Shown here in pieces: positions 1-64,000 of a DNA stretch of 64,000 nucleotides. Source of the stretch: Candidatus Latescibacterota bacterium (GTDB lineage Bacteria > Latescibacterota > UBA2968 > GCA-2709665). The notes below the pieces were generated by a model. The model made no database searches. It was given only the letters and a program-made list of their open reading frames with translations, and was not told the DNA's origin. The position numbers and the translations under genes were made by a program. Location: NCBI GenBank assembly GCA_963667175.2, contig CAXXXF010000007.1:128001-192000 (forward strand). The letters run 5' to 3'. Position 1 is the first letter of the stretch, and every line of letters starts with the position of its first letter.

Positions 1-791
1 ATCGTCGCCCGTTCCCGAACCCGCACGCCCCCCAGGATCAGATTGCCCCGCGCGGCCACGCGTGAGGCCAGCGAAAGCAGCAACGGGCGCAGTGTCCCGC
101 TGTCGATATTGGCGACGACCACGTCGAAATCACCCGTAACCCCGTCAACGGTTCCCACGCGGAACACCACGTCGCCGGCAATCTCATTCAGGCGCATATT
201 CGACCACGCGTTCTGCACGGCCGTCGTATCGATATCGATACCCGTCACCCGCGCAGCGCCAAGTCTGGCCGCGGCGAGACTCAGGATCCCTGAGCCCGTG
301 CCCACGTCCAGCACGGTGTCGCCCGGTTTCACGACGGCGTGCATCATCTTCAGCGCCAGCCGTGTCGATTCGTGGTGACCGGTTCCAAAGGCCGTCTTCG
401 GCTCGATGACCAGCGTGAATCCGCCCTCCGGATCGCCGACGCGTTCCCAGGGCGGACAGACCGCAACCGCCGGAACCGGGTAGACGGGCCGGAAACGGGA
501 CTTCCACGACGACTTCCAATCCTCCGGAGGGACCTCCGCCACTTCCACGCGCACGGACCGCAGATCTCCGAACGTCGATACCAGTCCGCTCCACAGGCCG
601 GATACCACGCGGACGCTGCGTTTTTCAGGGGGAAAGTACGCCTTCAGTCCGGTCTTGCCGCCTGCCGCGCCACCTTGCGCCTCCAGTCCGCTGCTTCCCA
701 GGCGGAACAGCAGATCCGAAACCGCTTCCGACGCGTACGCCGGCAGGCTCACGTCGATCCTGAACCATCGGTCCTCAACCCTGCCATCCAT
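1..791 (-). CDS. prmA: Ribosomal protein L11 methyltransferase (3' end runs off window)
   Basis: Read manually from ATG 791: MDGRVEDRWFRIDV...IEPKTAFGTGHHESTRLAL...VLDVGTGSGIL, which are PrmA motifs; absent from the ORF track because there is no stop in the window. Confidence 0.92.
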   Translation of the reverse strand, partial: MDGRVEDRWFRIDVSLPAYASEAVSDLLFRLGSSGLEAQGGAAGGKTGLKAYFPPEKRSVRVVSGLWSGLVSTFGDLRSVRVEVAEVPPEDWKSSWKSRFRPVYPVPAVAVCPPWERVGDPEGGFTLVIEPKTAFGTGHHESTRLALKMMHAVVKPGDTVLDVGTGSGILSLAAARLGAARVTGIDIDTTAVQNAWSNMRLNEIAGDVVFRVGTVDGVTGDFDVVVANIDSGTLRPLLLSLASRVAARGNLILGGVRVRERAT

Positions 792-826
792 GCCCGAATC
801 CCCGTTGAACCGGCGTTGTCGCGTTG

Positions 827-2482
827 CTACAGGACCTCCAGTTTCAGCACATGCCGGTCCACGTCCGCGGAAAAGGGCAGAACCACCACCAGCCGCGCCT
901 CCTCGATGGTCGAATCCCCGGCTTTTCGATAGGGATTGTGCGGCAGCGCCGGCCACACCACGCGGCTGTCGGGCGGCAGACGCAATCGCCAGCCCGCGTG
1001 TTCCAGCCACGCCTCGCCTGCCCATTCCGCCTCCGCTTCACCCAGCATCGCGGCCTCTCCGGACGCAAATCTCACCTCCCGATCCAGGTGCGGCATCAAC
1101 GTCGCGTGTCCGTCTACCGGCAAACCGGAGTTCGCCGTGGCGCTAAACACCAGAGTCAGCTCGGTTTCGGACTCGATCCTCGCCTCCACCCCGCAGGTCT
1201 CCTCTCCGTAGCGCATCCTCAGCCGCCCGCCGGCTTCGTCCGAATCGTACGAGAGTTCATCCGGCACGTGGATTAATCCGTCGGGCACGTTGAAGTCAGG
1301 ATCCTCGTCTCCGGGCGTGTGTGCCAGCAGTCCCTTGTCGCCCACGGTAAAGTTACTCCACAGAGGCTGCAACTTGGTATTCCCGCCGCCCAGCACCAGC
1401 CCCACGCCGTCGTGAAACACGCTGACGAAATTCTGCCGGTCCTGGCCCCACCGGTTCTGGGGAAAATCCACGACAAAGGCCGATAGACAGAGGAACCAGG
1501 GGCTGTTCCTCACCGCGGTCGCCTCGTCCCCCATCCGGTAAACGTGCCGGGCCCGTCCGGCAGCGGTCTCCTCTGCCTCTCCACGGCCGCCGTTCAGCAG
1601 CAGGTTCGCGGCATAATCCGGATCGAACCGCGCGCCCTCCGCCAGAAACAGCCCGTGCAGGCGCGCCAGATACCCTCTGCCTGCGGCCGTGTGGCTGAAA
1701 CCCGCATTGCCCAGGCGAATTCCCGCGTGATACGGATTGCGCCCGTCCACCGTTTCTACCGGGCTGCCGTCCGGATAGGTCAGACTCGCGTGATAACGCG
1801 CCGCCCGGTCCAGCGCCGGCAGCACCGCCGCGTCGCCGGACATCCCGTAGTAGATGCCCAGCGATTCCGAATAGACGTAGTTGTACGCCACGACCGGTCC
1901 ATTGTGCTCCGGCCACCACCCGTGGGGCGATTGCGCGCCGGCCACCTTTGCCATGAACGCCCGCGACTGGTTTCGCCAGTCCTCCCGGCCGAATACCGTA
2001 CCGGCGCAGAACAGAGCCATCGAATGATGCGCGGGAATATTGTGGACGTGTGCCAGACAGGTCCTGGCGATGCCGTCGAACCCCAACAGCAGCGCGTCGT
2101 CCCATCGGGCGCGCGCATCGGCGTCCAATGCGTCCCGGACGATCTGATACGCGCGCATCCAGCGGCTGTAGGTCCAGGGCATCAGGATCTGTCCCCACTC
2201 CGAATGGTCCTTCTTCAGAAACGTCCACTTCCCTTCCTCATCCTGCGCGTGAATCAGCGCGTCGCCGCCCCGAACGATCGCTTCCAGCACCTCGCCGTTC
2301 CTGTAAAACTTGCTCTCCTCCAGGCGCCAGGCCGCTGCAAGGGGGAAGATCACGTTCTGGTCGCCACAGATCCACGGCTCCGTTCCGAACTGTCCGTTCT
2401 CCTTCTGAGACGCCAGGATGTCCGGTACCGCCGCATCCAGCGACGCCAGCAACTCCGGTTCAGGACTCCAACCCTTTGCCAT
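827..2482 (-). CDS. Uncharacterised protein, probable (alpha/alpha)-toroid polysaccharide lyase/heparinase-like
   Basis: 551-aa ORF; AAGGAG RBS before ATG 2482; HNIPAHH and GWWPEHNGPVVAYNY resemble lyase toroid motifs; no signal peptide. Confidence 0.5.
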   Translation of the reverse strand: MAKGWSPEPELLASLDAAVPDILASQKENGQFGTEPWICGDQNVIFPLAAAWRLEESKFYRNGEVLEAIVRGGDALIHAQDEEGKWTFLKKDHSEWGQILMPWTYSRWMRAYQIVRDALDADARARWDDALLLGFDGIARTCLAHVHNIPAHHSMALFCAGTVFGREDWRNQSRAFMAKVAGAQSPHGWWPEHNGPVVAYNYVYSESLGIYYGMSGDAAVLPALDRAARYHASLTYPDGSPVETVDGRNPYHAGIRLGNAGFSHTAAGRGYLARLHGLFLAEGARFDPDYAANLLLNGGRGEAEETAAGRARHVYRMGDEATAVRNSPWFLCLSAFVVDFPQNRWGQDRQNFVSVFHDGVGLVLGGGNTKLQPLWSNFTVGDKGLLAHTPGDEDPDFNVPDGLIHVPDELSYDSDEAGGRLRMRYGEETCGVEARIESETELTLVFSATANSGLPVDGHATLMPHLDREVRFASGEAAMLGEAEAEWAGEAWLEHAGWRLRLPPDSRVVWPALPHNPYRKAGDSTIEEARLVVVLPFSADVDRHVLKLEVL

Positions 2483-2543
2483 CCAATGTCTCCTTCCAAT
2501 TGGGCTGTCGGGCCGTGTACCCGGCCACGGCCCGACGCCGCGT

Positions 2544-3565
2544 TTATCGTATGCTTGCCTCGGGCGCCCGCCGGAATCGCAGCCAGTCAACGGGCGCGTA
2601 GTCGTCCGTCAGCGCGGGTACGCCGCGGACCACGGGCTTGCGCTCGCCGAATGGCGTCGTCGGGATCAGCAACGCCAACGCGTCGCCGATTTCCGATTTC
2701 AAGCCACGTATCGCCCGTACGATTTCACTTCCGCTGCGACGGTTTGCATCCAGCGTGGCGACCGCCACAATGTTGCTCCGCTCCGGCACCTGAAAGAGGT
2801 ACACCTGCGGAAATACCCGGGCCAGCGTCCGTATTAGCGACAGGTACAGGACACCCGGCCCGAGCGGCGCCACGTTCATGCTCACAACGCCGCGAGGCGT
2901 CAGGATTCCCTTCACCTCCCTGAAGAATTCCTCCGTTGCCACGTGGTGCGGCATGGAGTCCGCATGAAACGCGTCCAGTACGATCCAGTCGTAACGTTCG
3001 CCCGTCCGTTTTACGAACATCCGCCCGTCGTCCACGTGGATTCTGAGAGCGGCGTCCGCTTCGACGCCAAAAAAAAACGCCTGGCCACGCCAACCACGTG
3101 GGGGTCCAGTTCGACCACGTCCATCGCGACCTCCGGACAGGCGGACCGGACGAATCGTGCGACCGATCCCCCCGCCAGTCCGATCATCAGCACACGTTCC
3201 GGTTTCGTGAACGCCATTCCCAACGCAAGGTACGCCGTGTACGGAACGCGCAGCGCCGTCGGGTTTGCAAGCGTCATCGCGCTCTGTTTCGCGCCGTAAC
3301 CGAATCGGAGGTAGCGGGCTTCGCGGTCTTCCGATACCACGATGTGATTGTACAATGAGTCGTGGACGTAGACCGGCTTTTCCTGCTCCGGGATTCCCGG
3401 TCGGACGTCGCATGCCGCGAGGGGAAAAACCGACAGAACCAGAGGGAGAATGCCGAACGGAAACCGATTGATCGCAGGACGATGATCGGGAACACCCGGC
3501 GTGACGTACAACGCAGCGCATCCCGTCCGGTCCTGCGCTTTCGACAATACGCGAATAACCCGCAT
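2544..3565 (-). CDS. Spermidine synthase-like SAM-dependent domain, lipoprotein-like N-terminus; frameshifted at a T9 run (3069-3077)
   Basis: DSLYNHIVV, LMIGLAGGS and VELDP in frame 3011..3565 continue as DGRMFV, DWIVLDAF and LTDDYAP in frame 2544..3521. Confidence 0.8.
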
Positions 3566-3599
3566 CCTCTCCCTCGTCTCGTCCGCAGCGCGCGCGTGG

Positions 3600-4202
3600 T
3601 CACGACCGGTCTTCGAGCGATACGGCCCGCCCGTGCGTACCCCACATCGCCATCGCCGCCAGCACCAGGAGTACGGCGCCGATCAGGTGGAGTACGTGCC
3701 GCACCCCCATGGCGGGTATCAGGTAAAACGCGGTGCCGAGCGTCCCGGCGATGCTTCCCGCCGCGGACAACGCGGATACCGTCCCCGCAACGGCCCCGAC
3801 CCTGTCGACCCGATCCGCGAGCATCCGGACAACAAAGGGCGTGACGGCGCCCAATGCCACGCCCGGTATCGCAAAAAGCACGATCGAAGCCAGCAGCGGC
3901 CCGCCCCGCGGACCCGCATCCATGGCAAAAACGGCACGATTCACCGACGCCGCCACCCAGGGCAGCAACAACGCCAGCGCCCCCGCGAGGCCAAGCAACG
4001 CGGCCAGGGGCGTTCCCGAAGGCATGCGGTCCGCCAGCTTCCCTCCGGAATACGCGCCCAGACTCAGCGCGGCCAGTACGACGGCGATCAGGCTGCCCCA
4101 GACGAAAACGGAACTGCCGAAATACGGCGCAAGCACCCGGCTGCCCACGATCTCAAGCCCCATCAGCGCGGCGCCGGCAAAAAAAGCAATCAGCTTCAAC
4201 AT
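3600..4202 (-). CDS. Membrane protein equivalent to the N-terminal MFS-like domain of fused MFS/spermidine synthases
   Basis: GAALMGLEIVGSRVLAPYFGSSVFVW and GSIAGTLGTAFYLIP signatures; about 6 TM helices. Confidence 0.85.
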   Translation of the reverse strand: MLKLIAFFAGAALMGLEIVGSRVLAPYFGSSVFVWGSLIAVVLAALSLGAYSGGKLADRMPSGTPLAALLGLAGALALLLPWVAASVNRAVFAMDAGPRGGPLLASIVLFAIPGVALGAVTPFVVRMLADRVDRVGAVAGTVSALSAAGSIAGTLGTAFYLIPAMGVRHVLHLIGAVLLVLAAMAMWGTHGRAVSLEDRS

Positions 4203-4392
4203 ATCCCGCCAAACCCTGGCATGAGTCGACCCGGACCCGACGGACGTTCGATTGACGGTCCGGCGAGGAATTCATCCCCATCGCAGGTACGCTGTTCAAT
4301 GTACGTACAGAACATGGGGCTGCAAAAAGAATTCGCAGCCCTGTAATCTCGAAAGTTTCCGGACGCCCTCGCGATGCCGGGCTCCTCCGTGC

Positions 4393-4893
4393 TCAGAACG
4401 GGAGATCGTCGTCGGCGCCGTAGTCCGGCGGGCCCGACCCGCCCTGACCCGCGTCCGGACTGCCGCCCGTTTCGGCGGTACCCTGCCGATTGCCGGAGGC
4501 TCCCTCTGCCTGCGGACGCTGTCCCTGGAAAAACCGCCACCGGCATCGGGATCGTCGCGCCCACTCAGCATCTGCATATCTCTGGCAACCACCTCGGTCG
4601 TATAGCGCTTCTGCCCGTCCTGTCCTTCCCAGCTACGGGTCTGCAGGCGCCCCTCAATGAAAACTTTGCTGCCCTTCCGCAGGTACTGATTGCAGATTTC
4701 CGCCAGCCTGCCCCATACGACGATCCGGTGCCACTCGGTACGTTCCTGGCGCTCGCCGGATTTATCGTTCCAACTCTCGTTTGTCGCGATGTTGAAGTTC
4801 GACACCGCCGACCCGTTCGGCGTGTATCGCAATTCCGGATCCGCCCCGATATTGCCAATGAGGATCACCTTGTTCCACTCCACCACGTGCCAT
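4393..4893 (-). CDS. ssb: Single-stranded DNA-binding protein (two apparent indels)
   Basis: [18 protein letters not shown]...TEWHRIVVW core; true start MARGGV at 4893 and DDDLPF-stop at 4393 lie in a different frame from the core. Confidence 0.93.
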
Positions 4894-4971
4894 GGCTAAT
4901 CTCCTTTAAATTAAATAAAATCAATCTTTTATGGATTATGGCACAATCCTTGGCGAAATAGCGTTCAATCG

Positions 4972-5000
4972 AATATACTCTCGATTCCGCGGCTTGTCAA
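4972..5000 (-). promoter_or_regulatory. Sigma-70-type promoter of ssb
   Basis: TTGACA-N17-TATATT. Confidence 0.65.
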
Positions 5001-5121
5001 CAGAGCCCGGAATAAACGACCTCTTTAGCCTGTATTCGAGACACGACTCCACATCAGTGTCCTGTCCCGGAAATAAGTTTCCAAATTCGGCCGCCGCCGA
5101 CAGTTGACGCCGAACCGCCCT

Positions 5122-5955
5122 TCAGGCCAGGGACCGGAAAAAATCGCGGAACCTGATCGTCTCCGAGACGTTGTCGCACTCGTTGCAGTGCTCCCAGTCG
5201 ATCCAGACGTACTCGACGCCCAGCCATCCCCGGTATCCGGTCGCTTTCATCACGTCCACAACCCGCCGATAGTCAATGACGTTGTGATCGAAGGACGTCT
5301 GTATCCTGCCTCTGCGTGCGCCGCGCGCATGGAAGTGGCTGGCATATGCCATGAGGGGCTCCACGTCGGAATCCGGAAGGCCGGCTTTCGTGAAGTGCGT
5401 GTAATCCAGCGTCAGGGTCAGGCCGGGTACGGCCTGTACCAGCCGCAGTACCGATTTCGGACGGGGAGCGAGAGAACCGACGTGCGCGGCTCAACGCCGA
5501 AGACGATGCCGTGCTCGCCCGCCTTCGCCACACGCCAGTTCAATTCATCGACGGCCCGGCTGAACGAATCCGCCCGGGACTCGCCCTCGTTATAGACACC
5601 CGGAAGCGTCGTGACGTGCGCGCAACCGCACTCGGCGGCGTATTCCAGCGTCTTCAGAAACCAGTCGCGCGCTCTCCGACGTCGCGCCTCCTTCGGATGA
5701 TTGATGGCGTAGGGCACGAAATCCATCGCCGTCTGCAAGAAAACGTCCGCAGGCTTCAGTCCGAAGCCGTCCAGCTTTCTCTTGAGTCTGCGGGCGGAGC
5801 GCGGCACGTCGTGAAACTCACGCGAAGGGCCACAGATGAGACCTCTCCTCGAAGAGACCGACGTCAACACCCTCGAACCCCAGCATGGAGACCAGTTGAA
5901 GCGCCCCGTCGTGCGGAAGCAGGGGAAACGTAAAATCCGAGCACGCCAGATTCAT
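5122..5955 (-). CDS. Sugar phosphate isomerase/epimerase (xylose isomerase-like TIM barrel), two apparent indels
   Basis: MNLACSDFTF...LGFEGVD; GVE(P)HVGS, LTLDYTH, HFHAR and GWLGVEY metal motifs spread over three frames (breaks near 5828 and 5487). Confidence 0.8.
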
Positions 5956-5957
5956 GG

Positions 5958-6768
5958 TCACGGTTCCTCCCGGAAACGTGTTGGACCCGCCGTCTCCCAC
6001 TCCGCCGCGGCGATGTAACCGCCATCGACGACCAGTGACGTGCCCGGTGATTCCGGCGGACGCTTCCGTGCAGAAGTAAAGCGCTGCCCGCGCCACGTCC
6101 ATGGGTCTGATGACGGCGCCCGTCGGGACGCGCTGCAGGCGCTGCGCCAGCGTGGCCTCCGGGTCAGGCGTGGTGTTCAGATGGTACCGTAACATGGGTG
6201 TGTCCGTAATGCCCGGACAGATGCAGTTGCAGCGCAGCCCGTCTCCCGCGTAGTCCAGCGCAATGGACCGGGTCAATCCCAGCACCGCGTGCTTGGACGT
6301 GGTGTAGGCGGGCGTATTCGCCTGACCGATAAAGCTGCCGACCGATCCGATATTCACCATATAACTTCGCCGATGCTCCCGTAGGTGCGGAATGCCGTAC
6401 TTGACCGAAAAGAAAACGGACTTGAGATTGACCCCCATCAAACGGTCCCAGTCCCTCCCGGAATACGTGTGCAGGCACGCAACATGCACGATTCCCGCGC
6501 AGTTGACAATCGTCTGCAGGCCGTCGAAATTCGTCACCGTCGCCTCGATGGACTCCCGCACCTGCTCTTCCTGTGCAACGTCGCACCCCAGAAAGATCGC
6601 CTCACCTCCCCGTTTCCTGATACGATGCGCCACCGAGCGGCCACGCTCCTCCTGGACGTCGACAACGGCGACGCTGGCGCCTTCGGAGGCGAACAGTTCG
6701 GCCGTGGCCTCTCCCATTCCGGAAGCGCCCCCGCTCACCCAGGCGACCTGTCCGTCCATGCGTCCCAT
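5958..6768 (-). CDS. SDR family NAD(P)-dependent oxidoreductase (indel near the 3' end)
   Basis: SGGASGMG, VNCAG, YTTSK; the ITG-TSLVVDGG tail is restored by removing one G near 6044, giving a stop at 5958. Confidence 0.88.
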
Positions 6769-6771
6769 CCG

Positions 6772-8247
6772 TTACTCGACTTTCCTCACGCGAACGACAA
6801 CGTCGTGTCGAAACGGCGGCACAACCAGCCGGCGCAAGCCGCCGCCGATCGGCACACCGGGAGAATAGACGCCGTCTACCGGCGAAAAACAGCACGTTTC
6901 AAACGCGCCTGGCGGCAATTCAATGCAAAGCCGTCCCTCAATCGGGTCGCCGCATCCGGCTTCCTCGCGCTCGCGGTCGTCGGCCAGGTAGATGCAGTAG
7001 TCCTCTCCTTCAACCGCGAAAATCGATTCAAGCGTGTGGTTCGGACGTTCCCTCAGCCATCCCGGCATCACCGGGCGCGCCCTCACAAGATCGATCGAGT
7101 GGATAAACCCGGACAGGTTGCCCATCCACCTTCGAATCCCGTTTCGTGACTCGGGTGTTCCCGCCTCGAGGTACGGCAGGATCGAAAAGTCGATCATATC
7201 GTAGTGGGCCCCTGCAAACAGCGAAGTCCAGGCCCGCTTGCGATGGACCGTCCATCCCTCGACTTCCTTGTACTGGGTTGCGACGTTGTCCTCATCGTGA
7301 TTCAGCGGCTTCGCCCGTTCATAGGCTGCGAGGGAAAAATCACGCAACGGACGCAGCTTGAGCTGCTTGGACATGAAGTCGCCGAGATCGTAACTTCGAC
7401 CATCGCACAGGGTATTGGGCAGCGGGTGTATATTCACCACGTCGAAATCCATGGCGCTGAACGATCCGTCGGATGGCTGATCGAACGGCCTGATCGTCAT
7501 CGCTTCCTGTCCCGCAATCAGGTGCTGCTTCGGCATCCCGCCTTCCAGTTCACGGATCTGTTCGATGAACTGCGCCTGCCAGCCGTTTACCTCCTCCGAA
7601 CCGGGCAGATCGTCGGGACCGGGGAAATGACACGGTTCGTTGCAGATCTCGTAGATCACGTTCCCGTACCGGTTGGTCTCCGTGACGATGCGGCGCACGT
7701 GCGCGCGCTGCCAGTCCAACAGGTCCTTCCGCCGGCACGTCATATACTCCTGCCAGGGCGGCGGCTGATCCGGCGGCTCCATGCTAATATTGTTGGCGGG
7801 ATTCAGCGGATTGAGCGCCCAGATCTCGTCCTTGTAGGTGTTGCTGAAGAGCACCACCTCCACGATGATCCCATACGACTCCGCAAGAGACAGAAACGCG
7901 TGCAGCCGATCGAAGAACTCGGCGTTCCGGCGCGTCAGATCGTACCGCGGCTGTCCGTCCATCCCGTTTCCGGGCCCGGTCCTTTCGAACGGCGCAATAT
8001 AGTCCGGCGATTCGGGCTTGCAGGTCGAGTACGGATTCACAGGCGTCTGCAATTCTCTGAACAGCGTGAACAACCGCGTGAGCGTCTGCCCCCGTTCCGC
8101 GGCGTCCTGCAGATAGCGTTCGAACCGGAACGGCCTGTTCATCACGGCCCCGTAGTGTTCGGTTGCGCAGACCAGCGCCAGCGCGCGTCCGCGATAGTCG
8201 AAGATCTTTCTGTTTTCGGGGTGAATTCGAATCACCTCAGACACCAT
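6772..8247 (-). CDS. Clan GH-A-like glycoside hydrolase (GH5/DUF4038-like)
   Basis: YEICNEP acid/base motif, PLNHDED putative nucleophile region, FFDRLHAFLSLAESYGI; RBS AAGGGG before ATG 8247. Confidence 0.65.
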   Translation of the reverse strand: MVSEVIRIHPENRKIFDYRGRALALVCATEHYGAVMNRPFRFERYLQDAAERGQTLTRLFTLFRELQTPVNPYSTCKPESPDYIAPFERTGPGNGMDGQPRYDLTRRNAEFFDRLHAFLSLAESYGIIVEVVLFSNTYKDEIWALNPLNPANNISMEPPDQPPPWQEYMTCRRKDLLDWQRAHVRRIVTETNRYGNVIYEICNEPCHFPGPDDLPGSEEVNGWQAQFIEQIRELEGGMPKQHLIAGQEAMTIRPFDQPSDGSFSAMDFDVVNIHPLPNTLCDGRSYDLGDFMSKQLKLRPLRDFSLAAYERAKPLNHDEDNVATQYKEVEGWTVHRKRAWTSLFAGAHYDMIDFSILPYLEAGTPESRNGIRRWMGNLSGFIHSIDLVRARPVMPGWLRERPNHTLESIFAVEGEDYCIYLADDREREEAGCGDPIEGRLCIELPPGAFETCCFSPVDGVYSPGVPIGGGLRRLVVPPFRHDVVVRVRKVE

Positions 8248-8258
8248 CCGTCCCCTTA

Positions 8259-8465
8259 CAGTCCGTTGATAAGGTCGCTCTGCAGGCGAGACCGAGTCAT
8301 TGTGGCCGAAGACAAGGCGCGCAACCGAGTCGAATCGGTGGATTCGGCGAGGGAGCGCCTGCCTGCTGCAGGCAGGCAACGCAGTATATCGGCCACAAGG
8401 GCCGGACGCCTGTCTGCGTGCGAACGCACAGTCAGGCAGCCCGGATGGACTTTTTCAACGGGCTG
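8259..8465. mobile_element. MITE copy 1 (207 bp)
   Basis: TIRs CAGTCCGTTGATAAGGTC / GACTTTTTCAACGGGCTG; colinear with the copy at 17157. Confidence 0.8.
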
Positions 8466-8519
8466 CTTGTTCGCGTGAATGCGCCTCGTAATGAACATGC
8501 ATCCGGCGGCAATGATCGC

Positions 8520-9608
8520 TTACGCGTCGCCGGCTTGTTTCCGACGCAGCCGGGACCACTTCTCCTGAAATCCGCGGCGGCGGAAGACGTCGGGATTCAC
8601 AACGCCGGGTGGTTTCGTTCCGAGAGACAGCGCCACCATACTCCGGCAGACCGTTCGTCCGATGTCGCGGAACAGCTCCTCCGTCCACGCAACCGAATGC
8701 GGCGCAAGCAGAACGTTTTCGAATCTGCCGAACCGTTGCGGCTTCACAACCGGTTCCACCGCGAAACAGTCCAGCGCCGCGCCCGCGATCGAGTCCGCTT
8801 CCAGGGCGTCGAACAGCGCATCCTCATCCACGATCCCGCCCCTCGCGGTATTGATCAGATAGGCGTTGCGTTTCATCAGCGACAGCTCCTGCGCGCCGAT
8901 CAGGCCCTCCGTCTCGTCGGTCAACGGACAGTGGATGGATACAAAATCGGAAGCAGACAACAGATCCGGGAGCGACGCCAGGGTCACGCCCAGCTTCCGC
9001 GCCTCCCGTGGGTCGACGTACGGATCGAATGCGAGAGGCGTACTCATTCCGAACGTCCCCAGCAACCGGACCGTCTCCCGTGCGATCCCGCCCAGCCCCA
9101 CCGCGCCGAACGTGCGGTCGCGCAATTCACGTCCCATATATCGCGTTCGTTCATCCCACCCGCCGGTACGCACCAGCCGGTCCTTGACGCGCATGTGGTG
9201 GGTCAGCGCGATCATCCAGCCCACGGTTGCCTCGGCCACCGACCGGTCGACGGCGCCGGCCGTAATGAGTACGGCCACGTCGGCCTCCGTACATGCCGCC
9301 ACGTCGACCGAGTCGTACCCCACGCCGAAACGGCCGATGGCCAGCAGGTTTTCCGATGCCGAAACCGTCGCCGCGGTAACGGCCGGCGTCAGTACGACCA
9401 CGCCCTGGACGTTTTCTACCTGATCCGGTCCGATCTCCGGCCGACGTCCTCGGAATACCGACGTCCGGATATGGGCATGGTCGTCGAATACGGAAAGGCC
9501 CATATCGGTAAATTTGCACGTTCCGTCGGCATCGTAGAAATCGGCGGTCAGCGCCACGCGGAAGATGGCCCCGTCGGACGACATACTCGCGAATTCCTCA
9601 CGTGACAC
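8520..9608 (-). CDS. D-isomer-specific 2-hydroxyacid dehydrogenase (SerA/GhrB-like)
   Basis: GVGYDSVD, GLGGIA, SIHCPLT, LINTARGGIVDE, LAPH motifs. Confidence 0.9.
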   Translation of the reverse strand: MSREEFASMSSDGAIFRVALTADFYDADGTCKFTDMGLSVFDDHAHIRTSVFRGRRPEIGPDQVENVQGVVVLTPAVTAATVSASENLLAIGRFGVGYDSVDVAACTEADVAVLITAGAVDRSVAEATVGWMIALTHHMRVKDRLVRTGGWDERTRYMGRELRDRTFGAVGLGGIARETVRLLGTFGMSTPLAFDPYVDPREARKLGVTLASLPDLLSASDFVSIHCPLTDETEGLIGAQELSLMKRNAYLINTARGGIVDEDALFDALEADSIAGAALDCFAVEPVVKPQRFGRFENVLLAPHSVAWTEELFRDIGRTVCRSMVALSLGTKPPGVVNPDVFRRRGFQEKWSRLRRKQAGDA

Positions 9609-11030
9609 TCAGATCCACCCGAATTCCCAGAGCAGGCAAGCCACGGCGAATACAATGTATACGAGCGATGCAATTCCCATCATGAGGGTGCACACCCATC
9701 CGGGCCGGGCCGCCGCCGGCAGGTGGCGATGATTGATGAAGAGCGTGAGGGGGGTATAAATCGCCATCGCGAAACCGCCGATATAGGCGGCGTTGAACAG
9801 GAATCCCAGTTCGCTCACCCCGCGGGCTTCCATCACATAGGTAATGACGCAACCGGCCACAATCCACGTCGCCGCCACGACCAGGTACCACCAGCTCAAT
9901 TCCCGCTTCCTCGCCCCTCTGAAATTGGTGTACACCATGTCGGCAATGGACCGCGACACCCCGTCGACGAGCGCAAGCTGTGTACTGAACAGGGTGGCCA
10001 GCCCCACCACCAGAAAGACATATCTCCCCGTCTCGCCCCAGACTGTTGCCAGGACCTCGGCCTCGTCCCAGATCAGCGTGCCCCCGGCCGGGACGATCCC
10101 GTTCGGATGCAGGACTGCAAGCGCGCCAAAGATAAACAGCAGGATGGTTACGGAATTCAGGGCCCAGAAGAACAGCATCTGGTCTTTCTTCACATAGTCG
10201 AACCAGCGTCTGAAATGACCGATATTCTCTTCGGTCTCCTCAAACCGGAACCCCGTGGAGGGCATCGCCTCGGTCCGCCCTCGGAGCGGGTTCCGCATTT
10301 CGGGCAAATGCGCTCCCATCCCGATATGCTTGTCCCGCAGGTAGAATGTATAAAAGAGATTGGCCGTGCCGCCGGCGCCCGCAAATACAAGGGCGATGAA
10401 CATCGCCTTGACGCTCATGCCCGGATCGATGTAGCCGACATTGACAACACCCCTCCCCAGCGAGGTCCAGGTCTCCGCCGACCCAACCGCGTACGCGACC
10501 ACAATCAGACCGACTGTCACAACCACCACGAGCAGTTCGATGCTACGCTCGACGGACTGGTAGATGAGCTTCGGCCCGAACAGAATCAGGGCCACTCCCG
10601 CAAAGGTGATGACCGTCCAGAATGCATCCGAACCCCATCCGTGCGGCCCCACCAGCAGCGCTTTCAAGGCCAACCCCGACGCGCGGCCCCAACCAGGCGC
10701 GATCCAGCTGAATATCGTCAACAGAATGAATACGGGAGCGAATCCGCGCCACACCCTGCTGTACCCCGTATATACCGTTTCGCCCGTGGCAATGGTCCAT
10801 CTCCCCACTTCAAAGTTGATCCAGAGCTGCAGAAAGATGCCGAGACAGGCCGCCCACACCATGCTTGCCCCGTATTCCGCGACGATGCGCGGCCAGATGA
10901 CGATCTCGCCGGCGCCGATGGAAAGCCCCACCAGAATGGCGCCAGGTCCGGCCAGTTTCCAGAAAGACGGTTTTCGTGCCGGCATCGTTCTGACGTCGAA
11001 GCCTTTCAGTGGCTCAAAGAACCCCGCCAT
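9609..11030 (-). CDS. NRAMP/APC-fold transporter lacking the DPGN metal motif
   Basis: GPGAILVGLSIGAGE, EVGRWTIATGE, ATLFSTQ; about 11 TM helices; start placed downstream of the terminator at 11114-11145. Confidence 0.75.
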   Translation of the reverse strand: MAGFFEPLKGFDVRTMPARKPSFWKLAGPGAILVGLSIGAGEIVIWPRIVAEYGASMVWAACLGIFLQLWINFEVGRWTIATGETVYTGYSRVWRGFAPVFILLTIFSWIAPGWGRASGLALKALLVGPHGWGSDAFWTVITFAGVALILFGPKLIYQSVERSIELLVVVVTVGLIVVAYAVGSAETWTSLGRGVVNVGYIDPGMSVKAMFIALVFAGAGGTANLFYTFYLRDKHIGMGAHLPEMRNPLRGRTEAMPSTGFRFEETEENIGHFRRWFDYVKKDQMLFFWALNSVTILLFIFGALAVLHPNGIVPAGGTLIWDEAEVLATVWGETGRYVFLVVGLATLFSTQLALVDGVSRSIADMVYTNFRGARKRELSWWYLVVAATWIVAGCVITYVMEARGVSELGFLFNAAYIGGFAMAIYTPLTLFINHRHLPAAARPGWVCTLMMGIASLVYIVFAVACLLWEFGWI

Positions 11031-11113
11031 ACCCAATCTCCTCGCGGCTTCGCCATCGCCTGCGGTACGTCCGCCCGGCCGCGCCGCGGGCGGTCCGAGT
11101 CCGTGAAGCGGAT

Positions 11114-11145
11114 AAAAAAAAGGCTCGGAGAATTGTCCGGCCTGA
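11114..11145 (-). terminator. Intrinsic terminator after the lipoprotein gene
   Basis: AGGCCGGA...TCCGAGCC followed by a T7 tract. Confidence 0.55.
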
Positions 11146-11297
11146 TTCATTTCCCGTTCCGCTGCAATTCGGACGACGTTCGTTCTTCGGGAAACCAGCG
11201 CGTCCATCGGAAATTCAGGACGCTTCACTACTTTCGATTCTCACTTTGCGTGGCGAACCGCCCCTGTCCGGGGTTGCCCGCCGTGCCGCCACCCACC

Positions 11298-11816
11298 CTA
11301 CCGCACCCGCTTCCAGGTATCCACAAATACACCGGGAAACGACGCGACCATCCGATCGCCCCCGAACTCTTCGCTGTACCCTCGCTCGTGCGAGATGCGA
11401 ATCAGCCCGTCTTCCAGTGAAATCTTACCCTTTTCGACCTTGGCCTTATGGTATATCGTGATCGGCGATTCGGATGACGACCGGTAACCCTGCCGCATGA
11501 GCAGATACCGCGAACGCGTAATCGCGGAGGTCGAGATTTCGTATTTGCTGGCGGAGAAATCGAATGTCCTGGGTTTTTCGCCGGCCGCGTCCACGAGCAG
11601 GTTCAGGGTGACGTGGGCTTTTCGCGAATCGATCGGCTGCCACGAGAACACGCCCGAAACCTCGGACTGTCCAAGCACCGTCCCGTCCGGCAACGTTCGG
11701 GACTCAAGCTCCCACGTGCCGGCAAGCTGCTCCTGCATCTGTGCCAGACGGTCGCTGCAGCCCAGAGTCAACCCCGCACTCAGCGTTAGAATCACGAACG
11801 TCAATCGGCGATTCAT
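11298..11816 (-). CDS. Hypothetical lipoprotein, lipocalin-like
   Basis: MNRRLTFVILTLSAGLTLG-C lipobox; LAGTWEL and terminal WKRV motifs; promoter TTGACA-N17-TATACT at 11887-11915. Confidence 0.65.
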   Translation of the reverse strand: MNRRLTFVILTLSAGLTLGCSDRLAQMQEQLAGTWELESRTLPDGTVLGQSEVSGVFSWQPIDSRKAHVTLNLLVDAAGEKPRTFDFSASKYEISTSAITRSRYLLMRQGYRSSSESPITIYHKAKVEKGKISLEDGLIRISHERGYSEEFGGDRMVASFPGVFVDTWKRVR

Positions 11817-11916
11817 TCCAGTCTCCGTAAGGGTCGCCGGGAACGTACCGGCGTTGCCTGATCCGCCATCCGGTAACACGCAGAACAGTATATTTCCGGG
11901 AATCCGCCCTGTCAAG

Positions 11917-11953
11917 AAAAAAAGCCCCGATCGAGTGTTGCTCTCGAGGCTCC
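11917..11953 (-). terminator. Intrinsic terminator after hup
   Basis: AGCCTCGA...TCGGGGC followed by a T tract. Confidence 0.55.
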
Positions 11954-11978
11954 CTGGTCAGAATCGAAGAAATATCGG

Positions 11979-12254
11979 CTAATTGACGGCTTCCTTAAGT
12001 GCTTTTCCAGCTTTGAAACGAACGGTCTTGCCCGCGGAAATCTGAATAGTCTCACCCGTCTGAGGATTTCGACCGGTTCGTGCGGCTCTGGTTCCGATCG
12101 AAAACGTCCCGAACCCGGATATGGCGACGCGATCACCGTTTTTGAGCGAATCGGCGATTTCGTTCAGAACGACACGAAGTGCGGATTCCGCATTCCTTTT
12201 TGATAGACCGGCCTGATTTGCAATTGCATCGACTAGATCGGCCCTGTTCGACAT
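11979..12254 (-). CDS. hup: HU DNA-binding protein
   Basis: GFGTFS, RTGRNPQTGETIQI, RFKAGKALK; promoter TTGACA-N18-TATATT at 12287-12316. Confidence 0.96.
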   Translation of the reverse strand: MSNRADLVDAIANQAGLSKRNAESALRVVLNEIADSLKNGDRVAISGFGTFSIGTRAARTGRNPQTGETIQISAGKTVRFKAGKALKEAVN

Positions 12255-12451
12255 GGCAATTCACCCCCTTTCTGGAATTTGCCCTGAATATAGGCCCGAT
12301 GGTGGGAATTTGTCAAGTGCGCCGATACCGCAGCACAAGAGCAACAATGCGCGGACCGAAATACCCATCCAATCATCACAACGAACCGGAATACAACCGG
12401 TTCGTCCCGGTGTACCTGAATCGCCGGTACCCGCTCGCGGTTGAAGAACGC

Positions 12452-12490
12452 AAAAAACCGGGCGGAGATCGTTTCTCATCTCCGCCCGGT
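12452..12490 (-). terminator. Intrinsic terminator of the EIIA-sigma operon
   Basis: ACCGGGCGGAGAT-loop-ATCTCCGCCCGG followed by T6. Confidence 0.8.
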
Positions 12491-12561
12491 CGAATCCCCC
12501 GGGCATCGTCCCCGCCCCGTTGCAGAACGGGAACGCGCCGCGTCGGACATCGGGAGCTCAT

Positions 12562-12658
12562 CAGCCCGTTGAAAAAGTCCATCCGGGCTGCCTGCCTGTA
12601 CGTTCGCACGCAGACAGGCGTCCGGCCGCGCCTGCAGAGCGCCTTTTCCAACGGACCG
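12562..12658. mobile_element. MITE copy 2 (97 bp, internally deleted, inverted), abutting the sigma-factor stop codon
   Basis: CAGCCCGTTGAAAAAGTCCATCCGGGCTGCCTG...CCTGCAGAGCGCCTTTTCCAACGGACCG is the reverse complement of both ends of copies 1 and 3. Confidence 0.8.
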
Positions 12659-13510
12659 TTATGCCGACTCCATCAACGGTTCGAGTTGCAGCCGTCGGCG
12701 CGGATGGCGAAGTCGACGAAGGGCCTTTTCCTTTATCTGCCGTACGCGTTCCCGCGTAAGGCTGAACCTGGTGCCGATCTCCTCCAGCGTCATCGCTTCC
12801 TCGTCGCCCAACCCGAAATAGAGCCGCAGCACTTCTGCTTCCCGCGCATCGAGTGTTTCAAGGACCATCCTGACCTGATCCTTGACGGACTCGTCGACCA
12901 CTTCAAGGTCCGGCGCCTTTTGAGAGCTGTCCGGCAGAATGTGCAGCAGGCTGTGGTCGTCGTCGTCCTTGAACGACGCATCGAGCGACCAGACATCCCG
13001 TGCCCTGAGGAGGGTATCCTGCACCATGTCCACCGAGACGCCGAGCTTTTCAGCGATCGTCTCGGGATCGGGATCGGCCTCTTCAGATTGCCGAATCTCT
13101 CGCGACACCTTCGCGATATTGTGCAACAGATCGATTCGGTTTATAGGTAACCGGACCACGCGGGAATCCTGCGCAAGACTTTGATGGATGGCCTGGCGGA
13201 TCCACCAGACCGCGTAGGATATGAACTTGAACCCGCGCGTCCCGTCAAATCTTTCCGCGGCCGTCATCAGACCCATGTTTCCCGCACTGATGAGATCGGC
13301 CAATGGCACGCCATGGTTCTGATACTCCCTGGCGACGCTGACGACGAAACGGAGATTCGATGCAACCAGCCTGTCCCTGGCCCGCTGGTCTCCCTTCCGG
13401 ATCCGGTGCGCGAGCGCAATCTCGGTCTCGGCAGTCAGCGGTTCCGAAGAAGCGATATCCCTGAGGTAGAGGTCCAGAGATTCGCTATCCTGAATCATGA
13501 TTCCAGCCAC
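12659..13510 (-). CDS. RNA polymerase sigma-70 factor, RpoD/SigA family without region 1.1
   Basis: SNLRFVVSVA, DLISAGNMGL, FKFISYAVWWIRQ, TLEEIG..LTRERVRQI; GGAGGT RBS. Confidence 0.95.
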   Translation of the reverse strand: MAGIMIQDSESLDLYLRDIASSEPLTAETEIALAHRIRKGDQRARDRLVASNLRFVVSVAREYQNHGVPLADLISAGNMGLMTAAERFDGTRGFKFISYAVWWIRQAIHQSLAQDSRVVRLPINRIDLLHNIAKVSREIRQSEEADPDPETIAEKLGVSVDMVQDTLLRARDVWSLDASFKDDDDHSLLHILPDSSQKAPDLEVVDESVKDQVRMVLETLDAREAEVLRLYFGLGDEEAMTLEEIGTRFSLTRERVRQIKEKALRRLRHPRRRLQLEPLMESA

Positions 13511-13548
13511 GGTCCGACCTCCAGAGTATTAGTGTGCGTTATCCACGT

Positions 13549-14097
13549 TTACGTCGTCAAAACGTGCGCCCTGAGCGCCTCCGGCATCGCGCCGTGCAGG
13601 CGCATCTGCCGCATCAGCAGACCGTTCATCTCCTCTGCCGAACGGGACATGAGAAACGTTGCGGTGAAATCTTCATGGAACAGCCTGCACAAATAGCCCA
13701 GGAGGGGCAGATATCTTATGTCGCCCTCCCCGGGTACCGACACAAGGCAGATGAGTCGAACCGGCTCCCGGTGCGTCTCCGAGTGAAAATCGACGCCGCC
13801 CGGAGAAATGCCCAGCGCCATACCCAGATGCGCAGCCGAACCGCAACGGGCATGGGGAAAAGCAATCCCGTTCCCGACCGCGGTGCTCTCCAGGTCTTCT
13901 CTGTCCAGAACCGACTGCAGGAACCGCAGACTGTCGGTCACGTACCCCGATGCGTGCAGCCGGTCGACAAGCGCCTTGATTGCGCCCATACGGTCGCGGG
14001 GCGCCAGGCTTGCGACCATCGTCGCCGGATGGAAGCCGACCACGCCGCTCAAGTCCGTTTCCCATTCACTGCTGTAGTAGAATTTTGACAGCGCCAT
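13549..14097 (-). CDS. Stand-alone PTS EIIA (fructose/mannitol/Ntr family) protein
   Basis: REDLESTAVGNGIAFPHAR with the conserved phospho-His. Confidence 0.88.
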   Translation of the reverse strand: MALSKFYYSSEWETDLSGVVGFHPATMVASLAPRDRMGAIKALVDRLHASGYVTDSLRFLQSVLDREDLESTAVGNGIAFPHARCGSAAHLGMALGISPGGVDFHSETHREPVRLICLVSVPGEGDIRYLPLLGYLCRLFHEDFTATFLMSRSAEEMNGLLMRQMRLHGAMPEALRAHVLTT

Positions 14098-14332
14098 GTT
14101 GTATTTCGCGTACGCGGGGGTTAAGAATCCGAACAGACGGGGTCGATTTTATCCGCATCGAATTGCAGGGGATGAGCCCGGCATGACGCCAAGTGCAATT
14201 TGTGCAGATTGTTCGACTTGAACCGTCAGTCGCCACATGACAAAAAATGCTCGATAACCAACGCAAAGTTCGCGGTTTTGATAAAAACCTAACGTATCAG
14301 AGATTCCAATGGAATGGTCGCCATAGACTTTA

Positions 14333-14348
14333 AGCAACTTTAATGCCA
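14333..14348 (-). promoter_or_regulatory. Sigma-54 (-24/-12) promoter facing the EIIA-sigma genes
   Basis: TGGCAT-TAAAG-TTGCT matches TGGCAC-N5-TTGC with exact GG-N10-GC spacing. Confidence 0.82.
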
Positions 14349-14446
14349 GATTTCTCGAAAAAAACATAAATGATTAATATTAAAAAACTTGCGCCCGCCG
14401 ATTCCAGACGCCGGGCGCGACAGACTTGTCTCACTTTGCCAGATAA

Positions 14447-14492
14447 CGCAAATTTTGCATCCGAAAATCCGACAGATTGCGCAAATTTTGCA
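14447..14492. promoter_or_regulatory. Tandem enhancer (bEBP) binding boxes
   Basis: Two identical 13-mers CGCAAATTTTGCA at 14447-14459 and 14480-14492, near-palindromic, 33 bp apart, about 100-145 bp upstream of the -24 box. Confidence 0.72.
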
Positions 14493-14542
14493 GCAGGGCG
14501 CGGCCGGGGCGCCGAATAAACCGGATGCGCAGTCTCTCCTGC

Positions 14543-15904
14543 TCAGGAGCCGAGGCTGTATTTCTTGATCTTGTAATGCAGGGCCCGGACGCTGATACCC
14601 AGCACGCGGGCGGCTTCCTGACGGTTGGACGTGACGTGTGCCAGCGTGTTTTCGATCAGAAGGCGTTCCGTTTCCTCTATTGAGGTACTCAGTGGAATGA
14701 CGAGATTCTTCGGAACCGGAGCGGACGCACGGACGCCCGAGGGGAGACGTTGAGGACCGACCTCGGTCTCCGGACACGTCACGACGATCCGTTCCACGGT
14801 GTTTTTTAACTCCCGGACGTTTCCCGGCCAGGCGTAGTTCAGTATCATCCGCATCGTGTCCGGCAAAAACCGTTTCCTGGGTTTGCGATGTGACGCGCAA
14901 AGTTCATCCAGAAAGGTCTCCACAAGCAGCGGAATATCCTCTTTGCGGTCCTTCAGTTGCGGAAGCCGAATGGGAACGACGTTGATCCTGTAATACAGAT
15001 CTTCCCGGAAACGACCCTCCTTCAATTCCTGATCCAGGTTTCTGTTCGTGGCGAATATGATCCGCACGTCGGCCCTTGTGGACACGCTGCTGCCGACCGG
15101 TGTATATACCTTCTCCTCCAGAACCCTCAGAAGGTCCACCTGGTTGGCCAGTGGAATCTCACCGACTTCGTCCAGGAACAGCGTGCCGGCCTCCGCGGCG
15201 GCGAACCGGCCCGGCACGTCGGCGTGGGCGCCCGTAAACGCACCCTTGACGTGACCGAACAACTCACGTTCGAACAACGTTTCCGGAACGGCGCCGCAAT
15301 TCACGGCCACGAGGGGACCCTCGCGGCGGCTGCTCCGCTGGTGGATCGCCCGGGCCACAAGCTCCTTGCCCGTGCCGGTGTCGCCCATCACCAGTACGGG
15401 CACATCCGTTATTGCAGCTTGTGCCAGCGTTTCGCAGACCTGCCGCATGGCCGGACTCCGGTTCACGATCTCTCCGAAAGCCTCGGTCGATCCCAGCCAG
15501 GCCCGCAGTTCCTTGTTTTCCGCGACCAGAGCCTGATGCTCGAGGAGATGCTGCAGGGAGAGGTGCAGGCGTTTGAGATCCACCGGCTTCGCCAGGTAAT
15601 CATACGCACCCAGGCGCATGGCGTCTACCGCCGTGGATACCTCACCAAAGGCGGTAATCATGATAACGCCGGTATCGGGGCTGGTTTTCTTCAGACGCTT
15701 CAACAGGCCAATCCCGTCGATTCCCGGCATCTTCAGATCCAGAATGGCCGCATGGTAAACTCGCGCACTCAGACGTTCGGACGCTTCCACGCCATTATAT
15801 GCGACTTCGACCGAATACCCGACGTTCGTCAAGGACTCTTTAAGTCCCTCGCATATGTGGTATTCGTCGTCGGCAACGAAGATCCTGATATCTTTGGTTT
15901 CCAT
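14543..15904 (-). CDS. Sigma-54-dependent response regulator (NtrC/AtoC family)
   Basis: Receiver ADDE..LDLKMP; Walker A GDTGTGKE; ELFGHVKGAFTGA; FLDEVGE; FREDLYYR; Fis-type HTH. Confidence 0.96.
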   Translation of the reverse strand: METKDIRIFVADDEYHICEGLKESLTNVGYSVEVAYNGVEASERLSARVYHAAILDLKMPGIDGIGLLKRLKKTSPDTGVIMITAFGEVSTAVDAMRLGAYDYLAKPVDLKRLHLSLQHLLEHQALVAENKELRAWLGSTEAFGEIVNRSPAMRQVCETLAQAAITDVPVLVMGDTGTGKELVARAIHQRSSRREGPLVAVNCGAVPETLFERELFGHVKGAFTGAHADVPGRFAAAEAGTLFLDEVGEIPLANQVDLLRVLEEKVYTPVGSSVSTRADVRIIFATNRNLDQELKEGRFREDLYYRINVVPIRLPQLKDRKEDIPLLVETFLDELCASHRKPRKRFLPDTMRMILNYAWPGNVRELKNTVERIVVTCPETEVGPQRLPSGVRASAPVPKNLVIPLSTSIEETERLLIENTLAHVTSNRQEAARVLGISVRALHYKIKKYSLGS

Positions 15905-16049
15905 GTCTATCCGTCCATGTGTCCGTTACGTTCGGTCGCGTGCGGCCGGCATCCGCCGTGGTGACGCAAAATCAAGACCGTTCGTGCGAGTCCGCGGAAG
16001 CCGACCCCGAACTCGGAGCGAATCGGTACCGTTCTCCGGCGCCGGACCG

Positions 16050-17123
16050 CTAACGCCGGGGTTCGGCGGTGGGCAAATGAACCCTGAAAACGGCGCCCTT
16101 TCCCGCTTCGCTCTCCACCTCGACGTGGCCCCGATGCTGAAAGATGATCTGCTGGGCGATGGAGAGCCCGAGGCCGGTTCCTTCATCACGAGTTGTATAA
16201 TAGAACTCGAAAATCCGATCGACTTCCTCGTCCGGAATCCCGCGTCCGGTATCCGAAATCGAGAGGCAGACCTGACGTCCGTCGGAATCCAACCGCGTCC
16301 GGGCGGAGAGTTCCCCGCCCGACGTCATGGCCTGGAACGCATTTACCGTCATGTTCAGGACGGCCTGGCCCAGTTGACTTTCATCTCCATCCACCGCGGG
16401 AAGACCTTCAAGGAGATCCAGATTCAGCCGAATGCCCCGTTCGCGAGCCTCCGGTGAGACCAGGTCGAAAACGTGCTGCACCACGCTGTTGAGGCTTATC
16501 CGCTGCAGATCCAGCCTCGGGGTTCTGCTAAACCTCAGGAAATTGTGTACAATCCGGTCAAGCCGCTTCATTTCCATCTGCGCAATATTGAGCCTGCGAT
16601 AGACACGGCCCCTCAATCCCTGTTCCGCGTCCTTAAGGTCATCTTCCAGGAGCTGCAGTTGAATGTCCACCGCGCCCAGCGGGTTCCGGACCTCGTGAGC
16701 GACGGATGCAGCCAGGCGCCCGAGCGCGCTCATCTTTTCCTCCTGGTACATCCCCCACTCCATCCGTTTCAGGGCCGAAACGTCCTGCACAACCAGAACC
16801 ACTCCCTGGCCCGTATCCGCGTTCAGGCACGACGTGGTAGCACCCAATCGACGCATTCCACCCTCTTCCTGCTGCAATATCACGTCTTTCGGTTCATGAC
16901 ACAGACTCCCTCCAAACCCGGCCTTCAGAATCTTCAGCAGTTCGGGATGCCCGTCAAACAGCTCGTCGACGCTGCGGCCGATCACGTCGCGCTCCGCCAG
17001 TCCCAGCAGGCAAATCGACGCCCCGTTGGCCAACACGGCACGACGACGACGGTCGAACGCGATTACGCCTTCATTCAGGCCCTCCAGCAACTCGATGCTG
17101 TATTCCGCGGCAGATTTCGCCAT
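16050..17123 (-). CDS. Cytoplasmic PAS-domain sensor histidine kinase
   Basis: PAS (LLEGLNEGVIAFD..LANGA), AHEVRNPL H-box, DTGRGI, GTGLGL; no TM segment; start uncertain because of the upstream MITE. Confidence 0.93.
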   Translation of the reverse strand: MAKSAAEYSIELLEGLNEGVIAFDRRRRAVLANGASICLLGLAERDVIGRSVDELFDGHPELLKILKAGFGGSLCHEPKDVILQQEEGGMRRLGATTSCLNADTGQGVVLVVQDVSALKRMEWGMYQEEKMSALGRLAASVAHEVRNPLGAVDIQLQLLEDDLKDAEQGLRGRVYRRLNIAQMEMKRLDRIVHNFLRFSRTPRLDLQRISLNSVVQHVFDLVSPEARERGIRLNLDLLEGLPAVDGDESQLGQAVLNMTVNAFQAMTSGGELSARTRLDSDGRQVCLSISDTGRGIPDEEVDRIFEFYYTTRDEGTGLGLSIAQQIIFQHRGHVEVESEAGKGAVFRVHLPTAEPRR

Positions 17124-17156
17124 GACGGCTCTCCCGTCGGCTGCATTCCGGTCCAA

Positions 17157-17363
17157 CAGTCCGCTGAAAAAGTCGCTCTGCAGGCGAGGTCGAGTCGTTG
17201 TGGCCGAAGACACGGCGCGTAACCGACTCGAGTCCCTGGATTCGGGGAAGGATCGCCTGCCTGCTACAGGCAGGCAACGCCGTATTTCGGTCGCAAGGGC
17301 CGGACGCCTGCCTGCGTGCGAACGCACAGGCAGGCAGCCCGGATGGACTTTGTCGACGGGCTG
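17157..17363. mobile_element. MITE copy 3 (207 bp)
   Basis: TIRs CAGTCCGCTGAAAAAGTC / GACTTTGTCGACGGGCTG; same length and layout as copy 1. Confidence 0.8.
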
Positions 17364-17777
17364 TTAACGTATGCATCCCATCTCCAAAAGGCAAGACCGA
17401 TTCTCTGTCAGAACGGCACGACCCGACGGAGGTTCCAGCCGGGCGCCACTGAAGGAACCCGCCCGATCCGGCGCCGACGTTCATACGCACAACTTCTTCA
17501 GCAGGAACGAGTTGAAACGCGCTTTGGTTCTCGTGGCGAAGGAGGTTCAGACGCAGGACAGCTGAACCTGGCCCTCGTCGATTTCGACCTCGAAGACGAA
17601 CGTTCCCTTTGCGACGCGGACGTGCGCGGACTCCGCGAGACGGGGAGGCGAAGACCGAAAACGGCGCCGGACGACCCGGCTGTTTACGGGTCCGTTTCGT
17701 TCGCTCCGACAAGGGATCGATCCCGTGTAACAACCGGTTGTTATTTTCTCTATCTTTAGAAAAAATAAAGAAAAAAC

Positions 17778-17806
17778 TTGACAACACTCACGTCTTGGTT
17801 TACTTT
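17778..17806 (+). promoter_or_regulatory. Sigma-70-type promoter of rho with A-rich UP element
   Basis: TTGACA-N17-TACTTT preceded by A tracts. Confidence 0.65.
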
Positions 17807-18036
17807 TTCGGTGGTATTCTTCAACTTCCTTCCCACTTTTTCACCGCACACAACCAGACGGCTCCTCGCTTCAGGCATCCCTGGTTACCCGGACTTCCTC
17901 GAACCGCCTCCTTTTGTCAGACACATCCGATTCACGTTTCCGCCGGTTTCTCCGGCCGGCCGAATCCGGCCAGAATCCCCGAAAGATCAACCGTCCGTAT
18001 CATGTATTCCGCAATTTCAGCAAATTGGATTCGCCA

Positions 18037-19344
<1,308 letters not shown>

Positions 19345-19435
19345 AACCGCCCGTACAGGGGCTACCCGCCGGACCGATTCGCCTCCGCGGACTGACGCCG
19401 CCCGCGATCCGGCGCTCCCCTCGCATGTTGAAATC

Positions 19436-19464
19436 TTGCGTACGGATTCTGTTTTGTATATATT
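19436..19464 (+). promoter_or_regulatory. Promoter of rpmE-prfA-prmC
   Basis: TTGCGT-N17-TATATT. Confidence 0.55.
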
Positions 19465-19515
19465 TACGTTTCTGAGTTCATCGTCGACTTCAACGAATCA
19501 GAGGACGTTTACCAG

Positions 19516-19773
19516 GTGAAACCGAATATTCATCCCGATTACGTCGAAACCACCATTACCTGCGCCTGTGGAAATACGCTGACGACCCAGGCGACCGTGC
19601 CCGGCCTTCGGGTGGACATCTGCTCCAACTGTCATCCGTTTTACACGGGCAAGCAACGACTGGTGGACACCGCGGGTATGGTGGAGCGATACCGGCGGCG
19701 ATACAATATGAACGACGCGGAAGCAGGCGAAGATCCGAGTCCCACGAAAGCGCCGGAAGCCGCCGTAGATTAG
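19516..19773 (+). CDS. rpmE: 50S ribosomal protein L31 (Zn-binding type)
   Basis: [23 protein letters not shown]. Confidence 0.97.
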
Positions 19774-19906
19774 CAAACCATATTTTTGGAAAACCAGGTG
19801 AAACGGCATCGTCCACCCGCCGGTGGCCGCGCGTACCGCTTCGCCTTTTTTGTTGTCTGTCGTGAGGGCGCAGGCCTGCCAAATGAAAAACTGATGAGGG
19901 AGTTGC

Positions 19907-20995
19907 ATGTTCGGTCAACTGTCAGACGTGGAAAGACGTTTCGAAGAGATCCGTGCGGAAATGGCGCGGCCCGACGTGGCTGCCGATCCCGATAGATTCA
20001 GGGAACTCACGATGGCGTTTCGCGGTCTGGAAGAAATCGTCAACACCTATCGCGAATACCGGCAAGTCGCGGCGAACCTGGCGGAAGCGGGAGAAATCAT
20101 CCGGGACTCGAACGACGCCGAGCTTGTTGAAATCGCCCGGGAGGAACACGCCGAACTCGAGCGCGATGAAGCCAGACTCGCCGGGAGACTTCAATTCCTC
20201 CTGATCCCCAGAGACCCCAACGACAGCAAAAACACAATCGTGGAGATCCGTGCGGGCGCCGGGGGCGACGAGGCGGCCCTGTTTGCCGCCGATCTGTACA
20301 GGATGTACGCCCGCTACTCCGAATCGAAGGGATGGCGCGCCGAACTCCTCAATGCCAACCCGACGGGCATCGGCGGGTTCAAGGAGGTCATCTTCTCGGT
20401 TGGTGGAAGCGACGTCTACGGCAATCTGAAGTACGAAAGCGGCGTCCACCGGGTGCAGCGGATTCCCGAGACCGAATCCAGCGGTCGCATTCACACGTCC
20501 ACTTCCACGGTTGCTGTCCTGCCGGAGGCGGAAGAAGTGGATATCGCAATCAAACCGGAAGAGATACGCGTTGACGTCTACCGTTCCTCGGGGCCGGGAG
20601 GCCAGAGCGTCAATACGACAGATTCCGCCGTCCGAATTACGCACCTGCCCACCGGCCTGATCGTACAATGCCAGGATGAGAAGTCCCAGCACAAGAACAA
20701 GGCCAAAGCGATCAAGGTTCTCCGCGCCCGGCTCCTGGACCGCGCCGTGCAGGAGCAACGGGACACAACGTCGCGAAACCGGCGGGCTCAGGTGGGCACG
20801 GGGGACCGAAGCGCTAAGATTCGCACCTACAATTTTCCCCAGGGCCGGGTCACCGACCACCGGATCAAACTGACGTTGCACAAGCTCGAAGAGACGCTCG
20901 GGGGCGACCTGGACGAACTCATCAACGCCCTGCGCCTGGCCGACCATACCGAAAAAATCAAAGACATCGAACAGAAGCCCGCCATTTCCGCCTGA
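19907..20995 (+). CDS. prfA: Peptide chain release factor 1
   Basis: GGQ motif, PET tripeptide, RTYNFPQGRVTDHR. Confidence 0.98.
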   Translation: MFGQLSDVERRFEEIRAEMARPDVAADPDRFRELTMAFRGLEEIVNTYREYRQVAANLAEAGEIIRDSNDAELVEIAREEHAELERDEARLAGRLQFLLIPRDPNDSKNTIVEIRAGAGGDEAALFAADLYRMYARYSESKGWRAELLNANPTGIGGFKEVIFSVGGSDVYGNLKYESGVHRVQRIPETESSGRIHTSTSTVAVLPEAEEVDIAIKPEEIRVDVYRSSGPGGQSVNTTDSAVRITHLPTGLIVQCQDEKSQHKNKAKAIKVLRARLLDRAVQEQRDTTSRNRRAQVGTGDRSAKIRTYNFPQGRVTDHRIKLTLHKLEETLGGDLDELINALRLADHTEKIKDIEQKPAISA

Positions 20996-21906
20996 TGCCG
21001 ACCCGGTCCGGGGGCTTCGACGGGAAGAACATGATCGGACGTTTCACTCCGCCTACCGTCTCCGACGTCCTCGCCAGCGTGGAGCGCAGCCTCGCGGAGG
21101 CCGGTGTGCCGGATCCTCGCGCGGACGCCGAGTGGCTGCTTGCCGCGGTTCTGAAGACCGGGCGTTCCGGCATCTATACGAATGCGCGTGCCCGGCTAAC
21201 GCCGGGGCAGCATACACGCCTTCAAGACCATGTTCGTCGACGGCGCCTGCGTGTGCCGCTTCAGCACCTGCTGGGCGAGACCGAATTCTTCTCCCTGCCG
21301 TTCCACGTCGGCCCCGACGCGCTCATTCCCCGGCCCGAAACCGAGATTCTGGTAGAAACGCTTGTCGACTGCCTGGATGCCGACACCGGAGCACGTATTC
21401 TGGATATCGGCGCCGGCGCCGGTCCCATCGCCGTCGCGCTTGCGCATGCGCTTCCCAAGAGCCGTCTGATCGCAACCGACGTTTCTCCAAAAGCCCTTCG
21501 GCTGGCGGCCCGCAATGCCTGTCGCAACGATGTGCTGCAACGGGTCGCCTTCGTCTGTGCAGACCTCCTTACCGCGTTCCGAACCCGCGCCGTATTCCAC
21601 GCGATTGTCTCGAACCCACCTTACGTCGCATCCCGCGACCTGCGGGCGCTTCAGCCCGAAGTCCGATGCTTCGACCCGCCGCTCGCACTGGATGGCGGCC
21701 CGGACGGGCTGGCCTTCCACCGCTCGATCGTCGCGCGGGCGCCGGCGCTCCTCTACAACGGCGGCTGGCTGGCTCTCGAAGTGGCCGACGGCGCCGCTGC
21801 CGACGTGGCGCAATTGCTGGCGGATGCCCCCGGACTCAGCCATGAACGGACTGTCCCGGACCTGACGGGAACAGAACGCGTCCTGCTGGCGAGAAAACGC
21901 ACGTAG
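20995..21906 (+). CDS. prmC: Release factor glutamine methyltransferase
   Basis: LIPRPETE, LDIGAGAG, SNPPY, ALDGGPDGL; follows prfA with a TGATG overlap. Confidence 0.95.
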   Translation: MPTRSGGFDGKNMIGRFTPPTVSDVLASVERSLAEAGVPDPRADAEWLLAAVLKTGRSGIYTNARARLTPGQHTRLQDHVRRRRLRVPLQHLLGETEFFSLPFHVGPDALIPRPETEILVETLVDCLDADTGARILDIGAGAGPIAVALAHALPKSRLIATDVSPKALRLAARNACRNDVLQRVAFVCADLLTAFRTRAVFHAIVSNPPYVASRDLRALQPEVRCFDPPLALDGGPDGLAFHRSIVARAPALLYNGGWLALEVADGAAADVAQLLADAPGLSHERTVPDLTGTERVLLARKRT

Positions 21907-21934
21907 CGGACACCCCTCCCTCCAACACATCTCC

Positions 21935-21963
21935 TTGACCCCCAAATTGCCGGTCGCTATATT
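21935..21963 (+). promoter_or_regulatory. Sigma-70-type promoter of the heparinase-like gene
   Basis: TTGACC-N17-TATATT. Confidence 0.55.
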
Positions 21964-22053
21964 AGCGCAGGAAACCGCGAAAAAACAGGCCTCGAGACCA
22001 TGTGCTGGCGGCGACCCGGGGCACCTGCCCGGTCCCGGATCTCAGGAGCATTG

Positions 22054-23925
22054 ATGACCGTTCCCGACGTCGATCGTCTCATTCCCGAAACGCTGGAACG
22101 TCCGTACCTCTACTTCTCCGGCTCCGACCTGGAACGCATTCGGGAGTTCTGCCTGGACGGCTCCCACGCGGAGGTTTACACACAGACGCGCAAGCGACTC
22201 GACGCCCGACTGGATCAACCGTTCCCGACGCCGCCTCCCAGAGAGGAAAGCTACCGGAACGGCGTCTGGGAATCGTACAGCCGGCTGTCCGCCGAGGCCC
22301 GGAACCTCCTGGAAGACTATGTACTGGCCTATACGGTCGACCGGAACCCGGCCTACTTCGAAAAGGCATGGGAAGGCCTCGCTTCAATCATGAGTTGGCC
22401 TTCGTGGGTCCACCCGGTCCACGAATTCATGCTTCTGGATCTGGACGGCAGCCATACCTGTGCGAGTTTCGCGGCCGCGTACGACCTGCTCTACGATGCG
22501 CTTTCCGAAAATCAGCGCCGCGAGCTCGAATTCATGATCTTCGCGCGTGGACTGGGCCATTGCATCGGGGGCATGCAACACCATTTCTGGGCGTCGAGAT
22601 ACGACAGCAACTGGTGTTCCGTGTGCGTCTCCAACATGGGTCTGTGCGCCATGGCCCTGCTCGACGCAAAGCACGTCCATCTTCGGACGGGAGTTCGCCC
22701 TCGTGAAGCCATGCTCGGCGTTGTTCGGGAGTGCGTCGAGCGCGTCACGAAATTTTACGACGCCATTGAGAACGACGGCTCCTGGAAAGAGGGTCCGGGA
22801 TACTGGAATTACGGCATCAGTACGTCCTTTCCCTTCTCCGACGCACTCAGGCGACTCACCCGCGGGCAGATCAACCTCTACGATCATCCCAAACTCCAAA
22901 ATACGGTCGACTTTCCCATCAACTGCTTTCTCCCGCCCGACCGCGTGGTCAATTTCGCCGACTGCGGCAAACACTTTCCCGCGGGAATGGCCTTCCGCAA
23001 ATTCGCGCTTGAATATGACCACCGTGCCGCGGCGCACTTCGACCGGCTCACAACCGATCGCCGGCCGTCCATCAAACTGGCGGAGCTTCTATGGGACGCG
23101 TCCGGGACCGTTCCGGAACTCCCCTCCCCTCCCCATCCGTCGGCCTACTTTCCCGATGCCGGCTGGTGCGTCATGCGAGGGTCATGGGAGGATCCCGACG
23201 CCCCGGTCCTGGCGTTGAAGATCGGCGCGACGGTCGAGCCCCACGGCCACGCCGACGTTGGAAACTACATAATCCACGCCGGCCAGAGAACCGTCGTGCG
23301 CGAACTGGGCATCGGGCGCTACGGGGACCCCGGCGAATGGATCTTCAAATCGACCCACGGTCACAATCTGCCGCTCTTCGACGGGCAGGGTCAACCCGAT
23401 GAACGACGCCTTGTCGGAACCGTGGAAACTGTTGAATTCACCGGTACGCACGATACGCTCAGGGCTTCCATCGCCCCGGCTTACGGCATCGACAAACTGC
23501 CGGTCTTTGTCCGTCATTACGTCTTCCTGCGACCCGTGCACTTTATCGTCATCGACGAGATCGAAGTGACGGACACGACACGAATGGAATCCCGAATTCA
23601 CGTTTCCGGGACGGCACAGGTCTCGGGTTCGTCGGCCATGATCGCGGCGGCAGAACCTGTAGTGAACGCCCGGCTGCTGACCCCGTCGGGCGCCGTGTTC
23701 GCCACGGGTAGACACAAGGACCTGAAACCCGGGCACGGCGACGCCGAGAGTCTGGAAGTCGAATATCTCAAAATCGAGACCGAACTGAAGCCCGGACGCG
23801 CCAGGTTCGCCGTCGCCTTCGGCATTGACTGTGATACGGCAGACGTGGCGTTGCGATACGCCGACGGCCACATCACCGTCTCCAGCCCGAACCACGCACT
23901 CAGCCTCGTCTCGGCACTGGTCTAA
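22054..23925 (+). CDS. Heparinase II/III-like polysaccharide lyase
   Basis: SNWCSVC, DGSWKEGPGYWNY, NFADC, HGHADVGNY, STHGHN; AGGAG RBS; no signal peptide. Confidence 0.82.
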   Translation: MTVPDVDRLIPETLERPYLYFSGSDLERIREFCLDGSHAEVYTQTRKRLDARLDQPFPTPPPREESYRNGVWESYSRLSAEARNLLEDYVLAYTVDRNPAYFEKAWEGLASIMSWPSWVHPVHEFMLLDLDGSHTCASFAAAYDLLYDALSENQRRELEFMIFARGLGHCIGGMQHHFWASRYDSNWCSVCVSNMGLCAMALLDAKHVHLRTGVRPREAMLGVVRECVERVTKFYDAIENDGSWKEGPGYWNYGISTSFPFSDALRRLTRGQINLYDHPKLQNTVDFPINCFLPPDRVVNFADCGKHFPAGMAFRKFALEYDHRAAAHFDRLTTDRRPSIKLAELLWDASGTVPELPSPPHPSAYFPDAGWCVMRGSWEDPDAPVLALKIGATVEPHGHADVGNYIIHAGQRTVVRELGIGRYGDPGEWIFKSTHGHNLPLFDGQGQPDERRLVGTVETVEFTGTHDTLRASIAPAYGIDKLPVFVRHYVFLRPVHFIVIDEIEVTDTTRMESRIHVSGTAQVSGSSAMIAAAEPVVNARLLTPSGAVFATGRHKDLKPGHGDAESLEVEYLKIETELKPGRARFAVAFGIDCDTADVALRYADGHITVSSPNHALSLVSALV

Positions 23926-23965
23926 CCGACGGCACACCCACAACGGTCTCACACCCATCCGGCCC

Positions 23966-24730
23966 ATGCGAATTACGACCTGGAACGTGAACGGCCTCCG
24001 CGCCGCACTCCGCAAGGGCTTTGCCCGGCACGTCCGACGAATCTCGCCGGACGTGCTCCTCCTCCAGGAAGTCCGCGCGCTCCCCGAGCAACTGCCCGGC
24101 CGGTGGATGAATCCGCGCGGCTGGCATGTCCACTGGCATCCCGCGGAACGCAAGGGGTATTCCGGGGTTGCGATCTGGTCCCGCCATCGGATCGAGGTCC
24201 TCGGCAAGGGGATCCATGAGTCCGATCCGGAAGGACGCATCCTTCAGGCACGGGTAAACGGTGTCCGGGTGGTCAACGTCTACCTTCCCTCGGGCTCATC
24301 CAGCGAAGACCGTCAGAAGATCAAGGAAGACCTCTGGATGGCCAGGTTTCTGCCCTGGTCGAGGCAATACGCGAAACGGGACGAGCCCGTGATTCTTGGC
24401 GGCGATTTCAACGTCGCTCACACGGAGAGAGACATTTTCTATGCGAAAGGGAACGAAAAAAACTCGGGATTCCTGCCCCACGAAAGGCAGTGGATGACCG
24501 ACCTGCTGGCCGAGGGTTGGAACGACTTTGTCCGGCAGCATTTCGGAGACGTCCAGGGGCCCTATTCCTGGTGGTCCAATCGCGGGAGGGCCCGCGAACT
24601 GGACAGGGGCTGGCGAATCGACTACCTGCTCGGCAATGCCGCGGTCGCCGGACGTTTCCGTAGCGCCGCCGTTCACCGCCGGTCCGGGCTGACCGTTTCG
24701 GACCATGCCCCCGTCAGTATCGATCTCTAA
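23966..24730 (+). CDS. xth: Exodeoxyribonuclease III / AP endonuclease
   Basis: TWNVNGLRA, LQE, GYSGVA, GDFNVAH, GWRIDY, SDHAP. Confidence 0.95.
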   Translation: MRITTWNVNGLRAALRKGFARHVRRISPDVLLLQEVRALPEQLPGRWMNPRGWHVHWHPAERKGYSGVAIWSRHRIEVLGKGIHESDPEGRILQARVNGVRVVNVYLPSGSSSEDRQKIKEDLWMARFLPWSRQYAKRDEPVILGGDFNVAHTERDIFYAKGNEKNSGFLPHERQWMTDLLAEGWNDFVRQHFGDVQGPYSWWSNRGRARELDRGWRIDYLLGNAAVAGRFRSAAVHRRSGLTVSDHAPVSIDL

Positions 24731-24793
24731 CGAATCCCGCGCAACACCCGTTCGGGTTCAGGCCCGCGGTCCACACGAAAAGGAGAGTCGCCC

Positions 24794-25540
24794 TTGACCA
24801 TCCGACCCAACCGAGTCAAACGAATACTCGCCGACGGCGGCATCGCCTGCGTTGCGGGCGGTCTGACACATCCCGACGACGTCGACGCCTTTGGCCCCGT
24901 CGGCTTCGACGGCGTCTGGCTGGAAGGAGAACACGGCCCCGTAAACGCGGCCGACCTCGGCAACCTCACGAGGGCCAGCGACATCTGGGGAATGACCTCG
25001 ATCGTCAGGGTCAACCGCAACGATCAGGCCCTGATATACCGCACCCTGGACCGGGGCGCGCAGGGCATCGTCGTACCCCACGTCAACACGGAGGCGGAGG
25101 CGCGCAACGTCGTCGACGGCGGCAAATTCGCGCCGGCAGGCAAACGCGGCCTCTTCACCAGCCGCCAGGGCTATGGCGTCCCCGGCTACCTGCGCGCCGC
25201 GAACGACGAGACCCTTCTCGTCGTGCTCATCGAGGATATCGCCGCGGTTCAAAACCTGGATGCCATCCTCGGGGTGGATCAGATTGACGTTTTCTTTGTC
25301 GCTCCTTCGGATCTGGCCGCCTCGATGGGCCATATCGGAAACAACGACCATCCCGACGTTCAGCGCACGGTCGACGAGACCCTGGCCCGGATCGGGGACG
25401 CGGGACGCACGCCTGGCGCCCTGACCGGAAATGATAACGTGGAGAAATACACGGGCCTCGGCGCACGCTTTCTATTGACCAATATCGGACCCTGGATCGC
25501 CGCCGGGGCGGCCGACTACCTGGGCCGGGCGCGCGGATAA
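24794..25540 (+). CDS. HpcH/HpaI aldolase family protein
   Basis: WLEGEHG, LDRGAQGIVVPHV, VLIED, FVAPSDL; AAGGAG RBS. Confidence 0.9.
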   Translation: MTIRPNRVKRILADGGIACVAGGLTHPDDVDAFGPVGFDGVWLEGEHGPVNAADLGNLTRASDIWGMTSIVRVNRNDQALIYRTLDRGAQGIVVPHVNTEAEARNVVDGGKFAPAGKRGLFTSRQGYGVPGYLRAANDETLLVVLIEDIAAVQNLDAILGVDQIDVFFVAPSDLAASMGHIGNNDHPDVQRTVDETLARIGDAGRTPGALTGNDNVEKYTGLGARFLLTNIGPWIAAGAADYLGRARG

Positions 25541-25653
25541 CGGGCTTCACGTCGACGGTGCGCCGCGAACCGGCTCACCCACCTGCCGAAACTCAGCAAT
25601 CCATCCGGGGCCGTACCCCGGAAGTTCGAAGTCAGACCCGAAGCGAGAGCGCT

Positions 25654-28389
25654 ATGGAGACCCATGCCCATCCAGTACGACACCCCAGGACCCTGTTCAA
25701 GTCACAGGATCTGGGAGTCGCCCGCGAAAACATCGAGCGCCACGCGTGGGCGCGGCGATTTCTGGAGAATCTCCTGGAGGCGGTGGCCACGGTTCGCCAC
25801 GTGACGGCGGACGATCTGAAGGATTGGATTCCCCGGGAAACGCCAAACAGCGAACTGTTTACCATGTGTCCCGCGTGCGAAGCGGCCCCGGTGCACGGAC
25901 ACTATGAATGGAAACCGGAGAATCCCGACCAGCTGGTCTGCACGACCTGCGGGACCGTCTACCCCAATTCGGACTTCCCCGAAGAGGTGGTATTCAGGAC
26001 CGACTTCGGCGGGGGTCAGGAAATCACGTACTACACGGGCCGGCACTGGGACCTCATCGGGTTTCCCTTTGTCTCGTCATGGACCGCCAATATCCGCGCC
26101 CGCAAATGCGAGTATATGGCGCGAATGGCGCGACAGTGCGCGCTGGCCTACGTCCTGACGCAGGAGGTCGGACACGCCGAAAACGCCAGGGATATCCTCC
26201 TGCGATTCGCCGAGGTCTATCCCGGCTATATGGTTCACTCCGGGTACGGCGAATTCTCGGACGCGCCGGCGGAGGTCGCCGCGAGAAATATCCTGGATCT
26301 GCCCAGGCCGGAACTGGTGGTGCCGCCAAACCGGCCGGACCGAAAACTGCACGTGGGGTACTGGATGGCCGGACGCGCGACGGGCGTGGGCATGGAGGGC
26401 ACGTTCGTCTCCGACGTCACCGTCGCCTACGACCTCACACGCGGCGCGAAGACCGACGGCCGACCCGTGTACACCCCGGTCGATTGCCGGAAGATTGAAC
26501 GCGACCTCCTGCTTGAAAGTACGATCCTGCTGCTCGCGGACCCGAACTTCAATAACAAGAGCGCGACCAACCGCTCTGCCGCGGGCCTTGTCGGCCTCTG
26601 TCTCGATGATCCGGACCTGGTCCGTTTTGGCCTGGACGGGTTCAATCATTTCGTCTACGACTGGTTCCTGGAAGACGGCATGAGTTCCGAATCGCCCGGG
26701 TACGGATTCATGACGCTCAACGGCATTCGGCATTTCGCCGACGCGGCGCATGGGTACTCCTTCCCCGCGGACGCCGCCTTGCCGGAAGGGCGCCGGCAGG
26801 AACTGGACGTCTACGGCGACAGCCGTTACAGGGCCGTGCTGGAGGGATACGTCGCCAGTCCCATGCCCGATCTGGGCTATGGCGTCATCGCCGACGACGT
26901 AACCGCGTGCAGGATGTCCGTCGATATCGCCGATATCATCGCCGCCCGATACGGGGGCGCGAACCACGTCGCCCTCCTCGCCGAGCTGTGCGAATTCGAT
27001 CTGGATAATCACGGCGGGGAGTACGCCCTGTTCCACCGCGCCCCGGACTTGAAAGCCGACCCGTCGGCGCCCCTCGTCCTGACCGACCGGTTCTTTCCCG
27101 CCCTGCGCATCGGCCTCCTGCGCACCGGCGAACGCGGACGCGCGAGTACCGCTCTTCTAAGCGCCTCGGATTGGGGTGGACATCACCACGAGGACAGTCT
27201 GAACCTTGTTTACTGGAAGGACGGGTACGAAGCCCTGACCGACCTCGGATACCTTTGGGACCGGCCCGACAAATTCAATACCGTTCGTTCCATCGCGCAC
27301 AACACCGTGATCGTTGACGAGCAGGACCAGAAACGCGACGGGCGGGGCGGCAGCTTGCACCTGTTTGACACCGGCGGACCCGTAAAGGTGGCCGAGGTCT
27401 CGTCCCGGGCTTACGACGTCGACACCTATCGCCGCCTGTGCGCCGTAATCGACCACGGCGCCGGGGACAGCTATCTGCTCGACTGCTTCAGCGTCAACGG
27501 CGGCCGTGTTCACGATTATCTGTTCCACGGGCCGGCGGCGGAAGGCACGCTCCGGAACCTGGAGCTTCAACCGACCGACGCCGCCTGGCACGATCTGGAG
27601 AACGTGACGGCCGCTCGGACAGACGCGCCGTGGTCCATCCACTTCGACCGGGACGGCCAGCGGTTCACCGCCTACGCGCTGCCGGATGGCAGGGAACAGG
27701 TGCTTGTCGGAAAGGGATGGGGCGAACGGGGCACCGGCTCACGCGAAAACGTCCGGACCGGGGAGACCGTTCCTTACGTCATCCGCCGCCGTACCGGCGC
27801 CCCCGCCGGCAGCGTCTATCTCGGCCTCTTCGACGTCAGTCCCCGTACCCGTCCGTTCGTAACCTCGGTGGAGCGCGTGACGTCCGGGACCCGCGATGCC
27901 GTGGGTGTCCGTGTTACACACGAATCGGGCACAGATCTCGTAGCGGTCTGCCGGGAGGGTCGAACCGCTGTTCTCGACTTCCCGGAAGGCACTCTCGAAT
28001 CGAATGGCCGCGTTTCCGTATTCTCCCTGGCGCACGACGGAAAACTGAGGTTCTCGTACCTTATCGGCGGCACGACGTCCAGACTGAACCTCCACGTGCT
28101 CGAACTGCGGGACCCGGTTCTGGGTGGCGCAATTTCGGACGTGATCACGGACAACGTCAACAGCCTGTACCGAATCGACCGGCCGCTGACCGAACGGGGT
28201 CTGGTCGGCGGCACGCTGCTGGTCCGGGGGGGACCCTATGACACGGGTTTTCCCATCCTTCACGTCGAATCGCACGACCGATCGGCACGCGTCTACACCA
28301 AACGCGACGGTGTCGGGTACGATGCCATACCCGCCAAGACGTGGGAGATCGTATCCGGCGTCAGTACCGAACATCCAGCTAATGATTGA
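25654..28389 (+). CDS. Large heparinase II/III-family protein with an N-terminal CxxC..CxxC module
   Basis: CPAC...CTTCGTVYPN; DGMSSESPGY, GHHHEDSLNL, DLGY, SIAHNTVIVD. Confidence 0.78.
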   Translation: METHAHPVRHPRTLFKSQDLGVARENIERHAWARRFLENLLEAVATVRHVTADDLKDWIPRETPNSELFTMCPACEAAPVHGHYEWKPENPDQLVCTTCGTVYPNSDFPEEVVFRTDFGGGQEITYYTGRHWDLIGFPFVSSWTANIRARKCEYMARMARQCALAYVLTQEVGHAENARDILLRFAEVYPGYMVHSGYGEFSDAPAEVAARNILDLPRPELVVPPNRPDRKLHVGYWMAGRATGVGMEGTFVSDVTVAYDLTRGAKTDGRPVYTPVDCRKIERDLLLESTILLLADPNFNNKSATNRSAAGLVGLCLDDPDLVRFGLDGFNHFVYDWFLEDGMSSESPGYGFMTLNGIRHFADAAHGYSFPADAALPEGRRQELDVYGDSRYRAVLEGYVASPMPDLGYGVIADDVTACRMSVDIADIIAARYGGANHVALLAELCEFDLDNHGGEYALFHRAPDLKADPSAPLVLTDRFFPALRIGLLRTGERGRASTALLSASDWGGHHHEDSLNLVYWKDGYEALTDLGYLWDRPDKFNTVRSIAHNTVIVDEQDQKRDGRGGSLHLFDTGGPVKVAEVSSRAYDVDTYRRLCAVIDHGAGDSYLLDCFSVNGGRVHDYLFHGPAAEGTLRNLELQPTDAAWHDLENVTAARTDAPWSIHFDRDGQRFTAYALPDGREQVLVGKGWGERGTGSRENVRTGETVPYVIRRRTGAPAGSVYLGLFDVSPRTRPFVTSVERVTSGTRDAVGVRVTHESGTDLVAVCREGRTAVLDFPEGTLESNGRVSVFSLAHDGKLRFSYLIGGTTSRLNLHVLELRDPVLGGAISDVITDNVNSLYRIDRPLTERGLVGGTLLVRGGPYDTGFPILHVESHDRSARVYTKRDGVGYDAIPAKTWEIVSGVSTEHPAND

Positions 28390-28414
28390 CAAATTCGGTC
28401 GATTTTGTTACGTT
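28386..28414 (+). promoter_or_regulatory. Promoter of polyprenyl synthase-secDF
   Basis: TTGACA-N17-TACGTT overlapping the upstream stop codon. Confidence 0.55.
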
Positions 28415-28492
28415 GAAAGGTCTTATCCCAATCTTGCAACGCCAGCATTCGAAGGTTGACTCCAGGCTCGCACACCGCCGTCTCTAAGCCCT

Positions 28493-29458
28493 ATGTTAGA
28501 CCAGATACTTCAGCCCATTCAGCCCCAGATCCGGCGTTTCGAAAGGCGATTCACGGAGACGCTGGCCTCCGACGTCAATCTGGTTCAGGCCATGGGCAGC
28601 CATATCCTGACGACGAAGGGCAAGATCATTCGTCCGGCCCTTTCTCTCCTTACCGCACAGGCCATCGGACGATGTTCGGACCGGGTGGTGGATGCCGCCG
28701 CCGGCATTGAAATCATTCACACGGCGACCCTGATCCACGATGACGTCATCGACCTTGCCGACAAACGCCGGGGCGCGGAGGTGCTCAACCTGAGATGGGG
28801 CAATAAAGCAGCCGTTCTGATGGGCGACTTCCTGCTGGCCAGGGCATTGCAACTCCTGGTCGGTCTCGATTCCATGGAGGTCATGCGAGCCGCCACACGC
28901 GCAGTCAGCCGGATGATCGAGGGTGAGATTCTGGAGGTGGAGAGCGGAAACGACGCTGAAGCGGCGCGCTATTTCAACATGATCGACAAGAAGACGGCAT
29001 CGCTCATGGCACTGGCCTGCGAGGTTGGCGCCATATTGGGGGGCGGCACCCCCGAGCAGGTCTCACGGATGTCCGCGTTTGGCAAGGAAGTGGGTATCGC
29101 CTTCCAGATCACCGACGACCTGCTGGACTTTATCGGGGACGAAGCGTCACTCGGAAAGCCGGTGGGCACAGACGTCCGTGAGAAAAAACTGACGTTGCCA
29201 CTGATTCGCGCTCTGGCCAATTGCCCCAACGGCGACGCCGAACAGATCCAGGCAAAAGTGCGCAACGGCATTGAAACCGATGCCGAACTCCAGGACGTCT
29301 TCCATTTCGTACGGCGTTACGACGGCATCGAAGCCGCCCGCCGGGAAGCGCGGCAGTACGCCTCCTCCGGCCTGAAGAGCCTGGCCGAACTGAATTCGTC
29401 GGACGCCAGAAATGCGCTGGAACTCGCCGTAAGACACGTGGTCGATCGACGTAAGTAG
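28493..29458 (+). CDS. Polyprenyl diphosphate synthase (IspB/HepT-like)
   Basis: GKIIRP, LIHDDVID..RRG, FQITDDLLD. Confidence 0.93.
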   Translation: MLDQILQPIQPQIRRFERRFTETLASDVNLVQAMGSHILTTKGKIIRPALSLLTAQAIGRCSDRVVDAAAGIEIIHTATLIHDDVIDLADKRRGAEVLNLRWGNKAAVLMGDFLLARALQLLVGLDSMEVMRAATRAVSRMIEGEILEVESGNDAEAARYFNMIDKKTASLMALACEVGAILGGGTPEQVSRMSAFGKEVGIAFQITDDLLDFIGDEASLGKPVGTDVREKKLTLPLIRALANCPNGDAEQIQAKVRNGIETDAELQDVFHFVRRYDGIEAARREARQYASSGLKSLAELNSSDARNALELAVRHVVDRRK

Positions 29459-29520
29459 GTCGACGCGACCCTATATCCAACTCCCGGATCCGTCGCGTTT
29501 ACAGGAGTCAAGACCATAAA

Positions 29521-32073
29521 ATGAAAAGAGAAAACGTCCGAATCCTGATTATCCTCGCGTCCATCCTGCTGGCCCTGTACTACCTCTTTCCGACGTACCG
29601 GTATTATTTCGACCCGCCGGCGGACCCTGATCGAATTGAAGCCGTCAAACGGGAAGCCGTCAACCTGGGCCTGGACCTCCAGGGCGGAATCCATCTGGTT
29701 CTCGAAGTGGACCCCACCGGTCTTTCCGAAGACGAACGGACGGACGTTGTGGACCGCGTCAAGGAAATCATCACCAACCGGGTCGATCAGTTCGGCGTGG
29801 CCGAACCCATTATCCATAGAGAGGGCGAGTGGCGTATCGTGGTCGAACTTCCCGGCGTACAGGACGTGGAGCGTGCCAAGAACCTCATACAGACGCAGGC
29901 GCGCCTCGAATTCAAGATCCTCGCGCCGGTACCCGACCGCTTCGGCGTACTCGACAAAATCGAAACGCGCCTGGCCGCGCGCGCCGGGGAAGACACCGCG
30001 AGAAAGGACGCGGCCGGCCTCTTTGAAGAGGACGCCGTGGATGAAAAACCCTCAATCAAACGGTACGTGCTCTCGCTCGGCGAAGATCTGATCGTTCCCG
30101 CCGACAGGATACAGACGGTAAAGGCACTCCTGTTTGAAGATCCGGAAATCGTGGAACTCATCCCCGGCGATACCCAGTTCCTGTGGGGAAATGAAGTGGA
30201 GGAACTCGGAGACGGCCAGAAGTACCGCCGGCTCTATTATCTGTATAAACGCATTGAAATGACCGGCGAAATCGTCCAGGATGCCAAGGTCACAAAGGGT
30301 CAGAGTTTTGAAAACGCGGGTCAGCCCATTATCAACTTTACCACAACGAACGACGGCATCAAGCTCTTCTCCCGTGTGACCGGGGCCCACCTCGAAGAAC
30401 GCATGGCCATCATTCTCGACGACCAGGTCTACTCGGCGCCCACCATTCGCGCAAAAATCCGGGATGGGCGGTCCATTATCGAAGGCAGCGGCGACCTGGA
30501 AGAGGCAAAGGACCTGGCTATCGTGCTGCGGGCAGGGGCCCTGCCGGCCAACGCGCCGATTGTGGAAGACCGGACGGTTGGTCCTTCGCTGGGAAGGGAC
30601 TCCATCGAGCAGGGACGGAAAGCCGCGCTGATCGGCCTGGCCATTGTCATGGTATTTATGATTCTCTACTACGGCCTCTCCGGGCTCGTGGCCAATTTTG
30701 CGCTATTCCTGAACCTCGTGTTTGTGATGGCCATCCTGGCCGGCTTCGGCGGCACGCTCACCCTTCCCGGAATCGCCGGGATTATCCTCACGATCGGTAT
30801 GGCCGTGGACGCCAACGTGCTCATTTTCGAGCGCATTCGCGAGGAACTGCGCAACGGCAAGACCCTTCGCGTCGCTGTCGAAGACGGGTACGGCCGGGCG
30901 CTGCTTACGATTGTCGACGCCAATATCACCACGGTCATTACCGCGGTCGTGCTTTACCAGTTTGGAACGGGTCCGATCCGGGGCTTCGCGCTGACGCTTA
31001 TGGTCGGTATCCTCTGCAGCATGTACACCGCGCTGTTCGTCACACGGACCCTTTTCAATATCGCGATCAATCGCTGGCAACTCAGCTCCATCAGCATCGG
31101 CAGACTGACCATATTCCGCCGACCGTCATTCGACTTCCTCAGTCTGCGCAAGCCCGCGTTCGTGCTATCGGCGTTTGTTATCCTGATCGGTCTGGGTTCC
31201 ACAATTACCAGGGGTGGCTACAACCTCGGCATCGACTTCGCGGGAGGCACGCTGCTTGAGTTGCACTTTGATCCTCCGGTGCAAGTCGCCAGCCTTCGGG
31301 ATGCCCTTGAAGACGTCGACGTGAAGGGGGAAAAACGGGACCTGAGACACAGCGAAATCAAGGTTTTCGGACCTGCTTCCGATATTCTGATTCGGGTTGA
31401 AGAAGAAGCGGAAGGGACAGTCACGGCGGACGCCATAAAGAACACGCTCAAGGCGCAATTCGCGTCCAGCATTCCGGATCCCGCGCAGTGGCTGAGGCGC
31501 CAGGAGGCCGTTGGGCCCAAGATTGGCAGCGAACTCAAGCAGAACGCGGTCAACGCGATTCTCGTCTCTCTGGTTCTGATTGTGCTCTACATCTGGTGGC
31601 GCTTCAAGCAGATTCAGTTCGGTATCGCCGCCGTCGTGGCTCTGTTCCACGACGTGCTGATCACGTTGGGCGTATTTTCCCTGATGGACAAGGAGATCTC
31701 TCTTGCCATCGTGGCTGCGCTGCTCACGATCGTCGGTTATTCGTTGAACGACACCATCGTGGTGTACGACCGTATTCGCGAAAATCGAAAGCTTTACCGG
31801 CGAGACAGTGCGGCAGAGGTCATCAACCGGAGCATCAACGAGAGCCTCAATCGTACCGTTCTCACCTCCGGCACAACGTTGCTCGTTGTCCTGGGCCTGC
31901 TGCTCCTCGGCGGGGAGGTCATTCGCGATTTTGCGTTTGCACTGATGATCGGGGTGATCGTAGGGACCTATTCCTCGTCGTTCGTGGCCAGTCCTCTCGT
32001 GCTGGTCTGGCAGAATGCGGCGGACCGCCGCAAGGAGGCGGCAGCCGCGACCGCCCGCCGCGCGCGCGCGTAA
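29521..32073 (+). CDS. secDF: Fused protein translocase subunit SecDF
   Basis: LGLDLQGG, VGPSLG, GMAVDANVLIFERIREE, GIDFAGG, GYSLNDTIVVYDRIRE. Confidence 0.97.
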   Translation: MKRENVRILIILASILLALYYLFPTYRYYFDPPADPDRIEAVKREAVNLGLDLQGGIHLVLEVDPTGLSEDERTDVVDRVKEIITNRVDQFGVAEPIIHREGEWRIVVELPGVQDVERAKNLIQTQARLEFKILAPVPDRFGVLDKIETRLAARAGEDTARKDAAGLFEEDAVDEKPSIKRYVLSLGEDLIVPADRIQTVKALLFEDPEIVELIPGDTQFLWGNEVEELGDGQKYRRLYYLYKRIEMTGEIVQDAKVTKGQSFENAGQPIINFTTTNDGIKLFSRVTGAHLEERMAIILDDQVYSAPTIRAKIRDGRSIIEGSGDLEEAKDLAIVLRAGALPANAPIVEDRTVGPSLGRDSIEQGRKAALIGLAIVMVFMILYYGLSGLVANFALFLNLVFVMAILAGFGGTLTLPGIAGIILTIGMAVDANVLIFERIREELRNGKTLRVAVEDGYGRALLTIVDANITTVITAVVLYQFGTGPIRGFALTLMVGILCSMYTALFVTRTLFNIAINRWQLSSISIGRLTIFRRPSFDFLSLRKPAFVLSAFVILIGLGSTITRGGYNLGIDFAGGTLLELHFDPPVQVASLRDALEDVDVKGEKRDLRHSEIKVFGPASDILIRVEEEAEGTVTADAIKNTLKAQFASSIPDPAQWLRRQEAVGPKIGSELKQNAVNAILVSLVLIVLYIWWRFKQIQFGIAAVVALFHDVLITLGVFSLMDKEISLAIVAALLTIVGYSLNDTIVVYDRIRENRKLYRRDSAAEVINRSINESLNRTVLTSGTTLLVVLGLLLLGGEVIRDFAFALMIGVIVGTYSSSFVASPLVLVWQNAADRRKEAAAATARRARA

Positions 32074-32093
32074 CACGGCAACCCGAATGCCAC

Positions 32094-32126
32094 AAAGAGC
32101 TCGGCGAGAATACCGCCGGGCTCTTT
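32094..32126. terminator. Bidirectional terminator between secDF and PBP1A
   Basis: AAAGAGCTCGGCG-loop-CGCCGGGCTCTTT between convergent genes. Confidence 0.7.
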
Positions 32127-32171
32127 CTATTTGTCCGCGACCGGTTTGACCGGTCAGTGCGGAAAGGGGCG

Positions 32172-34322
32172 CTAAAACTGATACGCCCGTTTCGCGTTCT
32201 CCCGATCCTGTTTCCGGAGGTCGGGCTGCCGGACGACAGCCGCCGTATGGTCCGGACAGGGAGACGTCGGTTCGGCGCCGGGCACGAAGACTTCCTCGAA
32301 TCGCGTCGGGCAGTAAATGGACGCCACGTCAAATGTATCGCCGCATACCTCAAGTTGGGCGACGCCCGGCGGCAGCGCGAAATCTTCCTCGGGTAAATTG
32401 AGTGCGCGATGTACTTTCTTCATGAATTTCGCCCACACCGGCAACGCCACGACCGCGCCTGACATCCTGCTTCCGAGAGAAACCCGATAATCGTCGAAGC
32501 CAATCCACACGCCGGCCACGATCTGCGGCGTAAAGCCCACAAACCACGTGTCCGCGAAATTCTGTGTGGTACCCGTCTTTCCGGCTGCCGGCCGCCTGAA
32601 CCCGTAGTATGATCGAGCGCCTGTACCCGTACCGCGCCAGGTACCCTTTGGCGTCCGCTTGTACATATCCATGACGGACCGGAGCAGGCTCGTTGCAACA
32701 GCCGCCGCCTCCGCACTGAGCGCCTCGTGCTCTTTGCCCTGAACCCGGCTTTCGACAACGTTGCCATCCTTGTCCGCGATCTTCAAGATGGCGACCGGTT
32801 CCACCAGGATGCCGCCGTTGGGCAACGTCCCGTATGCCGCTACGAGGTCGATCAATTTCACTTCACTGGTGCCCATGCCCAGGGACTTCACCGCCCGGAT
32901 TTCGCTGCTGATCCCCATCCGGTTCGCCAGCCGCACCGCGGTCCGCGGTCCGACGTCTTCCAGAATTTTCGTGGTCACCACGTTCCGGGACATGGCGAGA
33001 GCCTCCCGCATGGTCATCCAGCCCAAGAACTTCCGATCGTAGTTCTGAGGCCGCCACAAGCTGCCGTCATACATCTCCACGGTGACGGCCGTATCCGGAT
33101 AACGGCGCGTGGGTGGGATCTTCTGTGCGATTGCCGACGCGTAGATGATCGGCTTGAATGCCGATCCGGGCTGGCGCAGCGCCTGAACGGCCCGGTTGAA
33201 CTTCGTCTTGGTGAAGTCGCGGCCGCCTACCATCGCCAGAATGTGTCCCGTACGGGGATCCAGCGCGACCAGCGCTCCCTGTAGCACCGTCGCCCTCAAC
33301 GTGTCTTCCCGGGTTCTGATACCAGACCAGAACGCCTTATCCGGCCGGCTCCACCGTTTTTTCGCATCCACCCGTTTCTGTGTCGCATTCAGGTGGCTCA
33401 GCAGGGTCTCCTCGGCAATGGACTGGATTCGACTGTCCACCGTCGTATGCACCGACGCGCCGTCCTTGTACAGGAGATTCCAGCCGTAACTGTTCTCCAG
33501 GTATCGACGAATGTACTCCGTGAAATACGGCGCTTCGCCGATCTCTTCATCGGCGGTATCCTTCAAGACAATGGGCAACCGCGTGGCGGACAGGTATTGG
33601 TCCTGAGTGATTCTGCCCGTGTTTCGCATCAGACGAAGTACGAGGTCGCGACGATCTATAGCGCGTTGTGGATGGTTGATCGGTGAATAGAAGTAGGGTC
33701 CCCTGAGCAGTCCGACCAGCAGTGCTGACTCGTCCAGCGTCAGTTCCGACGCGTCCTTGCCGAAGAACCGCTCCGCGGCGGATTGAAGGCCGTACGCGCC
33801 GTTGCCGAACAGGACCTTGTTGAAATAGATCTCGATGATTTCCCGTTTCGTGTACGTCCGTTCGAGCAGCACCGCCGTCAGTTGCTCCTTTACCTTCCGC
33901 GTCCACGTCTGTTTCTGATCCAGAAACAGATTCCGGGCGAGTTGCTGCGTAACCGTGCTGGCGCCGTGGCCCTTCAGACTGCCTTCCTGCGTCAGATTGC
34001 GCAATACGGCGCGAAAGATATCGGGCAGGCTCACGCCCCAGTGCCGCCAGAAGAGTTGATCCTCCGTCGCGGTCAGCGCCCAGATTGCGGTGTCGGGAAT
34101 CCGGTCGTACGTGATCGGCACCCGATTCTCGACCCAGAACCGCTTCAGCACCGCTCCGTCGGCGGAAATGATGCTCGTGGTCCGCGCGGGTTCCACCTCC
34201 TCCAGCTGCGCAAACGACGGCAACTCGTCCTTGAATCGCAGCACCACCCCTCCCGCCACGCCCGCGTATACCAGCACACAGACACCGCAATAGAGCAGGA
34301 TGCGTCGCACGTAGAATTTCAT
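32172..34322 (-). CDS. Class A penicillin-binding protein (PBP1A family)
   Basis: N-terminal TM; EDQLF, GASTVTQQLARN; SAFK, SRN and KTG motifs. Confidence 0.95.
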   Translation of the reverse strand: MKFYVRRILLYCGVCVLVYAGVAGGVVLRFKDELPSFAQLEEVEPARTTSIISADGAVLKRFWVENRVPITYDRIPDTAIWALTATEDQLFWRHWGVSLPDIFRAVLRNLTQEGSLKGHGASTVTQQLARNLFLDQKQTWTRKVKEQLTAVLLERTYTKREIIEIYFNKVLFGNGAYGLQSAAERFFGKDASELTLDESALLVGLLRGPYFYSPINHPQRAIDRRDLVLRLMRNTGRITQDQYLSATRLPIVLKDTADEEIGEAPYFTEYIRRYLENSYGWNLLYKDGASVHTTVDSRIQSIAEETLLSHLNATQKRVDAKKRWSRPDKAFWSGIRTREDTLRATVLQGALVALDPRTGHILAMVGGRDFTKTKFNRAVQALRQPGSAFKPIIYASAIAQKIPPTRRYPDTAVTVEMYDGSLWRPQNYDRKFLGWMTMREALAMSRNVVTTKILEDVGPRTAVRLANRMGISSEIRAVKSLGMGTSEVKLIDLVAAYGTLPNGGILVEPVAILKIADKDGNVVESRVQGKEHEALSAEAAAVATSLLRSVMDMYKRTPKGTWRGTGTGARSYYGFRRPAAGKTGTTQNFADTWFVGFTPQIVAGVWIGFDDYRVSLGSRMSGAVVALPVWAKFMKKVHRALNLPEEDFALPPGVAQLEVCGDTFDVASIYCPTRFEEVFVPGAEPTSPCPDHTAAVVRQPDLRKQDRENAKRAYQF

Positions 34323-34448
34323 CACGTTGCAGACTTCCAATCTGAATCAGGCCCGGGGCTCAGCCGACGTCCCGTATTTCCGGAGGAGCGCCGGGAATTT
34401 CGCATCAGGTTACTTCCTGCAGTCCGATCGTACCCGAAGACGAGCATT

Positions 34449-37154
34449 TCAGGACGTCACCGCTTCGAGGTTCTCGTTCAACCTGCCGAGCGCACTCCGG
34501 TACTGTGCGTGGCGTCCCTTCTCCTTTGTGACTACCTCGGCGGGCGCATTGTTCAGAAAACCCGTGTTACTGAGCTTCCGATCCAGTCCGCCCAGCAGCG
34601 CCTCCATCTTTTCGATTTCCTTCTTCAAACGCTTACGCTCCAGATCGAGATCGATCAGCCCCTGCAACGGCACAAAGATCTCGACGTCCTTCAACACGGC
34701 GCTGGCAGAAGCCGGCGGCCGGACGATATCGGCGCCGATGCGAAGGTCCGCCACCCTGGCAAGCGCGCCAAGGTAGACCTCGAACCGGGTAAGGACGTTC
34801 GCAACCTCGACCGAATTCACTTTCAAATGGACGTCGGCGCGCCTGCCAGGCGGCACGCGCATCGTGCCACGAATATTCCTGATTGTACCCACCACCTTCC
34901 GCAATAGCGCCATCTCCCGTTCCGCCGTCTCGTCGAATCGTCTCCGGTCCGCCTCCGGCCACTTCGCGACAATCAGAGCTTCCCCGGAGTGGGGAAGTTG
35001 CTGCCACAGTGCCTCGGAGACAAACGGCGCCATCGGATGAAGCAGACGCAGGGCGCCCTCCAGTACGTGGACGAGCACGCGACGCGCGGTCGTTCCCGGT
35101 TCCGGGTCGACGTCATTCAGCCGCACCTTGGCGATTTCCAGGTACCAGTCACAATACGCGTTCCAGACGAACTCGTACAGGGTCCTGGATGCTTCGTCAA
35201 AGCGGTAGGCCTCGAGTGATCCGGTCACGGCGCACACCGTGTGGTTGTACTGGCTGAGTATCCAACGGTCCGCGGTATCGAACGGATCCACCTGCGGCGT
35301 CGCCGCCGAATGGACGTCGTCACGCTCCAGGTTCATCTGCACGAACCGCGCCGCGTTCCAGATCTTGTTGCAGAAATTCCTGCACGACTCCGTAATCGGA
35401 GAATCCTGCAGATGATTGTCGACGACGTCGGCGTCAAAACGGACGTCCTGCGAACTGCCGCACTGGTAAAGCAGCGAAAGACGCGTGGCGTCGGCGCCGT
35501 ACCGTTTGATCAACTCCCTGGGGTCGATTCCGGTACCCAGCGACTTGCTCATTCGTTTCCCGTCACGCGTCTGGACGGTCGGATGCACAAGTACGGTCCC
35601 AAAGGGAATCTCATCCACGAACTCCACGGCCGTCATGATCATTCTCGCCACCCAGAGGTAGAGAATATCCCTGCCGGTGATCATCAGGTCGGTCGGATGA
35701 AACGTCTTCAGGTCCTCGGCCTGATCGGGCCATCCCAGGGTGGCGAACGGCCACAGGGCCGACGAGAACCAGGTGTCCAGAACGTCCGGATCCTGCGCAA
35801 GGTCCCGGCTCCCGCAGGCATCGCAGCGATCGGGCGCATCCACTCGAACCAGCATTTTTCCGCACCCCTCGCAGGTCCACACGGGGATCCGGTGTCCCCA
35901 CCAGATCTGACGGGAGATGCACCAGTCCTGGATGTTTTCCAACCACTCAACGGAATACTCCCGAAACCGATCCGGTACGTATTTGATCTTACGCTTCTTC
36001 AAAGCGGGCAGCGCCTGATCCGCCAGGGACCTCATAGCCAGAAACCACTGGTCCATCGGCAGCGGCTCGATGGACGTGCCACACTTATCGTGGTGCGGGA
36101 CCATGTGTTCGTAATCCTCAATGCGTTCGAGCAGTCCCAATTCCTTCAGGTCGGCAATCACCGCGTTTCGGCATGCAAAGCGGTCCATGCCGCGATACGC
36201 CCCCGCCTCGCCGGTCATCTCTCCGTTGAATCCAATCACCTGGATCTCGGGCAACCCGTGCCGCAGCCCGATATCGTAGTCATTGGGGTCGTGCGCGGGC
36301 GTCACCTTAACGGCGCCGCTGCCCATCTCCGGGTCCGCGTACCGATCGGCCACGATGGGAATGGGGCGATCCATGATCGGCAACATGACGCGTTTGCCGA
36401 TCGCCCGCTGCCAGCGCCGGTCTTCCGGATGCACCGCCACGCCGGTGTCTCCCAGCATCGTCTCAGGTCGCGTCGTGGCGACGACCACGTCCGGCCCCCC
36501 CTCCAGACCCGGATAGCGAATATGCCACAGGTGTCCCTCGTGTTCCCGCTCCTCCACCTCCAGGTCCGATATGACCGTGCCGCAACTCGGGCACCAGTTT
36601 ACCATCCGCCTGCCTCGGTAGACCCATCCCCGTTCATGGAATCTCACAAAAGCCGACAGGACCGACCGGGCGTAGCTGCGGTCCATGGTATACCGTTCCC
36701 GGTCCCAATCGTAGCTGCATCCCATTTCCCGGAGCTGTTTGAGTATGGTTCCCCCGTATTGCTGTTTCCAGGCGACGATTCGTCCCAACATCGTCTCCCG
36801 GCCAATATCGTGGCGCCCTTTTCCTTCCTCCGCGAAAAGCTGCTGTTCCACCTTCATCTGGGTGGCAATTCCGGCGTGGTCGGTGCCGGGCAGGCAGAGC
36901 GTCCGATAGCCCTGCATGCGCTTCCAACGCACCACGGCGTCATGTATCGCATGCTGCAGCGCGTGCCCCATGTGTAGCTCTCCCGTGACGTTCGGCGGCG
37001 GAATTGTAATGGCATATGCCTTTCCGGCCGCCTGGAACTCCGGGCTGAAATAGCCCTTCTCTTCCCAGAAGGCGTACCAGGTTGCTTCCACCGACCCCGG
37101 ATCGTACTTTTTCTCGAGCACGGCCTGTTCTCCCGTACCGCCAATCCGCACCAC
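34449..37154 (-). CDS. valS: Valine--tRNA ligase
   Basis: PPPNVTGELHMGH, DWCISRQIWWGH, RMSKS, C-terminal coiled coil. Confidence 0.98.
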   Translation of the reverse strand: MVRIGGTGEQAVLEKKYDPGSVEATWYAFWEEKGYFSPEFQAAGKAYAITIPPPNVTGELHMGHALQHAIHDAVVRWKRMQGYRTLCLPGTDHAGIATQMKVEQQLFAEEGKGRHDIGRETMLGRIVAWKQQYGGTILKQLREMGCSYDWDRERYTMDRSYARSVLSAFVRFHERGWVYRGRRMVNWCPSCGTVISDLEVEEREHEGHLWHIRYPGLEGGPDVVVATTRPETMLGDTGVAVHPEDRRWQRAIGKRVMLPIMDRPIPIVADRYADPEMGSGAVKVTPAHDPNDYDIGLRHGLPEIQVIGFNGEMTGEAGAYRGMDRFACRNAVIADLKELGLLERIEDYEHMVPHHDKCGTSIEPLPMDQWFLAMRSLADQALPALKKRKIKYVPDRFREYSVEWLENIQDWCISRQIWWGHRIPVWTCEGCGKMLVRVDAPDRCDACGSRDLAQDPDVLDTWFSSALWPFATLGWPDQAEDLKTFHPTDLMITGRDILYLWVARMIMTAVEFVDEIPFGTVLVHPTVQTRDGKRMSKSLGTGIDPRELIKRYGADATRLSLLYQCGSSQDVRFDADVVDNHLQDSPITESCRNFCNKIWNAARFVQMNLERDDVHSAATPQVDPFDTADRWILSQYNHTVCAVTGSLEAYRFDEASRTLYEFVWNAYCDWYLEIAKVRLNDVDPEPGTTARRVLVHVLEGALRLLHPMAPFVSEALWQQLPHSGEALIVAKWPEADRRRFDETAEREMALLRKVVGTIRNIRGTMRVPPGRRADVHLKVNSVEVANVLTRFEVYLGALARVADLRIGADIVRPPASASAVLKDVEIFVPLQGLIDLDLERKRLKKEIEKMEALLGGLDRKLSNTGFLNNAPAEVVTKEKGRHAQYRSALGRLNENLEAVTS

Positions 37155-37214
37155 TTCAGGATAGACGGAAACTCAGATTGTTGTCTTCGTATGAGCCCGG
37201 TCGTCGTCCGGTCT

Positions 37215-37997
37215 TCAACTTCCGTAGGGCGCCGATGGCGACTCCGCAGCCAGCATGCGATTCAGAAAGTCCAGTGACTTGACCTGGCCCCGGTTCTCAA
37301 TATGGCGCCATAGAAAGCTGCGCAAGACGCGCCGCGCTTCGCTGACGTCGACCGACCGGAACCCCTTCTCTTCGACTCGGTCCGCACGCGCTGTCTGAAG
37401 TTGCTCAAGGAATTGAACGGTGGGCATCTTAACCCCGATTCCGCCGCGCTCGCAACGGCGGCAGACCGTGCCGCCCCTTCCTGCGTCGAAACAGACCCGG
37501 TCGCCGGATATCCCCCCGCCGCACTGGACGCATCCGCTCAAATGGGGACGATAACCCAGCGCAGCAGACGCCCTCAGTTGAAAATACCAGAGCGGCAACT
37601 CAACTGCGAATTCCTCGATCGTCTCCATCCATCGAAGCGCGTCCAGGGTAACGCTGCAGAGGAGAGAATTCGGATCTTCATCAGGTGTCAGGCGATCCAG
37701 GAGATCACACACCGCGCTTGCGTAGACAAGGCGCCTGTAATCTCCCTTAAGGCCTTCAAAAGCATGCAGAATATCGCCTTCGCTCAGCGTCTGCAGATCT
37801 CTGTTTGCGCGGCGATACAGGACATATGCTCCCCAGGTCAACGGCTCTACGCTTGCGCCGAACTTGCTCCTGGGACGCCGGGCGCCCCTGGCGACAACCC
37901 GTACCTTCCCGGTGGAACGGGTGTAGATGACCACCACTTTGCTGCTCTCGCTCATCCGATAACCGCGCAGAACCAGGCCCTCGGTCTTCGATATCAT
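37215..37997 (-). CDS. recO: DNA repair protein RecO
   Basis: KTEGLVLR..ESSKVV, ARGARRPRSKF, CxxC..CxxC. Confidence 0.93.
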   Translation of the reverse strand: MISKTEGLVLRGYRMSESSKVVVIYTRSTGKVRVVARGARRPRSKFGASVEPLTWGAYVLYRRANRDLQTLSEGDILHAFEGLKGDYRRLVYASAVCDLLDRLTPDEDPNSLLCSVTLDALRWMETIEEFAVELPLWYFQLRASAALGYRPHLSGCVQCGGGISGDRVCFDAGRGGTVCRRCERGGIGVKMPTVQFLEQLQTARADRVEEKGFRSVDVSEARRVLRSFLWRHIENRGQVKSLDFLNRMLAAESPSAPYGS

Positions 37998-38341
37998 CTT
38001 CGGGTGACCGCGGCCGGGTCGCGCGCTCCGGGATAAACCATATAGACCGTTTCGTTTTCCTTTACCATACCGTACCGCTCACGCGCGATTCTCTCAATGA
38101 TCGCCAGGTCGTTCTTCAATTTTTCGACTTCGGCCTCCAGTTGCCTGTTTTCCGCCTCCACGGTTTCAATCTCACCGCGCAAGGCCTCGATCTGCCGGGC
38201 CCGTTCCCGTATCTGCAGGTAGCCGCTGTCTCCCGCAAAAAACAAATACACGAACCACAGCGCCGGCAGCGCCCACAAAAATCGATACACCCTTCTGCGA
38301 GGCGCGTACAGAAATTCCCGTTTGCCTCGATAGAATTTCAT
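37994..38341 (-). CDS. ftsB: Septum formation initiator FtsB/DivIC
   Basis: TM helix, GDSGY, coiled coil, IERIARERYGMVKENE. Confidence 0.88.
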   Translation of the reverse strand: MKFYRGKREFLYAPRRRVYRFLWALPALWFVYLFFAGDSGYLQIRERARQIEALRGEIETVEAENRQLEAEVEKLKNDLAIIERIARERYGMVKENETVYMVYPGARDPAAVTRR

Positions 38342-38423
38342 TACGATGACCCCATTGGATGGTGGCAACGCCGAAGACTTCAAACTGGAGAAACAGGACG
38401 CCGAAAGCGCTGGCGAGGCCAGA

Positions 38424-39578
38424 CTAAAGCACCACCAGGTCGTCCCGGTGAACCACCTCTCCTCCCGTCTCCACGTCCAGAATCGAACCCGCCTCGCCGG
38501 TTGACATGCCCAATATACGCTGCACGTCTTCCGAACCGTACTTGACCACGCCGCGCGCCACCTCCAGCCGGCGCCGGTCTTCAACGGCAATCAACTCTCC
38601 GGCCTCAAAGACGCCGACCACCTCCAGGACACCCGAAGGCAGGAGGCTCTTTCCACGTTTCACGATTGCTTCTACAGCGCCGTCGTCCACAACCACGGCG
38701 CCGTTGCGACGAGAATTGGCAATCCAGGCCTTCCGGCCGGGCTGTCTCTTCCGCGCGGCAAGAAACAACGTGCCCGCCGGCGTCCCTGCGATGATCTGTT
38801 CCAATCCGATGCTGTGGCCGTTTGCGATGACGGCCAGCCGGCCCCCCCGCGTCACGCTCCGCGCCGCCTCCAGCTTTGAACGCATGCCGCCAAGGCTCAC
38901 CCCGCCGCCGGCTTTCCCCACTCTTTCGATCATATCGGGGCGGACCTCCTTAACCCGTGCAATGAGGCGCGCACGTGAGTTCCGGTCGGGATCTTCAGAG
39001 AAGAGTCCATCCACGTCGGTGAGAATAACGAGAAGGTCGGCGTCGACCAGATGCGTGACGAGCGCGGAAAGGCGATCGTTGTCGCCCACCGAAAGCTGGA
39101 GTTCCTCAACGGCCACGCTGTCGTTTTCGTTGAGAATCGGAACGGCGCCGAATCGAAACAACGAATCCAGCGTATTCCGCGCGTTGACGTAACGTCTCCG
39201 GTTGTCCAGGTCATCGGCCGTCAGCAGAACCTGCCCGACCGGAACGTCATGGGCTCGGAACGCGAGCTTGTACGCGTTCATCAGCAACCCCTGTCCAACC
39301 GCCGCCGTTGCCTGCAGCGCTGCCAGGCGACGCGGCCGTTCGACCAGGCCCAGCCGTCCCATGCCGGCCCCTACAGCGCCCGATGAGACGACGGCGACCT
39401 GAGTTCCCGTTCGGCGCAATTCCGCCACGTCAGCGGCCAGACGATTTATCAGCTGCAGATTCAGCGCGCGATCCTGCTGCGTCACCAGACGGGTCCCCAG
39501 CTTTACCACGACACGCCGGATACCCCGAAAGAGCTCCTTTCGCTCCGGACATGCCGCGCCATGCCCGAAATCGCCCAT
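38424..39578 (-). CDS. proB: Glutamate 5-kinase
   Basis: VVKLGT, VSSGA, PILNEND, GDNDRLSA, C-terminal PUA domain. Confidence 0.96.
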   Translation of the reverse strand: MGDFGHGAACPERKELFRGIRRVVVKLGTRLVTQQDRALNLQLINRLAADVAELRRTGTQVAVVSSGAVGAGMGRLGLVERPRRLAALQATAAVGQGLLMNAYKLAFRAHDVPVGQVLLTADDLDNRRRYVNARNTLDSLFRFGAVPILNENDSVAVEELQLSVGDNDRLSALVTHLVDADLLVILTDVDGLFSEDPDRNSRARLIARVKEVRPDMIERVGKAGGGVSLGGMRSKLEAARSVTRGGRLAVIANGHSIGLEQIIAGTPAGTLFLAARKRQPGRKAWIANSRRNGAVVVDDGAVEAIVKRGKSLLPSGVLEVVGVFEAGELIAVEDRRRLEVARGVVKYGSEDVQRILGMSTGEAGSILDVETGGEVVHRDDLVVL

Positions 39579-39631
39579 CGATCCATCCCCGGTTCGAAGC
39601 CTCTTACCTGGTCGCGCCTTGCAAGAATCCA

Positions 39632-40420
39632 TTACAGTTCCACCCTGACACGGCGCCGTACACACACGCCCCGCGTGGCCAGGTATGCTTTCACCTGGGG
39701 AATGCTATATTGCCGATAGTGAAAGATCGACGCCGCTAGAGCCGCGCTCGCCTTGCCCCGATGAAGCACCTGATACATGTGCTCCGGCCCGCCCGAACCC
39801 CCGGAAGCCACGATCGGCACGTCCACAAGCTCTGCCACCGCGCGGTTCAGCTCGACGTCGTACCCCTCCCTCGTGCCGTCGGCATCAATGCTGTTCAACA
39901 CGATCTCCCCCGCGCCCCTGTCGACCAGTTCCAGCGCCCATTCCAGGACATCCTTGCCCGTCGGCGTCCTGCCTCCGTTGATCACGACCTCCCATTCCGG
40001 CCGTTCGGACTTTCCCCCCCGGCGAACCGCGTCGATGGATCCCACGATCGCCTGCGTCCCGAATCGCTCCGCGCCGCGGGTAATCAACTCAGGTGTACGA
40101 ACAGCGGCCGAATTAATGGATGCCTTTTCGGCGCCGCCTTCGATGATTGTGCGGATATCATCAAAGGTCCGGACGCCGCCGCCCACCGTAAACGGGATAA
40201 ACACCTGTTCTGACACCTGGCGCACGAGATCGGCCACAATCTCCCGTTTCTCGGCCGACGCCGTAATGTCGTAAAGTACGAGTTCGTCAGCCCCTTCCTC
40301 GTCGTACCTGCGGGCCAGATCGACGGGGTCTCCGGCGTCCCGGTCCGCCGAAAATCTCACACCTCGGACATTTCGCCCGTTCTTGACGTCCAGACAGGGT
40401 ATGATGCGCTTTGCTAGCAT
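39632..40420 (-). CDS. hisF: Imidazole glycerol phosphate synthase cyclase subunit
   Basis: [31 protein letters not shown]. Confidence 0.96.
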
Positions 40421-41019
40421 ACCCGCTCCGCGAAATTCTTCAGGATAAGCAGTCCGAGGTCCTGGCTCTTCTCGGGGTGAAACTGGAGGCCGTAGGCGGC
40501 CCCGCGGCCCGCGACGGACGTATAGTCCAACGCGTAATCCGTTGTTGCCACACAATCGGATTCCAGGTCGGGATCAACATAGTACGAATGTACGAAATAG
40601 AAAAACGCATCGTCGGGAATGCCCTCGAGAAGTGGCGTCTGCCTCCGGATGCGAACCTGGTTCCACCCAATCTGGGGGACTCGCACACCGTCGGGAAACC
40701 GCCGTACCTTCCCCGGGAAAACGCCGAGTCCACGATGTCGCCCCATCTCATCGCTTTCGGAAAAAAGAAGCTGGAGACCGACGCAAATGCCCAGGAATGG
40801 CCGGCCGCTGTCGATCGAATCCAATAGGGGCTCGATCAGCCCGCCCGCCTTGAGATTCACCATCGCGTCTCCAAAGGCCCCGACCCCGGGCAAGACCACG
40901 CGGGCGGCGCTGTTCACGTCTTCCGGGCGGTCCGTAATCGACGCGGCGTGACCGACCCGCTCAAATCCCTTTTGCACGCTGCGCAGATTGCCCGCGCCAC
41001 AGTCTACAATCACGATCAT
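40414..41019 (-). CDS. hisH: Imidazole glycerol phosphate synthase glutaminase subunit
   Basis: [19 protein letters not shown]. Confidence 0.96.
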
Positions 41020-41055
41020 CAGATGCTCCGTCCGTATCCCCGCGTTACCGACTGC

Positions 41056-41874
41056 CTACTTTCCAAGCTCCTCGGATCGCCGGGTCGCGGCCTCCACCGC
41101 CTTCATCAACGCGGCGCGAAATCCGCCCAGCTCCAGGGCCTGCAATCCGGCAATCGTCGTGCCACCGGCGGACGCGACCTGGTCTTTGAGCACGGCCGGG
41201 TGCTGCCCGCTCTCGATCACCATCTTCGCGCCGCCGAAAACCGTCTGCGCGGCCAGCTTGAGCGCGACGGGCTTCGGAATCCCCATCCTGACGCCCCCGT
41301 CAGCAAGCGCGTCGATCATCACGTACACGAAGGCGGGGCCGCTGCCGGAGAGCCCCGTTACGGCATCCATTTGTGCTTCACTCAAGCGTACGGACTCACC
41401 GACCGTCTCCAGAATGGCTTCAGCGGTCGCGATATGGGTTTCCTGCGCGAAACGGCCCGCGCAAATGGCGGAAACGGACACGCGAATCTGCGCAAGGATA
41501 TTCGGCATCGCCCGCACGACAGGGATCCTCCCGCCCAGAACTTCCTCGATCGCCCCGGTCCGTACGCCGCCCATAATCGAAAGCACCGTCTGCCGGTCGG
41601 TAAGGGCCGCTGACGCGGGCGCGACAACCGAAACCCAGATCTGGGGCTTCAGGCCAAGCACGACCACGTCGTGTTCGGCGGCTGCGGACGCGGCGTCGCG
41701 GCTGGTGTTCACCCCCAGCGCCGTGCGATGCGCCTCCAGCAACGTCGTATCGATATCCACGGCCGTCACCCGTTCCGGCGCGACGGCGCCGGACTGCGCC
41801 AGACCGGAAATCAACGCGCCACCCATATTTCCGGCGCCAATGACGGCGATGCTCTTGCTGCTTATCTCATCCAT
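41056..41874 (-). CDS. proC: Pyrroline-5-carboxylate reductase
   Basis: IGAGNMG, RAMPN, TGLSGSGPAF, SAGGTTI. Confidence 0.96.
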   Translation of the reverse strand: MDEISSKSIAVIGAGNMGGALISGLAQSGAVAPERVTAVDIDTTLLEAHRTALGVNTSRDAASAAAEHDVVVLGLKPQIWVSVVAPASAALTDRQTVLSIMGGVRTGAIEEVLGGRIPVVRAMPNILAQIRVSVSAICAGRFAQETHIATAEAILETVGESVRLSEAQMDAVTGLSGSGPAFVYVMIDALADGGVRMGIPKPVALKLAAQTVFGGAKMVIESGQHPAVLKDQVASAGGTTIAGLQALELGGFRAALMKAVEAATRRSEELGK

Positions 41875-41932
41875 ATGGGTGTTTCGATTCTCCGCGCCTG
41901 CGCGGCTCCCTGGTGTTCTGGAGGTTTGGGGA

Positions 41933-42862
41933 TCAACGGTTGACAAAGGTCAACCAGCCGTGACGGTCTTCCGTCTCCCCCGAAACGACGCCGAAGAAAG
42001 CGTCCTGAAGGGCTTTCGTGATGGGCCCGCGGGTCCCTGCTCCGATAGGAATGTGATCGATTTTCGCGATTGGCGTCACTTCGGCCGCACTGCCGGTAAA
42101 AAAGACTTCGTCGGCGATATATAGCGACTCTCGCGGAATGGCGCGCTGCGTTACCGCGTAGCCCAGGTCACGTGCCAGCGTGATCACCGAGTGACGGGTA
42201 ATGCCGGGCAGAATCGACGATCCGGTGGAGGGCGTGTAAATCGCGCCGTTCTTCACCATGAAGATATTTTCTCCGCTGGCTTCGCTCACGTGGCCCTGCG
42301 CGTCCAGCGCGATTCCTTCCACGTATCCGTCGGCGATCGCTTCCAGCTTGATCAACTGCGAGTTCATATAATTGGCGCCGACCTTGGCGAGCGACGGCAT
42401 CGTATTCGGCGCCAGCCGGTTCCACGAGGAGAACCGCACCTCGGCGCCCTTTTCGAGCGCTTCCTCCCCCAGATAGGCGCCCCATTCCCACACGGCAATC
42501 ACGACTTCGACGGGACAGGACGAGGGATCCACACCCAGACTTCCGTATCCTCGAAAGATCACGGGACGCACGTAACAGGCCTGAAGGCCGTTTGTGCGGA
42601 TAGATTCCAGAATAGCCCGAGACAATTCCTCAGGCTCGTACGGAATTGGCATCCGGTAAATCTTGGCCGAATCGTACAGCCGGTTCACGTGATCCGCCAA
42701 CCGGAAACAGGCCGGCCCGCTGTGCGTTTCGTAGCAACGAACACCCTCGAATACGCTGGATCCGTAATGCACGACGTGCGACAGCACGTGAATTCTCGCG
42801 TCGTCCCAATCCACGAACTTTCCGTTGAACCAGATCTTGTCCGCCTTCGGCATCGGAGGCAT
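41933..42862 (-). CDS. ilvE: Branched-chain amino acid aminotransferase
   Basis: [31 protein letters not shown]. Confidence 0.96.
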
Positions 42863-42961
42863 TTCTAATCCTTTTTGGATGAATGGACGCTTTTCCCGTG
42901 GAATCCCCAGCGGAAATAATGCCGGCATCGGCAACCCACGAAGGCGAATCCCACGTTGCCG

Positions 42962-43795
42962 CTATTGGCTTTTGCAATTCTGCCTGACGGTATCGCAAGA
43001 CGCCCTGAGCGCGCGACAGATACGCTCAAACTGGGGTATGGAAATCGCTTCCGGTCTCAACCTGAAGTCGATTGCCGCTGCCGCGCCCGCGCGTTCCAGG
43101 GCCGCAGTCCCGCCGTTCACGATTCCACGCAGGGTATTTTTCAGCATCTTTCGCCGCTGGGCGAATGCCGTCCGGACCACGCGAAAGAAAAAATCCTCAT
43201 CCTGAATCCGGTAGGGAACTTCCCCCTGGAAGTCCAGCCGAATCACGGAGGAAAAGACCCGAGGCGCCGGAAAAAACACGCCTGGACTCAGGTCGAACAA
43301 CCTCCTGGGCCGGGAATACAACTGAACGGAGATCGAGAGGACCCCGTATTCCCTGCTGCCCGGCGCGGCGACGATTCGACAAGCGACCTCCCGCTGAACG
43401 GTCAGGACGGCTCTCTTTAACCGGCAACGGGATTCCAGGATCCGATGGAGTACCGCGCCCGTGATGTTGTACGGCAGGTTGCCGACCAGAACCGCCCTTT
43501 CGAATCCTTCCGCGCGAATCAGGTCATGAAAATCGATCGTCAGTACGTCCTGGTTGCGCAGGCGCAATTCGCTACCGAATCGGGACCGCAGAAAACCGCA
43601 CAGCGCCTCGTCCCGCTCGATGCCGATCACCCTGGCCGATTCCGCCAGCAGACGGCCGGTCAGTGCGCCGCGGCCGGGGCCGATTTCGACGACCAGATCG
43701 TCGGCGCCCGCGCAGACCGCCTTCACGATCCTGTGGACAGACCCCGTGTCGGTCAGGAAATGCTGTGCCAGGCCCTTTTTGGGCTTGTTCATCAC
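42962..43795 (-). CDS. rsmA: 16S rRNA adenine dimethyltransferase
   Basis: LAQHFL, EIGPGRGALT, GNLPYNI, FAQRRKML. Confidence 0.95.
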   Translation of the reverse strand: MMNKPKKGLAQHFLTDTGSVHRIVKAVCAGADDLVVEIGPGRGALTGRLLAESARVIGIERDEALCGFLRSRFGSELRLRNQDVLTIDFHDLIRAEGFERAVLVGNLPYNITGAVLHRILESRCRLKRAVLTVQREVACRIVAAPGSREYGVLSISVQLYSRPRRLFDLSPGVFFPAPRVFSSVIRLDFQGEVPYRIQDEDFFFRVVRTAFAQRRKMLKNTLRGIVNGGTAALERAGAAAAIDFRLRPEAISIPQFERICRALRASCDTVRQNCKSQ

Positions 43796-44565
43796 GTCAA
43801 CCCGAATAGCCGAACGGCGTTTGCGGTGGTTCGGGCTGCGAGGCCTTCCAATGGCTCGTCCGCGCAGCCCGCGATAAATTCGGCGATCTGCCTGACGTAG
43901 GCCGGTTCATTCCGCCGTCCCCGATACGGCGCCGGCGCAAGATACGGGCAGTCGGTCTCCAGAAGCACCCGATCGGGCGGAGCGCCCATCGCCACGGGCA
44001 ACGACGTGGAACGTGTATAGGTCACCGTTCCGCCGAATCCCAGATGGAAGCCAAGATCCACGGCCCGTCCGGCCTGGCCCTCACGTCCGCCGAAACAGTG
44101 CAATGCCCCGCCGGCCGCCTGGCCGCCCTCGGCCTCGAGGATGTCCATCACCCGGTCCTCCGCGCCGCGACTGTGAATAATGAGCGGAAGTCCCGCCTGA
44201 AGCGCCAGGTTGATATGGAAGCGAAAAATCCGCTCCTGGAGAGGTCGGGGCGCATAGTCCCGAAAGAAATCCAGACCCGTCTCACCCACCGCCACAACGT
44301 TTTCATTCGCGGCAAGCCGGCCCAGCGCCGCCAGGCCGTCCGGGTCGGCCAGTTCGACGTCGTGCGGATGGAATCCCGCAGTTGCGAAGACTCCCTCGTG
44401 CCGGCAAGCCAGATCCAGCGCACGCCGGCTTACGTCCAGGTTTGTGCCGACGTTCACGATGCGGGTTACCCCTGCCGCCCGGGCCCGCCGGATCGTCGCC
44501 GCTTCCTCCCCGAGAAACTGTGGAAAATTCAGATGGGCATGGGTATCGACAAGCATTGTCCTCAA
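43792..44565 (-). CDS. tatD: TatD family hydrolase
   Basis: DTHAH, GETGLD, IHSR, LETDCPYLAP. Confidence 0.93.
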   Translation of the reverse strand: MRTMLVDTHAHLNFPQFLGEEAATIRRARAAGVTRIVNVGTNLDVSRRALDLACRHEGVFATAGFHPHDVELADPDGLAALGRLAANENVVAVGETGLDFFRDYAPRPLQERIFRFHINLALQAGLPLIIHSRGAEDRVMDILEAEGGQAAGGALHCFGGREGQAGRAVDLGFHLGFGGTVTYTRSTSLPVAMGAPPDRVLLETDCPYLAPAPYRGRRNEPAYVRQIAEFIAGCADEPLEGLAARTTANAVRLFGLT

Positions 44566-46466
44566 CCCACCTCCGCTCCGTCGGGAACATCGGCGTCCGG
44601 CTGCAGCAGAGCGACACGCCCGTCCGCCGACGCCGCCAGCAGCATCCCTTCCGACGCCACCCCGCGGATTGTCGCCGGCTCCAGATTCGCAACCACCACA
44701 ATCTGACGGCCAACCAGCGATTCGGGGCGGTAGTGTTCCGCGACTCCGGCGACGATCTGCCGACGCTCTTCACCCAGACTGACCCTCAGCGTCAGCAACC
44801 GGTCGGCGCCGGAGACCCGTTCGGCGGACTCCACCCTGGCCACGCGAAACTCGAGCTTCTGAAACTCCTTGAACGGTACCAGATCCTCTTTCCTTTCAGC
44901 CATTTCAATAGTCTCCGAGAAATCCTGTTCGATCGATTCGATCCTGGGAAAAATCGGACCGCGCGCACTCACCTGCGCTCCTGCGCGAAGTCCGCCCCAG
45001 AGGCGAAGGCCCTGTATCGTCTGCGTTTTCACGTCGCCATCGGCGCCGATCTGCTCCCACATCTCGTCCGCCTTATCCGGCAGCACCGGAAAGAGCAGCA
45101 CGGCCAGATAGCGCATGGTTTCGAGAAGGCCGTAGATCGTCGCCTTCAGCAACTCCCGGTTTTCCGGATCCCTGGCCAGGTTCCAGGGCGCCTGCGCTTC
45201 CGCGAACCGGTTGGCCTGCCGAACAAGGTCCCAGATCGCATCCAGGATTCCCGTGGGGTTCATGTTGCCCAGCGCATCCATCACGCCGTCCAGTGTGCGG
45301 TGCGCCTGCTCCTTCAACGCGGTAAGTGCGGGGTGATTCACATCCGATTCGGGGACTTGCCCGTCCAGGTACCGGCAGGCCATGACCACGGTGCGATTCA
45401 GCAGGTTGCCCAGATCGTTCGCCAGCTCGGAATTGTACCGGTGGATAAATCCCGTTTCGCCGAAGGTGCTGTCCGTACCCAGCACCATCTCGCGAACCAG
45501 GAAATATCGAAAAGCGTCTACGCCGTATTTCTCCGCCAGATCCAGGGGTCGTATCACGTTGCCCAGTGACTTGCTCATCTTCTCCTCGTCGACAAGCCAC
45601 CACCCGTGGGCCATCACCGTTTCGGGAGTATCGACGCCCATCGCCTTCAACATCGTCGGCCAGTAAATACAATGGGTCGTCAGAATATCTTTGCCGATCA
45701 GGTGGCAGGAAGCCGGCCACCACCGTGCGAAGGCTTCGGTATTCTGAAGATAACCCGCAGCCGTAATGTAGTTGATCAGCGCGTCGAACCACACGTAACA
45801 CACGTATGATTCGTCGAATGGCAACGGAATGCCCCAGGACAATCGGGCCTTCGGGCGGGATATGCACAGGTCGTTCAGCGGCCGGCGCAAAAAGCCGAGC
45901 ATCTCGTTTCTGCGCGTGGCGGGAAGCACAAGCCGCGGGTCGTTCCGGATGCGGTCTGTCAGCCACGCCTGGTATTTCCCCATTCGAAAGAAATAATTCT
46001 TCTCCGATATCCTCGTCACCTCCCGCCCGCATTCCGGGCATTTCCCGTCGACCAGATCCTTCTCCGTCCAGAACCGTTCGTCCGGCACACAATACCAGCC
46101 CTCGTAGTCGTCGGCGTAGATTTCTCCGGCGTCGTAGAGGCGCTGGAGAATGCGCTGTACCACGCGCCGATGCCTGGGTTCGGTTGTGCGAATGAAGTCA
46201 TCGTACGAGACATTCAATGACGACCAGAGCCTGCGGAAGCGTTCGACCATCTCGTCACAATGATCCTGCGGGTCCACGCCTCGGGCTTTCGCCGCCTGCG
46301 CCACTTTCTGACCGTGCTCGTCCGTCCCGGTCAGAAACAGCACTTCGTCGCCCGCAAACCGATGATATCTGGCGAACACATCCGCAATGACGGTTGTATA
46401 CGCGTGTCCCAGATGCGGCTCGTCGTTCACGTAGTATATCGGGGTTGTTATGTAGAACCGCCCCAT
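44562..46466 (-). CDS. metG: Methionine--tRNA ligase
   Basis: YYVNDEPHLGHAY, YVWFDAL, KMSKS, C-terminal tRNA-binding domain. Confidence 0.98.
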   Translation of the reverse strand: MGRFYITTPIYYVNDEPHLGHAYTTVIADVFARYHRFAGDEVLFLTGTDEHGQKVAQAAKARGVDPQDHCDEMVERFRRLWSSLNVSYDDFIRTTEPRHRRVVQRILQRLYDAGEIYADDYEGWYCVPDERFWTEKDLVDGKCPECGREVTRISEKNYFFRMGKYQAWLTDRIRNDPRLVLPATRRNEMLGFLRRPLNDLCISRPKARLSWGIPLPFDESYVCYVWFDALINYITAAGYLQNTEAFARWWPASCHLIGKDILTTHCIYWPTMLKAMGVDTPETVMAHGWWLVDEEKMSKSLGNVIRPLDLAEKYGVDAFRYFLVREMVLGTDSTFGETGFIHRYNSELANDLGNLLNRTVVMACRYLDGQVPESDVNHPALTALKEQAHRTLDGVMDALGNMNPTGILDAIWDLVRQANRFAEAQAPWNLARDPENRELLKATIYGLLETMRYLAVLLFPVLPDKADEMWEQIGADGDVKTQTIQGLRLWGGLRAGAQVSARGPIFPRIESIEQDFSETIEMAERKEDLVPFKEFQKLEFRVARVESAERVSGADRLLTLRVSLGEERRQIVAGVAEHYRPESLVGRQIVVVANLEPATIRGVASEGMLLAASADGRVALLQPDADVPDGAEVG

Positions 46467-46630
46467 TCAACCAACCTTCCCCGTTTCTGACCGGCTGTCA
46501 GCGATTGCGCCGCCGGTCGAAGCCAACCCGCCGTGAGACGGCAGACGCGAGACGAAAGAAGCGTCAAAGCGCGAGAGACCCCTGGTGGCGGATCCGGCCA
46601 TCGTCCGGATTACGCCCAGCTACACATCGT

Positions 46631-47728
46631 TCATACTGAGTTGGCGTTCTGACCGTGCGCAGCCTGTTTGCCTACGCTCCTGATCTCGCGCCAGAGTGAA
46701 ACGAGGCCAACGTAGAGATTGACGTTGCGGCGATTCATCTCGCGCAACGACTCGATCTTTGCAGCCGCGCGCTGCACGTCCTCAAGGCCGAACGCGCGGG
46801 ACAGCCGTCGTATATCGTCAACCCTTCGACGGTGGGTCACGCTGCCGGAATCGCCATAGAGGAGTACCAGAACGTCCCGCAGCCACACCTCCGCGCCGCC
46901 GAGCAGTCGCAGGGCTTCATCCCGGTCTGAAGCCAGTTTTTCAAGCGCAGCATGGGTTCTGGCCTCGTCGTCCCACAGGAGCGCCGCCAGGAACCGGTAC
47001 GCCCGGCCCTGCAGGTCATCGACTTCATTCTCAATCATGTCCAGCGCGCGCCTCAGGTTTCCGCCGCAGGAACGCGCGACGGACGTCGCCGTATCGGCGT
47101 CGACTCCTGACCCGTCCATCAACATCCCGACCATATCGTCAATCGCCACTGCCGGAAACGCCACCCACTGACATCGGGAGACAATGGTCGGAAGCAGGGT
47201 CTCCTGCATGGATGAGGTTAGAATCAACAGAGACCGTGAAGGCGGTTCTTCCAGCGTCTTGAGCAGCGCATTGGCAGCTTCCGCGCGCATCCGATCCGCG
47301 TGCAGGATGACCGCCACCCGCCACCCGCCACCGAACGCGCCGTATGCAAACTGCTTCTGAAGCGTTCGAATCTGCTCGATGGAAAGCGTGGCGTGATCGG
47401 CGGGCAGCGGATAGCCGTAAGGATCGCTTGCGACCTGCCGCAACGTCTCTCGTTCCATATCGGGCGGCGTTCGCGCTGAAAACGGAAACAGCAGGGTAAG
47501 GTCCGGGTGGTTCAAAGCCGCAGTCTTCCTGCATCCACGGCAATTCTCGCAGCACCCCGCCCTCCCCTGGTCGCAGTAAAGGCTTCGCGCCATTTCAAGG
47601 GCTGCGGCAGTCTTGCCCGCGCCCTCGGGTCCGGTGAACAGGAGCGCGTGCGGCAGATTCGGACCGCGAGCCATCCGCTCGAGCCTCTCTATCAGGCGTT
47701 TCTGCCCTGTCACTGCGTGGCTGAACAT
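46631..47728 (-). CDS. holB: DNA polymerase III delta' subunit
   Basis: HALLFTGPEGAGK, C-x6-CxxCxxC, HPD, ANALLKTLEEP, LPTIVSRC. Confidence 0.92.
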   Translation of the reverse strand: MFSHAVTGQKRLIERLERMARGPNLPHALLFTGPEGAGKTAAALEMARSLYCDQGRAGCCENCRGCRKTAALNHPDLTLLFPFSARTPPDMERETLRQVASDPYGYPLPADHATLSIEQIRTLQKQFAYGAFGGGWRVAVILHADRMRAEAANALLKTLEEPPSRSLLILTSSMQETLLPTIVSRCQWVAFPAVAIDDMVGMLMDGSGVDADTATSVARSCGGNLRRALDMIENEVDDLQGRAYRFLAALLWDDEARTHAALEKLASDRDEALRLLGGAEVWLRDVLVLLYGDSGSVTHRRRVDDIRRLSRAFGLEDVQRAAAKIESLREMNRRNVNLYVGLVSLWREIRSVGKQAAHGQNANSV

Positions 47729-47749
47729 GCGCCGACGCCCGTAACCTGA

Positions 47750-48256
47750 TTAATGTAAAGCCGCGCCTGCGGCGTTCACGTGGTCTGAAGAACGTCCGTT
47801 CAACGCTTTCAACATCACAAATGCATCTTCGCCCGTCGAGCGGTAATATCCGCGACGAATCGCAACCGTCCGAAATCCGAGTTTTCCGTAGAGCCCGATC
47901 GCGGACCGATTGGAAACGCGCACCTCGAGGGTTACGATCTGCACGTTTCGACCCGGCAACCGTTCCATCACGGCCTCCAGAAACCGCCGCCCGAGTCCGC
48001 GTCGCCGAAGACCGGGATGTACCGCAAGATTGGCCAGATGATATTCATTGGCCACAAGAAAGCCAACCGCATACACGACGACCCGTTCGCCGCACATGTA
48101 AACGGGACAATACCTGTTTCCCCGGTTCAGCGCGTCTTCAAAGTCCGTTCTGTGCCACGGGTCCGCGAAACCCTCGCGTTCGATTTCCAATACAGCGTCG
48201 AGATGCCCTGCGTCCATTTCGCAGAGCATACAATCGGAGGTCGCCCTGTCTCGCAT
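47750..48256 (-). CDS. rimI: Ribosomal protein S18 alanine N-acetyltransferase
   Basis: NLAVHPGLRRRGLG, LEVRVSN, RRGYY..EDA. Confidence 0.9.
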   Translation of the reverse strand: MRDRATSDCMLCEMDAGHLDAVLEIEREGFADPWHRTDFEDALNRGNRYCPVYMCGERVVVYAVGFLVANEYHLANLAVHPGLRRRGLGRRFLEAVMERLPGRNVQIVTLEVRVSNRSAIGLYGKLGFRTVAIRRGYYRSTGEDAFVMLKALNGRSSDHVNAAGAALH

Positions 48257-48290
48257 CGAATTCGGTCTCCCGGTAGCGGGCGCCGCCCCG

Positions 48291-48974
48291 CTATCGTGCA
48301 ATGCCGGCACTCTCCGCCTGACTCAGGCGATGGTATTCGGGTTCCGCCGTCGTCGCGTCGACCGCGTTTCCGGCCCGCAGGCTTTCAACCCCCAAAAGCG
48401 CGACGGATGAGCCGCTGGGATGGATGAACGCCGGGGCGAACCGGGCGTCCGTGCCCATATACTCCCGGATCCGGTTCCGGTAAGTCACGCCGCCCTCGCC
48501 GACAATCAGCACAGGTCCTGGCAGCCTCGGCATCAATTCGTCGAGAGGCGTCGCCGTGTCCGGACGGCGCGCCGCCAGACAGCCGCCGTCGAGACCGTAC
48601 ACGCCCGCATAGACGTTTCCGCGACGGGCATCGAGCATTGCACAGACCGGCAGCCCTTCAATCACAACCTGCGCCGCCAGGCCCTTCAGCGTCGGCACGG
48701 CCAGAAGCGGCAGGTTCAACGCGAGACACAGGCCCTTCGCCGCGGCCATGCCGATACGCAGCCCCGTAAACGAACCCGGCCCCGACCCCACCGCCACGCC
48801 GGCCAGGTCCGCGAATTCGACTCCCGCGTCCCCCATGGCCCGTTCAGCCATCGCCATCGTCCGTTCCGAGTGCCGCAGCCCGGTATTCTGCGAAAAGGAC
48901 GTGAGCACCCGATCGTCGTCCACCAGCCCGACACTGCACACCGGTGTCGAGGTTTCAATGCCCAATACGTACAT
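48291..48974 (-). CDS. tsaB: tRNA threonylcarbamoyladenosine biosynthesis protein
   Basis: LGIETST, HSE, GPGSFTGLRIG, DARRG. Confidence 0.94.
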   Translation of the reverse strand: MYVLGIETSTPVCSVGLVDDDRVLTSFSQNTGLRHSERTMAMAERAMGDAGVEFADLAGVAVGSGPGSFTGLRIGMAAAKGLCLALNLPLLAVPTLKGLAAQVVIEGLPVCAMLDARRGNVYAGVYGLDGGCLAARRPDTATPLDELMPRLPGPVLIVGEGGVTYRNRIREYMGTDARFAPAFIHPSGSSVALLGVESLRAGNAVDATTAEPEYHRLSQAESAGIAR

Positions 48975-48991
48975 CGCGCCGCCCGGCGACG

Positions 48992-50014
48992 TCATAACAA
49001 GCGCCCCTGATTTCCCTCCGGCGGGGTTAGTCCAAGGTGACGATAGGCCAGCGCCGTGGCCTGGCGCCCCCTGTGGGTACGCAGCAGATAGCCTTCCTGA
49101 ATCAGGTACGGCTCGTAGACGTCCTCAATGGTATCGGATTCTTCGCCCAGGGCCGCTGCCAGGTTGTTCAGGCCAACCGGACCGCCGCCGTACTTCTCGA
49201 CCAGCAGGGCAAGAAGCCGGCGGTCCATCTCGTCCAGTCCTTCGTTATCTATGTCGGCCAGTTCCAATGCGCGACCTGCGACGTCGAGGGTAATCGTTCC
49301 CTGCGCGCGCGCCTGCGCGTAATCCCGCGACCGACGCAACAACCGGGTCGCGATCCGTGCGGTACCCCGAGACCGGCGCGCAATCTCGAAAGCCCCCTCG
49401 GGCTGAATGTCGATCTTCAGTATTCGTGAAGCACGCTCAACGATGGTCTGTAATTCCGGCTCGGTGTAAAAGTCCAGCCGTTCGACGATTCCGAACCGGT
49501 CCCGCATCGGACCGGTCAGCAGGCCGTAGCGCGTGGTGGCGCCGATGAGCGTAAAGCGGTCGAGGGGCACCCGGTAAGAACGCGCCCCGGGTCCGCTGTC
49601 GAGCATAATGTCCAGCACGAAGTCCTCCATCGCGGGATACAGCGTTTCCTCCACAACCCGGTTCATCCGATGGATCTCGTCAATGAAGAGGACGTCTTTT
49701 TCGCCCAGGTTGGTCAGCAGGCCGGCGAGGTCCGCGGCGCGTTCGAGCACGGGCCCGGAAGTCGGCACAATTTCGGCCCCGAGTTCGTTGGCGACCACGT
49801 ACGCCAGCGTTGTCTTACCCAGCCCCGGTGGACCGTACAGAAGCGCGTGGTCCATGGCGTCTCCCCGGTGCATTGCCGCATCCACCGCGATCCGCAGTTT
49901 TTCCTTGACCTTCTCCTGCCCGGTCATGTCGGCGAATCGCCCCGGGCGCAACTGGTCTTCGCCTTCAAGCCGGTCCTGGTCCTGCATATCGGGATCGCTT
50001 ATCCGTCCATCCAT
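48992..50014 (-). CDS. ruvB: Holliday junction helicase
   Basis: [30 protein letters not shown]. Confidence 0.98.
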
Positions 50015-50057
50015 GCCGGTCTGTCTTCCGTTATCGTACGGGACCCTTGCATGTTTT

Positions 50058-50651
50058 CTACAGTCGCCTGAGCGCCTCTCGAATGATCTCTTCTACGGGC
50101 GCTTCGTTACCCTGGTCGCCAATCACACGGTTCACCACGCTGCGGGCCTGAATCTGGGGGACGCCCAGACCCGCAAGCGCCATTGCCGCTTCCTCAGCCC
50201 TTCCCGCAACCTCGGGCGAGACCCGGTCCCGGATTTCGTCATCGGGAACATCGCCGATCCGGTCCTTCAATTCCAGCACCAGCCGCTGCGCCAGTTTCTG
50301 GCCGATCCCCTTGATCTGCGTGAGTCCGCGGGCGTCTTCAGACGCCACCAGCCTGCGAAAAACCCGGATTTGAACGCCGGAAAGAATCTTCTGGGCCAAC
50401 GGGGGCCCGATGCCGGATACCGAGATCAACAGCTCGAACAGGTCCCGCTCGGCCTCCGTCGCGAACCCATAGACCGTCAGCGCGTCCTCGCGGACGTGCA
50501 GATGGGTCAATATTCTGAGATTCTCGCCCGGCGCCCGGCTGGCGTTATAGCTTGACAACGGAATGTGAACGCAAAAGCCTACGCCTGCAACGTCGATAAC
50601 CAGATGCGTCGGGCTGTTCTCGGCCAGCTTGCCTTCGAGATAGGCGAACAT
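50058..50651 (-). CDS. ruvA: Holliday junction branch migration protein
   Basis: [26 protein letters not shown]. Confidence 0.96.
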
Positions 50652-50655
50652 TCAG

Positions 50656-51315
50656 CTACCGACCCTTCCGTTTCGCCCCGGTTGCCCGGGTCCTGCCGAC
50701 GCCCAGTTGGGAGAGCTTCTCATTCAAGCGGTCCATCCGCCCTTCGCGCGCGGGTCCCGCGACGGTCGCCGTCCTCCTTTGGCCGGCGGCCCCGTCACGC
50801 TGGCCGAGATTGCCCGGCACTCGAAGCCGGTTCACGTGGCACACTGCAACAGCCAGCGCGTCGGCAACGTCGTACGAACCGGTCACGCGTTTCTCACCGA
50901 ACAGATTTCGCATCATGAACTGCACCTGTTCCTTGGATGCGCCCCCGCGACCCACGACGGACTGCTTTACCTCCCGAGGCGCGTATTCGAAGACGGGAAG
51001 GTCGGACCTGGCGAGCGCCACCATGATCGCCCCGCGGGCTTCGCACATCTTCATCAAGGTTTTCACGTTGGCCTGATAGAAGGCGTGTTCGACCGCAACC
51101 TCGTCAGGCGCGTATTCCTCAACCAGCCGCAGCACGCCAACGTGAATCTCCAGCAGCCGCTCGGAAAAAGAAAGCCTTGCGTCGGGTCGCAGGCGCCCGC
51201 ACGCGACCAGCCGGCTCTCCCTGCGCCGGGATTCCACAACTCCGTAACCGGTGATGACGCTGCCCGGGTCGATACCTATGACGCGCAAAAGGTCCGCCTT
51301 TCGAGGTGTACTCAA
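50656..51315 (-). CDS. ruvC: Crossover junction endodeoxyribonuclease
   Basis: IGIDPG, VAVE, VKQSVVGRG.ASKEQV, DVADALA; C-terminal extension. Confidence 0.95.
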   Translation of the reverse strand: MSTPRKADLLRVIGIDPGSVITGYGVVESRRRESRLVACGRLRPDARLSFSERLLEIHVGVLRLVEEYAPDEVAVEHAFYQANVKTLMKMCEARGAIMVALARSDLPVFEYAPREVKQSVVGRGGASKEQVQFMMRNLFGEKRVTGSYDVADALAVAVCHVNRLRVPGNLGQRDGAAGQRRTATVAGPAREGRMDRLNEKLSQLGVGRTRATGAKRKGR

Positions 51316-51375
51316 CGTGCGTTCAGGAGACCGCGCCAGGCTTCCGTGCGCAGTCCTGCAAGCGGGCCCGGACGG

Positions 51376-52128
51376 CTATGGCGAAATCAATGCGGCGAGC
51401 TGCTCGTCATCCATTTCGAAGTTCGCATAGACCCGCTGTACGTCATCCTGGGATTCCAGCGTCTCCAGGAGCCGAATCACCTGGGCCGCTGTCGCTCCCT
51501 CAACGGGAACCGTATTCTGCGGCACCCGCGTCAACTCTGCGCGCTCAATGGGAATCTGCCGGGCCGCAAGCGCCTTCTGCACCGCGTCGAAGCCCTGCGA
51601 CGGGGTGTAAACCTCGTACACGGCGTCTTCTTCAATGATGTCTTCAGCGCCGGCTTCGAGGGCGGCCATCATCAACGTGTCTTCATCGACGCTGTCACGC
51701 GACACGACAACCAGCCCCTTCTGATCGAAGACCCAGGCTACCGATCCGCTTTCGGCCATGCTGGCGTTGTGCTTGTTGAGAAGATGGCGCACCTGCGATA
51801 CCGCGCGGTTCTTGTTGTCCGTCAACACCTCGATGAAGATGGCGACGCCTCCGGGACCGTATCCTTCGTAGACCGCCGACTCGTATGATTCGCCCGGAAG
51901 GTCGCCTGTTCCCTTCCTTACGGCGCGCTCGATGTTGGCAGCCGGCATATTTTCCGACTTGGCGTTCAAAATGGCGGCCCTCAGCCGCGGGTTGTTCGCC
52001 TCGTCGCCGCCGCCCTCCCTCGCGGCTACCGTGATTTCCCTGATCAGCCTGGTAAACAGCTTGCCGCGGGCGGCATCCGCGCGTCCTTTCCTGTGCTTGA
52101 TATTCGCCCATTTCGAATGACCGGCCAT
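51376..52128 (-). CDS. yebC: YebC/PmpR family protein
   Basis: MAGHSKWANIKHRK, YEGYGPGG. Confidence 0.96.
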   Translation of the reverse strand: MAGHSKWANIKHRKGRADAARGKLFTRLIREITVAAREGGGDEANNPRLRAAILNAKSENMPAANIERAVRKGTGDLPGESYESAVYEGYGPGGVAIFIEVLTDNKNRAVSQVRHLLNKHNASMAESGSVAWVFDQKGLVVVSRDSVDEDTLMMAALEAGAEDIIEEDAVYEVYTPSQGFDAVQKALAARQIPIERAELTRVPQNTVPVEGATAAQVIRLLETLESQDDVQRVYANFEMDDEQLAALISP

Positions 52129-52419
52129 GGACCGCCCACCTCCTTCGGATGGCTAAGGAATCCCTCACGAAAAATCGCCCTAACTATTTGATAATATAGA
52201 AACAAATAGGTATTTAGGCAATACAAAAAGGAGCGGATTCAGATGCGTATTCGCTTTCGCCGATTCAGGCTCCACACCGCGGTGAAGCACCGGGCCGCAA
52301 GATGTATTCCGGGCGATGCGAGCTTCAGTCACTCGATGCCGGCCCGGCCGCCGCAACGCGTTCCCCCTCCAGACCTCGGATTGATTCCGAGGTCATCCCG
52401 TTACGGAGAATGGTCTGCC

Positions 52420-52459
52420 AAAAAAGAAAGAAGGGCGATGTCCAGGAGGACATCGCCCT
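52420..52459 (-). terminator. Intrinsic terminator after the EF-G gene
   Basis: AGGGCGATGTCC-loop-GGACATCGCCC followed by TTCTTTCTTTTTT. Confidence 0.8.
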
Positions 52460-52484
52460 GAGGCCGTCGGTTCATCGTTCCGAC

Positions 52485-64000: not shown

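Follow-up and report, generated by a model that had tools for sequence, protein, structure and literature searches.

The window analysed here, 64,000 nt of DNA in all, comes from the 5.52-Mb genome of an uncultured Latescibacterota bacterium. To our knowledge, this phylum has no cultured member and nothing is known of its gene regulation. The window holds a block of features, all on the minus strand (to which the coordinates below refer), that follow one another in the order kinase, activator, boxes, promoter, EIIA, sigma and terminator. An initial annotation had listed a soluble PAS histidine kinase, a receiver-AAA+(GAFTGA)-HTH activator, twin boxes 33 bp apart, an AT-rich spacer, a TGGCAT-N5-TTGCT element, a stand-alone EIIA with an intact phospho-His, a 283-aa RpoD-family sigma and a strong terminator in that order, and every item was found in the sequence. 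The block as a whole is far beyond chance.

The first gene (16050..17123) encodes a soluble histidine kinase with PAS, HisKA and HATPase_c domains, the single PAS domain being its input. The open reading frame (17327..16050) is longer than the likely gene: homology to relatives begins only at residues 58-83, and the first 68 or so codons at the 5' end overlap a repeat element at 17298-17363. Translation probably begins instead at the ATG at 17123, which would yield a soluble protein of some 357 aa. The closest NCBIfam model, AtoS, scored 288 bits, below its cut-off of 646. The second gene (14543..15904) encodes an NtrC-class sigma-54 activator made of a receiver (PF00072), an AAA+ domain (Sigma54_activat, PF00158, 227.8 bits) and a C-terminal Fis-type HTH (HTH_8, PF02954), with the GAFTGA, Walker A and Walker B motifs read directly in the translation. 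As an AtoC, NtrC or ZraR equivalog the activator was rejected, all three scores being below the NCBIfam cut-offs (426.3 against 714, 402.3 against 558.6 and 384.7 against 760, respectively).

Downstream of the activator gene, a GC-rich hairpin followed by a T run (14391..14411, a terminator-like match) probably terminates the kinase/activator transcript, although it could also be a binding palindrome. Most of the 46 upstream regions in the alignment show a hairpin or palindrome at this position. Between the hairpin and the promoter lies an A/T-rich stretch (14349..14390, read from the sequence and the alignment) that may resemble the IHF consensus, and which we take to be a possible IHF/HU bending site. 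The AT-rich spacer of the initial annotation stood in part, since the A/T-rich stretch is present but the spacer opens with the GC hairpin and its T run (14411..14391).

Three enhancer boxes were mapped by sequence match and conservation. The distal box 1 (14480..14492) and box 2 (14447..14459), both TGCAAAATTTGCG, are 33 bp apart, and box 2 starts 111 bp upstream of the promoter TGG. Box 3, TGCACAAATTGCA (14194..14206), lies in the transcribed leader 142 bp after the TGG; it had been overlooked in the initial annotation, whose two upstream boxes were confirmed. The predicted enhancer would straddle its own promoter, with two sites upstream and one downstream. Both upstream boxes were present in all 46 distinct intergenic regions from related genomes, 45 of which held exactly two under a relaxed pattern. 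Their spacing was 31-33 bp, and the proximal one lay mostly 99-114 bp before the TGG. The downstream box was found in the same 46 regions, 116-161 bp after the TGG, and is the only strictly conserved block in the leader. More distant relatives carry one upstream and two downstream boxes.

The exact box TGCAAAATTTGCG has only two matches in the whole 5.52-Mb genome, both at this locus, so the activator looks dedicated to the EIIA-sigma operon. That the activator binds the boxes is what we infer from adjacency only. The palindromes could instead serve another regulator, with the downstream box acting as a repressor roadblock, since two loci from another class (L193 and L194) have the boxes and the promoter with no adjacent activator gene, and a box within a transcribed leader could block elongation. 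We consider this highly unlikely: the boxes accompany an activator gene in all 34 metagenome loci with room upstream, their 31-33 bp spacing and distance of about 100-110 bp to the promoter match NtrC-type enhancers, and the uniqueness of the exact box argues the same way.

The predicted sigma-54 promoter, TGGCAT-TAAAG-TTGCT (TGGCATTAAAGTTGCT, 14333..14348), was recognized by motif match and conservation. It follows TGGCAC-N5-TTGCW on the coding strand with the GG and GC doublets 10 nt apart, and the transcription start is predicted near 14322. All 46 distinct regions retain the -24/-12 element while the letters of the 5-nt spacer vary, and two more distant loci carry TGGTAY-N5-TTGCW variants. 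Strict -24/-12 matches number 15 genome-wide against about 10 expected by our own arithmetic, barely above chance; as the motif is not rare by itself, its significance rests on context and conservation.

The sigma gene (12659..13510) encodes an RpoD-like alternative sigma of 283 aa with regions 1.2, 2, 3 and 4 (PF00140, PF04542, PF04539 and PF04545). It starts with a GTG preceded by GGAGG, and all 23 relatives likewise use GTG or TTG. Both the RpoD and the RpoS models scored below their cut-offs, and an assignment as RpoS was rejected (TIGR02394, 267.5 bits against 378.7). Six other short RpoD-like paralogues are encoded in the genome, seven in all. The window sigma is 55% identical to one of them (C2:192065-192877, hereafter the C2 paralogue), and regions 2.4 and 4.2 of the two proteins, read by eye, are much alike, so that its DNA-recognition regions are near those of a primary sigma, as in group-2-like members of the RpoD family. 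The C2 paralogue scored best against every one of 17 Bacteroidota sigma loci and grouped with the Bacteroidota primary sigma in a tree, with moderate support (94/88). Its identity within the order is 88-99%, against 75-99% for the window sigma. As the C2 paralogue is closer to the Bacteroidota sigma and more conserved, the window sigma was rejected as the primary (group 1) factor; the grouping of the C2 paralogue with the Bacteroidota primary sigma places the window sigma in a separate clade of EIIA-linked alternative sigmas. These EIIA-linked sigmas form one clade (SH-aLRT 90), apart from the putative primary sigma, that spans at least two classes of the phylum.

A scan with the E. coli consensus, which would miss Bacteroidota-type promoters, found no sigma-70 promoter between the activator and sigma genes. 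This bears on whether the sigma-54 promoter is a booster only, the main expression coming from a primary-sigma promoter in the leader or the EIIA gene, in which case the window sigma would be a near-constitutive second housekeeping factor and not a switched one. The high conservation of the sigma (75-99% identity within the order, 90% mean column identity) would fit such a role, no primary-sigma promoter motifs are known for the phylum, and the gap between the EIIA and sigma genes reaches 207 bp in some species. Still, we find it improbable, given that a sigma-70-like promoter was not found in the region with a consensus that may not be the host's, that conservation in the leader is confined to the activator box and the promoter-proximal part, and that the enhancer and promoter architecture is kept even where the sigma gene directly follows.

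The genome encodes a complete RpoN with AID, CBD and DBD domains (TIGR02395, 431.3 bits; cut-off, 277.35), from a gene that has its own lptC-lptB-rpoN neighbourhood, together with about 10 sigma-54 activators, and rpoN was found in 38 of 41 related genomes. The EIIA-sigma operon ends at an intrinsic terminator (12456..12491) with a 14-pair stem, including 9 G-C pairs, followed by TTTTTTG. An interspersed REP/MITE-like repeat (12545..12650), identified by blastn after the stop codon of the sigma gene and ahead of the terminator, has 116 blastn matches in the genome, 3 of them within the window.

The first gene of this operon (13549..14097) encodes a stand-alone PtsN-like EIIA of 182 aa (PF00359, 77.3 bits) with a phosphorylatable His82. 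This residue, in an AFPHAR motif, is invariant in 24 of 24 orthologues and aligns with the PH motif of the best solved relative, PtsN 2a0j (E 4.1e-17). The protein thus has the PTS_EIIA_2 fold family and the conserved phospho-accepting His of EIIA-Ntr proteins. It was rejected as a PtsN equivalog (TIGR01419, 35.3 bits against 138.7). No PF00359 EIIA-domain ORF was found among the ORFs scanned around rpoN, and the EIIA is not in the rpoN operon. Contig C9 carries the gene for EI (588 bits) next to that for HPr (104 bits), and HprK, the HPr kinase, is encoded on C16. Of 41 relatives, 40 have HPr; a PF02378 EIIC was looked for and not found.

The order kinase, activator, EIIA, sigma holds in 71 of 75 fetched loci. 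Among 43 metagenome loci with an EIIA, the sigma gene follows it in 39 and an activator gene precedes it in 34, the remainder ending too early. One genus has no upstream EIIA; there, the same boxes and promoter stand directly before the sigma gene, and a second EIIA is found directly 3' of it. The module was present in two of five genomes of another order and in both genomes of another class. Of the five genomes of the neighbouring order, three gave no match to the module with the query used, which shows it to be dispensable. It is nevertheless among the best conserved regulatory circuits readable from Latescibacterota genomes.

That the EIIA may link the switch to PTS status is suggested only by its strict adjacency to sigma and by the fact that the genome has EI, HPr and HprK. 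One tentative reading, to which we give a low probability, makes the EIIA a phosphorylation-gated partner of the sigma (anti-sigma, chaperone or proteolysis adaptor), whose activity would need a two-component signal for its synthesis and the right PTS state for its release or stability. The two genes are adjacent wherever the locus has room (71/75 genome and 39/43 metagenome loci), a second EIIA comes right after the sigma gene where the upstream one is absent, His82 is invariant and the EI, HPr and HprK relay is at hand. Adjacency by itself is however no proof of contact, and most partners described for EIIA-Ntr are kinases, transporters and enzymes rather than sigma factors. A precedent exists in Azotobacter vinelandii, where unphosphorylated EIIA-Ntr promotes degradation of RpoS by ClpAP (PMC12923157). 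It is conceivable, if rather unlikely, that the EIIA is a new type of sigma partner that holds, releases or destabilises its cognate sigma through His82 phosphorylation, with the three straddling activator sites looping the promoter DNA within the same switch. If true, the sigma would be active only when two-component and metabolic (PEP/PTS) signals coincide, and the partner switch would come from a PTS protein instead of STAS or anti-sigma modules.

The EIIA could also feed back on the PAS kinase or the activator, resulting in PTS-dependent positive or negative autoregulation with the sigma as sole true output. In most lineages the sigma-54 operon opens with the EIIA gene, the kinase is soluble with one PAS domain as its only input, and E. 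coli offers the established case of EIIA-Ntr binding to the sensor kinases KdpD and PhoR. We hold this to be doubtful as well: the kinase is not adjacent in genus g3 or in the other class, yet EIIA and sigma stay together there, which makes the tie of EIIA with sigma the tighter one.

Taken together, the expression of both a PtsN-like EIIA and an additional, non-essential RpoD-like sigma is most likely switched on by the kinase and sigma-54. We regard it as highly probable that the locus is a two-operon regulatory cassette in which a dedicated kinase and activator drive sigma-54 transcription of the EIIA-sigma operon in a Borrelia-like manner. This agrees with the cascade, analogous to that of Borrelia, proposed in the initial annotation, and the in-silico tests named there (presence of rpoN and of other rpoD paralogues, the window sigma not being the sole primary sigma, synteny, and conservation of the -24/-12 and enhancer motifs) all came out in its favour. 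In the proposed scheme, operon 1 would comprise the cytoplasmic PAS histidine kinase and the NtrC-class response regulator and end at the hairpin with its T run, and operon 2, EIIA and the alternative sigma, would be read by sigma-54 RNA polymerase from TGGCAT-N5-TTGCT. The PAS domain would sense some intracellular signal and the kinase would phosphorylate the activator, whose dimers would occupy the two TGCAAWWWTTGCR boxes upstream of the promoter and the one downstream of it. Looping of the A/T-rich DNA would allow assembly of the AAA+ ring, which would open the closed complex of sigma-54 polymerase. Once made, the new sigma would be a competitor for core polymerase and would redirect transcription. 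The co-made EIIA, probably phosphorylated on His82 by the EI/HPr relay of the genome, would tie the output to the metabolic (PEP/PTS) state.

No description of a kinase-activator-EIIA-sigma module was found in literature searches, one of which covered the best 15 of 110 matching papers. Since the kinase, the activator, three operator sites, the promoter and two products are all defined, the circuit could be rebuilt in E. coli. Having a PtsN-like EIIA so cleanly paired with a sigma at the genetic level could help show the targets of regulatory EIIA proteins, and the locus would provide a natural enhancer straddling its own promoter.

Several known systems resemble parts of the cassette. The short primary sigma of Bacteroides was reportedly described by Vingadassalom in 2005 and 2007. 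Like this Bacteroidota sigma A, which lacks region 1.1, the window sigma is short (about 285 aa, starting at region 1.2), and the two are 43-47% identical, but the C2 paralogue is closer (50-56%). The EIIA is similar to PtsN in its EIIA type-2 fold family, its conserved phospho-His, its stand-alone form and the presence of EI, HPr and HprK, as well as in its genetic link to sigma-54; in Azotobacter, PtsN is also linked to RpoS stability. It differs from PtsN in lying outside the rpoN operon, in being itself predicted to be sigma-54-dependent and in its putative co-transcription with a sigma gene.

The kinase and activator share their domain architecture with NtrB/NtrC, AtoS/AtoC and ZraS/ZraR, and AtoS and AtoC were their best-scoring NCBIfam models. 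At glnAp2, two strong dimer sites lie about three helical turns apart and about 100-140 bp upstream of the sigma-54 promoter, a geometry that the two upstream boxes share. Unlike in NtrC, AtoC and ZraR systems, the box is TGCAAWWWTTGCR, the target genes differ and one site is downstream of the promoter. Activator sites that lie downstream of the start are also found at natural sigma-54 promoters of Caulobacter FlbD, whose ftr elements were reportedly characterized as 3' enhancers by Gober and Shapiro in 1992 and by Mullin and Newton in 1993. FlbD has no comparable phosphorylatable-receiver logic and controls flagellar genes, whereas the sites described here straddle the promoter, two upstream and one downstream (one and two in distant relatives).

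The cassette also resembles the Hk2-Rrp2-RpoN-RpoS cascade of Borrelia burgdorferi, which runs from sigma-54 to a sigma-70-family factor and likewise has a PAS kinase gene beside that of an NtrC-class activator and a -24/-12 promoter before the gene of a short RpoD-family alternative sigma (PMC2940757, PMC4014564 and PMC11109971). In contrast to Borrelia, the target operon lies here directly beside its regulators and starts with an EIIA gene, and the sigma is not an RpoS orthologue but belongs to a phylum-specific clade. Rrp2 is said to act without an enhancer, whereas the activator described here has an HTH and three conserved palindromic sites. The organism is moreover a free-living, uncultured member of the FCB group. 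Cascades from sigma-54 to a sigma-70-family factor, for which Borrelia is the best-known case, would extend to the FCB superphylum. The EIIA-linked form proposed here would be a new version of the cascade described in the agent of Lyme disease.

Four genes lie on the minus strand between 17327 and 12450. Searches against Pfam and NCBIfam read them as a histidine kinase with PAS, HisKA and HATPase_c domains, a sigma-54 activator with receiver, AAA+ and HTH_8 domains, a stand-alone EIIA with a PTS_EIIA_2 domain, and a sigma factor of 283 amino acids with regions 1.2, 2, 3 and 4. The evidence best supports reading this module as a switch, two-component and sigma-54-based, that is dedicated to an alternative sigma factor. 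The initial annotation had described the kinase as soluble and the activator as carrying a GAFTGA motif, and both descriptions stood: no hydrophobic segment was seen when the kinase translation was inspected by eye, and GAFTGA was read in the translation of the activator. The AtoC, NtrC and ZraR equivalog cut-offs were not reached. The kinase ORF, listed from 17327 with 425 amino acids, is probably too long, since the alignments of relatives begin only at residue 58-83 and an interspersed repeat overlaps its opening codons; translation is likely to start from the ATG at 17123. The repeat is a REP/MITE-like element with a core of ~66 nt and 116 blastn hits across 18 contigs, and its translation yields spurious ORF pieces such as '...QAARMDFFNGL...'. 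Copies in the window lie at 8400-8465, 12545-12650 and 17298-17363, and two of them flank the kinase-to-sigma block.

A complete rpoN, whose presence the initial annotation had left to be confirmed, was found in the genome in the setting lptC-lptB-rpoN, and rpoN was matched in 38 of 41 relatives (the three genomes without a match are 92, 82 and 91% complete). The sigma-54 interaction domain has 13 matches in the genome, 10 of them strong. The span between the activator and EIIA genes measures 445 bp. Read along the minus strand, it holds two identical boxes, TGCAAAATTTGCG, at 14492..14480 and 14459..14447, which are indeed 33 bp apart and in the order first proposed; a GC-rich hairpin followed by a T run (14411..14391), which scored as terminator-like; an A/T-rich stretch between hairpin and promoter; the predicted sigma-54 promoter TGGCAT-TAAAG-TTGCT (14348..14333); and a leader of ~225 nt with a third box, TGCACAAATTGCA, at 14206..14194. 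The strong terminator claimed after the sigma gene is a 14-pair stem at 12491..12456 on the same strand, beyond the repeat element. The strict -24/-12 pattern is not by itself beyond chance, with 15 occurrences in the 5.52-Mb genome against ~10 expected by our own rough arithmetic; the weight lies on context. Genome-wide, the exact box pattern YGCAAWWWTTGCR has two occurrences, both at this locus. The 14 other strict TGGCAY-N5-TTGCW matches include, for example, G000:C16:64927 (+); one lies ~1.3 kb downstream of rpoN.

The homologous region was gathered from related genomes as 75 loci, yielding 46 distinct intergenic sequences. Conservation of synteny and of the motifs in relatives had been proposed as a check, and both were kept. 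Activator, EIIA and sigma genes follow in unchanged order at 71 of the 75 loci, the four exceptions being two loci that end at a contig edge, one paralogue and one genus without the upstream EIIA. Forty-five loci (L039-L083) were retrieved with 7-kb flanks, and in 40 of them a kinase gene also stands ahead of the activator; the remaining loci had 1.5-kb flanks, too short to reveal it. All 46 intergenic sequences carry TGGCAY-N5-TTGCN, its five spacer letters varying among lineages, together with a pair of upstream boxes spaced 31-33 bp, of which the proximal mostly precedes the TGG of the -24 element by 99-114 bp, and a further box 116-161 bp after that TGG. This conservation reads as a clear phylogenetic footprint of a predicted sigma-54 promoter with a putative three-site enhancer.

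The box geometry is similar to that of NtrC at glnAp2, where a pair of dimer sites separated by three helical turns lies ~100 bp from the promoter. Co-occurrence of activator and boxes suggests that the one binds the other. The two upstream boxes would be activator dimer sites, and box 3 may supply the third dimer of a hexamer by looping, while the hairpin and T run between boxes and promoter would keep transcripts of the kinase/activator operon from reading through. Caulobacter FlbD is a known case of natural enhancers downstream, as titles cited in PMC3096577 (Gober & Shapiro 1992; Mullin & Newton 1993) indicate. A riboswitch or structured RNA leader was also considered and rejected: an Rfam scan of 11900-18000 gave no match at E <= 1, and the consensus fold of 12 same-genus leaders came to -6 kcal/mol with negligible covariation. 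Box 3 is the sole invariant block of the leader and no RNA fold is conserved, which argues that this block is a DNA signal. Besides the predicted sigma-54 promoter, the operon may have an extra one for the primary sigma. A search for sequencing runs that contain this stretch listed one DNA run and no RNA run. No Shine-Dalgarno sequence is obvious before the ATG of the EIIA gene, whereas GGAGG precedes the sigma gene start at 13510; the start codon of the sigma gene is GTG (own family) or TTG (sister family) in 23 of 23 relatives examined.

Directly downstream of the sigma operon lies an HU/IHF-family gene (11979-12254, minus strand), for which a scan gave a sigma-70-like promoter with an 11-of-12 match at 12316..12287. 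This neighbour is present in 24 of 45 related loci, and its product could supply DNA bending at the predicted sigma-54 promoter.

The sigma factor (12659..13510, minus strand) scored below the equivalog cut-offs for RpoS and RpoD. Being 75-99% identical across the order, it had been considered as a possible primary sigma. A check for other rpoD paralogues in the genome found seven short RpoD-like genes in all (~280-290 aa, on contigs C2, C6, C7, C12, C15, C16 and C17) and no long RpoD; Bacteroides has a naturally short primary sigma, without region 1.1, as titles cited in PMC12632263 indicate. The paralogue at C2:192065-192877 is the best match to 17 of 17 Bacteroidota sigma loci, at 50-56% identity compared with 43-47% for the window sigma, and is the most conserved among relatives (88-99%). 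In trees with moderate support at deep nodes, it groups with Bacteroidota and Fibrobacterota sigma factors (94/88), and the clades of the window sigma and of the C12 paralogue are sisters (100/99). On these scores, conservation and grouping, the C2 paralogue looks like the primary sigma, and the window sigma is an alternative, group-2-like factor. The initial annotation had named as a refutation that this sigma be the sole constitutive primary one; its being primary was rejected on this evidence. The contexts of the C12 and C2 paralogues, when inspected, contained no EIIA, no activator and no -24/-12 element. Most of the seven paralogues have orthologues across the order, and five other genomes of the order hold 6-11 such genes (E <= 1e-20). 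Contigs with a 98-99% identical sigma (L041, L045, L046, L052 and L084) carry the label Gemmatimonadota in part of the records and Latescibacterota in the rest, and a contig labelled Komeilibacteria has a 68% match to the C16 paralogue; these discordant labels are probably labelling or binning inconsistencies.

The intact phospho-His attributed to the EIIA was borne out, His82 being invariant. The closest solved relatives of this protein are PtsN proteins, although the PtsN equivalog cut-off was not reached. The genome has adjacent EI and HPr genes and an HPr kinase gene, and HPr was matched in 40 of 41 relatives. It has two further stand-alone EIIA genes (G000:C6:680291-680809 and C13:147023-147622); a ClC channel with CBS domains adjoins one of them, and a BCCT transporter lies near the other. 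A search for the permease family PF02378 (EIIC), the only one searched, found none in this 95% complete genome. With EI, HPr, HPr kinase, extra EIIAs and no PF02378 EIIC, the PTS here looks regulatory. The link of the EIIA gene to the sigma gene is tighter than its link to the kinase or activator gene. The EIIA could gate the sigma factor; alternatively, it could act back on the kinase. Degradation of RpoS by ClpAP is promoted in Azotobacter by unphosphorylated EIIA-Ntr (PMC12923157). An EIIA-sigma complex prediction from alignments A1 and A2 (score 0.00, mark 0.32) weighs neither for nor against binding.

Of the 48 other genomes in the window's order, 46 have sigma orthologues of at least 75% identity; among 151 phylum genomes, none outside this order has one. 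An order-restricted invention had been drawn from these orthologues, found only in families f1 and f2, and from eight of eight f3 loci without the module. It was ruled out by the tree and by an EIIA profile search, which recovered activator, boxes, -24/-12 element, EIIA and a 55%-identical sigma in two of five genomes of the neighbouring order (f3), and the module with a 55%-identical sigma in family f6 too. All EIIA-linked sigmas fall in one clade of a quick tree (SH-aLRT 90). By these comparisons the module is older than the window's order, near-universal within it and patchy elsewhere.

An EIIA relative was found at 43 metagenome loci. At 39 of these it is followed, at a distance of 50-263 bp, by an RpoD-like sigma gene, and the other four end at most 547 bp after the EIIA match. 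An activator gene lies upstream of the EIIA in 34 (the other nine have at most 685 bp upstream), and the strict promoter is present in 33. Three activator-bearing loci have no strict promoter; both of the two that were read show TGGTAY-N5-TTGCW at the expected place. In the two of two genomes from another class, one box, the promoter, an SLT transglycosylase gene, two boxes, EIIA and sigma follow one another with no adjacent activator; at L193 this SLT lytic transglycosylase gene (3544-4296) separates the EIIA-sigma pair from the predicted sigma-54 promoter and has two boxes behind it. In the distant group of relatives the putative enhancer is one upstream box and two downstream, so that sites on either side of the promoter are the conserved theme. 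In genus g3 the upstream EIIA is missing, boxes and promoter stand directly before the sigma gene and a second EIIA gene follows. In g3 (L080:2327-5158, minus strand) the activator has no adjacent kinase gene and lies divergently beside glnD (PII uridylyltransferase), which hints at a nitrogen link. The second, distant EIIA gene, 27% identical to the first, directly follows the sigma gene in other genera (L080:7876-8364, L051:7864-8355); its best match in the window's genome is not a close one (36%, on C13).

A literature search gave no description of this module among the titles and abstracts of the matches listed. The initial annotation had likened it to the Hk2-Rrp2-RpoN-RpoS cascade of Borrelia (PMC2940757, PMC4014564, PMC11109971), and the regulatory logic of a sigma-54 to sigma-70-family cascade, as predicted here, matches; all our functional statements on the module are inferences from sequence. 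The two differ in four respects. Here the target adjoins its regulators, a putative sequence-specific, three-site enhancer straddles the promoter, an EIIA is predicted to be co-transcribed with the sigma gene, and the sigma factor belongs to a phylum-specific clade outside the RpoS and RpoD equivalogs.
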